A stretch of DNA of 64,000 bases. Source: a virus. The stretch is from positions 593-64,592 of the IMG/VR virus record IMGVR_UViG_3300040771_000047. One strand, written 5' to 3'. Under the pieces are notes generated by a model that saw nothing but the letters and a program-made list of their open reading frames with translations, ran no database searches and had not been told where the DNA came from. A program made the position numbers and the translations under genes. Shown here piece after piece: positions 1-64,000 of this stretch (position 1 is the stretch's first letter; each line of letters opens with the position of its first letter).

Positions 1-176
1 CTGTACTTAGCTGTTCTTTGAGCTATTTTAGGTGCATCAAATTTTTCATAAAAGGTTTCAATTAATTTGGATACTGAACCATTAAATGCTTTACCGCCTA
101 CAGAATAAATGTGCTTTTCTTCATTAAACTCTAGGTCTTTAAAACTCTCTCTAATTATGTGTCTGATTTTTTCCAT
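1..176 (-). CDS. Partial CDS (runs off left edge), probable PD-(D/E)xK-type exonuclease, N-terminus only
   Basis: Not in ORF track. ATG at 176, reads MEKIRHIIRESFKDLEFNEEKHIYSVGGKAFNGSVSKLIETFYEKFD... with no stop to base 1. The F.EE.H.Y...SVS.LI..F..FD pattern resembles the N-terminus of phage PD-(D/E)xK exonucleases. Confidence 0.55.
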   Translation of the reverse strand, partial: MEKIRHIIRESFKDLEFNEEKHIYSVGGKAFNGSVSKLIETFYEKFDAPKIAQRTAKY

Positions 177-180
177 GACA

Positions 181-188
181 CAAATATA
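181..188 (-). promoter_or_regulatory. Bacteroidota sigma70-type -7 element TATATTTG
   Basis: Plus-strand CAAATATA = TAnnTTTG on minus, 4 nt upstream of the ATG at 176. Confidence 0.55.
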
Positions 189-219
189 TAAAAAGTTTTA
201 CAATAAGTCAATTTTACTT

Positions 220-675
220 TTACTTTCTAAACACTACATAGTATTCACTATCTATTTCACAAGCTGGTTCATGCAAAGATTTAGATGGGTATACAACAGT
301 TTCCCCAACATTGTAAATACGTCTTTTGTTGAGTAATTCAATTAAATGTCCTTTTACAACAGTTGTATGTTCATCACAATCATGTGAATGGATACCATAT
401 TTGCCACCAGCTTTTAAATAGGTTTTAAAATGCATTTCTTTTTCATCTTCTAAAACTTTAACAAATGAAACTTTAGAAGTCAAGATAATTACTTCACCTA
501 TTTTCACAGCTTTAAAATCTTCTACCGTCACCATGCTGCAATTACCTTCTCTACAGTTTAAATTATCCATAATACTAGATATGTTATCTGTTATGACTTC
601 AAACTGCATACGTACTTCATACCTTTCTTTACGTAAGTTTTTTATTTTTTCTTCGTAATTTTTACTTTCTAACAT
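220..675 (-). CDS. Cupin-domain protein with N-terminal coiled coil
   Basis: GGKYGIHSHDCDEHTTVVKG...GETVVYPSKSLHEP matches the two cupin metal-binding motifs (HxH-x4-E ... H). Confidence 0.7.
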   Translation of the reverse strand: MLESKNYEEKIKNLRKERYEVRMQFEVITDNISSIMDNLNCREGNCSMVTVEDFKAVKIGEVIILTSKVSFVKVLEDEKEMHFKTYLKAGGKYGIHSHDCDEHTTVVKGHLIELLNKRRIYNVGETVVYPSKSLHEPACEIDSEYYVVFRK

Positions 676-925
676 CTAATAAATCTTTTAGGTTTTGAGT
701 AAATTGATGATATTTTTCTACAAACACTTTCATATCATTGTTAGCCTCTTTTAAGTCATTCTGGTGATTTAAAATAACTTCCCTTATTCTATCATCTTTT
801 TCTTTTAAAGCTAAATCTTTCGACACTACAACTTGTTTAACAACAACTGCCATACCTATAACAGCAGCTATTAGTAATGATTTTAGTCCAAGGTCTTCGT
901 AATCTATTATTGCAGTTAGGAGCAT
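662..925 (-). CDS. Small membrane protein with coiled coil, holin-like
   Basis: One hydrophobic segment (LLIAAVIGMAVVV) followed by a charged heptad region; adjacent to another TM gene. Confidence 0.4.
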   Translation of the reverse strand: MLLTAIIDYEDLGLKSLLIAAVIGMAVVVKQVVVSKDLALKEKDDRIREVILNHQNDLKEANNDMKVFVEKYHQFTQNLKDLLDVRK

Positions 926-927
926 AA

Positions 928-1158
928 TTATTTTTTGTTTGGAGGATTAGCATTTTTAATTAATGAAGTTGAAAATATTCCAACGATTAATCCTGTTAAT
1001 TTTATCAAAGATACTACTTTAACTGTAAATCCAATGTCTATTAGTAAAGAAGCATTATCAGTAAGTAATGTAAAAACTGTGTCTGCAAATGCACCTACTC
1101 CTATAAGTGCACTTAATAATTGTACTTTAGTATATTTCATATTACACATGTTTTGCAT
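928..1158 (-). CDS. Holin-like membrane protein
   Basis: Two hydrophobic helices and a basic C-terminus (NPPNKK); true start may be one of the downstream Met codons. Confidence 0.45.
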   Translation of the reverse strand: MQNMCNMKYTKVQLLSALIGVGAFADTVFTLLTDNASLLIDIGFTVKVVSLIKLTGLIVGIFSTSLIKNANPPNKK

Positions 1159-1319
1159 ATTGCTTTAAGGTTAACCAACACCACCGCTAAATAATGCGGT
1201 GATGATGGCTAAGTTTTCTATTAAAAAATTAATTAGTGACATAAACTGATCCTTTGTAATTGTTTTTTATTGATAACACTGCCAACCCCTAATAAGGAGG
1301 TGGAAAAAAAACTATTGTT

Positions 1320-4076
1320 TTAACTTAAATAATAAGTTGATTGTTTTAATATATCTTTCGGCAATACTGCATCAACAGTAAACCCGACAACTCCCAATTT
1401 TGCAAGCTCGAAACATTCTTCATTTGAAAAAACATCCCAAGCTATAATGCCTATATTACTATTTTTAGCAAGAATAATGTCAGCCAATGTATTTTGATTC
1501 AAGTGTACTTTCTGAACTGTTACATAGGCTTTATTAACCCCATTTTGAAATGTAGAAACTATTGATATCATGGCCTGAGTTATTGCAGTATAAGGCACAT
1601 ATACAACAGTTGCATTTGGCTTGAGGTTTACTATTTTCACCAAATTAGACGAATAAGAAGATAACCACATACATTTGTCCAACATACCGTATTTACTTAG
1701 TATCGATAAAAGAGTGCTTAACTGAGTGTCTGATAAATTCGATTTTGTTTCAAAACAGGGAATTGCGTTTTCACATAGGCACATATGTACAAACTCTTCA
1801 AAAGATGGTATTTTCACTCCAGTATATTCTGGAGATTTCCAAGAGCCGAAATCATATGTTCTTGCCGTCGCAAACGTCATTGAAGATATGTTACCCGTTC
1901 CGTTAGATGTTCTATCTATTGTATTGTCATGCAGTAATACAGGCACTCCATCAGAAGTCCATGAAATGTCAGTTTCAAAATATTTATATCCTTTTTCAAC
2001 AGATAAAGCATAGGCTTCTAATGTATTCTCAGGAGCTACATTATTAAACCCTCTATGACTTAAAACCATGTAAGTGTTAAAGTTGTGGTTATCATTAACA
2101 ATGCGCGCGCCAATGATTTTAGTCACAGTAGTTGAATCCAAAAAAGTCTTGTCTGACGAGTATGTCAAACTTACGTTTGCATCTATAAAACTACTAACAC
2201 TCACGCCCGCATCAGTAACCAAAGCAATTGTAAACCTCGCATAATCGTACCCAAGCGGAACCTTAAAAGAACCACCATTATACACATAGCCACTATCTAA
2301 AGAAGTAGAGTAATTTACGCCATCAGCAGAATATGAACAACCAATTTTATATAAAGGATTTATACTTACTTTTATATTAAAAGGGGAAATCAATATCATA
2401 GGTACTAATGTATTAATCCGTGTATTTGCGTATGGACTAAATGGCGACCCTAAAGTCCAAACTGTTTTGCTAAAGTCTAAAAATTGAGTTTCTTTAGGTA
2501 TTAATTTTTCTATTTTCTGAAACGGCAATATAGCATCTCTTATGTTCGATAATGTACTTATTCTAGCAGTAGAAGTTGTTTTCAAACCTAGTACACTTAT
2601 AGAAGGGATATCCGAAGGTAAAATCGAAGCTTCGTTTGTTCTCGACACAATTATTCGTAAATAACTATATCCATCAGGAATAGAAACAATGTTCCCATTA
2701 TATTTCCACCCCGTATTATAAATTGCATCGTAATCTACCCCATTCAAACTATACCACACAGCTATTTTATACAATGGGTCAATACTCATTTGTAAAGAAA
2801 AAGGAGCACTTACATATAGATTTACTCCAGTCGAAACCCTGTTAGCATTAAGAAGAGAGGGGAAACTGCCCTGTACCCATATCGCATTTTTTAAATCATA
2901 AGTTACCGTTGGCACAACAGGTAATAATTTTTCAATAATAGGTATGTTTTTTACTATAGAAGATGAAAATTTAATACTTAAACCATGATCATTTGTGTCT
3001 GTTAATACTGACCCATCTGTTTTTTTAATAATAAACTTTACAAATTTATCTCCTGTAGGTACTGTGTATGTTGCAGAATTAAGCAACCAAGCAGAATCCC
3101 CACCTAATGAAGTACTTATTACCCCTGAGCGTATAGCAACTTCGTAGCCGCTATTAATAGCAATAGTTATTGTTGGATTATCAATAATTTGAAACGCCTC
3201 TGCTGTTTTTATCCTTGTATTATTTGTATCTTCAACAACTCCACTAATGCTACCTATTACGTATTTAGTTTTATTAGATAAGTTAATATCAGACTCTACA
3301 GGAAGAACCATATTAACGGGTGATAGTTTAAGTAAATCCGTTAATTTACTTAAACTATCGCTTATAGCTTGATAAAACAATCCCGTTGTTTGTATCGTGC
3401 CATCATAACTAACTAAACATAAAATTTGCGATTGCGTAGGTACTACATTATCCAAGAATTGGAATAAACCTGTACTTGTTCCACCTGCATTGTCCCATAA
3501 TATATCACTATTACCTGAAAGCATAGAGGAATTAATAATTAAATACATCCTAGTTCCCAAAAGAGGAAGAGTTAAATTATAATCTAAATTTCCAACTATA
3601 TTATACCGAATTCCTTTAGATAAAATAGAAAATCCTGCTTTTTTTACAGTTACTTTTCTTAATGTACTATTGTATGTGATGTTATTTATAGAGCTTGCAA
3701 AAGAAGGAATTACACTAGCTAATTCGCTGCTTTTTACATAAGTAGTCAAATCGAAAGCTGTTTGACTTATAGAAAATGCACCCGCAGCACTTCTTGAAAT
3801 AATAGCAAAACTGTTAGATTCTACTATTACACCCCCGTAATTAGTGTATGTTCCTGCTTGGGTTGCTGTGAATGATGCAATACCCGTACCCGTTGGGGCT
3901 GGCGAAGTGGGTACTATTGAGATACCACTTGCACCTGTTACAGTAGCAATAATTAGATTTTCTAAATCTCTAGCTGAGCCAGTGTATCCACCTCTTAAAA
4001 GTCTGTCTGCTAAAGCAAGTGCTGTCAGATTTGAAGTATAGTCTTCAATTCTTTCTTTTCTTATTTTAATACCCAT
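1320..4076 (-). CDS. Tail fibre/spike protein with C-terminal glycerophosphodiester phosphodiesterase (GDPD) domain
   Basis: C-terminal SHRG..APENTLEAY..FETDISWTSDGVPVLLHD.TIDRTSNGTG is the GDPD/UgpQ signature. N-terminal Thr/Gly-rich attachment region and three ~100-aa repeated modules. Confidence 0.85.
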   Translation of the reverse strand: MGIKIRKERIEDYTSNLTALALADRLLRGGYTGSARDLENLIIATVTGASGISIVPTSPAPTGTGIASFTATQAGTYTNYGGVIVESNSFAIISRSAAGAFSISQTAFDLTTYVKSSELASVIPSFASSINNITYNSTLRKVTVKKAGFSILSKGIRYNIVGNLDYNLTLPLLGTRMYLIINSSMLSGNSDILWDNAGGTSTGLFQFLDNVVPTQSQILCLVSYDGTIQTTGLFYQAISDSLSKLTDLLKLSPVNMVLPVESDINLSNKTKYVIGSISGVVEDTNNTRIKTAEAFQIIDNPTITIAINSGYEVAIRSGVISTSLGGDSAWLLNSATYTVPTGDKFVKFIIKKTDGSVLTDTNDHGLSIKFSSSIVKNIPIIEKLLPVVPTVTYDLKNAIWVQGSFPSLLNANRVSTGVNLYVSAPFSLQMSIDPLYKIAVWYSLNGVDYDAIYNTGWKYNGNIVSIPDGYSYLRIIVSRTNEASILPSDIPSISVLGLKTTSTARISTLSNIRDAILPFQKIEKLIPKETQFLDFSKTVWTLGSPFSPYANTRINTLVPMILISPFNIKVSINPLYKIGCSYSADGVNYSTSLDSGYVYNGGSFKVPLGYDYARFTIALVTDAGVSVSSFIDANVSLTYSSDKTFLDSTTVTKIIGARIVNDNHNFNTYMVLSHRGFNNVAPENTLEAYALSVEKGYKYFETDISWTSDGVPVLLHDNTIDRTSNGTGNISSMTFATARTYDFGSWKSPEYTGVKIPSFEEFVHMCLCENAIPCFETKSNLSDTQLSTLLSILSKYGMLDKCMWLSSYSSNLVKIVNLKPNATVVYVPYTAITQAMISIVSTFQNGVNKAYVTVQKVHLNQNTLADIILAKNSNIGIIAWDVFSNEECFELAKLGVVGFTVDAVLPKDILKQSTYYLS

Positions 4077-4169
4077 GTGTATGTATGTATTTTATATTAG
4101 TGTATAAATTTTCTATTAAAAATGACAAAGTTCATAAATTGTACCTTTGTTACTTATTTAATTTAATTA

Positions 4170-7100
4170 TTAATGACTTACCCAAGATGTGCCATTAAAA
4201 AATACAGGACATTTAACCGTTCCTCCTCCTGTTAAAGCTCCTATATAAGTTGGAGCAGTTGCATCTGTAACAAAAGCAATGTCTCCCAAAATTCCACTAG
4301 GTAAGGTAGCTACTGTGTAACCATTATTAGGACTGTAACCTCCTATAACCTCCCATTTAGTGCCATTATCAAATAGAGAAATAGCTTGACCCTTTTGTAA
4401 AACTAAAGAGACAGAATCTACATTTGTAAATATAACATCTGTTACAGCCCTATTTATAGTTAAAGAGGATTGACTTTCATTTTTAAAGTAATAAATACCA
4501 TCATTAATTAATGCCCTGTCAGGCAGTGTAAATACCCCATTAGCACCTCCATTATAAACCCATCTGTTAGCTGTTTTGTTTATTATTGTGTTGACTGCAA
4601 CTGTTTTAGAAAAATTTCTAATATCGCTAGTGTTAAAACTCCTTGACACTTCCCACCATAATGTCCCATTAGTCATTAATGTAAGTGATGCCTCTGCTTT
4701 GTTTTGAAAATCTCCTAAAAGTTCTAGCCTTTGGGATAAAGGTACGGCAGCATCAGCATCTTTTACTGTAACAGCATTACTGCTAAATCTTATTGTAGTT
4801 ATTTTATTTTGCCTGCCTCCATCAATACCTTGAATGTCTAAAGTACCTGTGTAATTAAATACATCACCTTGATACGGCAAGTATAATATATTTCTAAAAA
4901 CTCCACCCCCCACATCTGTACTGATTACGTTCGAGTTTGACAAAGCACCCATAGTAGCACTTCTTGTGTCTGCATTATTTTTAATGACAGAGGCAACATC
5001 TTTCTGACTGTCTAAAACAGAGTTATTCGTAGAAGTAGGGTTAAAGAAATTATCTTGAATTGAGTAAAAAGAGTTTGAATTATTTTGTATTTCCACAATA
5101 GGGTTAGTAAAATCAACGGCTGTATTGTTGGTGACTACAGTACCTATATTGGCAGCTCCTAAGAAAATAAATCTATTAGTAGACGCTAAATTTTGCCCGT
5201 CCACTTCGTTTGAAACAATTTTCATTCTTTTAGTACTGTTGAGCCTCACGCCTTTACCGCTTGTGACTTTCTTCGCAAAATCGTAAAATTCAAAGCCTGT
5301 TATCAAGCAACCCTCGCCACCGTCAATATCAAAAACATCCTCGTCGGTGTCGTGTACACGCCCCCCAAATAGCTTGAAGTCTGACCGTGAAGCGTCTGTG
5401 TTTATATTCCACTTAAATAAATTTTCACCAGTAAAAGATACATCATAAGGGCTTCTAACAACTCCATTTAAATTGTAAATTTTTATCCCCCAATGAGAAT
5501 TACCACTGAATGTAATGCCATTCTCACCAACTTTCCCCTCGAATTCCATAACTCCCTTAACCGAGTCTCCACCAATATTTTTGAAATTAGCGGTTTCAGT
5601 CCCTCCTGTTTTAGTGTTCCCCGTTAAAAAATTGGCTATCTGCTTGTAACCATAAACAATTCTTTTATAATTATATCCAAAAATATTTTCGTAATTACTC
5701 CAAGAGTTGCGACCAAGTTCTAACACAATACCGTTATCCCATACCCAATTTACAAGGCTATTATCTTTATTAACCGTACCTGTATAAGTGTAGGCTGGAT
5801 TAAAATGAACATCAGAAACTAAATCATTATCTATCATTCCACCAATTCTTATACCTCTGTACAAAGGATAACCATTAATTTTAGAAACCTTAAGTTGTCC
5901 GTGATCTCTCCTTGCATCAACCGCAATATAAGAATTGCCAAAGTTTACATCGTCAATTTTATTTTCTAATGAGTTTTGCAAAATAACAATAGATGCTGGA
6001 TAACTTACAGGAGTTAAAGATTGCATTGTTTGTTCTGGATAATTGAAAGATACCCCTTTTATTCCCGCCCCTTGTTCAAATTTAAAAACAGAATTTGCAG
6101 TTGTGTTTTCCCCATCACCTTGCCCAAATTTCACAAAAATTATACTTCCTTTTAAATTTTCCCACAAAGAAGTAGTATTATTAAATCTTGGTATATCGTG
6201 ACCCCCAAAATTAAGGGTTATACCCTGTTTAACGGTTATAGCTGAAAACACAGTTATTTGGGCAACTATTTTTATTTCGCCAATTTCCCTTGTAAATGCG
6301 TAATCAATTGTTTTTTGAATAGCTATTGCATCGTCATTTATTCCATCATATTTAGCACCAAAATATTGACAATCTAATTCTGTAAATATTCTTTTAATTC
6401 TCTTACCGTCAGCAGTAACTAAAACAGTACCCATATTATCTGGGCTTGTCGTATCTGTTGCATCATAATACCAGTTACCCTCTTGTCCTTTGTCTGTGGT
6501 GTAAAGATTAATATTTGTTAAGTCCCCTGATAAAAGTCGTATTTCTGATATTGTTCTTTTGTATTGTTTTGTGACTTTTTCTTCAATCTGAGCCTGAGTA
6601 TAATAAGGTGCATTATTAGCACTTGCATTTGTCCCGTAAATAAATGTAATGTAATCTCCTGCAACTAAAGCATAATTGACTGTAACTTGAGTTGTTGAAG
6701 TAAGTGTGTATTCAAAATTTGCAAAGGACAAGCCAATACCTTGAACCTGGATACCAACTATTGTAAAATAGGTATTAGGTAAAGTAAAAACTTGTGAACC
6801 TCCATTAAATGTGACTTCGTACCTAAGAAACTGTGACTGATCTGAAATGTTAACTTTCAAGTCTAGTTGACTTTTATTTACCGCTTGTCCTGCTAGTGTA
6901 GCATTAGGTACAAGTACTGACCCAGTGAAAGTAGCATTTATAAATTTAACTAGTTTTTTAAATGGATTATAAGTAAAAAAGGTATCTTTAAATATAAAGT
7001 CATATAGACCTGTATTACCAAAGAAAGGTACCGGAAGGTCATTATCAACATTTGATGTATCAGTAAGAATTGAAAAAGCTTTTGTAGCAGTTACTGCATT

Positions 7101-7418
7101 ACCTTTTTCTCCTAATTCATAAGCTTGAAAAAAGTTAAAAGAAAGTAAAGAGTAGTCTTTACCATTTCCTACCCATCCATCAGGGTATACAAAGTTAGTA
7201 GTAAGTAAGCCAACTTCTTCTTCTTTAGCTTCTCTCCATTCCCATCTAGTTTTTTCCTGTTGACAGTATACTTTTAAGCCTTCAAAATAAGTATAAGCTA
7301 AATTATTTTCTACTCCTAAATCTGATAACACAGCTTGACTTAAAGCATGTTTCTTAGCATCTAATTCAACTTGATGCGCTATTCTTAATCCTCCAGGTAT
7401 ATCACTAGTGTTCCCCAT
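4170..7418 (-). CDS. Tailspike / polysaccharide depolymerase with right-handed beta-helix
   Basis: YFGAKYDGINDDAIAIQKTID is the pectate-lyase-3-like helix cap, followed by Asn/Gly-rich beta-helix coils. C-terminal YTVATLPSG..GDIAFVTDA..PVFFNGTSW is typical of phage spike ends. Confidence 0.8.
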   Translation of the reverse strand: MGNTSDIPGGLRIAHQVELDAKKHALSQAVLSDLGVENNLAYTYFEGLKVYCQQEKTRWEWREAKEEEVGLLTTNFVYPDGWVGNGKDYSLLSFNFFQAYELGEKGNAVTATKAFSILTDTSNVDNDLPVPFFGNTGLYDFIFKDTFFTYNPFKKLVKFINATFTGSVLVPNATLAGQAVNKSQLDLKVNISDQSQFLRYEVTFNGGSQVFTLPNTYFTIVGIQVQGIGLSFANFEYTLTSTTQVTVNYALVAGDYITFIYGTNASANNAPYYTQAQIEEKVTKQYKRTISEIRLLSGDLTNINLYTTDKGQEGNWYYDATDTTSPDNMGTVLVTADGKRIKRIFTELDCQYFGAKYDGINDDAIAIQKTIDYAFTREIGEIKIVAQITVFSAITVKQGITLNFGGHDIPRFNNTTSLWENLKGSIIFVKFGQGDGENTTANSVFKFEQGAGIKGVSFNYPEQTMQSLTPVSYPASIVILQNSLENKIDDVNFGNSYIAVDARRDHGQLKVSKINGYPLYRGIRIGGMIDNDLVSDVHFNPAYTYTGTVNKDNSLVNWVWDNGIVLELGRNSWSNYENIFGYNYKRIVYGYKQIANFLTGNTKTGGTETANFKNIGGDSVKGVMEFEGKVGENGITFSGNSHWGIKIYNLNGVVRSPYDVSFTGENLFKWNINTDASRSDFKLFGGRVHDTDEDVFDIDGGEGCLITGFEFYDFAKKVTSGKGVRLNSTKRMKIVSNEVDGQNLASTNRFIFLGAANIGTVVTNNTAVDFTNPIVEIQNNSNSFYSIQDNFFNPTSTNNSVLDSQKDVASVIKNNADTRSATMGALSNSNVISTDVGGGVFRNILYLPYQGDVFNYTGTLDIQGIDGGRQNKITTIRFSSNAVTVKDADAAVPLSQRLELLGDFQNKAEASLTLMTNGTLWWEVSRSFNTSDIRNFSKTVAVNTIINKTANRWVYNGGANGVFTLPDRALINDGIYYFKNESQSSLTINRAVTDVIFTNVDSVSLVLQKGQAISLFDNGTKWEVIGGYSPNNGYTVATLPSGILGDIAFVTDATAPTYIGALTGGGTVKCPVFFNGTSWVSH

Positions 7419-8437
7419 TATATGTTAAGGTTTTTGATTTTAAAAAATATATTACTAAAACTGTAATTGGCTTTAGAAACAAATAAAATTGTTTTAGTTG
7501 TAGGGTTGTAAATTTTATCAAACTGTGCAGTCACATTGTTGTTGAGCGAGTCGTACAAAGCAAAACTATCACTTAAAGCTCCTTTAATAACAAAAGCAGC
7601 TTTAGCTATATTAGAGTAATTGATAGTTTTTCCTATGCTAAAATTCTTTAAAGTATCTTTATCTTTAGAAGCTAAGTAAATATCTGTAAGAGGTGCTAAA
7701 ACATTATTAATAGTTTCAGTTGAAGTAAGTAGCTGCCAGTAGTAAATATCAATACCTGTAGTAGTAACTGTTTCAGTGTTAGGTACAATTATACCTATAC
7801 TGTTAAGACAAGTTATAACATCAGCAGCATTATATTTAGCTTTAACATAAGACACCTCTTCTGGGTCTTTTGCTGCTACTAAATCTGTGTAATAAAAAGA
7901 TAAATAGTGAGCACCTACAGTTTGTATAACTAAAGGAGATACATTACCTTGTCCGTACACTAAGTTTTCACTAAGGTATTTAGTTGTTTTATTAATGATT
8001 ACATCATTTAAATTAAGGTTTAGACTTTCAAAATATTCATTATAAATAGGACTTTGTAAGTATGCATAATTTAAGACAGCTATTAATAAAGATAATTGAA
8101 GTTTAGGGTCTTCACATTTATCACAACTTCCACATTCTTTACAAGTGATTTCTTTTATTTTGCTAATAATAGTTTGTAGTAAAGTAGGAAAGTATTTAAT
8201 TTTAATAGGTTCCGCAGTATTATTAACAGCAGTTATATCTAATTGATAAGTACCATCAAAGTTACCTAAAGATAAAGTTGAGGTAGCACTTGGTAAAATA
8301 ACACCTGAAGTTATTACACTAGGCACACTGTTCACTACTCTAGAAATAGAGTAATTAATAGATATACTTCCAATGTTTTTTAAGGTATACACATCTTTAT
8401 ACTTTAAGAAAATGTAATCTACTGTAGATATAAGCAT
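7418..8437 (-). CDS. Putative virion structural protein
   Basis: 339 aa ORF inside the structural operon, translationally coupled to the tailspike; CKECGSCDKC cluster; no family recognised. Confidence 0.5.
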   Translation of the reverse strand: MLISTVDYIFLKYKDVYTLKNIGSISINYSISRVVNSVPSVITSGVILPSATSTLSLGNFDGTYQLDITAVNNTAEPIKIKYFPTLLQTIISKIKEITCKECGSCDKCEDPKLQLSLLIAVLNYAYLQSPIYNEYFESLNLNLNDVIINKTTKYLSENLVYGQGNVSPLVIQTVGAHYLSFYYTDLVAAKDPEEVSYVKAKYNAADVITCLNSIGIIVPNTETVTTTGIDIYYWQLLTSTETINNVLAPLTDIYLASKDKDTLKNFSIGKTINYSNIAKAAFVIKGALSDSFALYDSLNNNVTAQFDKIYNPTTKTILFVSKANYSFSNIFFKIKNLNI

Positions 8438-8457
8438 AGCAAAGCATTTATTTCAGC

Positions 8458-8465
8458 CAAATGTA
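8458..8465 (-). promoter_or_regulatory. Host-type -7 element TACATTTG
   Basis: TAnnTTTG 20 nt upstream of the 8437 start codon. Confidence 0.45.
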
Positions 8466-8527
8466 CAAAATAAAAAAACACCTTTATATAAAATAAAGAT
8501 GTTTTTTAATATATAATTATTTAAGTA

Positions 8528-9730
8528 TTATGCAATACCATCAACTGCAGCAGAAGTTGGGTTAGCTTCTACTACTGTAGGACCTACATTAGCAGCAGCA
8601 GCATCATCAGCCAAAGGCTCAAAAGCACCACCAGCAACTATAGCATCTAACAAAGTAGCTACACTACCTCTAGTTACAGTTTCTGTTGAAGGGATAGCAA
8701 AGAAAGTACTTAAAGTATTCTCATATTCTAACCATCCACTAGCAGACTTAACGAAATACTCTAAAGCAAATTGGTCATACTTAATGGCATCAATTGCTAA
8801 ATAAAGAATATCTCCTTTTGCAGTACCTGTAGTTTCAGATAACACATATGGTCCACTCCCATTGTAAGAAGAAGAATGATATTCTTTCTGCTTAACATTT
8901 GTTCCAGAACCTTCTTCATAAGCTAATTCTTGTGTAGTAGAAATCACTACTGCAGAATTAAATCCTTCAACTGCAGATACTGTAATATTAGTCTCTACAA
9001 ATTTATGGAAGCCTAAGTTGATTTGGAAATTAGCTCCTACTTTAACTGGTGCACTTTGTAAAGTAAAGTCTGAGTAGACTTTAGCTGAAGCTGCAGCAGT
9101 CAAGTTAAATACAATTAATCTATCTACATCAGCTAAAGTCATAGTAGCTCCTGTAGCATAATCTGCTGAAGTTCCATGAGTAATAATAGTTAATGGTTGT
9201 CTTGCTACAAACTTAGCTGAAAGCATACCTGTTTCATCTAAAGATACTTCAGCTACTAAAAGCTTAGTTAGTACATTAGCATCAACTGCTCCTTCAGGAG
9301 TTCTCACTACGAAAGATTTAGTAAAAGTATTTTGACCTTGGATATTAGAAATCTTAGAGTTTCTGAACTCTACTTTAATTCCGTAATCTGTATCTCCTAC
9401 AATTCCATAAGCACCTACTTTTACAATCTTAGGTCTTCCCGCAGAATGAGCTCTAAAAGTGTAAGCAGTAATACCTGCTTTTTGAATATTTTGTCCTGCT
9501 GAAGTTCTAATGTCTCCTAAAGCACCTGTTCCCATAGTGTCAATTCCTACTGCAAAGTAGAAGTCTCTAGACATAGGAGAAGTAGCAGGCCCAATAGATA
9601 AACCAGTGTTTACATCAAAAGCCCCTATTTGACCTACGGCCAAAGAAGAGATGTCTGCGCCAGCACCTAGAACAGCTTGGTTTCCTTTAGTTACAAGAAC
9701 TTGGAACACGTCATTGTTTCTATTACTCAT
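8528..9730 (-). CDS. Virion structural protein (auxiliary capsid/tail, crAss-like)
   Basis: 400 aa, Ala/Thr/Gly-rich, beta-rich, highly biased codons, three genes downstream of the major capsid gene. Confidence 0.55.
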   Translation of the reverse strand: MSNRNNDVFQVLVTKGNQAVLGAGADISSLAVGQIGAFDVNTGLSIGPATSPMSRDFYFAVGIDTMGTGALGDIRTSAGQNIQKAGITAYTFRAHSAGRPKIVKVGAYGIVGDTDYGIKVEFRNSKISNIQGQNTFTKSFVVRTPEGAVDANVLTKLLVAEVSLDETGMLSAKFVARQPLTIITHGTSADYATGATMTLADVDRLIVFNLTAAASAKVYSDFTLQSAPVKVGANFQINLGFHKFVETNITVSAVEGFNSAVVISTTQELAYEEGSGTNVKQKEYHSSSYNGSGPYVLSETTGTAKGDILYLAIDAIKYDQFALEYFVKSASGWLEYENTLSTFFAIPSTETVTRGSVATLLDAIVAGGAFEPLADDAAAANVGPTVVEANPTSAAVDGIA

Positions 9731-9746
9731 AATAATACGTTTTTAA

Positions 9747-10451
9747 TTAGATAATTTGATTAAAATTCAATTTGTTCAGTTTTACCTGATAATCAGAAGT
9801 TTGAATTTCCGAAGATGCAAGCATTACAGCAATATCAACAATTTCCCTGTGAGTATGGTCTGGAAGTTCACAATTTACAGAGCCAATTAAGGCTACTCCA
9901 GGAGACAACTCATATCCACCGACTCTGAAATCTTCAGCATTGTGCATATAACTAGTCTTGCGTATATAGGTAATACTAACATTATTAACAGTAAATGTAC
10001 CATCAGTAAACACCTTCAATCCATCAGAATTAAATACAGCATTAACTTCTCTCCATTCAAAGGAAGACTTATCGAAGACACTGTCTTCAGCTTCATCATC
10101 ATGTTGAATAATAACTAATTTAGCTTTATTATTCAAACATTTTCCTTTACTTATAGTAGCCTTACCTGCTACATAATATCTATATGTAGTAGGTAAAACC
10201 CCTGTTCCAGTCATAGAATTTGGGACTATTAAAGAGGTTACAACAATAGACCTAATGTCTTCTGTACTTCTTTGACTAGTTTCAAAACCTAAACTACCTT
10301 TTTTCCTAGGTTCTGCAATTAATTTTACAAAGATTTCTTCAGCTTCATTTAAGTATAGGTCAATCTCAGGCACAAGAATATTTCTATTCTTTTGACTATC
10401 AACCTTGTTGAATTTTCTTTTAAAATCATAATGCATCTCCTTGATTGTCAT
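9747..10451 (-). CDS. Neck/tail ring protein, crAss-like
   Basis: N-terminal EIDLYLNEAEEIFVK and C-terminal CELP..HREIVDIAV pattern recalls crAss-like ring proteins; synteny after the capsid gene. Confidence 0.55.
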   Translation of the reverse strand: MTIKEMHYDFKRKFNKVDSQKNRNILVPEIDLYLNEAEEIFVKLIAEPRKKGSLGFETSQRSTEDIRSIVVTSLIVPNSMTGTGVLPTTYRYYVAGKATISKGKCLNNKAKLVIIQHDDEAEDSVFDKSSFEWREVNAVFNSDGLKVFTDGTFTVNNVSITYIRKTSYMHNAEDFRVGGYELSPGVALIGSVNCELPDHTHREIVDIAVMLASSEIQTSDYQVKLNKLNFNQII

Positions 10452-10456
10452 ATCTC

Positions 10457-11257
10457 TTAGTTATTAGCTTGTGATAAAAGAACTAATTTTAAGTCTTGAT
10501 TTTCATCTTCAGAAAGATACTTAGCCACTTCTAACTCATCTATTCCTAGTAAGGAATCCATGTGCATGATTTTGTGACCTTCTTTTCTTAAGATACTTTT
10601 CTGTAAACATTCTAGAACTAAAGCATAGTTAGTAACTTCTTTTTTATCCATATTTAAATGTCTTAAGAAAGAATCTGCATCTTTAGTAATAATCTTGTCT
10701 AGAGCCACTTCAACAAAAGATGAGCTTTGACCTTTTAGGTTTTTACCATCTATAATCATAATTAGCTCAATTTTCTTATCAACAGATAATTTAGATGCTT
10801 CAACAATAGCCTTAGTTTTTGTGGCAACTTTACTTGCTACAATATCAGCTTCTTCTGACTCATCAAAAAGTACGTGTGTTGCTTCAGGATAAAGACCTTC
10901 ATTATAGTCTGACATTGAGTTAGCAATGTATTTACTTGCTCTCATAATCTTAACCTTAATAAAGTTTAAAGGTAAACTTACATCAAAAAACATAGTGTTG
11001 TTTTCTAATTTAAACATACTCATGTTTGAATCCCAAAAAGGATGTGGAACTTCAGAGTCAAAGTTATCTGACAAATCATACTTAATTCCTTTAGCTTTTA
11101 AATCTTTTATGTCTGCAACGGATAGACCTGTAGAGTACTTCATTGTCTCTGTGTCCACTAATGCTTGCATTTTCTTTGGCCTTGTGAAAGACTCACTGCC
11201 TACTTTTCCGTGCCATTTTTTGACTTCGATAGGTCTTACTTCTACTAATGTGCTCAT
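10457..11257 (-). CDS. Conserved crAss-like head-module protein
   Basis: 266 aa directly downstream of the capsid gene; syntenic with the conserved crAss-like gene in that slot. Confidence 0.45.
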   Translation of the reverse strand: MSTLVEVRPIEVKKWHGKVGSESFTRPKKMQALVDTETMKYSTGLSVADIKDLKAKGIKYDLSDNFDSEVPHPFWDSNMSMFKLENNTMFFDVSLPLNFIKVKIMRASKYIANSMSDYNEGLYPEATHVLFDESEEADIVASKVATKTKAIVEASKLSVDKKIELIMIIDGKNLKGQSSSFVEVALDKIITKDADSFLRHLNMDKKEVTNYALVLECLQKSILRKEGHKIMHMDSLLGIDELEVAKYLSEDENQDLKLVLLSQANN

Positions 11258-11352
11258 AATTTTTCTTTTTAATTATTTTAAGCAAATATAAATGTTTTAA
11301 TTAAATAAAACTACCTTAAAATTAATTAAGGTAGTTCTTTATTTATCTACTA

Positions 11353-12810
11353 TTAGTTTCTTGATAAAATCAATTCACCACATTTAGTTACATCTTCAAT
11401 ATGGATTCCTCCAGATTTTCCAACGTGCATTTCATAGTAATCTCCAGCATGTGCAGAAGAACCACCATTTTTAGGACCATAAGGACCATACATACCTTCA
11501 ACATAAGTGAAGCTGAAACCATCTTTCTTGTTCATAATTTTCAAGTTAGATTTTTTACCTTCTCCTGAGAAGTCTAAGAATGTAATTCTTTGAGACTCAA
11601 TTGGGAATCCAGTTACTTCATCAATCTCAAAGTTGATTTCTCTATCATCATAAAGAGGATTGTGGATCAATTCCAAAGATGCTCCATTTGCCATGTTGTA
11701 TCTTACAAATTGGTACCCAGCTTCTAATGCATTTGTATGCACATCAGACTGTACTTTGTTTGTATAAACTTCAACATTTTTAATGAAAGAAGATTTAGCT
11801 TGCCAGTCTTGGATAGCTCTGTGGAATTGTAACATTCCGTATTCTCCTGTGTATCCTTTGATTTGTCTTCCTTTTCCAGGTTTAACTCTAGAATAGAAAA
11901 TATCTTGCAAGTACTCTTCAATTAACTTAGCAGTCAATATAGAATATCTGTGTTGATGAGAATCTTCCAATTGTTCTTGGATTCCAGGACCCATTCTTAC
12001 AGGTCTACCATTTGCACCAAGTACAGTTTCAGCAGATCTAGAATACCAGTAACCTCTTTCAATTTCTCTGTACCATTGAATCCAGTATTCAACTTCAGCA
12101 TAACGCATCCAGCTGTTGTGATATGTACCTTTTGAATCAGGAATAGCTACAGCTAAAACTTCAGTAGAAGCATAGTCAGTAATTCTGTATTCTTTTCTGT
12201 ACTTAGACATTTTGTTTCTGAAAGCAATTGGCATACTAAATACAGTAGAACCTGATTGCTCAGCAGCTTCCTCGTATTGAGAGAATAATTTACCCCATTG
12301 TTGTCCAGGTTTCAAGTACTTAATAGGCATAAATGCTTGTGGATCATCAGAGTTCATTCTTACAGTATAAACTGTACCATCCCCTGATTTTTGACCTTGA
12401 TTTTGAATCCTTACTTGGTATTTCTTGTTAGAAGTACCTGGGAAAATAACATCCCCTGGAAGATACCAGTTTTCATCCAATTTAATTTTGAATGTTTTTC
12501 TAAATTTTCCTGGAGTTACATTTGTAGTTGGTTCTACATTTGAAATAACAACTAGAGGTCTAGTGTTAGCTCCTTTCAATTCCCATTCCCATTCTGTAGC
12601 AGCAATAGTTTCCTCTGTTCTTGGACTACCCATTAAGGTAGAACTGATAGGATTATCAGAGTAATAGTTTTGTGCTGAAAACAATTTGTCCATTTCTCCT
12701 ATCAATCTGTGTGGTTTTGCAAGTAAAGCTTTCCCTAAGTGAGACTGCTCAGTCATATTTGCATTCCACTCCATCTCTTTGATAATGAGTTTATTTCCTA
12801 ATGTAGCCAT
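11353..12810 (-). CDS. Major capsid protein (crAss-like HK97 fold)
   Basis: 485 aa, strongly biased codons, position after terminase-portal-scaffold; motifs such as EWEWEL, GPGIQEQL, ELIHNPLYDD resemble crAss-like capsid proteins. Confidence 0.8.
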   Translation of the reverse strand: MATLGNKLIIKEMEWNANMTEQSHLGKALLAKPHRLIGEMDKLFSAQNYYSDNPISSTLMGSPRTEETIAATEWEWELKGANTRPLVVISNVEPTTNVTPGKFRKTFKIKLDENWYLPGDVIFPGTSNKKYQVRIQNQGQKSGDGTVYTVRMNSDDPQAFMPIKYLKPGQQWGKLFSQYEEAAEQSGSTVFSMPIAFRNKMSKYRKEYRITDYASTEVLAVAIPDSKGTYHNSWMRYAEVEYWIQWYREIERGYWYSRSAETVLGANGRPVRMGPGIQEQLEDSHQHRYSILTAKLIEEYLQDIFYSRVKPGKGRQIKGYTGEYGMLQFHRAIQDWQAKSSFIKNVEVYTNKVQSDVHTNALEAGYQFVRYNMANGASLELIHNPLYDDREINFEIDEVTGFPIESQRITFLDFSGEGKKSNLKIMNKKDGFSFTYVEGMYGPYGPKNGGSSAHAGDYYEMHVGKSGGIHIEDVTKCGELILSRN

Positions 12811-12837
12811 AGTTATTTACATTTTTAATTAGTAATA

Positions 12838-14013
12838 TTAGTCTAGTAAATCTGCTAGAGATTTCTTTTGTTTTTGTGAACTTGCCGAAGACCCTTTTAA
12901 ATTTATTTTATCTGAGTTCTCTATACTAGCTTGAGTTTTCTTAGAGAAGTCTGTTATTGTTTTATTGCTTATAGAACTGAAATCAAAATCACTATTAATA
13001 ATTTTAGCTAATCCTATTAATTTTGCTTCATCTCCTAGTATTGCAAATAAGTCAGCTTGGAACTTACTTACTGTAGTACCATTTTGAAGAGGAACTTTTA
13101 AATCTGCAATATAACTAGGAAGACTTTCTTTATCTTTCTTGTTAATTACAATGCCTTTAAAGTTCTCTACTGAACTAAGATGGCTAGATAGTTTCTCTTT
13201 GTATTCTTTGGCTACTCTTTTATTCTTTACTTTATTAGCTTCGTTTTCAGCTATACCTGCTTTTCTTTCTGTTTCCTGCTTAGCTAATAATTTCTTATAA
13301 GCCTTAGTAGAATAGTTTTCTAATTTACCACTGTCTCTTAAAAAATCTATTTGTGCAGCAATATCTTCTTCATCATATTCTTGAGACTGTAGGTCTAAAG
13401 TAACAGCTATAATTTGGTTAGCTTCTTCAGACATATCACTATCTTTATCTAAACCTGTTCTTGCATGAGAAGACATTTTAGAAAGCAATTCTGTAACATT
13501 TCCTCCTTGAGAAGCAAACTTTACTAAATCTTTAACTGCATCAGGAAGGTCTTTAATTATATCTGCAACTCCATCTTGAATAGAATCTTCCCAGCTACCC
13601 TCCAATATTTCCTGTGCTAAATCCTCAGTCATTTCAGCACCTTCTTCTAATTCGTAAGATACTAAACCTTTTTCTTTTAAGAACTCTATAGTACTCATAC
13701 TACTCACTTTTGCAGCAGGCTCTTTCTTTTCTTCTTTATCTTTCTTCTTATCTTTTATAGGTAAGTCATCTACATCATCATCATCATCATCGTCTTCATT
13801 ACTAGAAACATCAAATTCTTTAAACTGGTCATCAGTTGCTTTATCTTCAGCTTTTTCTGCTTTGATAGTTTCTTCTTTATCTTCAGTAACTTTATCTTCA
13901 GTTACTTTTTCTACTATTTCTTCAGCGGTAAGCACTTCAACTTCTTGTTTTTCTCCAAAAAAGTCATGTGAATTACTATCAAATCCTCCGAAGTTGTCTA
14001 ATGTTTTACTCAT
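12838..14013 (-). CDS. Acidic scaffold-like protein
   Basis: Very Asp/Glu/Lys-rich, helical, lies between portal and capsid genes. Confidence 0.55.
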   Translation of the reverse strand: MSKTLDNFGGFDSNSHDFFGEKQEVEVLTAEEIVEKVTEDKVTEDKEETIKAEKAEDKATDDQFKEFDVSSNEDDDDDDDVDDLPIKDKKKDKEEKKEPAAKVSSMSTIEFLKEKGLVSYELEEGAEMTEDLAQEILEGSWEDSIQDGVADIIKDLPDAVKDLVKFASQGGNVTELLSKMSSHARTGLDKDSDMSEEANQIIAVTLDLQSQEYDEEDIAAQIDFLRDSGKLENYSTKAYKKLLAKQETERKAGIAENEANKVKNKRVAKEYKEKLSSHLSSVENFKGIVINKKDKESLPSYIADLKVPLQNGTTVSKFQADLFAILGDEAKLIGLAKIINSDFDFSSISNKTITDFSKKTQASIENSDKINLKGSSASSQKQKKSLADLLD

Positions 14014-14020
14014 AATGGTA

Positions 14021-14028
14021 CAAATTTA
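14021..14028 (-). promoter_or_regulatory. Host-type -7 element TAAATTTG for scaffold/capsid operon
   Basis: TAnnTTTG 7 nt upstream of the 14013 ATG; TTG about 21 nt further upstream (-33-like). Confidence 0.6.
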
Positions 14029-14096
14029 AGTTTAATTATTTATAAATTGCAAGTTTAATTCTTTACTTGACTTAATTAAAGAGTAATAGCTATTTC

Positions 14097-16490
14097 TTAT
14101 TTTTTATTAATTTTAGCTCTATCAATCTTGTTCTTTTCTTTATCATTTTCAATTTGATGGTCTAAAGCTCTGCTCTCCCTAGCTTCTTTCTTCATCTGTA
14201 TGTCAGCATTAACCCCATCTCTAGCAACTTCCAATGCATCAGGTATGCCATCATTGTCCTGATCTTTATTAGGGTCAAACCCAACAGTAAGTATAAGTTG
14301 TTTCTGAATGTCAGTTTTTCTTTTCTCTTCTTCTTTAAGAATGATATTATTTTTTTCATTTTCCCATTTTTCCTTTTCGTAAGCTCTAGCTTTTTCAGCT
14401 TCTTCAGATTTAAACTTTCTATCTGCTTCAGAGTTGGCTTGTTCTCTCTCAATTCTAGTTCCTTCAGCAACCTCAAGTATTTCACTAGCTTCTTGTATAG
14501 AATCTTGTCTAATAATTTTAAGTACATCAGAAAGTTCAATTTTTTGATTCTGCATTGCAGCATGAGCCAAGTTTTGAATAGTTTCTCTAATACCTTCTGA
14601 GATAGAACTGTCTTCTACAAATAAACCTAAAGTACTTCCGGCTAATAAGTTTAAATCCAGGTTTAATATTTCTACAGACATATCATCTAACACATTAGTA
14701 AGTACCTGTAAGTCAGAGTTTACATAAGCTATCTTAGCTGTATCAAGTAAACCTTGAAGTACATTCTTCTTTACACAATTATGTAATTCAAAGTAAGGTT
14801 CAAGTATATAAGAAGTTTGTACAAGATTTTGTTGGTTGTTACTTACTCTTTCAGACACTGCAGTTTCACCTAATACAGGGTCTGTAACCCCTACAGATTT
14901 ACCACACTTTTGTTCTAAGTATTCAGCCAGTTCAATATACTTGTTAATATCAGAAGCTAAAGATAAATCTAAAGTTTTAGCTACAGTATTAATATCACTT
15001 TGGTTCATACCTTCTTCATCAGGATTAAACCACATAAAAGGAGAACTCTTAAAAAAGTATTGCCACTTTTCAATATCAATTCCTGCACTTTCTGGTATAG
15101 CATTAATGTTCATTAAGATTTTCTTACCATCATCAGATGCCATAAGAAGTTCTACTCTGTACATTACAATATTGTAGTAGTACTGATAAACCTTCATTCT
15201 ATCCATTATAGAAGTAGGGTCAGAGTTCATATTATCATATACAGCTCCATAGTACGAAAGTTTGGATTGATATATGTTGTCCATATCCTTTAACTGACCC
15301 TCTACGAGCTGCATATCTTTATAAATATCCGCACCTATTTTATATCCTTCATAAGTTTGCACTATCCATTCCCTTGAAATAGCTACATCACCAATTTCTT
15401 TATTTAACCTGTAGCTTTCATCTACTAAATACTTTTTCTGTAAAACACCATCTTGGTCAATGTAGTCTAGCCAAGCAACTTGTCTTAAACTTTTAAATTG
15501 ACAATGTATTACTTTTATTCCTATCTTAGAATCAGAAGCTACCTCATCTCCAAACTGAAACAAATTATGCTGAGCATGCATACCTGTATTCTGCAAATAG
15601 TTACTATAGACCTTATCAATTTCTACTTCTGTTAAATCAAACATAGTAACAATCTCAGCTGGATGCATTCTAAATTCAGCTACAGCCCAATTAGCATCTT
15701 CAATAAATTCTACTTCATCAGATTTTTGAAAACTAAATCTAAGTGGATTTACTACTTTAAGAGTAGGTTTACCATTAACGATTCCTATCCAATACACTTC
15801 GTAAGCAGAAAGTAAAGCATGTTTCCAACCTGCATTTAATTTTCTTTTTACATCTTGTGCCTTAGTAACATAGTTTAGAATTTGTTGACCTTGTATTTCA
15901 GAAGGGTCTTGGTGTTCCCTTCTCATGTACTTTTTAACTTGCTCAGGAGTTTGAGCCACAGTTTCTTCTTGTATTTTCTGAAGTATTTCTTGTTTCTGTT
16001 GAGGGGTAAGTTTCCCATTAAGTTCCTCTTGGTACTGAAGTTCAATTTGTTGTTGAATAGGTTTCATTATACCTTCAATAACATATTGTCTAAGTCTAGA
16101 GGTTTCTTCTGTTTTCTTTCTATTAGTAGCTTCAGGATTAGTTGCAAGTAGCTTATAATTAAAAGGCTTCTTCATCTCCATACCTTGAAGAGCTTTTATC
16201 CTGTTAGATGAAATATCTCTATTAACCATCTTAGCTGGAAGCTCCCCTACATTGGCTCCAAAGGGACTACATACATATTCAAAATCTTTTAGGTCAAGAA
16301 TATTATTATTAAGATTGTAATTTACTTGCATTCTTTTGTGCTCAGAAATACCAGCACTATTAGTATTGTGGTTTCCATTAGCCTGTACATCAAAAGAATC
16401 TATTTTTTCTCTATACCACTGAAAGTTGTTTTCTTCTCTCTGTGCCTTAGTAAGTCTTTCTGTATCCTTTATAATTGCTCTAGTTCCCAT
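14097..16490 (-). CDS. Portal protein
   Basis: 797 aa directly after TerL; helical with C-terminal coiled coil and DxDxDGxPD-type motif (DKDQDNDGIPD); size and synteny of crAss-like portals. Confidence 0.8.
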   Translation of the reverse strand: MGTRAIIKDTERLTKAQREENNFQWYREKIDSFDVQANGNHNTNSAGISEHKRMQVNYNLNNNILDLKDFEYVCSPFGANVGELPAKMVNRDISSNRIKALQGMEMKKPFNYKLLATNPEATNRKKTEETSRLRQYVIEGIMKPIQQQIELQYQEELNGKLTPQQKQEILQKIQEETVAQTPEQVKKYMRREHQDPSEIQGQQILNYVTKAQDVKRKLNAGWKHALLSAYEVYWIGIVNGKPTLKVVNPLRFSFQKSDEVEFIEDANWAVAEFRMHPAEIVTMFDLTEVEIDKVYSNYLQNTGMHAQHNLFQFGDEVASDSKIGIKVIHCQFKSLRQVAWLDYIDQDGVLQKKYLVDESYRLNKEIGDVAISREWIVQTYEGYKIGADIYKDMQLVEGQLKDMDNIYQSKLSYYGAVYDNMNSDPTSIMDRMKVYQYYYNIVMYRVELLMASDDGKKILMNINAIPESAGIDIEKWQYFFKSSPFMWFNPDEEGMNQSDINTVAKTLDLSLASDINKYIELAEYLEQKCGKSVGVTDPVLGETAVSERVSNNQQNLVQTSYILEPYFELHNCVKKNVLQGLLDTAKIAYVNSDLQVLTNVLDDMSVEILNLDLNLLAGSTLGLFVEDSSISEGIRETIQNLAHAAMQNQKIELSDVLKIIRQDSIQEASEILEVAEGTRIEREQANSEADRKFKSEEAEKARAYEKEKWENEKNNIILKEEEKRKTDIQKQLILTVGFDPNKDQDNDGIPDALEVARDGVNADIQMKKEARESRALDHQIENDKEKNKIDRAKINKK

Positions 16491-16510
16491 TTACTAATAT
16501 TAAGTGTTTA

Positions 16511-16518
16511 CAAAAATA
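16511..16518 (-). promoter_or_regulatory. Host-type -7 element TATTTTTG upstream of portal
   Basis: TAnnTTTG in the 33-nt TerL-portal gap. Confidence 0.45.
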
Positions 16519-16523
16519 GTAAT

Positions 16524-18746
16524 TTAATTTAATCTATTATTCAAATTACCACTATTATTTTTACCATGCATTCTAGACATCATTTCAACTAACTTTTTAC
16601 CTTTGTTAGAAACAGGCTTAGCTTTCTCTTCATATACTTTAGTTAAAGCATCTTCTTCTTCTTGAAACATAACTTGCATTAAAGCCATCACCCTATCAAA
16701 GTTACCTTTTCTATTATAAGCTATGAGTTCTTCTAGTAGTCCTGGAGAGTAGATTCTATCTATAGTTCTAACAGGGTCATCATTCTCATCAAAATCAATT
16801 ACTTCTAATAACCAGTCTTTAATATATTTTTCACCAGCATCTTTCAATTTATCAATCATGTGACAGCCATACACTCTGGCTACCTTACTATTTTTTACAT
16901 TTTTACTAATTACAGCATCAGGTTGATAAGCTAGAAAGTGTAACTGTTTTCTTCTTCTAAAATAACTCTTAACATGAGTTACATCATTCTCATGCATGAC
17001 TTTAGTATTATAAAGTTCAGCAAAAAGTCTTGCAATGTAGTTAACATCATCAGCTTCATTAGGTCTTCCCGTGTATTCAGCTACTATAATTCTTTTAGTT
17101 CTATGCCCTATGATTACACTTTTGTACACAATAATAGCTGCAAGAGATGTACCTCTGTCTTGTCTATATGGGTCATACCCTATTTTATAGGCTCCAGGTG
17201 CAGGTGTATCTGCAGGATATTCATAAATTATTGGACAACCTGCTAATGAAGTATTTTCAGGCATTCTTCTATGGATAGCGTTATCAGTTCCATCTAAGAT
17301 AGGGTCTGCTTTAACTTTCTTAGTCTCATAGTCATAATAAAGTTTTACAGGTGTACCTTTAGTTAAATGTAGGCCTTTAGATAAAGTGATATCTAATTGC
17401 CTTTTTAATTCTAGTACAGGAAAGTTATTAGTGGACACCATTCCAAATGCTTCAAAAGGACCAAAAGGTTTTTCCTGCATTCTACTTTGCATGTCAGAAC
17501 TAGTGGCACCATTATCCTTTCTAGTTTTTCTAACTTTTAACTCCGCTTCTTTAGCGGATACAATACCAGAGTTTCCTTGGTTATCATAGTGGCCGGGCAT
17601 GTTCCAAGTAATAGGATGAAAGAATCCACACTTAGTATCTTCACTATCTTCATCCCATACATTCTGAAATGGCATTAATCCAAATCTTAATGGACTACCA
17701 TGCATCTCTGCATAATCAGCAGTACCACCACCCATATCTCCAGATGTACCAAATATTGTAATAAGACCTGTCTTAACATCTCCATCCATTACACAATCCT
17801 CAGAAGCTTTATAACTATCCTTGAGCAAACCTGGAGGTCCAAATGAACCAGCTTCTTCAAAAATTAAATCATAAGCATCCTTACCCCTTGCAGCATCAGG
17901 ATTATCTGAGAATGTAAGTGACATAATCTCTGACATAAATCCTACCTCTACAGGGACTCCGTTTCGAGTCTCTAATGTTGATGCTCTAAAGTGCCCTTTG
18001 GAAGCTTGGTTTATAACATCTCTAGGATATACCCACGGAGTATGCTGAGTTATAAAGTTTAAGTAATTGTTTGCCATAGTAAAGATACCTTTTGGATATA
18101 GGTACTTCTTATCTTCTGCAGCAAATATGGAAAGCTTATCAGGTCTAGTTAAATAATTATTAACTCCAATAGATGCATTCTTAAAAGAGTATCCCTTTCT
18201 TCTTGCTTTACCTACAATTAAATTATACCCACCATAAAGGTAATCTACTTCAATTCTTACTTCTAAATGAAGAGAATCAAATACCTTTTTCATTTCTAGA
18301 GCTTGCTCTAAATCAGGAAGATTATAAATCTCATCAGCTTCTTCAGCTGTAATAAGACCTGAATCTAATATACCATTTCTAGCTATTTCCCTTGACCAAT
18401 AATAATTGTAATCTCCATCCCAAAAATCAGGGAATTCTTTTTTCTTACTACCCTTAAGTACTCTTTTTCTTTTGATAGCATTAGTACCTGTTTCATCTTC
18501 TTCTGTCTTCATTATGGGACAAAAGTTTAGATAAAAATAATGGTCCCCGGTTATTCTAGAACCACCTACAGTATAACCATACCTACATCTTCTACGTTGT
18601 TCCTGCCAATAGTTAAACCAATCAGGACTTCCTTCAGGGTCTGCACAATAGTAGCCATACTTCTTAAAATTCAAAGCTTCTTCTCTAAAAGCTTGTGAAT
18701 TTATCCATATACCATCAGGATTCCTTATTGAATTTACTACACTCAT
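16524..18746 (-). CDS. terL: Terminase large subunit
   Basis: GKARRKGYSFK (Walker A region), LIFEEAG (Walker B), GTSGD coupling motif, nuclease IGYDPY and NFDRVMAL. Confidence 0.9.
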   Translation of the reverse strand: MSVVNSIRNPDGIWINSQAFREEALNFKKYGYYCADPEGSPDWFNYWQEQRRRCRYGYTVGGSRITGDHYFYLNFCPIMKTEEDETGTNAIKRKRVLKGSKKKEFPDFWDGDYNYYWSREIARNGILDSGLITAEEADEIYNLPDLEQALEMKKVFDSLHLEVRIEVDYLYGGYNLIVGKARRKGYSFKNASIGVNNYLTRPDKLSIFAAEDKKYLYPKGIFTMANNYLNFITQHTPWVYPRDVINQASKGHFRASTLETRNGVPVEVGFMSEIMSLTFSDNPDAARGKDAYDLIFEEAGSFGPPGLLKDSYKASEDCVMDGDVKTGLITIFGTSGDMGGGTADYAEMHGSPLRFGLMPFQNVWDEDSEDTKCGFFHPITWNMPGHYDNQGNSGIVSAKEAELKVRKTRKDNGATSSDMQSRMQEKPFGPFEAFGMVSTNNFPVLELKRQLDITLSKGLHLTKGTPVKLYYDYETKKVKADPILDGTDNAIHRRMPENTSLAGCPIIYEYPADTPAPGAYKIGYDPYRQDRGTSLAAIIVYKSVIIGHRTKRIIVAEYTGRPNEADDVNYIARLFAELYNTKVMHENDVTHVKSYFRRRKQLHFLAYQPDAVISKNVKNSKVARVYGCHMIDKLKDAGEKYIKDWLLEVIDFDENDDPVRTIDRIYSPGLLEELIAYNRKGNFDRVMALMQVMFQEEEDALTKVYEEKAKPVSNKGKKLVEMMSRMHGKNNSGNLNNRLN

Positions 18747-18749
18747 ATT

Positions 18750-18968
18750 TTATAATATATACATTTGTCCTGCAACACTATGTTTTACTTCTTCCCATTC
18801 CCACTCTTCTAATTTTCTAGGTACAAATAAAATATCTATGCTCATTCCTCTAACTCTTTCTAAGTTTTCTAAATCATCCATAGTAAGAATAACTATAGTA
18901 TGAAATTCTCCTCTTAAGTGTTTACTAGTAACTTTAGTTGTTCTTGGATTATGTTCTATTAGTGTCAT
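18750..18968 (-). CDS. Hypothetical protein
   Basis: 72 aa ORF tightly packed between neighbours. Confidence 0.5.
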   Translation of the reverse strand: MTLIEHNPRTTKVTSKHLRGEFHTIVILTMDDLENLERVRGMSIDILFVPRKLEEWEWEEVKHSVAGQMYIL

Positions 18969-18970
18969 AT

Positions 18971-19540
18971 TTACAATGTATCAGGATTAGCAAAAACACT
19001 TACAGTTTTTTGTCCTTTAACTTTTACACTCTCAAATATCTCATTGTTTACTTTCTCTTCAAGTAAAGTAAGATTTTGTAGTACTCTCTCAGTATCATTC
19101 AAAGCAGATGTAATATCTTTAGGTTTAAGTAAAGGATTACCTGTCTTGATATTTACTGCATCTAAGTCAAATGTATTAAAGAAATTCTGCAGCCTAAGAG
19201 CTGCTTTTTTAACTGACATATAGTAGTTATAAGTAGCAGAAGCATTGGCTTGAAAATCTTGAAGCACAGCAATTCCTTTAAGTACCAACTCGTCAGGCAC
19301 ATAGTTATCATGTTTCATAATGTCCACATTAAGCCTTTGTCTTCTTTCATCTTCAGGGTATCCTTTATAAGGATTTGTCTTATTAACAGATACCATAAAC
19401 TCAATATAAGTAAACTCCTCCATAGCAACGAATTTACCTGGATTGACATCTCTTTCCCATATTTCAGTAAAAGGAGACATGAGAAGAGTTTCTATATTAG
19501 GTTTAACTATTTTGTTTTCTAATGTGAATAATAGACTCAT
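18971..19540 (-). CDS. Conserved protein upstream of TerL, possible terminase small subunit
   Basis: 189 aa helical protein; assignment from position only. Confidence 0.4.
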   Translation of the reverse strand: MSLLFTLENKIVKPNIETLLMSPFTEIWERDVNPGKFVAMEEFTYIEFMVSVNKTNPYKGYPEDERRQRLNVDIMKHDNYVPDELVLKGIAVLQDFQANASATYNYYMSVKKAALRLQNFFNTFDLDAVNIKTGNPLLKPKDITSALNDTERVLQNLTLLEEKVNNEIFESVKVKGQKTVSVFANPDTL

Positions 19541-19544
19541 AAAT

Positions 19545-20120
19545 TTAAGCTTTAAAGATTGCTACACTTCTATTTAACCAACCTTTAATGAATTTCTTCA
19601 TCTTAATGTTAGCTCTTACTATGTTGTTATAAGTAGTGTTTCTAGCATTGTACAAACACTCTTCAGTAACAAACTTCATCTTTTCCCTAGTCATAGGTCC
19701 AATTAATCCATCTTGAGGTACTCCGGCACAACCTTGCATAAGCTTTATTGCCCTCATATTCCCCATATTGTAAGCAATATCAAAATACATAAGACGAGAT
19801 TCAACAGGCAGTATAAAAGCATTAATAGCCCTGTAGTACTTTGTGTAAGCAAGAGCTGCAGCTTCTTCATAAGTTGTATCTTTAAAGTCATCAAAGTTTT
19901 TAAACATTCCACTATTATGATTATAAGCTATACCCCATAAAGTCCAGCCACCAGTGTCTCCAGCTACATTATGTAATTGACCACCTTTACTAATATCTCT
20001 TACACCTTCCCATACTAAGGTCTTGTTAAAGATTTCTTTTTTAAATAATTCAAATTCCTTTGCTACTGTAGAATTAACTTTTGCCAATCTTACATAGTCT
20101 TCTATCATTACTTTTCCCAT
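19545..20120 (-). CDS. Endolysin, glycoside hydrolase family 108 with peptidoglycan-binding C-terminus
   Basis: WEG...DTGGWTLWGI catalytic motif and QGCAGVPQDGLIGPMT peptidoglycan-binding motif, GWLNR end. Confidence 0.8.
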   Translation of the reverse strand: MGKVMIEDYVRLAKVNSTVAKEFELFKKEIFNKTLVWEGVRDISKGGQLHNVAGDTGGWTLWGIAYNHNSGMFKNFDDFKDTTYEEAAALAYTKYYRAINAFILPVESRLMYFDIAYNMGNMRAIKLMQGCAGVPQDGLIGPMTREKMKFVTEECLYNARNTTYNNIVRANIKMKKFIKGWLNRSVAIFKA

Positions 20121-20123
20121 AAT

Positions 20124-20345
20124 TTAAAAATTTTTAATTCTTTCTTTTAGTATTTTAAAATAACTAATCATAATGTACCTCTGATGTCTAAGTCTTTCAC
20201 TTTCATTTATTTCTAGCCCTTTAAAAATAGGACTTGAATTTATAAAAGTATTTAAAGCATCAACTTTAATACCTAACTCATTTGCTTCCTCAATAACTCT
20301 TTGTTGGTGAGGTAACTCACTTGTAATTTCAATTTTATATTCCAT
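20124..20345 (-). CDS. Small helical phage protein (crAss001_48-related family, tentative)
   Basis: QQRVIEEANEL..K..AL..FI.S.IF..L...E..RL..Q...M..Y..IL.ERI pattern. Confidence 0.55.
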   Translation of the reverse strand: MEYKIEITSELPHQQRVIEEANELGIKVDALNTFINSSPIFKGLEINESERLRHQRYIMISYFKILKERIKNF

Positions 20346-20346
20346 A

Positions 20347-20559
20347 CTACTTTCTTTTATTTTTCTTAGGTATTAAATGTGACATAGGATTTCTATGTTT
20401 CTTTTTATCTGTATCTTGTTTCTTATCTGGACCCTCAACATAAGATTGTTCATCTTCTTCAACTTTACCGAAAAAAGCTTGTCTCTCTAACTCTCTCATA
20501 AAATTTCTTTCTTCTCCATCAAGAAAAGATTGGTCAGCAAGTATATTATTCTTTTGCAT
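20347..20559 (-). CDS. Hypothetical protein
   Basis: 70 aa, basic C-terminus, compact operon spacing. Confidence 0.5.
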   Translation of the reverse strand: MQKNNILADQSFLDGEERNFMRELERQAFFGKVEEDEQSYVEGPDKKQDTDKKKHRNPMSHLIPKKNKRK

Positions 20560-20560
20560 A

Positions 20561-20863
20561 CTATCTAGTTTTAATTCCTTCTATTGTTAATATATCTTTA
20601 CTACCATCTTTGTAAGTAATATCAATAGTTTTAAAAACTCTTTGGTTACCTTGAATGTGATTAGGAATTTCTCCTGCATCAAACCTTACTTTAAGTAGTC
20701 TAGTATTAGGGTCATACTTTACTTTAGTACATCCACAACTGGCTCTTACCTCTGTTACTTCAGGTATTCTAATTGTACCTTGAAATTCAAAATCCCTAGA
20801 ACCATTTCTTTTAATTGTCCCAAAGTCTACTTTTTTACTCTGCCAATAGTCTGTCATAATCAT
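20561..20863 (-). CDS. DUF1573-like Ig-fold protein
   Basis: VDFGTIK...VRASCGCT...KTIDITY is the Bacteroidota DUF1573 pattern. Confidence 0.7.
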   Translation of the reverse strand: MIMTDYWQSKKVDFGTIKRNGSRDFEFQGTIRIPEVTEVRASCGCTKVKYDPNTRLLKVRFDAGEIPNHIQGNQRVFKTIDITYKDGSKDILTIEGIKTR

Positions 20864-21155
20864 TAATTTTTAAATTGATTTGAAATATTTTCCACTCTTT
20901 TTTATTCATCATTTTAGGGTAACACTCCCCAACACAAGCTTTATTTGCCATTTGTAATGCAGTAGTATCACAACCACATTTGATACAACTTCCTTCAAGA
21001 TAACAATCTAAGTTCATTACAGAGATTCTCCATTGTATCTGTTCAAAGATATGGTTTCTTATTAAGAACTGAAGCTTTACGTTATAAAAAAGTTTATACC
21101 TGTATTTCCCTATTATGTAAGCAAGCACATCATTGGGAGTTCTTTTGTGTTTCAT
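20835..21155 (-). CDS. Cys-rich hypothetical protein
   Basis: CYLEGSCIKCGC...ANKACVGECYP cluster. Confidence 0.55.
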   Translation of the reverse strand: MKHKRTPNDVLAYIIGKYRYKLFYNVKLQFLIRNHIFEQIQWRISVMNLDCYLEGSCIKCGCDTTALQMANKACVGECYPKMMNKKEWKIFQINLKINDYDRLLAE

Positions 21156-21442
21156 CTTTCTTTAGGTTTTACTGTATATGTTTTACCCCCCATAGTATTG
21201 TCCACAGCTTCCCATTCAGGGTTTACCTCAACTTGACGGCCTGAGTACTCTACAGAGAATTGTTCTTCTATAAAACCTATATCTTTATAGTAGTATTTGA
21301 GAAAATCTTTATTAGTAAGGTATTGCCCTTCTTTAAATACCGGCATGTCAACATAACCATTGTTACAACAAGTTTGGATGTGCATTACCATTCCATTAGA
21401 ATTATGACAACTACAAGTACATCTAATTTTATATGTCTCCAT
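21152..21442 (-). CDS. Hypothetical protein (Cys/His N-terminus)
   Basis: CTCSCH...HIQTCC; overlapping start/stop with neighbours. Confidence 0.5.
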   Translation of the reverse strand: METYKIRCTCSCHNSNGMVMHIQTCCNNGYVDMPVFKEGQYLTNKDFLKYYYKDIGFIEEQFSVEYSGRQVEVNPEWEAVDNTMGGKTYTVKPKER

Positions 21443-21743
21443 GTTTTTTTAAGTATTTATCAATTATTGCTTTCTTTTCAAAGTAAGTTTTAGCGGACAG
21501 AGTTAAACTCTTGAATTGTTCTTCCATTCTAATAAGCACAAACTTTATCCTATTAGGATAAGTAAGAAATGTACCAAAAAACTTAAGCCTTATAGTCTTT
21601 AATTCCCCACTTTCCATTTCTTTTCTTACAAATAAGAAAGGAGTATTACAACATAGTTTCATATCCTCTAAACTAATACCAGGATATAAATGCTTGTTAA
21701 GTTCATAAAACTCTTCTACTAATTCTTGATTACTTATTATCAT
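21429..21743 (-). CDS. HU/IHF-like DNA-binding protein
   Basis: Two helices then IRLKFFGTF, the IHF/HU arm-base motif. Confidence 0.55.
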   Translation of the reverse strand: MIISNQELVEEFYELNKHLYPGISLEDMKLCCNTPFLFVRKEMESGELKTIRLKFFGTFLTYPNRIKFVLIRMEEQFKSLTLSAKTYFEKKAIIDKYLKKHGDI

Positions 21744-21942
21744 TTATAAATTGTTTTATATCTAATTTATTTGCATCTACTATCTTTATATCTTGTTTAG
21801 TTTCCCCTAATAAATAAGGCTTATCCCCATTTTTACTAGAGTCATAAAGGAGTATTCCTTTTTCTACAGCAAAAGTAATAAGATTTTCTAAAGTTGTATC
21901 ACTACCAAAATCAGGTGTAGATGTTATGTCGTATATTATCAT
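21730..21942 (-). CDS. Hypothetical protein
   Basis: 70 aa, coupled to neighbours. Confidence 0.5.
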   Translation of the reverse strand: MIIYDITSTPDFGSDTTLENLITFAVEKGILLYDSSKNGDKPYLLGETKQDIKIVDANKLDIKQFINDNK

Positions 21943-22289
21943 TTCTTTATGATTTTAAATTGATAAAATTGTTGATTTTCTTCAGGAAATAGATAAGTGA
22001 GTATACTAAGATTACCATCTAGGTTTTCTTTAATGGCCCCCTTATTCTTAAGGTTAGTCAAGTGATTAGATAAGCCACCATCAGACATCTTAAGACCTGT
22101 CTTAACTTCTTTTCTAAAGGTAGTTCCGAATCTATCTTTCTGTGCTAACTCACCCTTTAAAGCCATAAAAGCAGCCAATACTTCAACTTCTTTAGGAGTT
22201 AAATTTACTGGTAAAAAGGGATTAATAATATTTAAATGTGATATGTTATAATCAATTTCACTCAAATCTTCTATAGCTCTTTGTATCAT
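21939..22289 (-). CDS. Winged-helix DNA-binding protein
   Basis: LTPKEVEVLAAF...KMSDGGLSNHLTNLKNKGAIK wHTH pattern. Confidence 0.6.
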   Translation of the reverse strand: MIQRAIEDLSEIDYNISHLNIINPFLPVNLTPKEVEVLAAFMALKGELAQKDRFGTTFRKEVKTGLKMSDGGLSNHLTNLKNKGAIKENLDGNLSILTYLFPEENQQFYQFKIIKK

Positions 22290-22552
22290 TATATCTTTTT
22301 TAAAGGTTGAACATTACCTAGAGCATCTATAACGTATCTTCCCTCAAAAGGATACTTTAGTTTAGCTACTTCTATATCAGCTTGCTTATCATCTTCAGTG
22401 TAGTCTCTACCTTCTGCCCTAGCTTGCTTTTTCATTTCACACCAATAGTCAGTAAGTAACTCTCTCCTACCCTTATAAGTATTCCCAGAAGGTTCTGCAA
22501 AATTATCACTAGTGTTTACTGGCATTACTATTTTTTCATTACTCTCTTCCAT
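22289..22552 (-). CDS. Hypothetical protein
   Basis: 87 aa ORF in operon. Confidence 0.5.
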   Translation of the reverse strand: MEESNEKIVMPVNTSDNFAEPSGNTYKGRRELLTDYWCEMKKQARAEGRDYTEDDKQADIEVAKLKYPFEGRYVIDALGNVQPLKKI

Positions 22553-22715
22553 TTTTTAATTTTTTAACAATTACTATTTCTTTTTCTTTAACTTGACCAA
22601 GTATACCTTTACCTGGATTCTCTTTAATCTCAACAGCTTTTACGGCTTCAATAAACTCTTCCATACTAGAGAACCTTGCACTATGTTTTTTATTACTATG
22701 GTGGAAATTTTTCAT
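22539..22715 (-). CDS. Hypothetical protein (58 aa, below ORF-track cutoff)
   Basis: MKNFHHSNKKHSARFSSMEEFIEAVK...GRE*; stop overlaps next start; TAACTTTG promoter element at 22739-22746. Confidence 0.5.
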   Translation of the reverse strand: MKNFHHSNKKHSARFSSMEEFIEAVKAVEIKENPGKGILGQVKEKEIVIVKKLKNGRE

Positions 22716-22794
22716 ATACCTTAAAGATTAATCTGAAGCAAAGTTAAGAATAATATTTAAAGAAAAGCTATTATGAAAAATAAAATTTTATCTA

Positions 22795-22834
22795 CAAAAG
22801 AAAACCCTAGACTACTGGCGAGATAGCTAGGGTT
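22795..22834 (-). terminator. Intrinsic terminator
   Basis: AACCCTAG/CTAGGGTT stem (22803-10, 22827-34) followed on minus by TTTTCTTTT. Confidence 0.6.
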
Positions 22835-22870
22835 ATACAATAAGACATTTTGTATGTGAGAACTACAAAG

Positions 22871-23233
22871 TTACTCTTTTTTATTTACATCATCCTTTTT
22901 AGGAAAACCTTTTTTAGATGTTTTAACTTCCACAGGTTCTACTACATTAATATTATCTGTTGCTATCTTATCTTTAGGTTCATCTTTTACAATAACCTCA
23001 TCAAAATCTTTTTCAAACTTTTCCTTCTTATACACAAAATTTTCACCATTTTCTACAGTTACGTAGTCAGTTTCTTTTAATCTCCAGTACCCTTTCTCAG
23101 AAGAACCTGGGAACTTAGCTAAGTAAACATTGCCTTCTTCTTGAAGTAAATCCTTCTTTGCTACTAAACCTTTCAATACATTAATATCTCCTAGATACTG
23201 TACTGCTTGCACAATCTTTACATAATTCTTCAT
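22871..23233 (-). CDS. Hypothetical phage protein
   Basis: 120 aa; W.LKETDYV...G..F.YK.E.FEKDF resembles a common small phage beta-barrel family; TATCTTTG promoter element at 23267-23274. Confidence 0.55.
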   Translation of the reverse strand: MKNYVKIVQAVQYLGDINVLKGLVAKKDLLQEEGNVYLAKFPGSSEKGYWRLKETDYVTVENGENFVYKKEKFEKDFDEVIVKDEPKDKIATDNINVVEPVEVKTSKKGFPKKDDVNKKE

Positions 23234-23619
23234 AGCTTATCTTTTTAAATTTAACATGTTAGGTAACAAAGATATAGTAATGAAGTTTAGTGTAAAAATT
23301 ATTTTGGAAAAATTTTTTGGTAGAAATTTATTGAGAGTGTAGACTACCTTGAGACAAAACCCTCACCTATTCTGAGCAAGTATAAGTCCCCTCCCATGCT
23401 TACATGGAAAGCTTATTTCTTGGCGTAATATATATTATGTATATCTTACTTGATGTTACAACTAGTACTTGTTACAGTTGACCTGTTGATACTTAGGACA
23501 CTTGATTGTTGTACCTATCATCTTCATGTTCAACTGTACTGCTTGTTGTACTCAGAACCTTCACTCATTGTTACATATCATAATGATATGTACTACTAAC
23601 TAATTTAATACCTATTGTT

Positions 23620-23739
23620 ATGTTCACACTTATCACATTCGTTGGTCAAAAGCATAAAAGACCATTGCTTATTGCATGCCTTACAGTATACATGGATTTT
23701 GTATTCGCTGCCCTTGTGTTAGTGGTTATACGCCACTAA
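23620..23739 (+). CDS. Small hydrophobic protein (39 aa)
   Basis: MFTLITFVGQKHKRPLLIACLTVYMDFVFAALVLVVIRH*, between two motif copies. Confidence 0.4.
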   Translation: MFTLITFVGQKHKRPLLIACLTVYMDFVFAALVLVVIRH

Positions 23740-23781
23740 CAAAACCTTCACTCATTAATACTAACCTTAATACCTATTATC

Positions 23782-24012
23782 ATGTTAAAGAACATCATTA
23801 TCATCTTGTCTGTTATCCTAAACCTTGTGTTTATACCTGCATTCATTGTAGACTATACTGCACAAGAAGAAGAAGAAAATCCTATTCAATACTCATTCGT
23901 ATGGAATGATGATGAAGAGTCAATACCTCAAGAAGGTAGCTCTGTCATCATTGAAGAGATTAGTAGTGACACTATATGGTTAACTACCGTAGAAGCTTCA
24001 CGTACACAATAA
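23782..24012 (+). CDS. Membrane-anchored acidic protein
   Basis: N-terminal TM helix then acidic domain; follows a motif copy. Confidence 0.55.
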   Translation: MLKNIIIILSVILNLVFIPAFIVDYTAQEEEENPIQYSFVWNDDEESIPQEGSSVIIEEISSDTIWLTTVEASRTQ

Positions 24013-24151
24013 CCTAATACCTAATGCAACTAACGTTGTATTGGGTATTATAACGCTGAGCTATCAGCACAAAACCCTCACCTATTTATAGCAATGAATA
24101 ATCATTGTCAACAAAAGCCCAGCTCGGGATTACAATAGAGCTCAACATATT

Positions 24152-24418
24152 ATGTCTACTCCAAGAAACACTAACGTTACATTTCTTACGGTTACTGAAT
24201 TTAAAGCTCAAATGGGTTTAGACAATGTCAAATTAGACGTTGTACGTTCTCCCTTGACAAACAAACTGTTTGTTGCTATCGGAAATTCAAACTTCAAATG
24301 CCAGCAGGACATAGATGGTGGAAAAGAAATGAAATTCCTCATCGAAAATGCAGATTACGGTAACGCATGTCTTACCAACGTGAAGGAAACTGCAAACAAC
24401 GTGTTATTCTCTTTGTAG
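24152..24418 (+). CDS. Early protein, paralog A of tandem pair
   Basis: 88 aa; near-identical blocks DVVRSPLTNKLF, NFKCQQDID, NACLTNVKET, NNVLFSL shared with 24648..24920. Confidence 0.8.
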   Translation: MSTPRNTNVTFLTVTEFKAQMGLDNVKLDVVRSPLTNKLFVAIGNSNFKCQQDIDGGKEMKFLIENADYGNACLTNVKETANNVLFSL

Positions 24419-24475
24419 AATAGCATTGTAAAGATACACTGTAGAAATACAGTGTGTCAATACATCATAGAATAT

Positions 24476-24524
24476 TATACCTGTTCACATTGTAGAGATA
24501 CATTGTGGATAGGTATACTTTTTT
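24476..24524 (+). terminator. Intrinsic terminator after paralog A (second of two hairpins)
   Basis: TATACCTGTTCAC/GTGGATAGGTATA stem then T-run; another hairpin GATACACTGTA-GAAA-TACAGTGTGTC at 24433-24458. Confidence 0.65.
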
Positions 24525-24647
24525 AAAGGCTTATTACCGTATAATGTGTAAAAGTTTAAAATTTAGACTCAAAACCCTCACTTATTAGGAGTATAATTAA
24601 ATACTTAAAAAAGCCTAGCTCGGGCATATAGCAGAGCCACCTATATT

Positions 24648-24920
24648 ATGACAACTTCAACTCCCAAATCAGCGAATGTAAGTTTCTTGACTATCAATGA
24701 GTTCAAAGCTAAGCTTAACTTGGACAATGTTAAAGCAGACGTGGTAAGAAGTCCGCTTACAAACAAGTTATTCCTAGCAATAGGAACCAGTAACTTCAAA
24801 TGCCAACAAGACATTGACTCCACTAAGGAGATGAAAATGCTGATAGAGAATGGCGACTATGATAATGCCTGCTTAACCAATGTTAAGGAGACTAGTAACA
24901 ATGTGTTATTTAGTCTGTAA
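24648..24920 (+). CDS. Early protein, paralog B of tandem pair
   Basis: 90 aa; see paralog A. Confidence 0.8.
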   Translation: MTTSTPKSANVSFLTINEFKAKLNLDNVKADVVRSPLTNKLFLAIGTSNFKCQQDIDSTKEMKMLIENGDYDNACLTNVKETSNNVLFSL

Positions 24921-24932
24921 CACATTACCCAG

Positions 24933-24980
24933 GAATAACGTATACATTATGTGCAAACATAGTGTATACGTATTCTTTTT
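24933..24980 (+). terminator. Intrinsic terminator after paralog B
   Basis: CGTATACATTATG/CATAGTGTATACG stem then ATTCTTTTT. Confidence 0.65.
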
Positions 24981-25262
24981 AATGGCTTATTAACGGATAA
25001 TGCATAAAAGTTTAATTAGGTTTATAGTTATTTTTATTGTAAGGCTTCCTCTCAAAACCCTCACTCATTTGGAGTATTATTATCTTGGAATATATGTCAT
25101 AAAGTCAATGAGAGTCACGGTTACAGCGTGTTCTACAACACAACACCCACTATTCAGCACATATTCCATATTACCTATTTAATAAACATTATCATAATAG
25201 CTTAAATCTAAATACCACAATAGACTACAAACTATTTACTAACCCTTAATACCTAAATACGC

Positions 25263-25679
25263 ATGAAAACATATAAAGGGTTAATTACCCAATTAGATGA
25301 CAATTCCATATTTGTCTTTGGTTCTAATACTCAAGGTAGACATGGTAAAGGTGCAGCATTAATAGCTAGACAAAAGTTTGGAGCTATTTATGGACAATCT
25401 GTAGGAATACAGGGTAACTCCTATGCAATATGCACTAAAGATTTAACTAAGTCAGTTCATCCTTCTGTGTCTACTAGAGACATTATAGGACAGATAACAC
25501 TGTTATACTCTTTTGCTAAGGCAATGCCAAGATTAACATTCTACGTTGCATACAGTGGACAAGGTGTAAACTTAAATGGTTACACTCCGTTAGAAATGGC
25601 TAATATGTTTGGACATAAAGATATACCAGACAATGTAATATTTGAAGAATACTTCAGTAAGATAATACCAATAATATAA
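25263..25679 (+). CDS. A1S_2505-family phage protein (macrodomain-like, tentative)
   Basis: IFVFGSNTQGRHGKGAALIARQKFGAIYG...G.QGNSYAI.TK signature. Confidence 0.7.
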   Translation: MKTYKGLITQLDDNSIFVFGSNTQGRHGKGAALIARQKFGAIYGQSVGIQGNSYAICTKDLTKSVHPSVSTRDIIGQITLLYSFAKAMPRLTFYVAYSGQGVNLNGYTPLEMANMFGHKDIPDNVIFEEYFSKIIPII

Positions 25680-25697
25680 ATCAAAATTTAGATAACC

Positions 25698-25904
25698 ATG
25701 AATATTCCAATATCACACTATGCTCCTTATGTAGTATTCGCAATATTACTTTATGCTTTTATGTACTATGCAGTTTTTACTACAAAGTCTACCAGATGGC
25801 GTAATAATTATGACGATACAGTGTTATTTAAGTTCTTAGCATTTTTTGTCTCTATGACATGTACTGCAATACTTTACGTAAATGACATTACTATTACATG
25901 GTAA
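25698..25904 (+). CDS. Small two-TM membrane protein
   Basis: Two hydrophobic segments. Confidence 0.55.
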   Translation: MNIPISHYAPYVVFAILLYAFMYYAVFTTKSTRWRNNYDDTVLFKFLAFFVSMTCTAILYVNDITITW

Positions 25905-26188
25905 AATAATTAAAAACAATTTATATTACAAATGCAATGTTATTATCTACACTCCATAGTAGTTTATAGTCCAATAACAACAAGATAGCATAAGGATGTA
26001 AATTGTTTTATCTTTACAATATAGCTTAACTAGTAATATAATCTGCATCATAGTGTGCAGGACAAACAAGTAGTCATAATTCCGTCTGGGTACGGTCAGG
26101 GATAACATTTTGTATTATTAGGGAAGTTATATTATTACATTTACAATTAAAACAAACAATTAAAACCAACCCACTAAAACATATTACC

Positions 26189-26278
26189 ATGAAAACATAC
26201 ATCAAATATTGGTTCTCAATTTTTATGAAAGAACTACGTGAAACAGGTGCTAATGCTTCTTATGCTATCCATAGATAA
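26189..26278 (+). CDS. Small protein (29 aa)
   Basis: MKTYIKYWFSIFMKELRETGANASYAIHR*, A-rich leader typical of Bacteroidota translation starts. Confidence 0.35.
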   Translation: MKTYIKYWFSIFMKELRETGANASYAIHR

Positions 26279-26280
26279 AT

Positions 26281-26364
26281 ATGAAAGCTAAAACACACTA
26301 CAGAATAGGCTTGTTTATAATAAGCTTATTCTTTATTTCTACAGTACTATTAATCAACCTTTAA
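26281..26364 (+). CDS. Small membrane peptide (27 aa)
   Basis: MKAKTHYRIGLFIISLFFISTVLLINL*, 2 nt after the previous stop. Confidence 0.4.
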   Translation: MKAKTHYRIGLFIISLFFISTVLLINL

Positions 26365-26376
26365 TTCATCTTTGTT

Positions 26377-26586
26377 ATGAGTAAAAAACCTAAAACCTAT
26401 TCAGATTCTAAGCAAACTATGTGGGAAACATGGTTTGTTATATCCATTGTTATTGTATTTGCTTACTTATGTGTAGGTGTTATGACAGGTTCAGCAGAAC
26501 AATTCCCTAATTGGGATATCTTTGCTATACTTGCAATAGTTAATTTACTAGTATGTCTTTATAAAGGTAGTACAATAAAACATTAA
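26377..26586 (+). CDS. Small two-TM membrane protein
   Basis: Two hydrophobic helices. Confidence 0.55.
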   Translation: MSKKPKTYSDSKQTMWETWFVISIVIVFAYLCVGVMTGSAEQFPNWDIFAILAIVNLLVCLYKGSTIKH

Positions 26587-26588
26587 TT

Positions 26589-26738
26589 ATGAAGAAAGCA
26601 ACTTATGATGTAACTCTTAATGGAATTACAGTTGTAGTCAAAGCAAGAGATAGATTTGAAGCTTTACTTAAAGCTGAAATTAAAGTAGCTATAATATTAA
26701 ACAACAACAAAGTAAAAAGCTCTACACCTGACTCTTAA
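26589..26738 (+). CDS. Small protein (49 aa)
   Basis: MKKATYDVTLNGITVVVKARDRFEALLKAE...; 2 nt after the previous stop. Confidence 0.5.
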   Translation: MKKATYDVTLNGITVVVKARDRFEALLKAEIKVAIILNNNKVKSSTPDS

Positions 26739-26759
26739 CTGAGAGGGTAAATAGTATAT

Positions 26760-27235
26760 ATAGAATGCTAGTGAAGTCTAGAAGTTGTTGTTTATAAAGT
26801 GGACTAAACATTGAAAACCACTATAAAAATTGGATACTATCAGTAATGGTAGATGTGTAGCGTCCTTGAGAAAGATGTGGTACATCTCAGTAAGAAACAC
26901 TGACTACACAAATGAGCCAATATCCGTGAGGACTTGGGTTATTTATACTTAATGAAGTGGCTCAATAAAACCGAGAGCCTTGAAAACTGTTAGTCATACA
27001 GGATGTAGGATAGATTCCTTTAAATAACTTGAATAAGAGCATTAAGCAACCGGACTTAAGTATAAATAATTTCTCAGCAAAAGAAGTAAACTGTTTGAAG
27101 CCTGCTAATCAGAAAGGAATGGACAGGCAAATAGTCAAAACTCAAACCCGTTAACCGTTTACTGACCCTACTCTTATACATGACAGATGAAAATCGTTGT
27201 CTTAGGGCATAGTGTATAAGAAAGAGGGTGCTAAT
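26760..27235 (+). ncRNA. Putative large structured non-coding RNA, family unassigned
   Basis: ORF-free ~500 nt with many nested stems, GNRA tetraloops (GTGA, GAAA) and a perfect 14-bp long-range pairing (26939-52 with 27056-69). Ends approximate. Confidence 0.65.
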
Positions 27236-27311
27236 ATATTTTTGCGAGTAAATATAATGATAAGTGCCACTACAAAGTGGATTTTTATTAACAATCTTAA
27301 AAACAAATGTT

Positions 27312-27995
27312 ATGAAAGAGCAGTTTAAAAGAGTACAGGTAATTATGTTACCAATGATAAATAGTATTGGTAAAGTAGGTATTTACTTATATGAAGGACA
27401 TTTAGGGTATAATGATAGAAAGGTGGTTAGTACAGATGCTCTTACACAACATCTTTACATTATTTCGGATGAAGAAATTAAGGAAAGTGATTGGTATTAT
27501 GATTTATATTTTAAAGAAGTGTTTCAATGTAGAAATTTGAAATATACTGAAGAACATAAAAGAATACATAAAAAGATTATAGCTACAACAGATAGTTCTC
27601 TGCTCTACACTGAACAAAGGACTGAAAGAGGAAATTTTGAAAACTTACCTTTTGAAGAAGGTATACATAAAGCTAATTTTAAGCCTACTTATATCTCTAG
27701 ACCATCACAACAGTTTATTGAAAAGTACATTGAGGCCTATAATAAGGGAGAGATTATCACGGATGTGTTAGTGGAGTATCATTCTATCATAAATACTAGA
27801 AATCACACTGAAAGGTATCAAGTTCAAACTTTAAAGATGAACCCTAGAGACAACACTATTACAATTAAGAAATTAAAAGATAGTTGGAGTAGAGAAGAGG
27901 TTTTTGACTTAATGAAAAAGTCCCTTCAAAAAGGTTTTAATAGAGACATTTTAGCATGGGACCAATTAGAAATTTGGATTAAAGAGAAATTATAA
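27312..27995 (+). CDS. Hypothetical phage protein
   Basis: Long ORF; ATG 27312 preferred over the GTG at 27264; QHLYIISDEEIKE.DW and KIIATTD..L motifs recall a common Bacteroidota phage family. Confidence 0.65.
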   Translation: MKEQFKRVQVIMLPMINSIGKVGIYLYEGHLGYNDRKVVSTDALTQHLYIISDEEIKESDWYYDLYFKEVFQCRNLKYTEEHKRIHKKIIATTDSSLLYTEQRTERGNFENLPFEEGIHKANFKPTYISRPSQQFIEKYIEAYNKGEIITDVLVEYHSIINTRNHTERYQVQTLKMNPRDNTITIKKLKDSWSREEVFDLMKKSLQKGFNRDILAWDQLEIWIKEKL

Positions 27996-28016
27996 ACAAG
28001 TATACCCCAAATAAAA

Positions 28017-28529
28017 ATGAAAAAAGACCATTTAATATCAATTGAAAAAGAGTTAGCTTTAATAGAAAGCATATCTAATACTGTTTTAAGTTATGGACTT
28101 AATGCAAGTAATACCACAGTAGTCACAGTATCTGCAGACTATTCTAGTATTGTTGGTCAAATTATTAGGCACAATTTATCCTTTGAGGGTGAAGTTGCAG
28201 ATGGTTTTTCAGTAGACGTGCCATACCCTGACCAAGTTTGGGACGAAAACTTTGTGTACGACTTAAGTTATATTTTGTCATTACAGTACAACAGGTTTAA
28301 AGGTAGTACTTTGCTTTTAGTGGAAGCTGGAGTTATACGTGGAGGTAATTATAAATTCCTTACGGAGTGGATTGCTGAACATTACCCTGATGTAAAAGTT
28401 AAAACTCTAACTTTATTTGAAAATGTTCACAGTGCTTTTAAGAGTGACTTTGTAGGAGAGTTTTATGATGACAAGACACAAGACTTAACATTTAGCTGGG
28501 AGAAATTTAATAATCATTGGAATAAATAA
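28017..28529 (+). CDS. Type I phosphoribosyltransferase-like protein
   Basis: LLLVEAGVIRGGN is a variant PRPP-binding loop (normally VDD...TG.T); alpha/beta pattern fits. Confidence 0.55.
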   Translation: MKKDHLISIEKELALIESISNTVLSYGLNASNTTVVTVSADYSSIVGQIIRHNLSFEGEVADGFSVDVPYPDQVWDENFVYDLSYILSLQYNRFKGSTLLLVEAGVIRGGNYKFLTEWIAEHYPDVKVKTLTLFENVHSAFKSDFVGEFYDDKTQDLTFSWEKFNNHWNK

Positions 28530-28542
28530 TTGCTTTTAGTTT

Positions 28543-28794
28543 ATGAACCTAAAAATAGATACAGCAGTAATCTACAGCAATGATGAAATCCTTGATGTAG
28601 TACATGGTAAAGCAGAAGGTTTATTTAGAACTTTAACAGACCATTATAGTTGGGAAACTATACTGGAAAGTTTATATGAATCTGAAACTGTACTAAAGAA
28701 CTTAGAAGAGTTAGAAGACGCACAGTCCAGTGGTAAGCTGGACTCTTGCTCATACATTGTTAAAATATTTAGAGGAAAGACCTATAAATACTAA
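28543..28794 (+). CDS. Hypothetical protein
   Basis: 83 aa ORF in operon. Confidence 0.55.
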   Translation: MNLKIDTAVIYSNDEILDVVHGKAEGLFRTLTDHYSWETILESLYESETVLKNLEELEDAQSSGKLDSCSYIVKIFRGKTYKY

Positions 28795-28883
28795 TTAAAT
28801 GCAAAATTAAGATGAAAAATCAAAATCAAATTCAGTTGGGAATTTTACAATTCCTACAGGGTATTTTCTTATTCTAAGAACCT

Positions 28884-29216
28884 ATGGAAACAAACTTAGA
28901 TGAGATACCTGAAGTGCCTCAAAATGAACAAACTTCTCAAGAACAAAATGACTCAGATGGTACAAGCCATAGAAAGACATTAAGAGAAGCGAGGTTAGAA
29001 AAGTTTGAAGAAGGAGATTACATACTAAAATTAGAAGAAATGAACTATTTAGTCATTCCTTTTGATGGGAGTAAACTTGTAATTGACACTCAAACAGAAG
29101 AATATGGTGTTATTGACTACTTTCCTAAAGCTAATAAAGTACTTATTAGAAAGGAAAACAGTTGGAAACCTCATGGACTTAAATGGATGTTGGATAACTT
29201 ATTTAAAACAGAATAA
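28884..29216 (+). CDS. Hypothetical protein
   Basis: 110 aa; C-terminal YGVIDYFPKANKVLIRK..W..GLKW beta-rich domain. Confidence 0.6.
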   Translation: METNLDEIPEVPQNEQTSQEQNDSDGTSHRKTLREARLEKFEEGDYILKLEEMNYLVIPFDGSKLVIDTQTEEYGVIDYFPKANKVLIRKENSWKPHGLKWMLDNLFKTE

Positions 29217-29437
29217 TGGGTAGACATTATGTAACATTTGGACAGTCACACACTCACAGGGCAAATGGTAAAACATTTGACTGTGATTGCGTAGCTGTAA
29301 TAGAAGCAGAGACATTTGAAGAGGGTAGAGAAAAAGCTTTTGAAGCTTTTGGATCTGTATTTGCAACAAGTTATCAAGATTCCCAATGGGATGAAAAAGA
29401 TATGAAATATTTCCCTAGAGGATATTTAGAATTATAA
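29216..29437 (+). CDS. Hypothetical protein
   Basis: 73 aa, coupled (TAATG) to previous gene. Confidence 0.6.
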   Translation: MGRHYVTFGQSHTHRANGKTFDCDCVAVIEAETFEEGREKAFEAFGSVFATSYQDSQWDEKDMKYFPRGYLEL

Positions 29438-29463
29438 ACAAATTTAATACCAAAAATAATCTT

Positions 29464-29967
29464 ATGAAAGCATTTAAAATCAACTCTAAAGCAGCTTTAG
29501 CTGTAATTACTACAGCATTATCTCTTACTTTAAGTCCTAGTGCAAAACCTAAGAAAAGGGTTAAAATAATAAAACAGCTTCAACTATTAATGTTTCTTAA
29601 TAATAAGAAATATAATGTACATGTTTTGGAATCAGATAGCTTTGTGTATAGAGGTATAGCACATATTAAATCTATTGAAGTAGAAGGAGATGTACAGTTC
29701 ATAGAAGAGCTTGAAGTTGAAGTAAAAGAAGAATCACATGAAGTTTCTCAACATTTTTCAGCATTTGTAAAAGAGATTCTTAAAACAAAAGGAGGGTTAC
29801 GCCAAGGGGAAACAGCTCAAGAACTCTTAAATAGGGTATTAGTTGAAAATAGAAGAGGTTCTTCAGATAGTGATAAACCTGAATCATCTAAAAGTCCTTG
29901 TGATTGTCAAGCTTGTACTTCTATTAGAAAGATGAAGAAGGCAAATAAACTACAAAAGAAAAAGTAA
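29464..29967 (+). CDS. Hypothetical protein with C-terminal CDCQAC
   Basis: 167 aa ORF. Confidence 0.55.
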   Translation: MKAFKINSKAALAVITTALSLTLSPSAKPKKRVKIIKQLQLLMFLNNKKYNVHVLESDSFVYRGIAHIKSIEVEGDVQFIEELEVEVKEESHEVSQHFSAFVKEILKTKGGLRQGETAQELLNRVLVENRRGSSDSDKPESSKSPCDCQACTSIRKMKKANKLQKKK

Positions 29968-29979
29968 CCAAAAAGAAAA

Positions 29980-30070
29980 CTCTATAGTTATCCTCTTTCC
30001 TTTAAGGGAGGAGGTTATCCTGAATACCGATGGTATGCGAGGGCAAACTCTTTGCACAAAGTTATAGAGA
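29980..30070 (+). ncRNA. Candidate four-way-junction RNA element
   Basis: Closing stem CTCTATAG/TTATAGAG enclosing three hairpins. Confidence 0.4.
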
Positions 30071-30163
30071 ATTTTTGAGAGTTGCAATTAAATACATGTT
30101 AGAAAAGAAAAACTTATAAACAAAAAATAAGTTTTTCTTTTTCTTTGTTATAAAACCTCATCT

Positions 30164-30180
30164 CAAAACCCTCACTTATT
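30164..30180 (+). promoter_or_regulatory. Seventh copy of the 17-bp motif (CAAAACCCTCACTTATT)
   Basis: Identical to the 24570 copy; follows a terminator-like hairpin, precedes the 30284 ORF. Confidence 0.7.
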
Positions 30181-30283
30181 TGGAGCTAGTATTAGTGTGG
30201 TTTATTTGCTACATAAGCACTAATGCGTATAATACAATTACATTTCGATAATTAACTTAATCCAATCTTAAATTTATCTAACC

Positions 30284-30484
30284 ATGTTAAACAACACAAC
30301 CAAATCAAAAAGAACAAGAATTATTACTGGCAAATTTGTAGCATCTTCTAACCATTTAAAGAACATAATGGGAAAAAGATTAGATGTATCTGTAAAATAT
30401 GTCCAGTCAGGCTTTAGTAATAGAATTATTTCTATAAACGCTATAGGAATAAGAGAGTATAATTATCCAGCTTACTTAAATTAA
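30284..30484 (+). CDS. Hypothetical basic protein
   Basis: 66 aa downstream of the motif. Confidence 0.5.
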   Translation: MLNNTTKSKRTRIITGKFVASSNHLKNIMGKRLDVSVKYVQSGFSNRIISINAIGIREYNYPAYLN

Positions 30485-30489
30485 AGATT

Positions 30490-30735
30490 ATGTGGAAAAA
30501 TTTTAGAGTGTGGCTATTTAACTTAGTCAACCCACCTGTAGAAGAATACCAAATAGATGAAGCAAAGAAATTGCTTACTACAATAACATCTAGGTATTCT
30601 ATTGAAGAACAAAGTGATATAGTTCACAAATTAAAACAAGAACTTGTTGCTTTTAGAGAGCAAGAAGTAGATGCAACTATAAAGCATCTTGTTAGATTAG
30701 AAGCTAACCTTTCTGAATTGAAAAAACAAATTTAG
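30490..30735 (+). CDS. Hypothetical coiled-coil protein
   Basis: 81 aa, heptad pattern. Confidence 0.55.
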   Translation: MWKNFRVWLFNLVNPPVEEYQIDEAKKLLTTITSRYSIEEQSDIVHKLKQELVAFREQEVDATIKHLVRLEANLSELKKQI

Positions 30736-30763
30736 ATTGGACTAGGTTTAACGGGGGGAGTAT

Positions 30764-30810
30764 AGAGGAAAAGTCAGTCTCATGGAGCATTTTCCTCTTC
30801 TCTTTTCTTT
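30764..30810 (+). terminator. Intrinsic terminator
   Basis: AGAGGAAAA/TTTTCCTCT stem then pyrimidine run. Confidence 0.5.
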
Positions 30811-30867
30811 AAATGTACAATTTAAATAAAATTACTAGGGCTCAATATTGAACTGTAAAAACAGATG

Positions 30868-30897
30868 TTTGGCAGGTCCTATTTTTTACTATATTTG
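30868..30897 (+). promoter_or_regulatory. Full Bacteroidota sigma70-type promoter (TTTG -33, TATATTTG -7)
   Basis: TTTG 30868-71, 18-nt spacer, TATATTTG 30890-97. Confidence 0.7.
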
Positions 30898-30921
30898 TAA
30901 AACCATTAAAACCAAAATAAT

Positions 30922-31047
30922 ATGAAAAAGATTTTATTTGTATTTGTATTGGCTTTCAGTTTGTTTTCCTTTGTTGGAAATAGAGACTATGTGAAGCCTA
31001 TTGTTGCTCAAGAAACTGTATTTGTAATTTCTACTAACTTTCCCTAA
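30922..31047 (+). CDS. Small secreted/membrane peptide (41 aa), possible +1 frameshift extension to 31231
   Basis: MKKILFVFVLAFSLFSF signal-like N-terminus; ends TTT CCC TAA. Confidence 0.55.
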   Translation: MKKILFVFVLAFSLFSFVGNRDYVKPIVAQETVFVISTNFP

Positions 31048-31219
31048 AACTACTGTAAAAAGTAAAAGAAAGAGAAGAAGAGTACAACAGATTAACATTA
31101 CTGCTTTTATTAAGTGTTTAGACTATCAAGGAATTATAATATCTTGCGGCAGAGTAGACTTAAAATCTATATTCACTTTAAGAAATTATAAAACACCGTT
31201 TAGGATAATACATAAAAAC

Positions 31220-31255
31220 AAAAACCTCTAACTTACAATTATGTTAGAGGTTTTT
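31220..31255 (+). terminator. Terminator-like hairpin immediately upstream of tmRNA
   Basis: AAAAACCTCTAAC/GTTAGAGGTTTTT perfect 13-bp stem. Confidence 0.6.
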
Positions 31256-31263
31256 ATATTACT

Positions 31264-31682
31264 GGGGATGACTGGTATTGATTGCTCATACAATGTTACA
31301 TAATTCAGCACAGAGAGATAACTGTTTAAAACTAAGGTGAACTCAAGTAATTGACAAACAAAACAATAATGCCCAAGTACAAGCTAATATGAATGTAGTT
31401 CATAACATCTTAAATGGTGGAATATCTGTATCTGTTGATACAGAAGAACTAGCTGTGGCTGCCTAACCAAAGAATAGGTGATTACCTCAAATTTAGTATT
31501 GAGCTTAAATTTTACTATTACACAGTTTGCTAGTATGACAAACTAGATGGTGGAAGTTAACTAGATCAGGAAATTCCTGGCAGTTGGCCCTTGTCTAACT
31601 TAAAGACTTTAAATAAAAGTAAGCTGTAAAAAATTGTGTAATAAAAATGAGTAAGACCCGGGTTCGACTCCCGGCATCTCCA
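31264..31682 (+). ncRNA. ssrA: Transfer-messenger RNA (tmRNA)
   Basis: Acceptor stem GGGGATG/CATCTCC with G3-U70 Ala determinant and A73; T arm CCGGG-TTCGACT-CCCGG; internal tag frame ending ...EELAVAA-TAA (31464-66); CCA not fully encoded. Confidence 0.92.
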
Positions 31683-31689
31683 CAATATG

Positions 31690-31865
31690 ATTACCCAGCA
31701 CTTAAATAAAGAATGCAGGCACAATTTGCTAACCTGTAGTGAATAAACAGTGTCTTTAACAGGCTACCGGATAGCAAGAAATCCAAAGGGCAAAGAAGGT
31801 ACTCAAGACATGTGAGCATTGCAAGGCAATATCATTGAGGGTACTGGTCAAAGTGGGGTTACTAT
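31690..31865 (+). ncRNA. Candidate structured RNA between tmRNA and tRNA
   Basis: ORF-free, locally GC-richer, several stems and a possible loop-loop pairing (TGTCTT 31751-56 with AAGACA 31805-10). Confidence 0.45.
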
Positions 31866-32053
31866 TAAGAAAAATGGAAATGTTCTTATTTTTAACGTAA
31901 ATATAGAGTTGGCACTCTAGTAAATTATCATGTATAACTAAAACTTTTACATTGTAAATTCAGAAGTTTATTTAAAGTGCTCTTTTGTTTATGTTATTAT
32001 ACTTGTTGCAAAGTAAAAGAATGTACAGGTTTGACCATTATCCTGTACAAATT

Positions 32054-32128
32054 GGAGAAGTAGCTCAGTTGGTTAGAGCGTGGGTATGGATATGCCTGAA
32101 GTCATAGGTTCAAATCCTATCTTCTCCA
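32054..32128 (+). tRNA. tRNA with non-canonical 8-nt anticodon loop (AUGGAUAU); Ile(GAU)-like with one extra G, identity undetermined
   Basis: Acceptor GGAGAAG/CTTCTCC + A73, D arm GCTC/GAGC, T arm ATAGG-TTCAAAT-CCTAT, 5-nt variable loop; anticodon arm is 18 nt instead of 17. Confidence 0.85.
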
Positions 32129-32179
32129 CACAAATTGCGAACTAAACAAGAACAGTCAACCCTCAAGTACTTAAAAACA

Positions 32180-32436
32180 TAGTTATTAACTTTGTAACAG
32201 TCAATAGGTAATGCTAAGGTACGTTTATGCAGCTTTGGGGGCAGTAAATAGCAGTAAAATTCAGTAGCTATTTAATTATACTGATTAGTTTACATACTCC
32301 TAGGAGTTACTGTAATCAAAAAAGCTGTCTTTTTGAAATAAGTTACTCGGTAACTTTAAGTTAATAAAAAGCATAGAATGACTAAATCAAAGGAGAAATA
32401 GTAAGCAGGTTTTTATGCTTTCTTGTATTACTATTA
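32180..32436 (+). ncRNA. Candidate structured RNA downstream of the tRNA
   Basis: 10-bp closing stem TTATTAACTT/AAGTTAATAA, nested CAGCTTT/AAAGCTG and GCAGTAA/TTACTGT, then an H-type pseudoknot-compatible pair of 8-bp stems. Confidence 0.45.
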
Positions 32437-32463
32437 TCTAAAAATCATTTAAATTAAATCATT

Positions 32464-33126
32464 ATGGAATCAAATGCAAAAGTTGCTGTTGCAACTCAAG
32501 AAGGGGTAAGAAAAGAAGAAACTTTTCACCCAATTGTAATTAGTAGGCTTTATGTTTCTCCTTATCAAAAAGAAGGAACAAGAACTGTTGAGTTAAAACA
32601 GACTGTAGGAACTAAAACTTTCTATCCTTCAAAGACTGTAACCAGCAACCTTCAAGATAATCCTTTTAATACAGAGGAATTTGGCTTTGAAGAGACAGAG
32701 TACGAAACAGACTCAGTAAGAGTTGCTTGGGTAGATGTACCTGTTAAGTTATCTGATGCAGTTGTTATTGCTAAATTAAAAAGCATTACTTCTGCTAGAC
32801 TTTACAGAATTTTATCTAACCACCCTATTCTTTCTGACAGACAGGAGTATACTATTGAAAACCCTATTCCAGGAGCAGATATTACTCTTACTTTAGAGAG
32901 TATTGCGGACAGACAAGCTATTAGATACCCTAAGAACCATGCTACTGATGCAGGGTTATTAATTATGGATGGTAATGGTAAACCACAGTACAAAGCTATT
33001 TTCTTTAGTAAAACTGCTAAAGAAGACATTGACAGAAGAAATGAAGTATCTGATGATTTTTATTCTACGTCAGCTATGAGAGAAGAAATGACAGGAGTTA
33101 TTTCTCAATCAATTACTTCTTTGTAA
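32464..33126 (+). CDS. Hypothetical protein heading the replication module (possibly nucleic-acid binding)
   Basis: 220 aa, strong codon bias, own terminator. Confidence 0.65.
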   Translation: MESNAKVAVATQEGVRKEETFHPIVISRLYVSPYQKEGTRTVELKQTVGTKTFYPSKTVTSNLQDNPFNTEEFGFEETEYETDSVRVAWVDVPVKLSDAVVIAKLKSITSARLYRILSNHPILSDRQEYTIENPIPGADITLTLESIADRQAIRYPKNHATDAGLLIMDGNGKPQYKAIFFSKTAKEDIDRRNEVSDDFYSTSAMREEMTGVISQSITSL

Positions 33127-33131
33127 CATTA

Positions 33132-33172
33132 AGATTGAGAGTAGGGATTTTTCCTTACTCTCTATCTTTTTT
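33132..33172 (+). terminator. Intrinsic terminator
   Basis: GAGAGTAGGGA/TCCTTACTCTC stem then TATCTTTTTT. Confidence 0.7.
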
Positions 33173-33203
33173 GATTTAGAAATATTGTAAATAAATTATA
33201 AAC

Positions 33204-34595
33204 ATGGAATTAAAACAAGGGCAAGCAAGAGGTCTTGAAGAAAGTCTTGAGATTTTAGAAACTGAGAAAAGACTAGTTGTTAGAGGTAGTGCAGGTACAG
33301 GTAAAACATCTATGGTTGATGCTTTAATTGATGCTGCTATAATTAAGTTTGGCATCAGAGGGACAATTGTATGTTCAGCTCCTACTCATAAAGCTTTAGC
33401 TATACTGTCAGGTAAAATACACAATAAAAAAGTAGTTTTTTCTACCATTCATTCTGTATTAAAGTACCAGAAAAAGACTGATAGACTTACTGGAGATGAG
33501 TCTTTTGCTCCTTCTTTTAGTCCTAAGTATCCTCCAATGCAAGGTTTTGGTCTACTACTAATTGATGAAGCATCTATGATAGGTCTGGAAATGCAAAGTT
33601 TTATTGAAATGTATGCTGGTATTAGATGTATTGTTATTTTTGTAGGAGATGATAAACAATTAAATCCTGTAGGAGAAGAGGACAGTCCTGTATTTATAGG
33701 TAAACCTACTTTGTATGACAAATTAGAGCAAATTTCTGATGAAACAGTTAAGCCTTACTTCTATGAGAAACTAGGTAAGTGGGTAACTTTCAAACCTTAC
33801 CCTCAAGTTGAATTAACTGAGATTATCAGGCAAGGGGAAGGTAATCCAATTATTACTTTAAGTAGAAATATTAGTCTAATTAAAGAAGGTATTAAAGATG
33901 TTAATCAAGAGGGTCAAGGATTTTTGTATACAGAAAACTATGCTAAAATCATTGAAGAACTTGCTGCTGTTAATGGTACAGATGAGTGGAAATATTTAGC
34001 TTGGACCAACTCTGAGATAGATAGAGTAAACCTGGAAGTTAGAAGGAGAATATACGGAGCCGAGCCAGCCAAAGTTGAATTAGGTGAGAGTATTATTTTT
34101 GATGCACCTTGTGGAAACTTTACAACTAATCAAGAATTAAAAATTGAAAAATTAGACATAGATTATGTTGATTTTGACCAAGTTGTAGAAAATACAGGAA
34201 GGCAAACTGTTAAAAAGAAGATTAAATTAAAGTGTTATATCATTAATGGTAGAAAGACTGATGACTGGGGAGATGGTATAATGAGATGGAAAGGAACTTT
34301 TATAATACATGAAAGTGCTGAGAACAATTTAAAACATTTTGTATATTTGCTATCCAATAATTGTAGAAATAGATTATTGGACTATGTAACTAAAAATGAA
34401 TTTGTAAATAGTTTTGCAAAATTTAAATACAATCACGCTATTACAGTACATAAAAGCCAGGGTTCCACTTATAAAAATACTATTATTAATGTTAAGAATA
34501 TTGGACTTAACTCTAATTTACAAGAGAAAGAAAGATTATTTTATACAGGAATAACTAGGGCGAGTGATTTATTAATAATATATAACCTAAATTAA
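33204..34595 (+). CDS. SF1B (Dda/RecD-like) DNA helicase
   Basis: GSAGTGKTS, SAPTHKA, IDEASMI, VGDDKQLNPV, ITVHKSQGST, YTGITRA. Confidence 0.9.
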   Translation: MELKQGQARGLEESLEILETEKRLVVRGSAGTGKTSMVDALIDAAIIKFGIRGTIVCSAPTHKALAILSGKIHNKKVVFSTIHSVLKYQKKTDRLTGDESFAPSFSPKYPPMQGFGLLLIDEASMIGLEMQSFIEMYAGIRCIVIFVGDDKQLNPVGEEDSPVFIGKPTLYDKLEQISDETVKPYFYEKLGKWVTFKPYPQVELTEIIRQGEGNPIITLSRNISLIKEGIKDVNQEGQGFLYTENYAKIIEELAAVNGTDEWKYLAWTNSEIDRVNLEVRRRIYGAEPAKVELGESIIFDAPCGNFTTNQELKIEKLDIDYVDFDQVVENTGRQTVKKKIKLKCYIINGRKTDDWGDGIMRWKGTFIIHESAENNLKHFVYLLSNNCRNRLLDYVTKNEFVNSFAKFKYNHAITVHKSQGSTYKNTIINVKNIGLNSNLQEKERLFYTGITRASDLLIIYNLN

Positions 34596-34596
34596 A

Positions 34597-34893
34597 ATGG
34601 CAGGACACAAACAAATGACTCTTTTAAGAGGAGTTTTGACAGCAATGACTACTCCTTTAGAGATCACTAAGGAGAATGGGTCTAAGATGACCAGAAGTGT
34701 ATTAACTATTGAAACTGTAGATGGGCAAAAAGGTTTCTTTGAAGCTAGAGCTCAAACTATAGAGAGAATTGACAAACTTTCAATTGAAGTAGGGAATAAT
34801 GTACTAGTTGGGTATGTGTTTATTGGTTCTGAGAAGAATGATAAACTCTACAATAACTTGTTTATTAATTCTATTTCACATGATGAAAGGTAA
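34597..34893 (+). CDS. OB-fold ssDNA-binding-like protein (DUF3127-like)
   Basis: 98 aa all-beta pattern ending GSEKNDKLYNNLFI. Confidence 0.55.
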   Translation: MAGHKQMTLLRGVLTAMTTPLEITKENGSKMTRSVLTIETVDGQKGFFEARAQTIERIDKLSIEVGNNVLVGYVFIGSEKNDKLYNNLFINSISHDER

Positions 34894-35290
34894 ATTAACT
34901 TCACAAGAACTTAGTGATGTGATGATGCAAAGTGTTGCTCTTAGTACTATTTTAGCTGAAAAGTTTGAAATTATGACAGAGAACAATCTTGTTATTCATA
35001 AAGCTAAGCAAAGTTTAAAGACTACTACAGGTTTTCTCAATAATTATGTAGACAAAGTTTTCCAAGTTGATGATGCAGAATCTGAAGAGGGCCAGCACAT
35101 GAAAACAGGAGCTAGTCACATAGCAGAACTTACTAATAGAATAGAAACTTCTTTAACTACAGAGAATCTTTTATCTATTAGTGATAGAAAAACTTTGTTA
35201 CTAAAGATTGTAGATAATACATTATTAGAAGCTACAGATAAACACTTGTTGTATGAGCAAATTAGAGATTCAGGAATTATAGACTACTAA
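34880..35290 (+). CDS. Hypothetical helical protein
   Basis: ATG 34880 overlapping the previous stop is preferred over 34808. Confidence 0.55.
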   Translation: MMKGKLTSQELSDVMMQSVALSTILAEKFEIMTENNLVIHKAKQSLKTTTGFLNNYVDKVFQVDDAESEEGQHMKTGASHIAELTNRIETSLTTENLLSISDRKTLLLKIVDNTLLEATDKHLLYEQIRDSGIIDY

Positions 35291-35294
35291 AATT

Positions 35295-35516
35295 ATGGCA
35301 CAACTAGAAATTTTCATTGGCTACATGGGGTTAATTCCTCAGTATCATATAATTAACTACCCTGAATTTAAAATTCCAAGAGACATAAAGGCTAAAACCC
35401 ATTTTGTAGAATCTGATAATAAACCTGCTAGACTTAGAAGTAACTTACTTAAGCACCATAATAAATCTAACAAGACGTCTACTAATTATGAAGGTACAGG
35501 TTTAAACAAAAGATAA
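35295..35516 (+). CDS. Hypothetical protein
   Basis: 73 aa, tightly spaced. Confidence 0.45.
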   Translation: MAQLEIFIGYMGLIPQYHIINYPEFKIPRDIKAKTHFVESDNKPARLRSNLLKHHNKSNKTSTNYEGTGLNKR

Positions 35517-35518
35517 TT

Positions 35519-37462
35519 ATGGAATATACAGTATTTGATTTAGAATCAAATGGATTACTAGATGAAGTAACTGTAATCCATTGTCTTTCTTGGTATAAGT
35601 CAGATGGTACCAGTGGTACTATTGTTGATTACCCTAGTATAGTTGTTTTTATGGGAGAACAAAAAGTCTTGGTTGGTCACAACATAATTCTTTATGATAT
35701 TCCTGTGATAAGAAAAGTGTTAGGAGTTTCTCTTGATTGTATAATGATAGATACTTTGGCTTTATCTTGGTATTTATATCCTACACTTAAAATTCATGGT
35801 TTAGAAGCTTGGGGAGAAAAATTGGGTGTTAAAAAACCTCATATTGTAGATTGGGAAAACCAATCTTTAGCTGACTATATACATAGGTGCGCGACAGATG
35901 TTGTTATCAACACAAAACTATTTAAAAAGCAAATCCAGTACCTAGTTCAAATTTATGAAGGAATAAACATCAACGAATTACTAGAATACTTGACTTTTAA
36001 ACTTAAGTGCGCGGAAGAACAAGAAAGAGTTAAGGTTAAAGTTGATGTAAATCATTGTAATAAAGTTTTATTAGAATTAGACCCTGTAATCTCAGAAAGA
36101 GTATATGCATTAGAGTATGCTATGCCTGAAATTATTAAGTATAGAATAGTGATGAAACCTAATAAAATGTACAAAAAGGATGAATCTTTATCTGCTGCTG
36201 GAGTCAAATGGTTAGAACTATTGTTTGAACATGAGTTAGATGCCAACCATGAAGAACCTATTAAAGTAGTAAAGACAAAAGAAAAGCCTAAAGCTTCTTC
36301 TGTCCCTCAACTTAAGAAATGGTTGTTTACTTTAGGATGGGAACCTACTATATTCAAGTATGTTAAAGGTAAAACTTATAATGACCCTGTTAGAAAAGTT
36401 CCTCAAATCAGTGATAAAGATGGTAAAATTTGCAGAGATATAAAAAGATTGTACATAGGACATCCATATTTGGAAAACCTGGAAAGTCTTTTTATGCTTA
36501 AGCACCGACAAACTACCTTAAAAGGTTTTATAGAATGTGCAAACTCCAATGGCTATATGAAAGCTCAAGTTGGAGGTCTTACTAATACTTTAAGATTTAA
36601 GCATAAGAAACCTATAGCTAACCTACCTTCAGTTTTTAAACCTTATGGTAAAGAAATTAGAGGAGCTATTGTTATTCCTGATAATAGATTTTTGTTTGCT
36701 GGTAGTGATATGGAAGCATTAGAGGATACTACTAAGCAACATTATATGTATTTCTATGACCCTGAATATGTTACACAGATGAGAGTTCCAGGATTTGACC
36801 CTCATCTCGATATTGCCTTGCAAGGTAAGATGCTTACATTAGAACAGGTTGAAGCTCACAAAGCTGGAACTGAAGATCATTCTAATGTAAGAAAAGATGC
36901 CAAGCAAGTTAATTTTGGTGCAGTCTATGGAGTTGGCCCGCCCAAATTATCTATGACTACAGGGTGGGAATTAGAGAAATCTACAGCTATGTTAGCAGCT
37001 TATTGGGAAAGAAATAAAGCAGTAAAACAAGTTGCTGCAGACATTACAGTAAAAATATTTCACAAAGATGGTACTATCTTTAACTATGTTGCAAAGAACA
37101 TAACTGCACTTGCTAGAAAAGATATGAATGCCTTTGAAGAAACTATTAAAACTATGTGGTTATATAATCCTGTTTCTAAATTTTGGTACTCTCTAAGGTA
37201 TATAAAAGACATATTTTCTACCTTAAATCAAGGTACAGGTGTGTACTGTTTTGATACTTGGGTAGGCTTTGTCAGAGAAAAAGGAATTAAAATCTGTCTA
37301 CAATACCATGATGAAATCTTGTTACCATTTCTTAAACAATACTCTGAAAGAGTTAAAGAAGCTTTACAGTTATCTATTACTCAAACTAATGAGAAGTTAC
37401 AACTCAATGTACCTTTGGCAATATCTGTAGACTTAGGTGTCACTTATGCAGCTTGCCATTAG
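35519..37462 (+). CDS. polA: Family A DNA polymerase with 3'-5' exonuclease (T7-like architecture)
   Basis: ExoI VFDLES, ExoII GHNIILYD, ExoIII CATDV; motif A GSDMEALE, motif B RKDAKQVNFGAVYG, motif C QYHDEI. Confidence 0.93.
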   Translation: MEYTVFDLESNGLLDEVTVIHCLSWYKSDGTSGTIVDYPSIVVFMGEQKVLVGHNIILYDIPVIRKVLGVSLDCIMIDTLALSWYLYPTLKIHGLEAWGEKLGVKKPHIVDWENQSLADYIHRCATDVVINTKLFKKQIQYLVQIYEGININELLEYLTFKLKCAEEQERVKVKVDVNHCNKVLLELDPVISERVYALEYAMPEIIKYRIVMKPNKMYKKDESLSAAGVKWLELLFEHELDANHEEPIKVVKTKEKPKASSVPQLKKWLFTLGWEPTIFKYVKGKTYNDPVRKVPQISDKDGKICRDIKRLYIGHPYLENLESLFMLKHRQTTLKGFIECANSNGYMKAQVGGLTNTLRFKHKKPIANLPSVFKPYGKEIRGAIVIPDNRFLFAGSDMEALEDTTKQHYMYFYDPEYVTQMRVPGFDPHLDIALQGKMLTLEQVEAHKAGTEDHSNVRKDAKQVNFGAVYGVGPPKLSMTTGWELEKSTAMLAAYWERNKAVKQVAADITVKIFHKDGTIFNYVAKNITALARKDMNAFEETIKTMWLYNPVSKFWYSLRYIKDIFSTLNQGTGVYCFDTWVGFVREKGIKICLQYHDEILLPFLKQYSERVKEALQLSITQTNEKLQLNVPLAISVDLGVTYAACH

Positions 37463-37554
37463 GATTAATATGAACCTTTCCAATGTATGTTTATACATTG
37501 TTGCTTACAGTAAACTACTGTAAACATACCAACACGTTACTTAAAAATTTTGTT

Positions 37555-38832
37555 ATGAAAAAGATATTTAAACAATTAGACGTTTTTATTAAGAAAACTA
37601 GCTCTATTATTGATGTTGCAGATGAAGTAGAAATACTTAGGAAGCAATTAAAGAAGGAAGAAGACATTGTATTATTTGTAAATGCAGTTAGAGAAAGAGT
37701 TCAATTTGAAGCTTTCAATGCTGTAGTTAATAATAATGGTAGAGGATTAATAGCTATGGCTACTGGTGCAGGTAAATCTAGAGTAGGTGTAATGCTTGCT
37801 AGATGGTATGCTCCTAATGATTTAGGGACTAACCTTGGACTTGTAGTCCCTACTGAAAAACTTAGAGATGAAAATTGGAAAGAAGAATTTGACAAATGGG
37901 GTGCCACTGAATTGTGGAGTAAAACACTAAGACTATGTTATGCTTCAGCTTCTAAAATAGACTCTTATTACATTGACTTATTGATTCTTGATGAAGGGCA
38001 TAATATTACTGCTTTATCATCTGAAATCTTTAAGAATAATAAAGTAAAGAATGTAGTACTACTTACCGCTACTCCACCTACAAGTGTAGATAAGCTTGAA
38101 ATATTACAAGAGTTAGACATACCTTTGGTGTACCATCTTACTTTAGATGTTGCAGTTAAACTAGGATTTGTAGCTCCGTATAGGATTACTGTAGTTTACA
38201 CTGAATTAGATGCTGTTGAGAAATATGTAGTAGCCGGTAACAAACTTAAACCTTTTTATCAAACTGAAAAGGCTAATTATGATTATCTTACTCTTGTTAT
38301 TGACACATATAAAGAAAAAGTGTCTCCTACTTTTCAAGAAAGAGAAAGAAACAAGTTTGCTATTCTTAAAAGGATGCATTCTATCTATAGTTACAAAAGT
38401 AAAACTTTAGCTGCTAAGTTTATCCTAGATAACCTTATACCTAAAGATGATAGAACTCTTATCTTTTGTGGAGGTATACCTCAAGCTGAAGCTCTTTCTG
38501 ACCATTTTTACCATTCTAAGACCAATAGTAAATCTTACGATTTGTTTAAATCAGAGAAAGTAAACAGGTTGTCTTGTGTAAAAGCTATTAATGAAGGACA
38601 TAATTTTCCTGGTATTGATAGTGGTGTAATAGTTCAGATAAATTCTAAAGAAAAAGACTTAATTCAAAGACTTGGTAGACTTCTTAGATTTAGACCTGGA
38701 CATGAAGGACATCTTTACATTGTAGTAATTAAAGGGACTCAAGATGAAGTGTGGTTAAATAATGCATTATTAAACTTTGACAGTACTAGAATAGAATACA
38801 CTGACTTTAAAACCTTAAAAGATAACCAATGA
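37555..38832 (+). CDS. SF2 helicase
   Basis: ATGAGKS, ILDEGH, LTAT, EGHNFP, IQRLGRLLR; ATG 37555 preferred over 37483. Confidence 0.88.
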   Translation: MKKIFKQLDVFIKKTSSIIDVADEVEILRKQLKKEEDIVLFVNAVRERVQFEAFNAVVNNNGRGLIAMATGAGKSRVGVMLARWYAPNDLGTNLGLVVPTEKLRDENWKEEFDKWGATELWSKTLRLCYASASKIDSYYIDLLILDEGHNITALSSEIFKNNKVKNVVLLTATPPTSVDKLEILQELDIPLVYHLTLDVAVKLGFVAPYRITVVYTELDAVEKYVVAGNKLKPFYQTEKANYDYLTLVIDTYKEKVSPTFQERERNKFAILKRMHSIYSYKSKTLAAKFILDNLIPKDDRTLIFCGGIPQAEALSDHFYHSKTNSKSYDLFKSEKVNRLSCVKAINEGHNFPGIDSGVIVQINSKEKDLIQRLGRLLRFRPGHEGHLYIVVIKGTQDEVWLNNALLNFDSTRIEYTDFKTLKDNQ

Positions 38833-39041
38833 TTACAAAATTTTTACAATTTACAAATAGTAAATTAAAAGCAGTGGATAAGCAAATTCTTCTTACAATT
38901 GATAACCCAGGTTCTATTGTTAGTCATAAAAAAACAATGGTAATCCACCCTGAGAATAAGACTTTCACTCAAGAAGAAACACAAAAAATAACTGAATTAT
39001 TAACTAAAACTAAAGAAAATGGAAATAAATCCAATGATTAG
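38829..39041 (+). CDS. Hypothetical protein
   Basis: 70 aa, overlapping neighbours. Confidence 0.45.
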   Translation: MITKFLQFTNSKLKAVDKQILLTIDNPGSIVSHKKTMVIHPENKTFTQEETQKITELLTKTKENGNKSND

Positions 39042-39567
39042 AGAAACTTTAAGAAGTTTTAGTATTACTGAGGAAGATGGTATAGCATATTTGCTTTCTA
39101 TTTACTTTGATTGTAGACCTTCTTATGTACCTACTATTTTAGTTCAAAAGATGAATGTTACTAATATTCTTGGTTTAGATGATGATAGACTTTTGAAATG
39201 GAATATCCCATTGTTTGACACAACTGTAGAAGGTATAGGTAAATGGGACTGGGTACATCTTTGGATGGAAGGTTTTGCTAGAATTAATAAGTCTAGAAAA
39301 GGTACTAAATCTACTTGTGTATCAAGAATGAAGATATTTTTCTCTCAAAATCCTGATGTAAGAAAAGAAGAAGTACTTGGTGCCACTGAATTATACTTTA
39401 GAAGTGTAAGTGATCCAGAATATATTTTTACTTCACACTATTTCATATTTAAAGACAAAGGTGCAAACAGAACTTCTGCACTAGAACAATGGATAGAGAC
39501 TTACAGGGAGTCTGTACAAGAAACACCTACTAGTAATAGAGTACACATTTCAAATCAAATGCAATAA
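39019..39567 (+). CDS. Hypothetical protein upstream of replicative helicase (possible loader/initiator)
   Basis: 182 aa, coupled to the DnaB-like gene. Confidence 0.5.
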   Translation: MEINPMIRETLRSFSITEEDGIAYLLSIYFDCRPSYVPTILVQKMNVTNILGLDDDRLLKWNIPLFDTTVEGIGKWDWVHLWMEGFARINKSRKGTKSTCVSRMKIFFSQNPDVRKEEVLGATELYFRSVSDPEYIFTSHYFIFKDKGANRTSALEQWIETYRESVQETPTSNRVHISNQMQ

Positions 39568-40703
39568 TGAATGTAATAGAGAAGTTCAACGAAGGACAGA
39601 GGGGAACCAATAAAGGTTTGTCTATGGGAGAAGGATTAAAAGCTATCTCTCTTGCTATTAATGGTATTCAAAAAGCAAGGGTATATACTGTAGCCGCAGG
39701 ACCTAAAGTTGGTAAATCTACTTTAGTTGATGTTGGCTTTGCTATAGAACCTTGTTTGGATGCTATGGAAAACAATATTCCTTTTGAGTTGATTTACTTT
39801 TCTTATGAAATTGATAGAGTAAGTAAGGAGTTTGATTTTATTGCTCACTTCATTGCTAGAGATTATGGAATTACAGACATATCTTTAGCAGAAGGAGTTA
39901 CTTATAAAGGTGAGAAAACTGTTCCTTTGGAAGCGGGCTATCTTATGGGTCAAGTACAAGACGACAATGGAAAAATTATAAAAGTTAGTCCTGAAGTCTT
40001 TACTATGATAAAAGCAGTTTACATGAACAGAATTATACCTTTATTTGGTGAATTTGGAGAAGATGGTACTCAGATTAAACCTGGAATCATTACCTTTATA
40101 GACAATAGAGAGAACCCTACAGGAATTAGAAATAAGCTCATTACTCATGCTAAAACTGAAGGAAAGTTTGTCTATGAAAATAGTGTAGGTTCAGGTGGAA
40201 AGCAGTTCCAAAGAATGGTAGGTTACAAGCCAAACAATCCTGCAAAAATGACTCTTATTATTACTGACCACTTAAGAAAACTTATTCTAGAAAGAGGTTT
40301 TACCCTCAAGCAAACAATTGATAAGTTTGCAGAATATTCTACTGAATTAAGAAATAGTTGTGGTTATTCATTTGTCCATATTATCCATTTAAATAGAAAT
40401 ATGGCAGATATTAAGAGAATGCAGTATTCTGATGATAGACTTTTTCCAACTGCAGATGATATTAAGGAAACAGGTAACTTAAGTGAAGAAAGTAACTACA
40501 TATTCACTATGTTTAACCCTAATGATGATAAGTACAATCTTAAGAAACATTTTGGTCTAATGCTTAAAGATGTAAAGAATAACTTATTACACCCTAATAT
40601 CAGAACTATTCATTTAGTAGAAAGTAGGCATTGTGCTTACCCTCAACATTTTAGAGTTAACATGTTAGGTGCCACAAAACAATTTAAACAATTAACAATT
40701 TAA
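39567..40703 (+). CDS. dnaB: DnaB-like replicative helicase
   Basis: AAGPKVGKST Walker A, FSYE, ITDHL Walker B, HLNR, DIKETGNLSEE. Confidence 0.8.
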   Translation: MNVIEKFNEGQRGTNKGLSMGEGLKAISLAINGIQKARVYTVAAGPKVGKSTLVDVGFAIEPCLDAMENNIPFELIYFSYEIDRVSKEFDFIAHFIARDYGITDISLAEGVTYKGEKTVPLEAGYLMGQVQDDNGKIIKVSPEVFTMIKAVYMNRIIPLFGEFGEDGTQIKPGIITFIDNRENPTGIRNKLITHAKTEGKFVYENSVGSGGKQFQRMVGYKPNNPAKMTLIITDHLRKLILERGFTLKQTIDKFAEYSTELRNSCGYSFVHIIHLNRNMADIKRMQYSDDRLFPTADDIKETGNLSEESNYIFTMFNPNDDKYNLKKHFGLMLKDVKNNLLHPNIRTIHLVESRHCAYPQHFRVNMLGATKQFKQLTI

Positions 40704-40708
40704 TTTTT

Positions 40709-41428
40709 ATGTCAGAAGTTCAAGAAGCAGTAACACCTGCAGCAGTTTCAGTAGCACCTTCAAAGGTGAGGTCCATTTGTATAGACACTCTCACAGCTAT
40801 ACAGAATGAAGAATACATGAGAGACAAAAAGAAAGCAGGACATGATAAGTGGAAGGATTACGGTCAAGACATTTACAGTTTTAATGCTGACTTACAAGCT
40901 TTGGGGTTTGAGTTAATCTTAGTTTTGGGAGAGCCTGGTACAGGTAAATCTTCAGGAATGAGAACTTTACACCACAATAGTAATATCTGGTACAATACAG
41001 ATAACAAGAATCCTACTTGGCAAGGTGGTAGAGAAGAATATGGTAGAAAAGTTGCACCGAGAGCACCTTTCCATATTATTCCTAGTACTTATTCTGAGAT
41101 TATCCAGCACATTCAAATGGGTCTTGAAAGAGGTATGTTTGAACAGGATAGGTTTGCTTTTATTAGTGGTCATACTGAAACTTACAAAGTAGGTAATGAT
41201 ACCAAAGAAAGATTAAAAATTCTTGGTACTATGGGTACTAAAATGCAATTAGAGGGTAAAATGGAATCTGTTTTCTATAGTAGAGTAGAGAAAGTGGGTT
41301 CTGATGTAAGCTTCTTTTTAGAAACTCAGAATAGTGGTTTTAATACTGCTAGAAGTCCTCAAGGTTTATTTGAAGGAAAGATAGAAAATGACTATCAAAT
41401 GATTTTAGATAAACTACTAACTTACTAA
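40709..41428 (+). CDS. AAA_24/Sak4-like P-loop ATPase with permuted motif order
   Basis: ILVLGEPGTGKSS Walker A, FISGH, TARSPQGLFEG.IENDY C-terminus; the Walker-B-like SICIDT lies N-terminal to Walker A. Confidence 0.75.
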   Translation: MSEVQEAVTPAAVSVAPSKVRSICIDTLTAIQNEEYMRDKKKAGHDKWKDYGQDIYSFNADLQALGFELILVLGEPGTGKSSGMRTLHHNSNIWYNTDNKNPTWQGGREEYGRKVAPRAPFHIIPSTYSEIIQHIQMGLERGMFEQDRFAFISGHTETYKVGNDTKERLKILGTMGTKMQLEGKMESVFYSRVEKVGSDVSFFLETQNSGFNTARSPQGLFEGKIENDYQMILDKLLTY

Positions 41429-41431
41429 AAC

Positions 41432-41638
41432 ATGAGTACTCAAACACAAGAATTAATGCCACTTATAATTGCTATTGCAATATTATTAGGTGTAATTATT
41501 GGAGCAACATTTGTTGTTTTAAATACCAAAAGAATCTCTAAACAAGATGAAGAAGAATTTGCAGAGTTTCTTTATAAGAAAGAACTTAGAGCAAGAGATT
41601 TGCAAAAACAAGCTAAGGATTTAGCAAACAACTATTAA
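41432..41638 (+). CDS. Single-TM membrane protein
   Basis: LIIAIAILLGVIIGATFVVL then charged helix. Confidence 0.6.
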   Translation: MSTQTQELMPLIIAIAILLGVIIGATFVVLNTKRISKQDEEEFAEFLYKKELRARDLQKQAKDLANNY

Positions 41639-41663
41639 TTTAAACAATTTTTATACATATATT

Positions 41664-42056
41664 ATGTCAGAATTACAAGAAGGTACTCAACAAGTACAAA
41701 GTGAAGCTATTGCTCCAAGACCACAAGTTAGAATTTCAGATTGTAAGCGTATGCTTAAAGAAGGTATGGACAGAAAGGCTATTGCAGCTCATTATGGTAT
41801 TCCTGCTTCAGCTATGGCTGAGAAAGTTTGGTCACACCCTGAACTAAAGGGATTGAAAACTAAGAAAATCTATGAGATAGATTTGATTGATGACACTCTA
41901 GTTGAAGAAGTTGCAGAAGTTGCGGAACTTGCGGAACTTGCGGAAGTGGTAGATGAAGAGTTAGTTACTACTGAAGCTAATGTTGCTTTTAGTGATATGC
42001 AAGCTGAAGTAGGTGAGACTGAAGTTGCAACTACTGTTAATGATTGGGGAAATTAA
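41664..42056 (+). CDS. Acidic protein with HTH-like N-terminus and 9-bp tandem repeat
   Basis: GMDRKAIAAHYGI HTH-like; (V/L)AE repeats. Confidence 0.6.
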   Translation: MSELQEGTQQVQSEAIAPRPQVRISDCKRMLKEGMDRKAIAAHYGIPASAMAEKVWSHPELKGLKTKKIYEIDLIDDTLVEEVAEVAELAELAEVVDEELVTTEANVAFSDMQAEVGETEVATTVNDWGN

Positions 42057-42122
42057 TCATAGATTAAAGATTACGCATACAAAAACTAAATTTCAATATT
42101 AACAATAATAAATTTAAAAATT

Positions 42123-42926
42123 ATGTCAGAAACGACAAGTCCTCAAATTCAAGGTTACGGGTATACTTCAGATAATGATGAAGCTTTAAAAACTAAATCA
42201 GGTGGTAGATTTGGGTTAAATGCAGGTACTGCAGTATTGGCTAAATTTGCTTACAATCCTAATACAGCAAAAGAAGGTCAAGAAATAAGAGAAGCTATTG
42301 AGATTACAGTAAAAGTTGGTGATAGAGATTATCCTATGTGGATTTCTCCTGTTACTAGAGTTTATGTTAAGAATCAAGAGTACACTGAGTTTACTACTCC
42401 AGAAACTATTGCTGCAGTAAATGCAGAAATGAAGCAACAACAAGCAGTAATTACTCATATTGTGAAGTCTCAAGGTGTTACTGATGCACAGTTACAAGCT
42501 GCATTATCTTCATCTCCTATTACATCTTTTGCTGACTATGCTAACAGATTATGTTCAGTGTTACCAGCAGGTTTTGAAACTAGGGCATTAGATGTATTCT
42601 TAGAGTATCAATGGGATTTTGGTAAAAAAGCTGATGGTACTTTGAATGACAAAACTTATGCTCAATTGCCAAAGAACATGAAAGGTGGTTACTTTATTGT
42701 ACCAGCTCAATCTGGTGTATGGGTTGCATCTCTTGCTGCTGATGGTGCTTTGTCTTATAAAAATGCAAATGGTGTAACACACCCTATTGAAAAAGATGCA
42801 GCTTTTATGGAAGGTAAGAAAGGTACTCAGCAAGTTGTAGGACAAGCAGTTAAACCTGTAGGTACTGCAGCCATTACTCCTATTGCTCCGGGTGCAGCAA
42901 CATCTTCTACTTGGGATAATGTATAA
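42123..42926 (+). CDS. Abundant replication protein, probable ssDNA-binding protein
   Basis: 267 aa, strong codon bias, between the Sak4-like ATPase and primase, flexible tail ending in W; function inferred from context. Confidence 0.45.
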   Translation: MSETTSPQIQGYGYTSDNDEALKTKSGGRFGLNAGTAVLAKFAYNPNTAKEGQEIREAIEITVKVGDRDYPMWISPVTRVYVKNQEYTEFTTPETIAAVNAEMKQQQAVITHIVKSQGVTDAQLQAALSSSPITSFADYANRLCSVLPAGFETRALDVFLEYQWDFGKKADGTLNDKTYAQLPKNMKGGYFIVPAQSGVWVASLAADGALSYKNANGVTHPIEKDAAFMEGKKGTQQVVGQAVKPVGTAAITPIAPGAATSSTWDNV

Positions 42927-42980
42927 TTAATTATTTTCTTAATCTCTTTTGTTCTAAGTTTGTCTTCCTAAATAATATTT

Positions 42981-44027
42981 ATGAAACAATATGGATTTAT
43001 CTCCGACAAGTTAAGTAGAAGAGGTTTTATTAAAAAGGAAGATATTCTTGCTGTTATAACCCAAGAGGAGATTTTCAAGTTAGTTTTTAAAGAACTTCCT
43101 ATAGAATTTAAATATGTAAAGTCCCCTTTTCGAGAAGACACTAATCCTGGATGTTGGTTTCATTATAATATTGATGGTAAATTAAGATTTACAGATTTTG
43201 GTAATCCTGCCGTAATCAATGGCATATCTATGGGTAACATAGATTGCTTTGATTGCGTACAGGTTTACTTTAAACTTGCAAACTTTTATCTTACACTAGA
43301 GTTTATCTTTAATCACTTAATCAAAGGAAAAAATGTTGACACTGACAATAGAATAGAAATTCAGGTTCAAAAGAATGAAAAGAAGGCTGTAAAAATATTA
43401 ATTGAACCTAGACTATTTAATTCAAAAGATGCTGCCTATTGGACTTCTTATGGAGTTAGTAAAGCACAATTAATAGAGGATAAGGTTTTCCCAATTTCAA
43501 GGTACCATGCTTTAAATACTAAATTTGGTAACTTTAGTTCTAGTTGTCCTGATATATCCTATGCCTACACAGAGTTCAAAGAAGGGAGGAAAAAACTATA
43601 CTTCCCCCAGAAGGAAGGCAATAAAAGATTTCTTACTACCTGCAGTAAAGAAGATGTAGGTGGTACTACTTCCTTATCTTATGGTAAACAATTAATCATT
43701 TCTAAAGCCTATAAAGATTATAGAGTACTGAAGAATGAAGGTAAAAATGTCAAGTGGCTCCAAAATGAAGGCATGGTTCCTAGCTTAGATAACTTAACTG
43801 AGTTGGTTAAAGATTTCAAGAACGTTATTGTTTTCTTTGACAATGATGAGACAGGTATTAAAGCTTCCAAGGACATTACAGACATTATTAACTCAATTTC
43901 TAGAGGTAAGGCTAAATCTTTACATCTTCCTGAAAGATTGCTTAGTGAAAAGATTTCTGACCCTTCAGATTTATTCTTAAGGAGAGGTAAAGCATCATTA
44001 ACTAACTTTTTAAATACTTTTACATAA
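42981..44027 (+). CDS. dnaG: DNA primase (Toprim)
   Basis: KSPFREDTNPGC zinc-finger-like region, ISKAYKD, FFDNDETG Toprim DxD, ISDPSD. Confidence 0.85.
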   Translation: MKQYGFISDKLSRRGFIKKEDILAVITQEEIFKLVFKELPIEFKYVKSPFREDTNPGCWFHYNIDGKLRFTDFGNPAVINGISMGNIDCFDCVQVYFKLANFYLTLEFIFNHLIKGKNVDTDNRIEIQVQKNEKKAVKILIEPRLFNSKDAAYWTSYGVSKAQLIEDKVFPISRYHALNTKFGNFSSSCPDISYAYTEFKEGRKKLYFPQKEGNKRFLTTCSKEDVGGTTSLSYGKQLIISKAYKDYRVLKNEGKNVKWLQNEGMVPSLDNLTELVKDFKNVIVFFDNDETGIKASKDITDIINSISRGKAKSLHLPERLLSEKISDPSDLFLRRGKASLTNFLNTFT

Positions 44028-44756
44028 ATGAACCCCTTTGAACAATTTCATCCTTCTTGGAAACCTATTATTGGGTTACTACATCAAGGACTTTTAGCAG
44101 AGCTTAGTGCAGACATTCTGCCTAACTGCGTGTATTACCCACAAAAGGAAAACATCTTTAGAGTTTTCAGAATGCCTTTAGATAAGATTAAGGTAGTTAT
44201 ATTAGGTCAAGACCCTTATCACGGACCCGGCCAAGCAAATGGTTTATGTTTTGCAGTAGATGGACTTAGCAGAGTTCCTCCTAGTTTAGAGATAATATCT
44301 AAAGAACTGACTAATCAAGGATTGAAAGAAAGTCATAATTATGACACTCCTTGGAAGACTTTAGCACATTGGGAAAAACAAGGTGTATTCTTGCTAAACA
44401 CTGCATTAACAGTTGAATCAACTAAACCTGGAAGTCATATAAAGTACTGGGAAGAGTTTATTAGTAAAGTAATTACCTTTATTGCTCATAACCAACCCTG
44501 TATGTGGTTACTTTGGGGTAAGAAAGCTCAATCTTACACTACTCAAATACCACATAAGACTATCTTTGACGTGAAGAACTATAGTAAAGAAACTATAGAA
44601 GGAATACCTACTAGCCCTTATTTTAACTATATTTTGAAAGCAGCTCATCCTGCTGCAGAATGCTATCAAAGCAATGCAGGATTTTTAGGATGCAATCACT
44701 TTTATTATGTTAACAAAATCTTGACGAAAAACAATCAAGTAAAAATCAATTGGTAA
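44028..44756 (+). CDS. ung: Uracil-DNA glycosylase family 1
   Basis: VVILGQDPYHGPGQANGLCF, VPPSL, QGVFLLNTALTV, AAHPAA. Confidence 0.92.
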   Translation: MNPFEQFHPSWKPIIGLLHQGLLAELSADILPNCVYYPQKENIFRVFRMPLDKIKVVILGQDPYHGPGQANGLCFAVDGLSRVPPSLEIISKELTNQGLKESHNYDTPWKTLAHWEKQGVFLLNTALTVESTKPGSHIKYWEEFISKVITFIAHNQPCMWLLWGKKAQSYTTQIPHKTIFDVKNYSKETIEGIPTSPYFNYILKAAHPAAECYQSNAGFLGCNHFYYVNKILTKNNQVKINW

Positions 44757-44775
44757 AAAATAAAAAACAATTAAA

Positions 44776-45642
44776 ATGTCAGAATCAAATACAAATGCTG
44801 TAGAGAATACTCCAGTTTCAAGAACTATTACTATTTATGCAACAAGAGGTAACTCAGAGCCTGTTGACATTATTTCATCTGCAGTTACTTGGGGAGATTT
44901 TATTCCTGAAGTAAAGAAAGCAGGTTACTCTGTAGATAAAGTGTTATGTACAGAAAGCCATACAAGAATGGATTTAGTTAACAAATTAGCTATCTTACCT
45001 CTTGTAGACTTTACAATCTTTATTAGAAATAAAGAAACTAAGTCAGGTGCAACAGAACTAAGCTACAAACAACTTAGAGCTGCTATTGCTGGATTTATGT
45101 CTGAAGATTTTAACAGAGCAAAAGCTCACTTTGGTAACTACACTACTAAAACTACAGTTCTCTTAAGAGAATTGCATGCTTCTTATTCTCCTGCTGTTGT
45201 AGAAGAAGAGCAAGTGGAAATGAATGAAGTAGAAACTAATGTTGCTGATGTAGTTGAATCTGTTAAAGATTCTAAAGTAATCTACATTACTAACTCTGGT
45301 AGAATTGAAAAGATTTCAGCTTTACTTGCAGGTGTTACAGCTTGTACTACAAATGAAGAAGTTCTTGAAAGAATTGAAATCATTGAAGGAGAGATTGAAG
45401 GTCTTAGAGAAGCTGTTAATTCAGATGATACAGAAATTCTTATGGAAGCTGAAACAGCTCCTGTAGCAGAGGTTCCTGTCTTTGATGCTGAAGCTGAAGG
45501 GAGAGCTCAAGCAGTTGCAGAAGCTAAAGCTAAAGAAGAAGCTAAGATGGCTGAAGAAGCTGAATTAGCTAGACTTGCAGCAGTAGCTAAGCAAATCAGA
45601 AAAGATGCTTTGGCTTCTCAAGCTAGAGAGTTAGGTTTATAG
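44776..45642 (+). CDS. Ubiquitin-like (beta-grasp) domain precursor with C-terminal helical/acidic extension
   Basis: First ~91 aa show a beta-beta-alpha-beta-beta pattern ending ...FIRNKETKSG; heads an E2-JAB-E1 gene run. Fold call is inference. Confidence 0.6.
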   Translation: MSESNTNAVENTPVSRTITIYATRGNSEPVDIISSAVTWGDFIPEVKKAGYSVDKVLCTESHTRMDLVNKLAILPLVDFTIFIRNKETKSGATELSYKQLRAAIAGFMSEDFNRAKAHFGNYTTKTTVLLRELHASYSPAVVEEEQVEMNEVETNVADVVESVKDSKVIYITNSGRIEKISALLAGVTACTTNEEVLERIEIIEGEIEGLREAVNSDDTEILMEAETAPVAEVPVFDAEAEGRAQAVAEAKAKEEAKMAEEAELARLAAVAKQIRKDALASQARELGL

Positions 45643-45667
45643 TAATTTGCAATTTATTTATATAATC

Positions 45668-45698
45668 AAAAGTGAGAGCAGAAATGTTCTCACTTTTT
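45668..45698 (+). terminator. Intrinsic terminator between Ubl and E2-like genes
   Basis: AAAAGTGAGAGCA-GAAA-TGTTCTCACTTTTT. Confidence 0.75.
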
Positions 45699-45710
45699 TA
45701 TTTTTTAACT

Positions 45711-46931
45711 ATGAATATAACATCAAATTTTAATTACAATGAAAGAAGGCTAGGTCTTCCTTTAGATAGAATAGTACATTCTGCTAGACTTTTGTCCTTA
45801 ACTAAGGATAAGAAATGGTTACATAAAATTATAGATAGAGGTTTAATACGAACTTGGGATGAAGGTATTATTGTAGAAAGTGATTCACAAAAAGATAGAC
45901 TTAAAGCTTTTATTGACATAATGATAGAAGGTTTTTCTAGAAGATATGGAAACAATTGGGATGTACACTTATCAAAAGTAAACAATAGACAGTATACCAT
46001 AAATTTCTTTACCATATTTCCTAGTACTACTATCACTAATAGAGATGGAAACAGTCATGTTATTAAGGATTTAATAGTTCTTTTTCCTATTGCTTGCTCA
46101 ACGGATGATAACTTTTATATCACTAGAATACAAGGTGGTAGAGCTACTTATTATCAGAAAGAGCTAGATAATCAATATTCTCACAGCCATTTAAGAAGTA
46201 GTGTTTCTGGGATTTCAGTAGATGAGCCTTTCTATACAAATGACTTTTGTATTGGAGCAGGTGATTTATCTTTTCTAGAAGGTGTATTACGTAATAATTT
46301 TAATGTCAGAGACTTAGAAGCTTATCTTTATGAAATAGATGCTACAATTCAATGGGAAAGTATTGAAGGTACTCCTTATAAACATATTAGAGACCTTACT
46401 TCTACTAGAAGTAGTATTGTAAGAGAAGGTTCTTATAGTGTTTCAGGTTTTACTAGCAATTTCTCTAATGATTTAGATGTAGACTTCTATATTAGTAACA
46501 ATACCTATAAGATAAAGTTCAATAGTACTTTTAAAAGTTTTATAAGAAGTATTTTAGACCAAAATCTTAGTGAATATGGTTCATTACGACATGACATACT
46601 ATGTGTTTATAATCCTGTAACTAGAAGGTATTACAGAGCAGAAAGTTCACAAACACAAGAAGGCTACATTCCAGACATTCGTACCTATGGAGGAGAAAAT
46701 GCTTACACTATTTACAATGGTCAGAAAAAGTATTTTTCTATCAAAGCTACCCCAATAAGAGCAAATGCTCCACAAGAAGTTTATATTATTTACCCTAAAT
46801 TCTTAAAAGATGTCCACACCCAATTTGAAAAATTACTCCACGAAAAAACCGTTAGACAAAGTGCAATTAGCAAATATCATTCCGCTGAATATCAGTCTTC
46901 CTATTCTACACAAAATTCAGTTTCTTTGTAA
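45711..46931 (+). CDS. Prokaryotic E2-like (UBC-fold) protein
   Basis: GGRATY..YSHSHL...DFCIG.G with candidate catalytic Cys (46248-50); ATG 45711 preferred because 45672 lies inside the terminator. Confidence 0.55.
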   Translation: MNITSNFNYNERRLGLPLDRIVHSARLLSLTKDKKWLHKIIDRGLIRTWDEGIIVESDSQKDRLKAFIDIMIEGFSRRYGNNWDVHLSKVNNRQYTINFFTIFPSTTITNRDGNSHVIKDLIVLFPIACSTDDNFYITRIQGGRATYYQKELDNQYSHSHLRSSVSGISVDEPFYTNDFCIGAGDLSFLEGVLRNNFNVRDLEAYLYEIDATIQWESIEGTPYKHIRDLTSTRSSIVREGSYSVSGFTSNFSNDLDVDFYISNNTYKIKFNSTFKSFIRSILDQNLSEYGSLRHDILCVYNPVTRRYYRAESSQTQEGYIPDIRTYGGENAYTIYNGQKKYFSIKATPIRANAPQEVYIIYPKFLKDVHTQFEKLLHEKTVRQSAISKYHSAEYQSSYSTQNSVSL

Positions 46932-47991
46932 AAGTATACCAAAAGTAGAATGGTCAGGTGTATTATTTTACTCTGTAACAGGAAGTATTAAAGACCCGAC
47001 TAACTTTAAAATTGAAATTGAAGATATATTACCTTTAGATGTAGGTACTTCAGTTTTTACTTCCTATGATTTAGATAATAGATTTATTGATTATCTTATG
47101 GAAGACCCTAAAAGAATGAAATTTAAAGTAGGTCACATTCATTCTCATAACATTATGAGTGTATTCTTTTCAGGTACAGACATGGAAGAACTAAATGACA
47201 GTGCTTCTGCTTACAATTACTATCTTTCTTTGATTGTAAATAACTATATGGACATGACAGCTAAAGTAGCTTTTGTTGCTAATGCTACTGCTACTATACA
47301 GAAAGTAGACTATGTTTCATTAGATGAAAATGGTAAGCCTTTTAGCATGTCACAAAAGGACTTTACTTTTGAGAAAGAAATTCTTTATATGTATGATTGT
47401 GGTATTACAGTACCTAGTATAGATATTGTAGTAGAAGATAGTTTTGCTAAAAAAGTGGCAGTTTTATTGGTACCAAAACCTGTAGTTAAACATGTTCCAA
47501 TAAAACCTTTAATTCCTGTAGTAAATAGAATTCTTCCTGTGCATACTCCAAAAGGAGCTCCTCAATCAAGTTTAAACAAGTATAAAGATTTCTTTAGTGG
47601 TTCTGAGTTTAGTTCTTTAGCTGATTTAATAGATGATGAAGATGATGAAGACTATGAAGAATCTGCTGAGAAACTACTTAGTTTTGCTACTTCTCTTTTT
47701 AGTAACTCTACTCAATTACTTTCAGATGAAACATTAGATGAAGTTCTATTGTCTTTACTTGATATGGAAGTAGACCCTACAGACATTGCTAAAAAAGTTC
47801 TAGATGTGTATGCTACTAATTACAGCAATCAGTTCCCTGAAAAAGATGATGTAGATTTTATTGCAGACACTTATGAAGTCTTAGATATTCTATATGATGT
47901 GCCAAGTGCACTTACAACACTTACTAACCCAACTATCAGAGTTATAGAAATGATGGTTAAAGCTTTTCAATCAGATGCAAGAACAGTTTAA
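46810..47991 (+). CDS. JAB/MPN+ metallo-isopeptidase with acidic C-terminal domain
   Basis: VEWSG (catalytic Glu) and GHIHSHNIMSVFFSGTD = HxH-x7-S-x2-D JAMM motif. Confidence 0.88.
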   Translation: MSTPNLKNYSTKKPLDKVQLANIIPLNISLPILHKIQFLCKSIPKVEWSGVLFYSVTGSIKDPTNFKIEIEDILPLDVGTSVFTSYDLDNRFIDYLMEDPKRMKFKVGHIHSHNIMSVFFSGTDMEELNDSASAYNYYLSLIVNNYMDMTAKVAFVANATATIQKVDYVSLDENGKPFSMSQKDFTFEKEILYMYDCGITVPSIDIVVEDSFAKKVAVLLVPKPVVKHVPIKPLIPVVNRILPVHTPKGAPQSSLNKYKDFFSGSEFSSLADLIDDEDDEDYEESAEKLLSFATSLFSNSTQLLSDETLDEVLLSLLDMEVDPTDIAKKVLDVYATNYSNQFPEKDDVDFIADTYEVLDILYDVPSALTTLTNPTIRVIEMMVKAFQSDARTV

Positions 47992-48652
47992 TAGATTTAA
48001 AGACGCACCTTGGTTCCCTAAAGATAGGGAATCTGTATTAATTGGTGGCGCAGGTGGTATAGGAAGTTGGTTAACTTTCTTTCTAGCCAGAATAGGTTTT
48101 AGTCCTATTGTTTATGATTTTGATACCATTGAAGAACACAATCTTGGAGGTCAACTTTTTAGAAAAGAAGATGTTAACAAGCTTAAAGTATTGGCATTAG
48201 CTGATATTACTAGAAGTTTTTGTAATACAGAGATAACTACTTTTACTGAAAAGATAGACTTAGACTCTCCTACTCATTACTTTATGTTCTCAGCTTTTGA
48301 CAACATGAAAGCCAGAAAAGATGCTTTTGAAGTATGGAAAAGAAGTATTCCAAATTGTCCTGTAACTCCTATCTTTATTGATGGTAGATTAGAATTAGAG
48401 CAGTTACAAATATTTGCAGTAACCCCTAATAGAATTGCAGAGTATGAAGCTCATTTATTTGATGACAGTCAAGTAGAAGACTTACCTTGTACGCTAAAGC
48501 AATCCTCTCATACTGCAGCTATGATTGCTTCTCACATGGTTGGTACATTTACTAATCATATTACTAACTTGTATACAAGAAGAAATATTAGAAGTGTTCC
48601 TTTTTATTATGAGTTCTATACTCCTATGGCATTAACAACTTTAAATGATTAA
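47975..48652 (+). CDS. ThiF/E1-like adenylyltransferase
   Basis: LIGGAGGIGSW, YDFDTIEEHNLGGQLF, KV.AL, FDNMKAR, IDGR, candidate catalytic Cys in LPCT. Confidence 0.9.
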   Translation: MQEQFNRFKDAPWFPKDRESVLIGGAGGIGSWLTFFLARIGFSPIVYDFDTIEEHNLGGQLFRKEDVNKLKVLALADITRSFCNTEITTFTEKIDLDSPTHYFMFSAFDNMKARKDAFEVWKRSIPNCPVTPIFIDGRLELEQLQIFAVTPNRIAEYEAHLFDDSQVEDLPCTLKQSSHTAAMIASHMVGTFTNHITNLYTRRNIRSVPFYYEFYTPMALTTLND

Positions 48653-48655
48653 ATT

Positions 48656-49663
48656 ATGTTAGAAATACATACTGAGACATATGGAAGTTTTGATAGGGAT
48701 AACAGTAAGCCTGCTAATCTTGTTAGTAATAACTTCTTTCCTCTTATATCTATTAATTGCTTAAGAATGGAAGGTAATCAAGAAGAAAATTTTACGCAGA
48801 CTTATTACAAACCTAGCATAACATCTTCAGTTAGAACTAAGGCTTCTTCTAGTAAAAACATTTTACATAGTTTAAATGACGAAGCTCAAGTCACAAAGTA
48901 TCTTTTTGGAGATAAAGTGTATTATATTAACAAAGGATTGGTAACAGACTCATTGGGTAAAATTTTACTTATACTTACTATTAAAAAAGAAGTTTTAGTA
49001 GAGTACGATTACTTAAAAAGAAATACTTTTCATCACACTCATGCTAGATTTAGCTATGATAACTTTGTTTTGTTTATTTCTAGTGAGATGTCCTGTAACC
49101 CTTTACATTCAGTATTTTACAGAAGAATACAAAAAAATTACTTGAGTTTTTGCTACGAAAAAGGAATGGAGGTACGTACAGTACCTTCTTCTGTAATAGA
49201 AAAGAATACCTTTGCAAATTCACTTAACCTAAGATTTAACTCTATTACAGAGTTAGACTACCACCTTAGAAATGAAGTAAAGTATTTCTTAAATGCTGAT
49301 GAAGGAGAATCTGTAACGCGTGCTCTACAAATTAATATACCACCTGTAGACATGGAAGAAGATGTGGAAGTACTGAATGAAGCATCTAATGTGTCTAATG
49401 TAGAAGCTGTACAAGAAAGAATATTAGAGTTACAAGATTTAGCTACTGCTTCAGTTGGAGTACCTGCTTCATATCTTAATGACAGTACTGATAGTGTAAC
49501 TTCTGGCTATATTTCAGGAATTGATTATTACAATAATCAAGTAACTACTTCTTCTTCAATAAGTACAGATAGTATAATGGCTATGTCAATGGCTATGAAT
49601 ACTGCAGTTAGAACACCTACAGTTGAGCCTGTAGTTGTGGATGATGATATTATAGAATTTTAA
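48656..49663 (+). CDS. Hypothetical protein with low-complexity acidic C-terminus
   Basis: 335 aa, 3 nt after the E1 gene. Confidence 0.65.
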   Translation: MLEIHTETYGSFDRDNSKPANLVSNNFFPLISINCLRMEGNQEENFTQTYYKPSITSSVRTKASSSKNILHSLNDEAQVTKYLFGDKVYYINKGLVTDSLGKILLILTIKKEVLVEYDYLKRNTFHHTHARFSYDNFVLFISSEMSCNPLHSVFYRRIQKNYLSFCYEKGMEVRTVPSSVIEKNTFANSLNLRFNSITELDYHLRNEVKYFLNADEGESVTRALQINIPPVDMEEDVEVLNEASNVSNVEAVQERILELQDLATASVGVPASYLNDSTDSVTSGYISGIDYYNNQVTTSSSISTDSIMAMSMAMNTAVRTPTVEPVVVDDDIIEF

Positions 49664-49704
49664 GAATAAAGGTATTGTAAGTTTATAATTTGTTAATAAG
49701 TAGA

Positions 49705-50232
49705 ATGACTTACATGGGAATAGGAAAAATAAATAAGATGATGGGGAGTGAAGCAGAAATTATGTACTCTTTATTCTTTAAGGATTTAGGCTTCAGAAAC
49801 TGTATACCTTCTCGTCATGTTAGTGCTAAGCATGATAATGCTAAAATAGATTTAATGAATATACCTTTTAATGTACAAGTTAAAGCAGGTAAACAAACAA
49901 ACATGAATCCTGGGAAGGAGTTGTTGTCAATGCAACATTGTATTGACCTCATGTTTGATGATGACGATGCTATAACATTAAAACCTAACATACTGATTCA
50001 TTACATTACAGTAGAAAAGGACAAAGAAAGGTTGCCTGAACATGAGATAGTTTATATGTCATTACAGCAATATGATTACTGGAGAAGTATGGGTTCAAAA
50101 CTAGAATATCTTGGAATGAGAGAATTTAGGTTTGAACTAAACTCTGAATTTAAGACCATTGTGTGTGTGACTTTAGAAGTTTTTAAAAAAGAAATCATAA
50201 TAAAACATTATCAGAATGGTAATAATAACTAA
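49705..50232 (+). CDS. PD-(D/E)xK-fold nuclease, possible junction resolvase
   Basis: E...SR..S...D..KIDL...NVQVK pattern; start uncertain (TTG 49690 or ATG 49705). Confidence 0.55.
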   Translation: MTYMGIGKINKMMGSEAEIMYSLFFKDLGFRNCIPSRHVSAKHDNAKIDLMNIPFNVQVKAGKQTNMNPGKELLSMQHCIDLMFDDDDAITLKPNILIHYITVEKDKERLPEHEIVYMSLQQYDYWRSMGSKLEYLGMREFRFELNSEFKTIVCVTLEVFKKEIIIKHYQNGNNN

Positions 50233-51487
50233 TCAAGAGTTAATACAAGAATATTTTGCATCTCCAGCTATAGGACAATCTACATTAAAGAAACTTCTAG
50301 GAGGTCTTCCAGGCTTTCATAAAGAAGTAGACTCTTCAGCATCACATTTTGTGCTAGGTTCTGCTGTAGATTGCATATTAACAGCAGAAGAAGGAGAATT
50401 TGAGAGACAATATTATGTTTCTAATGTTGAAAAGAAGCCATCAGATGCTATTGTAGCTATACTAAGTGTAGTTCATGCCAGATTGTTGGAAGATTATCAA
50501 GAGTATTTATCTGTAACTATTCCAGACACATCAGGTAAAGAAGCAGATTGGGGTTGGGAAAACCTAGAATCTAATGAAGTTACCGGCTTAATTAAAGAGG
50601 TTATAGCAATTTCATCATTTGTAGAATTTGTAGACACTTTATCTAATTGGGAAACTTATTTACTAGATGCTGCTTCAGAAATGGATTGGCAAAGAACTTG
50701 GGGAGATGCTGCTAAAATTAAGAATTTAGTAAATGAAAGAAATGAAGAATACTTTCTTGACCTTTGTCAAGCTTATGGTAAAAGTATACTAGACAATAGA
50801 CAAAATGAAACTGTTTGGAATATTGTTAGGTCCCTTCAAAATAATCCAAGAACTGCTAGGTTCTTTAATAGAGCAGGAATAAGTGAAAACCCTTTAGTAG
50901 AAGTTTACTATCAATTTCCTATTTATTTTGAACACAAAGGAACATCTTGTAAAGGTCTTTTAGACATGGTAGTTGTAGAGAAGTCTATAGACACGGCTAT
51001 TGAAGGAGTAGAAACTGACCCTTATATCACATCTATTATTCCTATAGATTTCAAGACTATGTTTGATGACACATATAACTTTATGGCTTCACTGAAGCTT
51101 AGAAGATATGATATTCAAGCCGCTTGGTATACTTTAGGACTTCATAAATGTTTTAACATAAGTGAAGATTCAAACATAGTAAAACCTTTTATCTTTGTAG
51201 TAGAAAGTACCACTTTTCAAGGAAAACCTCTAGCTTATGAGCTTACAGATGAGGTACTTAAAATTGGGAGGTATGGTAGAGCAGCTGTAAAAATAGTAGA
51301 ATCAGCTTTTACATTTTCTGAACAGCCTACACAATTCACTATACAGAAAAAGGTTCTAGGTTTTGAAGACCTTATAGATGATTACATTTTCTATGAAAAT
51401 AATGGATGGCATGAAGAAAAACTAATTCAAGCTTCAGGTACTAACCCTATCTTACTATCTTGGGATGGTATAGTTGACATGTCATAA
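50216..51487 (+). CDS. RecE/ExoVIII-like PD-(D/E)xK exonuclease
   Basis: IGQSTLK, LGSAVDC, CKGLLDM, IDFKT, YDIQAAWY. Confidence 0.8.
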   Translation: MVIITNQELIQEYFASPAIGQSTLKKLLGGLPGFHKEVDSSASHFVLGSAVDCILTAEEGEFERQYYVSNVEKKPSDAIVAILSVVHARLLEDYQEYLSVTIPDTSGKEADWGWENLESNEVTGLIKEVIAISSFVEFVDTLSNWETYLLDAASEMDWQRTWGDAAKIKNLVNERNEEYFLDLCQAYGKSILDNRQNETVWNIVRSLQNNPRTARFFNRAGISENPLVEVYYQFPIYFEHKGTSCKGLLDMVVVEKSIDTAIEGVETDPYITSIIPIDFKTMFDDTYNFMASLKLRRYDIQAAWYTLGLHKCFNISEDSNIVKPFIFVVESTTFQGKPLAYELTDEVLKIGRYGRAAVKIVESAFTFSEQPTQFTIQKKVLGFEDLIDDYIFYENNGWHEEKLIQASGTNPILLSWDGIVDMS

Positions 51488-51490
51488 ATT

Positions 51491-52075
51491 ATGAAAATAG
51501 AAATAGGAAAAGTTTTCCCTAACAAAACTGTTAAGTATTTGTTACCTAGTCTTAAACTTCTAGGAGATGATTTTAAAGCTAAATTTAATCTAGTACATGT
51601 ACTAGCATCAGGAGTACATGATACTCTTATGGATGGTACTCCTTATGAAGGGCAAAGACTAGTTTATCTTTTACTGGATAAGTTAGTAAAACCTACTTTA
51701 TTTAAAGGTTTTCTTTCTTGGGTAAAACTTCAACCTTATTATGCTCTTGATTATTCATTTGATAATTTTGAAACAGGAAGAATGCACATGATTGCATTAA
51801 GCTATCCTGAAAAATATGCAGATGCTTATGATAAGTTTATATTAGGTAAATATAGTAAAATGTACACCAAAGATGAAGTAGTAGAGTTTTTTGGTGCAAA
51901 TAGAGAAGATGCTAAAAGTGTTATTAATAAGTCAGCTAAATCAGGTGAAAAACATGTGATTAATTTGAATCTTACTTATAACTCTAGCATAACTTTAACA
52001 GATTTGTTACATGAAGGAGGAGAGCATGATTTCCCACCTCAAGAAGAACAAGAAGTATTTAATTTTAAAAAATAA
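51491..52075 (+). CDS. Hypothetical protein
   Basis: 194 aa ORF in operon. Confidence 0.6.
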   Translation: MKIEIGKVFPNKTVKYLLPSLKLLGDDFKAKFNLVHVLASGVHDTLMDGTPYEGQRLVYLLLDKLVKPTLFKGFLSWVKLQPYYALDYSFDNFETGRMHMIALSYPEKYADAYDKFILGKYSKMYTKDEVVEFFGANREDAKSVINKSAKSGEKHVINLNLTYNSSITLTDLLHEGGEHDFPPQEEQEVFNFKK

Positions 52076-52109
52076 ACCTCGCTTGCATAGGTCAAAGCTA
52101 ATCTACATT

Positions 52110-52364
52110 ATGAATAACAACCAAAAACTAACTGCTGCTGTACAAAAAGTTACAGGGCAAACTAAAGTACAGGCAGAAGAAAGCATTCAAGCAGTTCTAA
52201 CATCAGTAAAGAATTTAGCTATTGAAGATGGTAAAGTAACTATACAAGGTTATGGTACATTTTCTAATAAGTTAAGAGCTGAAAGAGAAGGTAGAAATCC
52301 TATGACAGGAGCTACAATTACTATTGAAGCAAAAGAAGTTTTTAGCTTTAAAGCTTCTAAATAA
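52110..52364 (+). CDS. hup: HU-family DNA-binding protein
   Basis: VTIQGYGTFS.K.RAEREGRNPMTG.TI.I.AK..FKAS; ATG 52110 preferred over 52011. Confidence 0.92.
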   Translation: MNNNQKLTAAVQKVTGQTKVQAEESIQAVLTSVKNLAIEDGKVTIQGYGTFSNKLRAEREGRNPMTGATITIEAKEVFSFKASK

Positions 52365-52375
52365 TTAACTAAAAA

Positions 52376-52417
52376 AAACAGAGTGAGAGTGTGCGTAACC
52401 TCACTCTGTTTTATTTT
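52376..52417 (+). terminator. Intrinsic terminator after HU
   Basis: AAACAGAGTGAG/CTCACTCTGTTT stem then T-rich tail. Confidence 0.7.
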
Positions 52418-52432
52418 AAAATCTAAATTAAA

Positions 52433-52567
52433 ATGGCTAAATTTTATTACGAATGTAAGAGTTGTGGGGAAGATTTTGATTCTTCATCAGCAGAAGTAGT
52501 GTGTACAGAGTGTTTAAGTAGTAACATTGTAGGAGGAGAAATAAGGGAGGAAGAAGATGATAATTAG
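52433..52567 (+). CDS. Zinc-ribbon protein (44 aa)
   Basis: YECKSCGEDF...CTECLS; not in ORF track; stop overlaps the kinase start. Confidence 0.65.
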   Translation: MAKFYYECKSCGEDFDSSSAEVVCTECLSSNIVGGEIREEEDDN

Positions 52568-53342
52568 TATATCTGGAAAAATAGGTTCTGGAAAGGATAC
52601 AGTAGGTAGGATTATACAATACCTTGAGAATCCTATAATTACTACAGCAGATATAGTTAAAGCTCTAAAAGATAAAAATAGAAGTTATAAAAGTACTTCT
52701 TTTGAAATCAAGAAATGGGCAGGTAAACTTAAAGATATTACTTGTATTTTACTTAACTGTACTAGAGAGGACCTTGAAGATTCTGATTTTAAGAATAAAG
52801 AATTAGAAGAAGAGTGGTGGTATTACACTAATAGTATAGAAATGTTTTCTTTTTTAAATAATCAAAAAGAACTAGACCATGAATATTATTTAGTTAAACT
52901 TACACCTAGATTACTTCTTCAACTACTTGGTACTGATTGTGGTAGAAATATTATACATCCTAACATATGGGTAAATGCTTTAATGAGTGAGTATAAAGGT
53001 TGGTTTGATGAACAAGGGGTTGTAATAGACAATAATACAGGTAGAAAAATGAAATATCCTAATTGGATTATTACTGACACTAGATTTCCTAATGAATTAA
53101 AAGCAGTGCAATCTAAAGGAGGTTTGAATATTAGAGTTAAAAGACCTAAACCTCTTATAAAAACAGGGAATAAAACAACAGATGATGTACTTAATCATAC
53201 TAAAAATTATGGTATAGTAGAACATGAATCAGAAACAGCATTAGATCAAGCTGAATTTGATTATGTTATTTACAATACTGGTACTATTCAAGATTTACTT
53301 AAAGAGATAAAAGAAATATTAACACAAGAAAAAATTATTTAA
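52557..53342 (+). CDS. Deoxynucleoside monophosphate kinase
   Basis: ISGKIGSGKDT, PRLLLQLLGTDCGR, ITDTRFPNE, HESETALD. Confidence 0.88.
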   Translation: MIISISGKIGSGKDTVGRIIQYLENPIITTADIVKALKDKNRSYKSTSFEIKKWAGKLKDITCILLNCTREDLEDSDFKNKELEEEWWYYTNSIEMFSFLNNQKELDHEYYLVKLTPRLLLQLLGTDCGRNIIHPNIWVNALMSEYKGWFDEQGVVIDNNTGRKMKYPNWIITDTRFPNELKAVQSKGGLNIRVKRPKPLIKTGNKTTDDVLNHTKNYGIVEHESETALDQAEFDYVIYNTGTIQDLLKEIKEILTQEKII

Positions 53343-53343
53343 G

Positions 53344-53667
53344 ATGTCATACAAAATTATAACTACAGTATCTAAAGTAGTAGAAACAACAACAGAAGTA
53401 GAAGTTACTTTAGTGGGTTATGTTGGGTCAAGAATCAAAATGTACAGAGAGCAACTAGGTTTGAAGCAAATAGATGTTTCTCGTAAAACTATACAACCAG
53501 ATGGTTCATGTGCAATTTCAGCTGGAACTGTTTCTTACCTAGAGAGTGGTATAGGAAATCCAGGTATTAACAATTTAGAAGAAATAGCTAGAGTTTTAGG
53601 AGTTCATATCTCTGATTTATTTCCTAAAAAAGAAGGAGAAGTTGAATCTGATTTAACAACTATCTAA
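53344..53667 (+). CDS. XRE-family HTH protein
   Basis: IKMYREQLGLKQ...TVSYLESG..NP.I..LEEIARVLGV. Confidence 0.85.
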   Translation: MSYKIITTVSKVVETTTEVEVTLVGYVGSRIKMYREQLGLKQIDVSRKTIQPDGSCAISAGTVSYLESGIGNPGINNLEEIARVLGVHISDLFPKKEGEVESDLTTI

Positions 53668-53668
53668 G

Positions 53669-53914
53669 ATGACTATAAAAACTAAATTTAACATAGGAGA
53701 TGTTGTATGGGTTATACATGGAACTGTAGTTCAATCAGCTTTTGTAAGAGAAATTGATATAAGAGTTACAGGTACCTATGGACATTTAAGGTATAACCTT
53801 GGTAACACTGCTACAACTAGTTCAAGACTTCAAGATGCTTCTATACATGGGACAAAAAACTTCTTAGAAGAGAATTTGTTTAAGTCAAAAGTTCTACTTG
53901 TAAAATCTTTATAA
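53669..53914 (+). CDS. Hypothetical protein
   Basis: KTKFNIGDVVW SH3-like start. Confidence 0.55.
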   Translation: MTIKTKFNIGDVVWVIHGTVVQSAFVREIDIRVTGTYGHLRYNLGNTATTSSRLQDASIHGTKNFLEENLFKSKVLLVKSL

Positions 53915-53915
53915 T

Positions 53916-54122
53916 ATGAGTGAATTAACTGAAGGACAAAAGAAAGGATATTTAAGAGACCCTAATGAATGTCCTTATTGCATATCTGAAAATATTGAAG
54001 TAATAAGTGACTTTGATTATGAAACATTAAGCACAACTGTAGCATGTCGTGATTGTAGTAAGACATGGAGTGATTGTTATACCTTAACAGATGTAGAAGG
54101 GAGTGTGACAAATGACACCTAG
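53916..54122 (+). CDS. Zinc-finger protein
   Basis: CPYC...CRDC. Confidence 0.65.
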   Translation: MSELTEGQKKGYLRDPNECPYCISENIEVISDFDYETLSTTVACRDCSKTWSDCYTLTDVEGSVTNDT

Positions 54123-55617
54123 TATAAGACAACAAGCTGTTTATGACACTTGGCAGAACACAGATGCAAATATCTTAGTACAAGCTGTCGCAGGTGGTGC
54201 AAAAACTACTACATTAATGGGAGTATTGGCTTTGTGTGAATTTAGAACTTTGTTTTTAGCTTTCAATAAATCTATCCAAGAAGAAATTGGTGGTAGAATT
54301 GAAGCTAATCCAGCTCTAAAGCACGCGAAGTCTATGACTCTGCATTCATTAGGTTTATCTGCTATAAAATATAAGTATGGAAGGTTTACTCTAAACAAGA
54401 GTAAAAACTACCTGATAATTAAACATTTACAAACTTATAATAGAGCTTTATTTAATGGTATGTCTTGGGAAGAAAAGACTAAAACTACACTTACTTTAAT
54501 GGAGATGAATGATGTTAGTAGATTGTTTCTAACTGAAGACATTACTATAATTACAGGTTTCATGTCAACTATGGATAAGTTTTTCTACATTCATCCTAAC
54601 ATGGATGATTTATGGAAAGAGTTCTTATTTATTAGAGAACAGTTCACTGCAGACCTAATGATAGATTATATTGATATGATTTACATTCCGGTAAGCCAGA
54701 ATTTGTTTATCCCCATTCAGCCTTATTATCTAATGATTGATGAAGCTCAAGACTTAAACTTGGTTCAACATAAGATGATTAACAATCTTATAGACCAGGG
54801 AGACATTAAAAAGTGGATAGCAGTAGGGGATAGAAGACAATCTATCTATGGTTTTAGTGGTAGTTATGCATCTTCCTTTGATTTGTTTAAACAGAAAGAA
54901 AATGTATATGAATTACCTCTTGATGTTTGTTATAGATGCCCTGTGGACATCATAGCAGAAGCTAATATGATTTATGATGTCATAGAACCTTTTAAAACTT
55001 ATGAGGGCATAGTGAAGACTATTACAGATTATAAACTAATCCAAGATTCTTCTATGGTTATCTGTAGAAATTCAGGACCCTTGTTAGACCTGTATTTCCA
55101 ATTACTTAGCCAAAACAAGAAAGTATTCATAAAAGGAGAAGATATTTTAAATGGAGTAATTAGATTTTTAAGACCTTACCAATATAAAACTGTAAGAGAA
55201 GCTCATAAAAAGATTAACTTTGAGATACTGGAAATCCAGGAATTAGAGGTTAAGACAGATGAGTTAAGATTTAAGTTGTATAAACTAAAGGATAATCTTA
55301 AAAATTTTATACTTTTGTCTAAGCATTATTGCAAGCCTAACGATAAGGTAGGTGTAATCATTTTAGAGCTAGATTCTATGTTTAAATCTATAGATGATAG
55401 TACAGCAATTACACTTTGTACTATTCATAAATCTAAAGGACTTGAAGCTAATATAGTCTATATTCTTAATGAGTTTTTAATACCTTCTAAATTTGCTAAG
55501 TCACCTATGCAGTTAGAGCAAGAAAGAAATCTAAAATATGTAGCTAGAACTAGAGCCAAAGAAGAGCTTTATTATCTAAACATTAAAAATGAAAAAGATG
55601 AATCAGAAGAAGTTTAA
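54112..55617 (+). CDS. UvrD/Rep-like SF1A helicase
   Basis: AVAGGAKTT, LAFNK, IDEAQD, GDRRQSIYGFSG, TIHKSKGLEA, YVARTRA. Confidence 0.9.
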   Translation: MTPSIRQQAVYDTWQNTDANILVQAVAGGAKTTTLMGVLALCEFRTLFLAFNKSIQEEIGGRIEANPALKHAKSMTLHSLGLSAIKYKYGRFTLNKSKNYLIIKHLQTYNRALFNGMSWEEKTKTTLTLMEMNDVSRLFLTEDITIITGFMSTMDKFFYIHPNMDDLWKEFLFIREQFTADLMIDYIDMIYIPVSQNLFIPIQPYYLMIDEAQDLNLVQHKMINNLIDQGDIKKWIAVGDRRQSIYGFSGSYASSFDLFKQKENVYELPLDVCYRCPVDIIAEANMIYDVIEPFKTYEGIVKTITDYKLIQDSSMVICRNSGPLLDLYFQLLSQNKKVFIKGEDILNGVIRFLRPYQYKTVREAHKKINFEILEIQELEVKTDELRFKLYKLKDNLKNFILLSKHYCKPNDKVGVIILELDSMFKSIDDSTAITLCTIHKSKGLEANIVYILNEFLIPSKFAKSPMQLEQERNLKYVARTRAKEELYYLNIKNEKDESEEV

Positions 55618-56101
55618 ATTCCCTAAAGAATCTTGGAATAAATGGAAAGAAGCTTTATTAAGTGGAGAATACGCGCAAGGTGAAGGGTACTTAGTTTCTT
55701 ATAAACCAGACTATGAGAAAGATAAATATGAAGAATATGAAAATTCAATTGAATTTTCAACACAAACTTGTAATTTCTGTTGTTTAGGTGTAATGGCAGC
55801 TTGTCAAGATGTACCTTTAAGTAACTTATTTGCTGTGGAATATCTTTATGCAAACAAAAATTATGAAGTTCCATCAGAGCTAGTTTCTGAGTCAACTGGA
55901 ACTTTATCTCATACGGCTTTAGTTGAAATACTTTCAAGTTTAAATGATGGATTTTCTAGAAATACGTTTATAAATGATTTTAAGAAATTAGACTACGTTT
56001 TTAGAATAGATTTATTACAATATTTTGAGTATAATCAAGAACTTAAATTTAACTTTGTACAAATAGTAGAGTTTATAGAGGACAATACTGAATTTTACTA
56101 A
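55589..56101 (+). CDS. Hypothetical protein
   Basis: WKEALLSGEYAQG.G.L...FCCLGV pattern, a recurrent phage family. Confidence 0.6.
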   Translation: MKKMNQKKFKFPKESWNKWKEALLSGEYAQGEGYLVSYKPDYEKDKYEEYENSIEFSTQTCNFCCLGVMAACQDVPLSNLFAVEYLYANKNYEVPSELVSESTGTLSHTALVEILSSLNDGFSRNTFINDFKKLDYVFRIDLLQYFEYNQELKFNFVQIVEFIEDNTEFY

Positions 56102-56102
56102 T

Positions 56103-56597
56103 ATGGAAGAAAGAGTGATTACCATTTCAATGCCTTTACCTACTCATATAGCTTGTACTGACAATGTTAAAGCTAAGAATAGCTACTGGAAGATAAATAA
56201 TCAAGCTATATATAATGGTTCTGTTAATACATTTAAGAGAGCCATTATAGTAGCTAACATGCATCATTTTGTAATCAACAGTCTAGATGATTCCATATTA
56301 AACCTTAACCTGGAAAAGCTTATAAGAGTAGAATATCAGTTTTACACTGTTATCAATCATGGAGATATTTCTAGAAGGTCAGGTAAGACATGTTGGAAAC
56401 CACCTATAGAAGACTACAAAATAACTTGGGATTTAAATAATCTCTCTGATATTTGGATAAAAACAGGTAATGATGCACTAACTGAAGCTAAAGTAATAGC
56501 GGATGATAATGCAGGAGTAATTAGAAAAACATCTTATGAGCTTATTCTTGTAGACCATATAGATGATTTAGAATTAGTAATTAACATAATTTATTAG
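56103..56597 (+). CDS. RusA-like endonuclease
   Basis: WDLNNL...K...DAL.....I.DDN matches RusA catalytic spacing. Confidence 0.6.
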   Translation: MEERVITISMPLPTHIACTDNVKAKNSYWKINNQAIYNGSVNTFKRAIIVANMHHFVINSLDDSILNLNLEKLIRVEYQFYTVINHGDISRRSGKTCWKPPIEDYKITWDLNNLSDIWIKTGNDALTEAKVIADDNAGVIRKTSYELILVDHIDDLELVINIIY

Positions 56598-56599
56598 AA

Positions 56600-56797
56600 A
56601 TGACAGATATAACTGTAAAAGAAAAAGTAGAAGGATTAAGAATAATGCTTCTAGCAATACAAGAAGGAGTTAAAGACATTCAAAAACATGGTGTTGAACT
56701 AGAGTTTAAAATAGCTAGTGAATATAAAACTGTTGATGTAAAGTCTAAAGGTATTTTTGAAATATCAGTAAAAGCAACAATTAACCAAGAACTATAA
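56600..56797 (+). CDS. Hypothetical protein
   Basis: 65 aa, coupled to thyX. Confidence 0.5.
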   Translation: MTDITVKEKVEGLRIMLLAIQEGVKDIQKHGVELEFKIASEYKTVDVKSKGIFEISVKATINQEL

Positions 56798-57444
56798 TGA
56801 GTCAAGTAACATTGAAATCAATTACTCCGCAAATAGAACAAAATATTGTGGAAATAGCTAGAGTAAGTTCTAGTAGAGAAAATAAGTCTGAGCAAGTTGA
56901 AGGACTTATTAATTATTTAATTAAGCACAAACATTGGAGTCCTTTTGAGCATGGTTTTATGACTTTAGAAATTAAAACTTCTAAAGCAATTGGGATACAA
57001 CTTATTAGGCACAGAAGTTTTACTTTTCAAGAGTTCAGTCAAAGATATGCCAAAGTTACCGCTATGGAACCTATAGAACTTAGAGCAGAAGACCCTGTAA
57101 ACAGACAAAGTAGTACGGAAGTTTTTGACCCTAAAATAACAGAAAACTATGGTTTAGCAATAGCTAGAAACGCTTCAGAATCTATAGAAATGTACCTCAA
57201 ACAAGGTATTGAACTATACAATAAACTATTGGAAGTAGGTGTAGCCAAGGAGTGTGCTAGAATGATTCTTCCATTAACAACTGAAACTACTATCTATATG
57301 ACTGGTTCTATTAGAAGTTGGATTCACTTGATAATGATTAGAGACGATAGCCATGCTCAAAAAGAGATTCAGATTATAGCTAGAGAAATGAAAAGCATCT
57401 TTAAACAAGAATTGCCTTTAATTTCTAAAGCATTAGGATACTAA
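56797..57444 (+). CDS. thyX: Flavin-dependent thymidylate synthase
   Basis: HWSPFEH, QLIRHRSFTFQEFSQRY (RHRx7S), ECARMILP, HAQKEI. Confidence 0.95.
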   Translation: MSQVTLKSITPQIEQNIVEIARVSSSRENKSEQVEGLINYLIKHKHWSPFEHGFMTLEIKTSKAIGIQLIRHRSFTFQEFSQRYAKVTAMEPIELRAEDPVNRQSSTEVFDPKITENYGLAIARNASESIEMYLKQGIELYNKLLEVGVAKECARMILPLTTETTIYMTGSIRSWIHLIMIRDDSHAQKEIQIIAREMKSIFKQELPLISKALGY

Positions 57445-57472
57445 TTCATTAACTTTGTAAAAAATTAAAATT

Positions 57473-57796
57473 ATGAGAGTAATAGGTACAATGGTTCTTA
57501 TAGAACAAACAATGACTAAGAAAACGTCAGCAATTATTATGACAGATGGAAACAAAGAACAATCTTTTGACACTAAGTTCAAGATTGTTGGATTAGGAGG
57601 AAAATGTCCTAATGAAAGAGAAGATACTTACGAAGGTATAAAGGTTGGTGATGAACCTATATTTTCTACTCATGTAGTTTTTCATGGTGCCAAAAGAATA
57701 TCTGAGGTTAAAGCTAAGAATGGTAGAGATGTTGAAAGTGCTGTTATACACACTATGGTAGACTATGCTGACATTATTGCTATAGAAAACGATTAA
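57473..57796 (+). CDS. GroES-like co-chaperonin
   Basis: MRVIGTMVLIE, KIVGLG, IKVGD, DIIAIE pattern; 107 aa. Confidence 0.65.
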   Translation: MRVIGTMVLIEQTMTKKTSAIIMTDGNKEQSFDTKFKIVGLGGKCPNEREDTYEGIKVGDEPIFSTHVVFHGAKRISEVKAKNGRDVESAVIHTMVDYADIIAIEND

Positions 57797-58398
57797 TGAA
57801 AATTAAAAAACTAATCCACAAATCAAAATTGAATATGGAAAAGATTACAGATATAGCAGTATATCAACAACTTGCAAGTAGGACTTGTGTAGATTTAGGT
57901 TCAGAAGAATTAAACACTAGACACATGCAAATGGGTGTAATTACTGAAGTAGGTGAAACTCTTGATGTAATTAAGAAATTTGTAGCTTATGGTAAACCTC
58001 TTGATATTGTTAATATTGGAGAAGAAATAGCTGATACCATTTGGTACAGAGCTAATGAAGCTAAAATGGGAGGAGTAGCGTGGACACAATCAGATTTAGA
58101 TATTTTCTGTGGACAAATTGATGCTCAAATTCTTGAAAGTGGTTTTAAAGTTACTGCAGATACTGTAGATGCTTTTATAGTTAGTATTTTACCTTATTCT
58201 TACGGTAGTTCTGAAGCAGATAACGCTCTTAAAGATGTAGCTATTCTTAATGTAGTTGCTACTTTTTATGGACTTGATTTATTTCAACTTCTTACTAACA
58301 ATATTAATAAGTTGCGAATAAGGTATCCTGAAAAATTTACTAATGAAGCAGCTCTTAACAGAGACTTAACTGCTGAAAGAGTTGAATTAGAAAAGTAA
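57796..58398 (+). CDS. MazG-like nucleotide pyrophosphohydrolase
   Basis: MGVITEVGETLDVIKK, EEIADTIWY, NINKLRIRYP; alternative start 57835. Confidence 0.85.
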   Translation: MKIKKLIHKSKLNMEKITDIAVYQQLASRTCVDLGSEELNTRHMQMGVITEVGETLDVIKKFVAYGKPLDIVNIGEEIADTIWYRANEAKMGGVAWTQSDLDIFCGQIDAQILESGFKVTADTVDAFIVSILPYSYGSSEADNALKDVAILNVVATFYGLDLFQLLTNNINKLRIRYPEKFTNEAALNRDLTAERVELEK

Positions 58399-58407
58399 AA
58401 TAAATAA

Positions 58408-58442
58408 ATATAGCGAGAATATAAAAAGTTCTCGCTATTTTT
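58408..58442 (+). terminator. Intrinsic terminator
   Basis: TAGCGAGAAT/GTTCTCGCTA stem then TTTTT. Confidence 0.7.
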
Positions 58443-58461
58443 ATGCCTTAAAACTAACACT

Positions 58462-59214
58462 ATGGCTAGATCAGCAAATTATTGGGATAATTTTAATTTT
58501 AAAAGAGCATTTACAAATGTACTTATCATTTTGTGTTTGCTGCTTTTATGGAGTAATTGTGAAAAAAGTAGTAAGATTAGTCAAATTAACAGCCTTAATT
58601 CTAGTTTGTCAGACACTGCTACATTCTGGAAAACTAAAGAAGGTTTTCATAAAGCTAGGATTACAGTATTGGAAGCAAACACTGCAAGGGATTTTATAAA
58701 CTTATCTACTAAAGATACTACTATAATTAAACTACAGAAACTTGTAAATAACAATAAACAATTTATTAAAAAACAAGGTAGCATTACTGTAATAGAAAGT
58801 GAGACTAAAATAAAGACCTCAGTTGCAAATATTGTGAACGATAACACTAAAGTATACCCTGATGGAAAATCTCCTATATACACCTCTCAAATTAAGTTAG
58901 GTAAATGGGTTACAGGTTCAACAATAGCTACTAGAGACAGTACTGTTATTGATATTTCATTTAGAGAAGAGATGGATTTTGTTATTGGAAGAAAGAAGAC
59001 TGGATTCCTAGGACTTGGTAAGGGGCAACCTTTTGTAGAAGCTACTCTTCATAATCCATACAGTGAAATTAAAGTGATTAGATCATATCAACCCAAAGCT
59101 CCTGCAAACAAAAAGTATCACATAGGCCCAACCTTAACGTACGGGATAGGTCAGAACCTTCAACCTGGAGTCTATATAGGTATAGGCGTTACTTGGGGCG
59201 TTATAAATTTTTAA
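58462..59214 (+). CDS. Envelope protein, spanin-like candidate
   Basis: N-terminal hydrophobic helix ending LLLWSNC (lipobox-like), coiled region, amphipathic beta-rich C-terminus ending in F. Confidence 0.45.
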   Translation: MARSANYWDNFNFKRAFTNVLIILCLLLLWSNCEKSSKISQINSLNSSLSDTATFWKTKEGFHKARITVLEANTARDFINLSTKDTTIIKLQKLVNNNKQFIKKQGSITVIESETKIKTSVANIVNDNTKVYPDGKSPIYTSQIKLGKWVTGSTIATRDSTVIDISFREEMDFVIGRKKTGFLGLGKGQPFVEATLHNPYSEIKVIRSYQPKAPANKKYHIGPTLTYGIGQNLQPGVYIGIGVTWGVINF

Positions 59215-59215
59215 T

Positions 59216-59404
59216 ATGGATGAAAATGAAGTAATATGGTGTTATTCTCTAATAGATAATGATGTGATTTTTATTTTTAGAGATAGAGGTAAAGAAATTA
59301 GAATTGATTTAAAAGATAGTAACAATAAAATTGTTAAAACAATGAATTGGTTAAGACCAGAAGAGACTGAACTTATAGTTAAATTAAAAGCAGAAGTGGT
59401 ATAG
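59216..59404 (+). CDS. Hypothetical protein
   Basis: 62 aa, last gene of the plus-strand block. Confidence 0.5.
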   Translation: MDENEVIWCYSLIDNDVIFIFRDRGKEIRIDLKDSNNKIVKTMNWLRPEETELIVKLKAEVV

Positions 59405-59426
59405 GCCTCACTTCTGCTTTCTTTTT
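59387..59426. terminator. Terminator at convergent junction
   Basis: AAAGCAGAAGTG/CACTTCTGCTTT 12-bp stem with T-run on plus, between convergent gene blocks. Confidence 0.65.
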
Positions 59427-59440
59427 ACCTCACTTTAACT

Positions 59441-62400
59441 TTAATTTTTTATTTCTTTTTGTTCTTTATCATAATCATCTCTTTCCGGTATAATAAGTTT
59501 AAGTTCTTCTAGTGTTTCAGGGTAGTTAGCTACATCATTAAGAATCCTTATTGCTTCACTATTAACTTCTTCTGCAGTAGCTTCTGGAAATTCTTTTCTT
59601 AAAGATTCTCTAGTATCTTCTAAAAACTCTTTTCTAACTCTCACTGCTTCTTCCTTGTCATTTTTAAAGTCTGAATTAAACCATCTGTCTATTTTAGAGT
59701 CAGTGTCATATTCTTTTCTAGTTATACTTTCTAGACCTCCATTATAGTCATCTTGACCATAGTTTCTGATAATCATCGGTAACTGTTTTCTTGCAGCATT
59801 CCCTAGCTTAGACTCACCTGCATTATCTCCTGATTTAATTGTATCATCAGCACTAGCAATATCTACACTCAACTTTACTAATCTGTCTGCAAAACTAGAT
59901 ACACCATTATTCTGTATAATTGCTTTGTACATACTAGTAGGGTCATCTGCAAAGTTAAGTTCAGAATAAAGATTACTTAAAAGATTACCTACTGCATTGT
60001 GTAAGGCTTTCATAGTTGAACCTTCTTCTTCTGCTGCTTTTTGTGCTAAGTATCTTTTGTTTTGAACAGAACCTTTAGCACCTTTATTTTCATCTTCTTC
60101 ATCATCTCCTCTAAGAGACATTGCTGCCATACTCATCATTACAAGTAAAATATTAAACTGAGCAGATTTAGTCAGTAACTGTAGATTAGCAAAATCTTTT
60201 CTATCTTGTTCTGAAGTAGCTGATTCTTGTAAACTTGTCTTCATAATAGGTATAAAATTCTTTTGCATAGCTATAGCAGTTAAGAAATTTATTCCTGTGG
60301 TAGCAGTACCCAAAGTTAAACTTTGAGCTATGTATTTTGCTTGATTCCAATGTTGATTATTTACAGAAGTTAATGGGCCGGTTCCTTTATCTTTTGCCAT
60401 TTTATATAATGCTGCTCCGGCTATAGCTACTGGTATAATTAATCCCATACCTCCAGCATAAGTAGAAGTAGCAAGAATAGCTAGTAAAGCTTTAGAACCA
60501 TGTATACCCATTGCTGCAGTAGAAGTTTTAGGTTTTAATAAGGGACCTAAATAAAAACCATCATGTGTCTCTCCTGTAGATAAACTTTTTTGATTGTAAG
60601 CAAACCTATCATACAAATAATTAGGTAACCAAGTCTTATACTGACTCATAGGTTTACCAATTACTTTTTGTTTAAATCTTATACTTCCTTCTTGAGAATA
60701 GTCACCGTTTAAAGAAGCTAGTATAGACTTATTCCCTTGCTTCCAATTTATCATATCAGGAGAAGAAAACTTTTCAAAATTCTCAATATTACTCGGACTG
60801 CTCCACTCTTGTTTTAGCTTTAATTTACCCTCTACAATTTCATGTGCTTGAAATTCTGTACCATTAAACAAAGGCACTGTATAAGGACTTCCATCTGCAT
60901 TTGTACGCGTAGGATGTTGCACCAATATGTCCATAGCTCTTGCTATTAAAGAAACAGATTGATTTGTCCATTCTACTTTTTTAGTAAGATACATTCCATC
61001 AGTAAATAAATTACCAGCTTGCATTAGCTTAGAATTATTTTCACTCTTTTGTATTTCAGTAGTTTGATTTTCAATAGCTCTCAAACTTTCAATAAACAAT
61101 ACAGTCTTTTTCCACTCTTCATCATGCTTCTTACTTATTCTTCCTTTTAATCTTCCAAGTATAATATGATGAATCACTTTTCCTGCAGTACCTTCTGTCC
61201 AGAAGCCTTCAATACCATCTCTCATCATTAAACTTTGCATACCATTGAGGAAGTTCTTAAATGGTGCCACAGGATTATAAAAAAGTCCTGCTATCATTCC
61301 ACCCTTTACTACTACAGCTTGTACAAAAGCTGCTCCTGTGTAGTCTCTACCAAGTCTTTCTACAGTACCTTCTAATTTCTTTTTCTCAGTTAAAAGTTTT
61401 TCAATTAAGGTTCCATTACTTGTAGTAAGAAGTTGTCTTTCAATGTTATCTACTCTTTTGGTTGCTATTTCATAAATTTGCCTTTCTTGTGGAGTCAAGT
61501 TTTTATAAAAGAATTTTCTAACTATAACTTTAAATTTAACATAGTCAGTGGCTCCTTCTTTATTTCCTTTTAAAGCCTTACTAATGTTTGCAAATTCTTC
61601 ATTTACATTCTCATTCTGAACAAGTTTTTTTACAAAAGCATCTCTTTTCTTATTTCTATTTTCATTGGCTTTACCCCCTTCATCATTTTTAGCTATTCTA
61701 TTTTTAATAACATCTACACTAGCTTTTGTGTTTACTCTTGCTCTGTGTTCAGATGCTACTTCTAAGTGAGCTTTAAGTGTAGTAGGCAAATCTAAAGTTT
61801 GCTCTGCCATTATCTTTTCCTGAGATATCACCTTTAAATCAGATACAAGAAAAGTTCCTTGTGGTGCAATGTCATCAATATTTTCTCTACCTAAAAGCTC
61901 TAAAATACCATTTCTTTTTCCTGAGGAAAGTGCTAAAAAGTTGATTTTACTATTATCATTTAAATTGACATCTAGTATGTTTTTAAGAGCAGTTTTTGTA
62001 ATGTTGTAGTCACTAATTACCATCTTATCAAAACTTCTAATCTGACCCCCTAGTTGTACACTTCTGTCACTATCTTCTGCAAACCTTTGACTTTCACTAA
62101 GCTCATTCTTTATTAGTTGCTTCACATTTAAAAGTTGAGCAAGACCATACTTAGCTATTTCCCACCAAGTCTTATCTATAAGAGCTTCTCTAAAGTTCTT
62201 TCTTCTATGTAGTAAAGAAAGGGGGTCCAAGTCTAGCTTAGAACCTACTACTCTATTATTAGTAGCTACAACTGAAGCTGTGTAGGCTTCTAGCATTCTT
62301 AAAAGAATAGGGTTGTTCTCTATTTGCTCATAATCTTTATCATAAAATTCACTCTGACTACCATTGGAATAGACACTTCTTGGAATATATGTGTTGTATT

Positions 62401-64000
62401 TAATGTAAGCCGGGAAAGAATTTGTTTGAGTTCCAAAGGTTACAGGTACTTGATTACCACCAGTATTACGTCTGTTTGTTATAAATGACATTGGGTCATT
62501 TCTTTCCATTGTTATTTGAAAATTAACTTTAGCTCTATCTGATAAATCATCAAAATTTTGCACTCTTTCTTTCTTGAGCAAGTTTGACAATGTGTTTTCC
62601 TTCATTTGTAAAAACAAATCAAGATTGTATTTTTGTTCTTCTATAAGACTTTTATATTTAGAAGCTCCAATTTTAGCTAAAATATTAGCTTTATAAGCTG
62701 CAGCCGCACTTGTATCTCCATTTTTATAAGCATCATACTTTGTACTACCTTCAAAAACATCATGTAATGCACTGAAATCAATCCATTCTACATTATGGTC
62801 CATAGTATCAAAGAAAGAGTTTAACTCTGTTATAACAGCCACAGGGTCTGTTAAAGTTCTCATCTGTCTATTATGATTGATATGAGTATTTGATAAAAAA
62901 TTGTTCCAACTAGCACTAAATTTTTCTACAAGCTTACTAGAAATCTTACCTCTAATATCTTTTTGTTTAAATACGTTGTAATTATATATTTTAGTACCTA
63001 AAACAGTAAAGAACATACCTAATCTGCTTAGTTCTTTTTCTCCTATTTTTAAAGTGTCATTAATTTCTTCTATCAAAGGCTGAATAATAATCTTTTCTTT
63101 CTCTTGCTCTAGTTCTAACTCTAGTCTAATGAGTTGGTTAAGCATATCTTCCTTTGCCCACATTTCTTTGTCAACAGATATTAAATTTGCTTCTACAATA
63201 CTAGTATCTTTAAGTCTAGTCATCAAAGCATCTCTTAAATCTTGCGCAGTCATACCTTTAAATTCTTCAAACTTGTCAAATCTTTGAGAGTGTTTATCTA
63301 AAAGTTCTAAGAAAAGGTCATCAAACTTAGAGTTAATACTTACTTTAAGGTCTATAATATCCTTTGTTAAAGAATTTATTAATTCACTAACTTCAGGTAA
63401 GTTAAGTTGATTACTTTCAATGTGAAACATAGCTCCAGTTCTAGTTTGGTCTATGTTTTCAGTAATAAAATTAAACATTTCTTCAGCTAGAAATAAATTC
63501 TCTAAAGTAGGGTCAGCTAATAAATTCTTTATGACTACTATGTCATCTTCAAAGAAGTCCCTAATTAAGTCAAACATGTCCAATCCTCTATTGAAGTTAT
63601 CTATGTCTTTTTCTATAGTTGCTTTTAGCTTATTTAACTCATTAATTCTACTAATAGTTTTAACAGAGTGATTCTCCTTATTTATTTCATACAATCTTTG
63701 TAAAGTAGAATTAACTTTTTTCAGTAAAGCTTTTTTATGAATAAGATATTTGTCAAAGCTAGGTGTAACATAACTTGCTGCACCTGCCGGTGAATTATTA
63801 GATATTGCTGAATCATACTCTTCTTCAACATCATCTATGCTAGAGTCATAGTTTTCTAATTCTTCTAATTCATCAAAAGGAGTTTTACCTCCATCCTCTT
63901 GAAACAACCCATCAGGATAATTTTTAGTATTTTCTTGGCCCATCTCAGCTATAAAAGTTTCAACTCTTTGTGCTTCATTGGTAGTATCTTCTTGAAAAAC
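59441..64000 (-). CDS. Giant virion (cargo/ejection-type) protein, 5'-truncated by window edge
   Basis: Frame stays open upstream of the track ATG (63943) to base 64000 (VFQEDTTNEAQRVETFIAE), so more than 1519 aa; helical, with hydrophobic segments near the C-terminus; no RNAP DxDxD catalytic motif seen in this part. Confidence 0.7.
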   Translation of the reverse strand, partial: VFQEDTTNEAQRVETFIAEMGQENTKNYPDGLFQEDGGKTPFDELEELENYDSSIDDVEEEYDSAISNNSPAGAASYVTPSFDKYLIHKKALLKKVNSTLQRLYEINKENHSVKTISRINELNKLKATIEKDIDNFNRGLDMFDLIRDFFEDDIVVIKNLLADPTLENLFLAEEMFNFITENIDQTRTGAMFHIESNQLNLPEVSELINSLTKDIIDLKVSINSKFDDLFLELLDKHSQRFDKFEEFKGMTAQDLRDALMTRLKDTSIVEANLISVDKEMWAKEDMLNQLIRLELELEQEKEKIIIQPLIEEINDTLKIGEKELSRLGMFFTVLGTKIYNYNVFKQKDIRGKISSKLVEKFSASWNNFLSNTHINHNRQMRTLTDPVAVITELNSFFDTMDHNVEWIDFSALHDVFEGSTKYDAYKNGDTSAAAAYKANILAKIGASKYKSLIEEQKYNLDLFLQMKENTLSNLLKKERVQNFDDLSDRAKVNFQITMERNDPMSFITNRRNTGGNQVPVTFGTQTNSFPAYIKYNTYIPRSVYSNGSQSEFYDKDYEQIENNPILLRMLEAYTASVVATNNRVVGSKLDLDPLSLLHRRKNFREALIDKTWWEIAKYGLAQLLNVKQLIKNELSESQRFAEDSDRSVQLGGQIRSFDKMVISDYNITKTALKNILDVNLNDNSKINFLALSSGKRNGILELLGRENIDDIAPQGTFLVSDLKVISQEKIMAEQTLDLPTTLKAHLEVASEHRARVNTKASVDVIKNRIAKNDEGGKANENRNKKRDAFVKKLVQNENVNEEFANISKALKGNKEGATDYVKFKVIVRKFFYKNLTPQERQIYEIATKRVDNIERQLLTTSNGTLIEKLLTEKKKLEGTVERLGRDYTGAAFVQAVVVKGGMIAGLFYNPVAPFKNFLNGMQSLMMRDGIEGFWTEGTAGKVIHHIILGRLKGRISKKHDEEWKKTVLFIESLRAIENQTTEIQKSENNSKLMQAGNLFTDGMYLTKKVEWTNQSVSLIARAMDILVQHPTRTNADGSPYTVPLFNGTEFQAHEIVEGKLKLKQEWSSPSNIENFEKFSSPDMINWKQGNKSILASLNGDYSQEGSIRFKQKVIGKPMSQYKTWLPNYLYDRFAYNQKSLSTGETHDGFYLGPLLKPKTSTAAMGIHGSKALLAILATSTYAGGMGLIIPVAIAGAALYKMAKDKGTGPLTSVNNQHWNQAKYIAQSLTLGTATTGINFLTAIAMQKNFIPIMKTSLQESATSEQDRKDFANLQLLTKSAQFNILLVMMSMAAMSLRGDDEEDENKGAKGSVQNKRYLAQKAAEEEGSTMKALHNAVGNLLSNLYSELNFADDPTSMYKAIIQNNGVSSFADRLVKLSVDIASADDTIKSGDNAGESKLGNAARKQLPMIIRNYGQDDYNGGLESITRKEYDTDSKIDRWFNSDFKNDKEEAVRVRKEFLEDTRESLRKEFPEATAEEVNSEAIRILNDVANYPETLEELKLIIPERDDYDKEQKEIKN

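Follow-up and report, generated by a model that had tools for sequence, protein, structure and literature searches.

The window, by which we mean the whole 64,000-nucleotide stretch analysed here, comprises bases 593-64592 of an 89-kb IMG/VR virus record (IMGVR_UViG_3300040771_000047) that is 95% complete. The GC content of the window is ~31%, and its genes point leftward as far as ~24 kb and rightward beyond. The DNA of the record is also present whole in one ice metagenome run. [quoted passage not shown] Chance fragments aside, no plus-strand ORF of 60 aa or more is found in the region under table 11, under table 4, or with TAG or TAA read as glutamine, and the alternative codes opened no credible frame. 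A small conserved peptide starting from the AUG in AGAUGUGUUG was considered and ruled out, the changes in the P4 stem of the RNA being compensatory and non-synonymous.

At the gathering threshold, Rfam models recognise only two features in the whole window: a phage tmRNA gene at 31264-31685 and an odd tRNA at 32054-32128. The tmRNA gene (RF00023, 64.3 bits; ARAGORN tag VDTEELAVAA*) lies 4 kb downstream of the RNA on the same strand, and neither ARAGORN nor RF00023 calls a tmRNA at 26700-27236. Past the 3' end of the RNA, a consensus scan found a terminator-like hairpin, CCACTACAAAGTGG, followed by a T run (27267-27290, plus strand), which is a candidate terminator; a hairpin of the CCACTACAAAGTGG type also lies 3' of the RNA copy in the closest relative, L009. 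The window's own genome contains a single copy of the RNA. The upstream motif CTCTTAACTGAGAGG was rejected as a repeated promoter, having only one copy in the window, and possible targets with complementarity to the invariant P0 loop number 78 in the window, close to the 73 expected by chance. Folded as a single sequence, the plus strand reaches an MFE of -110 kcal/mol (z = -1.1), which 13 of 100 shuffles equal, so a list of pairings drawn from the window alone proves nothing and the evidence for the structure comes from homologues.

Distribution and conserved fold of the RNA family

The first relatives came from 15 viral loci fetched through the 227-aa protein encoded downstream. Five of the 15 contain blocks resembling the region, and their alignment consists of four near-invariant blocks with variable stretches between them. 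A 14-mer from one block has at least 120 matches in IMG/VR, and among the matches listed ~70 loci have the remaining blocks too, with their order preserved; an 18-mer taken from a different block occurs in 115 IMG/VR contigs. A sequence profile places the RNA in 161 of ~213 fetched loci, mostly IMG/VR phage contigs. The carriers amount to ~150 environmental phage contigs that range from 20-kb fragments to 373-kb jumbo genomes, several of them complete with terminal repeats, and the family as a whole occurs in aquatic, ice and marine phages, including a Flavobacteriia phage. From the first hairpin to the 3' tail, members are 269-513 nt long around a core of ~220 nt, and tandem copies occur in L088/L117/L207, L139 and L029.

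Among 50,697 deposited phage genomes, blastn with the window RNA gives no match, and blastn with a consensus-like member finds only the cultured, crAss-like Cellulophaga phage phi14:2 (Crassvirales). This phage has a full copy of the RNA at ~2911-3360, in the gap from gp006 to gp010; the gap that follows holds a tmRNA. A 23-mer pattern matched only three MAG contigs among 185,579 species genomes. A covariance-model search of 150 Bacteroidota genomes returned nothing credible, on which ground a host origin was ruled out. Judged from these searches, the family is phage-specific. The RNA core is near-identical in phages whose proteins are only 35-47% identical, which, together with the restriction to phages, suggests a very conserved target.

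Seven helices, one of which forms a conserved pseudoknot, are backed by covariation in the aligned sequences. The main test used an unbiased alignment of 153 unique copies, made with a sequence-only HMM fitted to no structure. In that alignment the seven helices are paired in 84-99% of cells and show 3-106 double-change cells, and in none of them does any of 300 shuffles reach the observed count. The AGUAAU hairpin (89% of cells paired) has 106 double-change cells, P4 (92.5%) has 66, P3 (98.6%) has 32, P6 (95.5%) has 28 and P7b (83.6%) has 25. The pseudoknot (97.8% paired) has five double-change cells, compared with 0.2 in shuffles, plus 13 changes from U-A to U-G, and the nearly invariant P7a (98.6% paired) has three; because both are almost invariant, these two helices rest mainly on conservation. 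A second alignment, of 107 hits to a trimmed covariance model, leans toward the model but gives the same picture as the unbiased one, with pairing in 96.8% of cells, double changes in 28 of the 30 modelled pairs and a covariation score of 0.239, against 0.082 when shuffled (0 of 500 reach it) and at most 0.035 with slid partners. A further helix proposed by RNAalifold, GAGU/ACUC, was not adopted, since it shows no double changes and overlaps P7b. Many of the conserved pairs are G-U; the opposite strand would have A-C mismatches in their place, and the fold is therefore confined to the plus strand.

The RNA can be followed from 5' to 3', all positions being on the plus strand. At its 5' side is an accessory domain (26700-26792, a presumed boundary) closed by the 9-bp helix AACAACAAC/GTTGTTGTT. 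The module CTGACTCTTAACTGAGAGG ... GCTAGTGAAGTCTAG within it is found at only three loci, namely the window, L009 and L109, and L109 has it within the variable P1 arm of the RNA. The depth of contigs from RNA libraries climbs from ~26700. The accessory domain common to L009, and its placement within the P1 arm of L109, suggest that the window RNA starts near 26700.

The hairpin P0, AGTGG/CCACT (26798-26822), presents the conserved loop ACTAAACATTGAAAA; of 150 copies, 129 have the loop motif TAAACATTGA upstream, and across the family the loop takes the form (Y)UAAACAUUGA. The P0 stem covaries (AGG/CCT, GTCG/CGAC, AGC/GCT, CTCA/TGAG and CCGCT/AGCGG), so that at least eight different stem sequences surround one and the same loop. 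Most members have a variable P1 arm (UGUAAAU.../...AUUUACA), which the window lacks. The hairpin CTATC-AGTAAT-GGTAG (26837-26852) is supported by covariation and bears the conserved hexaloop AGUAAU. It is followed by P3, TGTGTAG/CTACACA (26854-26860 with 26904-26910), all seven pairs of which show double changes; relative to the consensus TGTGTTG/CAACACA, the window has itself swapped a T-A pair for A-T. P3 encloses a variable hairpin, TCAGT/ACTGA (26887-26903), and, directly inside it, the P4 hairpin CGTC-CTTGAGAAA-GATG (26861-26877). The P4 stem covaries, and its nearly invariant loop (26866-26872), UUGAGAA, provides the 5' strand for the pseudoknot.

Between P3 and the 3' strand of the pseudoknot lies the invariant linker AATGAG (26911-26916), and TTCTCAG (27071-27077) then pairs with the P4 loop TTGAGAA. 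The P6 domain (27085-27163) is closed by AGTAAACTGTT/AACCGTTTACT (27085-27095 with 27153-27163), a helix that covaries across the family and that in the window departs from the consensus GTAGTTA/TAACTAC by compensatory changes; inside the domain is the variable hairpin GCCTG/CAGGC (27100-27128). P7, ACCCT-AC-TCTTATACA ... TGTATAAGA-AAG-AGGGT, with the tip GAT-GAAA-ATC (27165-27229), is supported by conservation in P7a and by covariation in P7b. Conservation stops in all alignments with the 3' tail GCTAATA (27230-27236), where the conserved RNA likely ends; in other phages the next feature begins within 3-40 nt and is a tRNA, a tmRNA, an ORF or another copy of the RNA. In all, ~60 positions do not vary, and many of these belong to loops and junctions; the arms between the invariant blocks vary freely in length, often with GNRA loops at their ends.

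The columns of the linker AATGAG are invariant and yet the linker is an insertion hot-spot, with insertions in the window, L063, L021, L101, L026 and L086. The insertion in the window is a lineage-specific expansion of 154 nt (26917-27070) that is missing in L009, the closest relative, which is 95% identical in the 3' part and has ACAAAUGAG-UUCUCAG uninterrupted at the same point. The expansion consists of a hairpin, CCAA-TA-TCC-GTGA-GGA-C-TTGG (26917-26937), and a domain closed by a perfect 14-bp helix (26939-26952 with 27056-27069). L063 has 38 extra nt at this point, among them the same AUCC-GNRA-GGA hairpin on a covarying stem. In L021, L101 and L026 the extra 520-680 nt at the linker encode an HNH_3 endonuclease, and L086 has an ORF-deleted derivative of this insert; the HNH-bearing inserts gave no hit to a group I intron model, and their splice boundaries could not be fixed. 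RNA contigs at a depth of 159-200 cross the 3' junction of the window-type insert and none was reported to skip it, so the insert is apparently retained in the RNA as an expansion at its periphery. The 154-nt insert would thus be a tolerated addition outside the core.

The first-pass annotation had described the region from the letters of the window as a multiply pseudoknotted non-coding RNA without an ORF. The complementary segments it named are all present where it put them, the coding scans described above bear out the lack of an ORF, and its pairings AGTGG/CCACT, TGTGTAG/CTACACA and ACCCT..TCTTATACA/TGTATAAGA..AGGGT correspond to P0, P3 and P7, each backed by family conservation or covariation. 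The TCC-GTGA-GGA hairpin is likewise supported, since it recurs in L063, and is lengthened in the window by CCAA/TTGG, whereas the helix TGAGCCA/TGGCTCA drawn around it finds no support and would consume the invariant linker. AGATGT/ACATCT clashes with the covarying P4 hairpin CGTC-CTTGAGAAA-GATG; TCAGT/ACTGA and GCCTG/CAGGC, both located in variable arms, are plausible. Three crossing helices had been proposed, and the word 'multiply' overstated the case, as only TTGAGAA/TTCTCAG is a conserved pseudoknot supported by homologues. CGTCCT/AGGATG is unsupported and reaches into the window-specific insert, and the perfect 14-bp helix is real but closes that insert and makes no conserved crossing. 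The start it gave, 26760, is probably too late; the RNA more likely begins near 26700.

Expression and genomic company

Contigs from relatives are found in four metatranscriptomes, two from ice and two marine. Their depth is 95-277 over 26906-27236, compared with at most 16 on flanking genes, and falls to zero from 27278 to ~27950; as such contigs reveal neither strand nor transcript ends and RNA libraries may contain DNA, these depths are supportive rather than proof. One 559-nt marine contig, at a depth of 277, holds a family member that runs straight into a tRNA.

The transcriptome of phi14:2 provides published evidence. The g004-g005 and g005-g006 intergenic regions of this phage are transcribed rightward at levels above most protein genes, and both transcripts are already there at the first time point and do not fall off as other early transcripts do (Drobysheva et al., bioRxiv 10.1101/2020.03.07.982082). 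A 'long non-coding RNA' of phi14:2 was described there as abundant and persistent, with no function assigned (bioRxiv 10.1101/2020.03.07.982082). This part of the genome has two long ORF-free gaps, at 2905-3589, which holds the family RNA, and at 3911-4601, which holds the tmRNA (46 bits). By gene order, the g004-g005 transcript would be the family RNA. On this assignment, the transcript was seen in the published transcriptome, where it was not analysed.

No protein family is a conserved neighbour of the RNA, the only recurrent one being the 227-aa protein used for fetching; with respect to the gene for that protein, related crAss-like contigs place the RNA either 2.5 kb upstream or 1.5 kb downstream. 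A tRNA or tmRNA lies within the fetched locus in 30 of 72 cases, almost always on the same strand and sometimes beginning 3-100 nt past the 3' tail of the RNA; more than half of the loci show none in the fetched flank. Of 49 carrier records, 21 contain a tmRNA gene (18 score over the Rfam cut-off and three are near-threshold but full-length), as does one of 35 chance-matched IMG/VR contigs that served as a control, an enrichment that is only suggestive given that the control contigs are much smaller than the carriers.

Comparison with known RNAs

The family is a new class, outside all of the RNA families catalogued in Rfam 15. No Rfam 15 family gave a credible match to the window RNA and L086 at E<=10 or to the phi14:2 copy at E<=0.1, and a permissive scan of 26500-27500 at E<=10 returned only noise, such as snoRNAs and isrC. 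This agrees with the first-pass suggestion of a large phage-borne RNA that is neither GOLLD nor ROOL and possibly a new class; the checks it had called for also turned out in its favour, with no gathering-level or credible Rfam hit in the window and two other members, numerous relatives with strong covariation, RNA-library depth over the region far above that of the flanks, and an abundant, persistent phi14:2 transcript that by gene order would be this RNA. In our literature search we found no paper describing this RNA, and the large IMG/VR screen of Fremin et al. reported only motifs of 29-151 nt.

ROOL is a large structured RNA of phages and prophages that has no assigned function, lies near tRNA islands, contains pseudoknots, is highly expressed and has no known protein partner (PMC12286853). 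The RNA described here is likewise large, structured, pseudoknotted, phage-borne and often beside tRNA genes. It differs in its architecture and in its length of 269-513 nt, compared with ~580-660 nt for ROOL, and there is no sequence or model match: ROOL gave no hit at the gathering threshold in the whole window or at E<=10 in 26500-27500. GOLLD is phage- or prophage-borne, adjoins or contains tRNAs, is upregulated in lytic growth and has conserved and variable parts (PMC12286853). Presence in phages near tRNAs and a conserved part joined to variable parts are again shared. GOLLD, however, exceeds 800 nt, with its conservation in the 3' half, and has an unrelated fold; its Rfam model found nothing in the window, phi14:2 or L086, and, in contrast to GOLLD, the present RNA is probably early and persistent in phi14:2 and is linked with tmRNA genes. 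By genomic context, ROOL and GOLLD come closest among known RNAs, and only that context is shared with homo-oligomeric assemblies of their type, which build defined multimers through kissing loops and A-minor contacts.

Phage tmRNA resembles the family in occupying the same gene islands on the same strand, in being pseudoknotted, and probably in being early, abundant and persistent in phi14:2. The family RNA nonetheless lacks a tRNA-like domain and a tag reading frame and is not matched by RF00023, and the window and phi14:2 each have a separate, complete tmRNA. Species 1 and 2 of phage T4 (rnaC/rnaD) are stable RNAs of unassigned function that lie inside a tRNA cluster and are cotranscribed with the tRNAs. 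They are comparable as phage-encoded stable RNAs among tRNA genes, but they are much shorter, are not known outside T4-like phages, and are not known to possess a conserved pseudoknotted core. Bacterial RNase P RNA models (RF00010, RF00011 and related) gave no hit at E<=10 in the window and L086 or at E<=0.1 in phi14:2. The group I intron model RF00028 gave no hit either; there are no flanking exons, the neighbours vary, and the helices follow one another in an order at odds with P3/P7 nesting. The family's strand order is similar to that of P1/P2 in the HDV-like and theta ribozymes, but the intervening segment is variable, at 25-80 nt, and no HDV-type Rfam model matched.

Possible function and evolution of the RNA

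Few structured RNAs are both large and highly conserved, and such RNAs have time and again proved to be ribozymes, RNP cores or self-assembling machines. We think it probable that ~26700-27236 on the plus strand encodes a discrete, stable, trans-acting structured RNA of a previously uncatalogued phage-specific family. The combination of invariant loops and junctions with covarying stems, GNRA-capped arms of free length and a pseudoknot points to an RNA that works through its three-dimensional fold, as do the tolerance of inserts at the linker, the colonisation of that site by homing endonucleases, and the abundance and persistence of the RNA. Since downstream partners vary and there is no protein neighbour, a cis-regulator or a guide RNA is argued against. 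The RNA would be transcribed early, by the injected virion RNA polymerase in crAss-like phages, and would persist through infection. The folded RNA may then act on a conserved host machine, with the ribosome or the tRNA/tmRNA apparatus most likely; host translation or tRNA processing is put forward as the target because tRNAs and tmRNA keep the RNA company. It might do so alone or with a host protein, as has been proposed for the unrelated ROOL and GOLLD.

A more specific proposal, which we make tentatively, is that the family constitutes a third class of phage 'RNA-island' RNA, structurally unrelated to ROOL and GOLLD and expressed in Cellulophaga baltica infected by phi14:2, a pair that is in culture and amenable to genetics. 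The near-invariant junctions and loops of the RNA would then form a catalytic centre of a new kind or a surface at which the host ribosome or the tRNA/tmRNA machinery docks. A catalytic role and self-assembly of the ROOL or GOLLD kind are both conceivable and could go together. If the proposal is true, phages carry an RNA-only factor with which to take over or protect translation.

A new catalytic RNA that excises itself from polycistronic tRNA/tmRNA transcripts, or processes those neighbours, would account for the ~60 invariant positions in junctions and loops, the freely varying GNRA-capped arms and the pseudoknot, and for the tRNA or tmRNA that often follows within a few nucleotides. Such a pattern of conservation is typical of RNase P, group I and glmS ribozymes. 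We regard this reading as rather unlikely, as no Rfam ribozyme model matches, the HDV-like topology fails at a would-be P3/L3 segment that is variable and 25-80 nt long, and many copies have no adjoining RNA gene; the contigs, for their part, cannot reveal cleavage ends. Known RNAs in very divergent or rearranged form, whether RNase P RNA, a piece of tmRNA, a group I intron or SRP RNA, are a highly improbable source, even though size, pseudoknot and tRNA/tmRNA company would suit a phage RNase P-like RNA and some short strings in the RNA presumably recall group I R/S elements or RNase P. The permissive cmscan was empty for all of these families at the thresholds given above, the window has a complete tmRNA elsewhere, exons are missing from the context, and no host homologue turned up in the 150 Bacteroidota genomes. 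It is also very unlikely that the RNA is a cis-acting leader or riboswitch of the downstream gene. The terminator-like hairpin that the window and L009 have between the RNA and the conserved 227-aa gene would suit a leader, as would the ATG that some members have 6-40 nt past the purine-rich 3' block, but what lies downstream changes from phage to phage (unrelated ORFs of many families, tRNAs, a tmRNA or a second RNA copy), the RNA of related crAss-like contigs lies at a distance from the 227-aa gene or on its other side, and RNA depth falls to zero directly past the RNA with no run into the gene.

The different positions of the RNA in related phages, the tandem copies, the HNH homing-endonuclease inserts within it and the near-identity of its core where phage proteins have diverged to 35-47% identity would all be expected of a selfish or mobile element at the RNA level, for example a relic of an intron or a cassette resembling a satellite, conserved through horizontal spread and not through benefit to the phage. 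There is little to recommend this explanation, given that there are no terminal repeats or target duplications and most copies have no mobility gene; the RNA is abundant and stable, and long-term compensatory evolution of the stems around invariant loops indicates purifying selection on the fold. Finally, the region lies ~2 kb beyond the switch in gene orientation and GC skew at ~24-26 kb and is rich in inverted repeats, as might befit a replication origin, a packaging site or a promoter array that acts as DNA without any RNA. We give this idea hardly any credence: the helices keep G-U pairs that would be mismatched on the other strand, the orientation is always that of the flanking genes, the element is placed inside tRNA arrays in other phages, and high RNA-library depth is joined by published transcription.

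The 3' block AGAAAGAGGGUG is an imperfect complement to the 3' tails of sampled Bacteroidota 16S rRNAs (UACCUCCUUU), but the block is paired within P7, and a pairing with the 16S tail would be a weak lead. A widespread, phage-specific and RNA-abundant family kept together with tRNA and tmRNA genes points to an RNA-based function in the control of translation by phages. Unlike ROOL and GOLLD, the RNA is present in a cultured model phage, phi14:2, whose published transcriptome probably already records it as a major stable transcript and in which knock-out, pull-down and cryo-EM experiments are directly feasible. The annotation of this phage calls for a correction: in GenBank, three tiny antisense ORFs labelled 'hypothetical protein', since dropped by RefSeq, overlie the RNA.

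A shared module and additional copies of the RNA

A module of ~70 nt, with the sequence AAAGTAAAAAGCTC..CTGACTCTTAACTGAGAGG..TATA(A/G)TAGAA..GC(A/T)GGTGAAG, accompanies the structured RNA in the window (26709-26790) and in two of the fetched viral loci, L009 (2520-2620) and L109 (1065-1150). Two short hairpins within the module covary. In L109 the module is part of the variable P1 arm of the RNA, and in L009 and the window it precedes the RNA on the 5' side. In the RNA library X4 the module is spanned by one contig at a depth of 240. Candidate roles are a peripheral domain, a processing site or a promoter.

Tandem or second copies of the RNA are found in L088 (4087-4669), L117, L207, L139 (1235-1732), L029 (1-377) and L219, which lies on the same contig as L138 and is its second copy. 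These additional copies within one phage are more divergent. In L117 and L088 the conserved 3' tail of copy 1 is followed immediately by the first hairpin, P0, of copy 2.

HNH-encoding inserts in the RNA gene

In L021 (6729-7396), L101 (minus strand) and L026 (3768-4282) the RNA gene is interrupted at the invariant linker, AAAUGAG^UUCUCAG, by 520-680 nt of inserted sequence with an ORF for an HNH_3 homing endonuclease. L086 carries a 220-nt derivative from which the ORF has been deleted (4640-4860, minus strand). Partial target duplications lie on either side of the inserts, which matched none of the group I models.

tmRNA and tRNA genes close to the RNA

[quoted passage not shown] A tmRNA-like gene is present in 21 of the 49 phage records with the RNA. 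In Cellulophaga phage phi14:2 (L140, KC821624.1) the tmRNA (3913-4384) scores 46 bits, slightly below the Rfam cut-off, and is overlapped by the GenBank ORFs gp011 and gp012 (3794-3983); three further ORFs of 34-39 aa, gp007-gp009, lie antisense over the RNA (2988-3313). All five ORFs are probably spurious.

Among the much smaller control contigs, only L057 (IMGVR_UViG_3300044846_005309, 119,783 bp) has a tmRNA (103.5 bits). The exact 14-mer of block C of the RNA occurs near the beginning of its short fetched locus, and L057 may be a carrier overlooked by the profile search.

A tRNA in the window (32054-32129) is a good tRNA by Rfam (58 bits) and unassignable by ARAGORN, whose reported anticodon, 'ggat', reflects an unusual anticodon loop; it may be a suppressor tRNA of the frameshift type or of another unusual kind. 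Overlong tRNA matches of 95-131 nt, possibly intron-containing tRNA genes, adjoin the RNA in L109 (741-835), L044 (616-714), L069 (3002-3102) and L101 (9085-9215).

Follow-up and report, generated by a model that had tools for sequence, protein, structure and literature searches.

The window analyzed here is a 64,000-nucleotide stretch of the virus record IMGVR_UViG_3300040771_000047 (positions 593 to 64,592), and the phage it comes from is a crAss-like phage. Within its replication module, on the plus strand, an ORF at positions 44776–45642 encodes a protein of 288 residues whose N-terminal ubiquitin-like (Ubl) domain ends at Gly91, with 197 further residues beyond it, and this gene is followed by a hairpin and then, in this order, by the genes for an E2-like protein, a JAMM metallopeptidase and a ThiF-type E1 (Table 1). 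The order Ubl, E2-like, JAMM, E1 was found in the window and in 57–59 related loci, being kept wherever a locus reaches far enough, and the cassette is present in the cultured phage crAss001 (gp79–gp76) as well as in Flavobacterium phage FpV4. The Ubl family as a whole comprises 1547 clusters (50% identity, E ≤ 1e−3) and takes in the cultured crAss001, DAC15/17 and Flavobacterium psychrophilum phages. Public records label the cassette genes as 'hypothetical' or 'thiamine biosynthesis', and no published account of the phage cassette was found in our literature searches, the coverage of which was incomplete. The effective codon number of the Ubl gene is 31.5, the third-lowest of the 54 ORFs (median 36.8), a figure that counts as weak evidence for the reading favoured below.

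Table 1. Positions of the Ubl, terminator and enzyme features, numbered from the first base of the window
Feature	Position	Strand	Remarks
Ubiquitin-like (beta-grasp) domain, residues 1–91	44776..45048	+	End motif K-E-T-K-S-G; G91 = GGT 45046–48
Predicted processing site G91/A92	45046..45051	+	Invariant Gly, flexible in the model, stand-alone ends; cleavage would be expected here
C-terminal extension ('cargo'), 197 aa	45049..45642	+	Stop TAG 45640–42
Intrinsic terminator	45668..45707	+	13-bp stem and GAAA loop 45668–45697, T-run to 45707
E2-like protein, 406 aa from ATG 45711	45711..46931	+	UBC-like core about 56–233, C-terminal domain, long helix
JAMM/MPN+ (JAB) metallopeptidase, 393 aa	46810..47991	+	Motif E...HxHx7Sx2D
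Small ThiF-type E1 adenylating enzyme, 225 aa	47975..48652	+	Pfam ThiF 7.7e−16

The E2-like protein had no match to any HMM or sequence family and none to PDB sequences, and its structural model (pLDDT 86; topology helix, four-strand meander, loop, helices) returned nothing significant in Foldseek, while in VIA-align the UBC, UEV and RWD folds dominated the list with modest Z-scores of 4–5.5; its alignment contains an invariant His160 and an invariant Cys180. The ORF list starts this gene at GTG 45672, which lies within the hairpin, and the ATG given in Table 1 is the likely start. The JAMM protein has E47, H111, H113, S121 and D124 in each of 37 sequences, and these make up a complete active-site motif; it gave only a weak generic JAB match against PADLOC (E 0.013) and no match among PDB sequences. 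The E1 matched the adenylation domains of the NEDD8, SUMO and ubiquitin E1 enzymes in PDB, with the ATP-site residues and Cys172 invariant. Together, the invariant cysteines of the E2-like protein and the E1 suggest that the cassette may use thioester chemistry.

The ubiquitin-like domain and its conserved glycine

An AlphaFold2 model of the 288-residue protein, built from 28 sequences, has the beta-beta-alpha-beta-beta ubiquitin fold at residues 16–85 (pLDDT about 90), the fold being confidently modelled across residues 11–90, and pLDDT falls below 50 at residues 90–92, i.e., the chain is flexible around G91. The best 50 rows of a VIA-align search with the Ubl model were all ubiquitin-fold proteins (Z 7.3–8.5, rmsd 2.0–2.6 Å across about 70 residues); ubiquitin residues 1–75 align with residues 16–89 of the model, placing G91 at the position of ubiquitin G76. 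Foldseek gave TMt values of 0.6–0.69 to UBX domains, archaeal ubiquitin and ISG15. At the level of sequence, a profile of the domain produced only chance-level matches among PDB sequences, and no sequence relationship to ubiquitin was seen.

A reading of the DNA from its letters only (hereafter the sequence-only reading) had proposed that the Ubl ends at Gly91 and runs on in frame into helices and an Ala/Glu-rich coil, and the ORF, the codon and the AlphaFold2 model bear this out. The conservation of the glycine, on which that proposal hinged, holds as well: all 28 close homologues and 166 of the 167 cluster representatives have a Gly at the position of G91, inside a motif that reads K-x-[TV]-K-[SA]-G across the family. 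The residue that follows it is variable, small or hydrophobic, and is Ala in 39%. The domain combines two hallmarks of a conjugatable modifier, a ubiquitin-type beta-grasp fold and a conserved Gly that ends a flexible tail.

Some relatives have little or nothing behind this glycine. Eight of the 59 distinct related phage loci carry a stand-alone Ubl that stops a single residue past the Gly, ahead of the same set of enzyme genes, and two further loci have tails of 21–22 aa. Stop-codon recoding as a source of these 'stand-alone' genes was ruled out, as the stop codon is TAA in six of the eight and further in-frame stops occur in most loci. ORFs of 46–61 aa lie 3′ of the stand-alone genes, and phmmer found no similarity between them and the extension or among themselves, so that they give no sign of a cargo split off by gene fission. 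The invariance of the glycine and the stand-alone ends at Gly plus one indicate that the Gly is the mature C-terminus, in which case the extension would need to be removed; moreover, because an E1 needs a free Gly carboxylate, cleavage at G91 would be required. Judged by comparison with its relatives, the 288-residue pro-protein most likely has to be cut after the invariant G91. A complex prediction with JAMM residues 30–235 and Ubl residues 11–105 (ipSAE 0.14/0.16, mark 0.32) speaks neither for nor against binding.

The C-terminal extension

The extension is acidic, with 33 Ala, 32 Glu and a net charge of −18 in its 197 aa, and AlphaFold2 models it as a three-helix domain (97–136), a helix pair (173–217) and a long Ala/Glu-rich helix (238–285), with disorder at 142–168 and 219–233; its sequence is of low complexity. 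Its invariant residues N121 and T123 both fall inside the three-helix domain, and a conserved motif, NVADVVESV (about 158–166), is flanked by disordered linkers. In the FpV4-like and crAss001-like subgroups, N121, T123, Y122, L130 and L133 are invariant or near-invariant and the C-terminal motif LAxEAxELG[LY] is conserved; the corresponding end of helix 238–285 in the window reads LAxxARELGL. The extension had no usable family match in Pfam, NCBIfam, PADLOC or the ESM Atlas. The Pfam S17e hit (E 0.093) was below threshold, and the cargo is not a ribosomal protein. A likeness of residues 97–136 to SAP/HeH was considered and dropped, as no tool supported it.

From the sequence alone the gene had been read as a precursor from which JAB would release two products, the modifier and a second protein. 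The first half of this reading is supported by comparison, with G91 as the conserved Ubl end and stand-alone relatives that stop one residue beyond it, and the second half is unsupported: family members differ in the length of the extension, from 1 to about 300 residues, its sequence is not conserved between subgroups, it belongs to no recognized family, and a search for free-standing homologues turned up nothing but the fusions and one truncated copy of the gene in the window. The same observations, along with the large parts that are disordered or Ala/Glu/Lys-rich and the short tails of BilA, which are simple caps (PMC10557695), are what would be expected if the extension were a pro-region only, i.e., a cap or timer that holds the modifier inactive, is taken off by the scarce JAMM and is then discarded. 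We regard this as possible, if rather doubtful, since the positions and motifs conserved in the two subgroups, together with the well-modelled helices, argue for selection on more than a plug, and an extension of more than 60 residues is kept in 49/59 distinct loci.

The terminator between the modifier and enzyme genes

The hairpin behind the Ubl gene consists of AAAAGUGAGAGCA-GAAA-UGUUCUCACUUUU and is followed by UUAUUUUUU; with a stable stem-loop that runs directly into a U-tract behind the coding sequence, it has the form of an intrinsic terminator. It folds at −16.9 kcal/mol (z −3.7), none of 200 shuffles folding as well, and its 13 stem pairs are the most among the 11 terminator-like sites in the 40–52 kb region. 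The GAAA-capped terminator that the sequence-only reading placed between Ubl and E2-JAB-E1 is therefore real, and only its end needed correction, from 45698 to 45697. A hairpin with a T-run is present at the orthologous junction in 63/71 loci, or 43/48 when redundancy is removed, and in no more than 0–1 of the 48 non-redundant loci at each of six neighbouring junctions, which makes the terminator specific to the Ubl/E2-like position. Across loci the stems range from −13 to −25 kcal/mol and carry long T-runs; they are unrelated in sequence, i.e., what is conserved is the structure.

Phage T7 offers a familiar arrangement of this kind, as its terminator T-phi, placed after the capsid gene, is an internal attenuator past an abundant product, and read-through supplies the downstream genes. 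The phage cassette resembles it in having an intrinsic terminator directly after a gene that may be needed in bulk, both the bulk need and the read-through being proposed here. The T-run is separated from the next start codon by 3 nt in the window and by about 20 nt in FpV4, so that any promoter would have to sit ahead of the hairpin, and the RNA started there would still have to read through it. In addition, the host-type −7 motif TAnnTTTG was found at the junction in 0/48 loci, bearing in mind that middle-gene promoters may be of another type. With no room for a promoter and no host-type motif before the E2-like gene, read-through, and hence attenuation, is likely, and partial termination at the hairpin is probably the simplest reading of how the enzyme genes are expressed.

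The published RNA-seq of crAss001, from the strand-specific runs SRR13067865–SRR13067876, bears on the same question at the homologous terminator, which follows gp79 on the minus strand at about 85066–85126 of the crAss001 record. Expression of all four cassette genes begins in the interval from 10 to 30 min (PMC8375218 suppl. 2). Between 30 and 60 min, the log2 changes in this table, which gives fold changes between time points only and refers to crAss001 and not to the window phage, were −0.16/+0.57 for gp80 and −1.30/−0.46 for gp79 upstream of the terminator, and −3.15/−2.26 for gp78, −2.44/−1.49 for gp77 and −1.68/−1.03 for gp76 past it (PMC8375218 suppl. 2). The crAss001 transcripts thus behave differently on the two sides of the terminator in this interval. 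The faster fall of the downstream genes relative to gp79 would also fit time-dependent antitermination or differences in mRNA stability, and, together with the strength of the stems and the length of the T-runs, it would suit a hairpin that is a full stop, or chiefly a 3′-end stabiliser of the helicase-primase-UDG-Ubl transcript, with the enzymes expressed from an unrecognised phage-specific promoter or through regulated antitermination and no fixed-ratio attenuator at all. We consider such an arrangement unlikely, given the narrow gap before the next start codon, the missing host-type motif and the fact that both sides of the terminator in crAss001 switch on in the same 10–30 min interval.

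Predicted processing, related systems and significance

The reading that we favour, and hold to be somewhat probable, is that of a pro-modifier that is cut by the JAMM of its own cassette after G91, with an attenuating terminator that provides it in excess over the enzymes. Under this reading the gene would encode the modifier of a phage Ubl system as a pro-protein, and cleavage between G91 and A92 would expose the Gly carboxylate for adenylation by the E1, with K-E-T-K-S-G as the mature C-terminus. The same cut would free the acidic, largely helical remainder of 197 residues in equimolar amount. The terminator, whose T-run ends 3 nt short of the E2-like ATG, would let no more than a part of the transcripts through to the E2-like, JAMM and E1 genes, and partial termination would leave the pro-modifier in excess over these enzymes.

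That the protein is never cut and acts as a UBX/Rad23-like Ubl-domain protein docking onto the E1, the E2-like protein or the JAMM, while the enzymes act on another substrate, seems quite improbable to us, because, although its near relatives are all fusions (of the 150 representatives with the best scores, all that are complete carry an extension) and the top structural matches include non-conjugated UBX domains, stand-alone Ubls sit beside the same enzyme genes, the Gly is invariant at the flexible end of the domain, no second beta-grasp candidate stood out among the cassette proteins, and the full-length proteins end in varying residues (L, Y, F, R, K) and would make poor E1 substrates.

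Cleavage of a pro-modifier after its glycine has several precedents. In the eukaryotic ubiquitin fusions with eL40 and eS31, the modifier and an unrelated protein come in a one-to-one ratio from a single chain, which a deubiquitinase cuts after the terminal Gly. The phage protein likewise has an N-terminal modifier and an unrelated C-terminal part, the separation of which is predicted, and differs from them in having a single Gly instead of Gly-Gly and a cargo that is non-ribosomal.

Among the bacterial systems is Type I Bub (Ye et al., PMC11601596), where the Ubl is also the N-terminal part of a larger pre-protein and the E1 is also small and of the homodimer type, without the eukaryotic multi-domain layout. 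There, the JAMM of BubCD cuts the natural Ubl-E2 fusion BubAB after the conserved Gly229, which frees the modifier and a functional C-terminal protein (PMC11601596), and the counterpart of this step is predicted for the phage. The two systems part in other respects: what Bub sets free is the E2, whereas the phage has a separate E2-like gene and an acidic helical extension instead; JAB and E1 are fused in Bub and encoded by separate, overlapping genes in the phage; Bub acts by way of Ser oxyesters, its E1 having no catalytic Cys, while the phage E2-like protein and E1 have invariant cysteines; and Bub is bacterial and tied to defence regulators, in contrast to a cassette that lies in a replication module.

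BilABCD (Chambers et al., PMC10557695) shares with the phage cassette the gene order Ubl, E2, JAMM, E1 and a Ubl with a single conserved Gly followed by Ala. The cut made in BilA by its JAMM, BilC, falls between Gly97 and Ala98, and an artificial BilA-GFP fusion is processed by BilC as well (PMC10557695). The natural BilA tails have 1–9 residues (PMC10557695), against 197 in the window phage, BilD is a three-domain IAD-AAD-CYS E1, against a single ThiF domain of 225 aa, and BilABCD is a host defence, against a set carried by a phage. Of the PADLOC BilA–D models, only that of BilD gave a match (E 0.046) and none matched the Ubl or the E2-like protein, so that by sequence the cassette falls outside these models. 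A phage beta-grasp fusion with a neighbouring JAB was described for the Lambda/T1 tail assembly protein I and the JAB-NlpC protein K (Iyer, Burroughs and Aravind 2006, PMC1779556), protein I having a C-terminal globular domain and a predicted release by JAB at the last Gly; in that case, the context is tail assembly without E1 or E2 and the linker is Gly-rich, as opposed to the single invariant Gly of the phage Ubl. JAB processing of Ubl precursors is thus already known from BilA and BubAB, and the phage case would be a variant of it.

To our knowledge, the complete prokaryotic Ubl conjugation sets studied so far (Bil, Bub, CBASS Cap2/Cap3) have been studied as bacterial anti-phage defences. 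Here, a Ubl set is carried by phages, in their replication module, and is conserved across a very large family that includes cultured members. In view of the public labels of these genes, their re-annotation alone is useful, and stoichiometry can be approached in a simple way through the conserved terminator. A wider proposal, which we put forward tentatively, is that Crassvirales and related Bacteroidota phages, among them the crAss-like phages that abound in the human gut, may run their own Ubl tagging in DNA replication, freeing an acidic helical second effector one-for-one with the tag, and that the conserved attenuator would fix a large excess of pro-tag, with activation by a scarce peptidase as the rate-setting step. 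Should the tag be attached to proteins of the host or of the phage, we would have a bacterial virus that employs Ubl modification as an offensive tool or in its own assembly or replication.

Gene map and related loci

The window comes from the genome of a crAss-like or Fipvunavirus-like phage, and its 288-aa ORF lies in a replication module with all genes on the + strand. Among isolates, the closest are Fipvunavirus phages of Flavobacterium psychrophilum (e.g., FpV4), with identical gene order, and the same cassette was found in Bacteroides phage crAss001 (gp79, gp78, gp77, and gp76), where the E1 (gp76) is longer (383 aa). Public records, that of crAss001 included, label the cassette genes 'hypothetical', 'metalloprotease domain', or 'thiamine biosynthesis'. 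Automatic ORF calling started the E2-like gene at GTG 45672 (the start in the ORF list) or ATG 45684, both within the terminator hairpin, and the first ATG 3' of the terminator (45711) lies 3 bases beyond the T-run; such in-hairpin starts may also have entered the annotations of related phages. The E2-like and JAMM ORFs share 122 nt in different frames, and the median overlap in 47 related loci (first ATG taken as start) was -122 nt, which would be either a conserved dual-coding stretch or the result of a true JAMM start farther downstream. Two more proteins are encoded 3' of E1 in 36 related loci; no family matches were found for them, and they may be cassette members (e.g., target, adaptor, or second peptidase). 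Homologues of the 225-aa E1 occur in Erwinia and Xanthomonas jumbo phages of about 227 kb (30% identity).

Features of the window and of related phage loci (L handles); coordinates are those of the window unless a locus is named
Feature	Coordinates	Strand	Remarks
DnaB-like helicase		+	replication module, 5' of primase
ATPase		+	replication module, between DnaB-like helicase and primase
Primase	42981-44027	+	
Uracil-DNA glycosylase (UDG)	44028-44756	+	Pfam UDG 3.5e-11
288-aa ORF (Ubl + extension)	44776-45642	+	
Codon of Gly91	45046-48		GGT
Terminator hairpin	45668-45697		
406-aa E2-like protein	45711-46931	+	
E2-like/JAMM overlap	46810-46931		
393-aa JAMM protein	46810-47991	+	
225-aa ThiF-family protein (E1)	47975-48652	+	Pfam 7.7e-16
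335-aa protein	48656-49663		
~175-aa protein	49690-50232		
crAss001 cassette	L079 2301-6711		NC_049977.1 81394-85804
46-61-aa ORFs of stand-alone Ubl loci	L047 6268-6420; L056 6201-6356; L068 6240-6380; L072 6289-6438; L076 6243-6428		

Gly91 and the enzymes predicted to act on it

The 288-aa protein was modelled with AlphaFold2 using an alignment of 28 homologues, which gave a beta-beta-alpha-beta-beta domain at residues 16-85 (pLDDT about 90) and a flexible stretch at residues 90-92 (pLDDT below 50). The best 50 matches in an exhaustive structural comparison were ubiquitin-fold proteins only (UBX, MoaD, ubiquitin, FAT10, ISG15, SUMO, NEDD8; Z 7.3-8.5, rmsd 2.0-2.6 Å over about 70 residues), with Foldseek concurring. 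Ubiquitin 1-75 superposes on model residues 16-89, thus placing G91 at most one residue from ubiquitin's terminal Gly. The sequence-only reading, in which a Ubl domain ends at Gly91 and is followed by helices and an Ala/Glu-rich coil, was borne out by the ORF, the residue count (197 residues beyond Gly91), and the model, and the conservation of this Gly, which it had proposed as a check, was evident: G91 is invariant in the 28 homologues (27-83% overall identity; motif K-[EQK]-[TV]-K-[SA]-G), and a profile of the Gly-terminated domain, searched against 1.84 billion proteins, retrieved 1547 cluster representatives (E<=1e-3), with Gly at the profile end in 166 of 167 sequences that were fetched and extend that far. 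The following residue is variable in these sequences (Ala 39%, then Leu, Ser, Ile, Gly, Val).

In the 393-aa protein the JAMM motif (E47…H111-x-H113-x7-S121-x2-D124) is complete and does not vary across 37 sequences. The 225-aa protein is an adenylating domain of the E1 type in which the nucleotide-site residues and Cys172 are invariant; the solved structures that match it best are the adenylation domains of the NEDD8, SUMO, and ubiquitin E1s. In the 406-aa protein, the invariant residues His160 and Cys180 lie on a helix/four-strand meander/loop/helix core that aligns to UBC, UEV, and RWD proteins; since Z was only 4-5.5, it is named E2-like and not E2. Conservation, architecture across loci, and these enzymes all point to G91 as the end of a modifier. 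As an E1 requires the beta-grasp tail to end in a free carboxylate, the 288-aa protein would have to be cut after G91, and such processing is probable. Comparable cleavages are made by BilC (JAMM), which cuts BilA between Gly97 and Ala98 as well as a BilA-GFP fusion (PMC10557695), and by BubCD (JAMM-E1), which cleaves BubAB, a natural Ubl-E2 fusion, after Gly229 (PMC11601596), while Iyer et al. predicted the same processing for lambda tail protein I (PMC1779556).

The extension and the stand-alone Ubl forms

The extension (33 Ala, 32 Glu, net charge -18) was modelled as three helices (residues 97-136), a disordered linker (142-168), a helical pair (173-217), a second linker (219-233), and a single long helix (238-285). 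Within the FpV4-like group N121 and T123 are invariant and Y122, L130, and L133 almost so, the motif NVADVVESV is conserved between the two linkers, and the C-terminal end has a LAxEAxELG[LY] motif; in this group the extension is clearly under selection. The plan is shared by crAss001 gp79, where KKIKSG is followed by A and a similar extension (…KKIKSG, then AMSRAEAYNAIK…FGKNFTMCKTQDLIDLL…, a linker rich in Lys and Glu, and finally a helical end). Two readings were kept. The extension may tentatively be seen as a functional second protein, or it may be a regulatory or disposable pro-region, consistent with its complete variation in length and sequence across the wider family, the lack of matches in Pfam, NCBIfam, PADLOC, and Atlas, and a search for free-standing homologues that found none, but at odds with the selection on the FpV4-like extension.

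Among the 59 distinct loci of the 74 IMG/VR loci surveyed for architecture, the extension exceeded 60 residues in 49 and had 21-22 residues in two, and in eight the domain stood alone (77-106 aa), ending exactly in Gly plus one residue (…KSGK, …KSGR, …KSGE, …KSGF, …KSGI), with the three enzyme genes also located 3' of it. Stop-codon recoding occurs in crAss-like phages, but it fails to account for the stand-alone forms, given TAA stops in six of the eight genes and additional in-frame stops beyond in most loci. In five of the eight, the Ubl gene and the terminator are separated by an ORF of 46-61 aa (acidic in four), the ATG of this ORF overlapping the Ubl stop (TAATG) in three loci. The pair is suggestive of a split version of the fusion, and is ranked no higher because sequence comparison detected no similarity of these ORFs to the window's extension.

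The conserved terminator and its likely role

The strong GAAA-capped terminator proposed between the Ubl and enzyme genes was confirmed: it comprises a 13-bp stem, the GAAA loop, and then UUAUUUUUU, and folds at -16.9 kcal/mol (z -3.7; 0/200 shuffles fold as well). A hairpin with T-run occupies the same junction in FpV4 (also with a GAAA loop), three Logan contigs, and crAss001 (-25 to -30 kcal/mol, 3' of gp79), all with different stems, and in 63/71 loci overall. When non-redundant loci were compared (hairpin of -10 kcal/mol or better with T-run), the Ubl to E2-like junction had a terminator in 43 of 48 and the UDG to Ubl junction in 1 of 39; none was found at the primase-UDG, E2-like-JAMM, JAMM-E1, and E1-next gene junctions (31-47 loci examined each), nor between the next and the following gene, which have a similar gap length (0/28). 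In stand-alone-Ubl loci it lies 3' of the small ORF, immediately 5' of the E2-like gene. The terminator is thus almost certainly real and conserved.

The next start codon follows the T-run after only 3 nt (window) or about 20 nt (FpV4), and the Bacteroidota -7 motif TAnnTTTG, searched from 80 nt 5' of the Ubl stop codon to the E2-like start, occurred in 0/48 loci against about six expected by chance. The enzyme genes therefore seem reliant on read-through, which makes the role of an attenuator rather likely. Published crAss001 tables show all four genes switching on between 10 and 30 min (PMC8375218 suppl. 2), and the subsequent log2 changes break at the terminator, as fold changes and not as an absolute ratio. 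The effective number of codons of the Ubl gene (31.5, third-lowest of 54 ORFs; median 36.8) hints weakly at high expression.

Log2 change from 30 to 60 min in crAss001, two replicates (PMC8375218 suppl. 2)
Gene	Side of the terminator	Run 1	Run 2
gp80	upstream	-0.16	+0.57
gp79 (Ubl fusion)	upstream	-1.30	-0.46
gp78 (E2-like)	downstream	-3.15	-2.26
gp77 (JAMM)	downstream	-2.44	-1.49
gp76 (E1)	downstream	-1.68	-1.03

The interpretation first drawn from the sequence holds in part: a precursor cut after G91 is probable and an attenuator rather likely, the release of a functional second protein less so. The phage cassette would operate in the manner of Bil and Type I Bub and is a member of neither: the Bil E1 is built as IAD-AAD-CYS, whereas the phage cassette has a single ThiF domain and matched no PADLOC Bil model, and Type I Bub has different fusions and Ser at catalytic positions, in contrast to the invariant Cys at the putative catalytic positions here. 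Literature searches, over an incomplete set of papers, returned no account of this phage cassette. That a JAB can free a Ubl made as part of a larger pre-protein is already known from BubAB; what is new is the phage replication module as its carrier, the conserved non-enzymatic extension, and the putative conserved attenuator.
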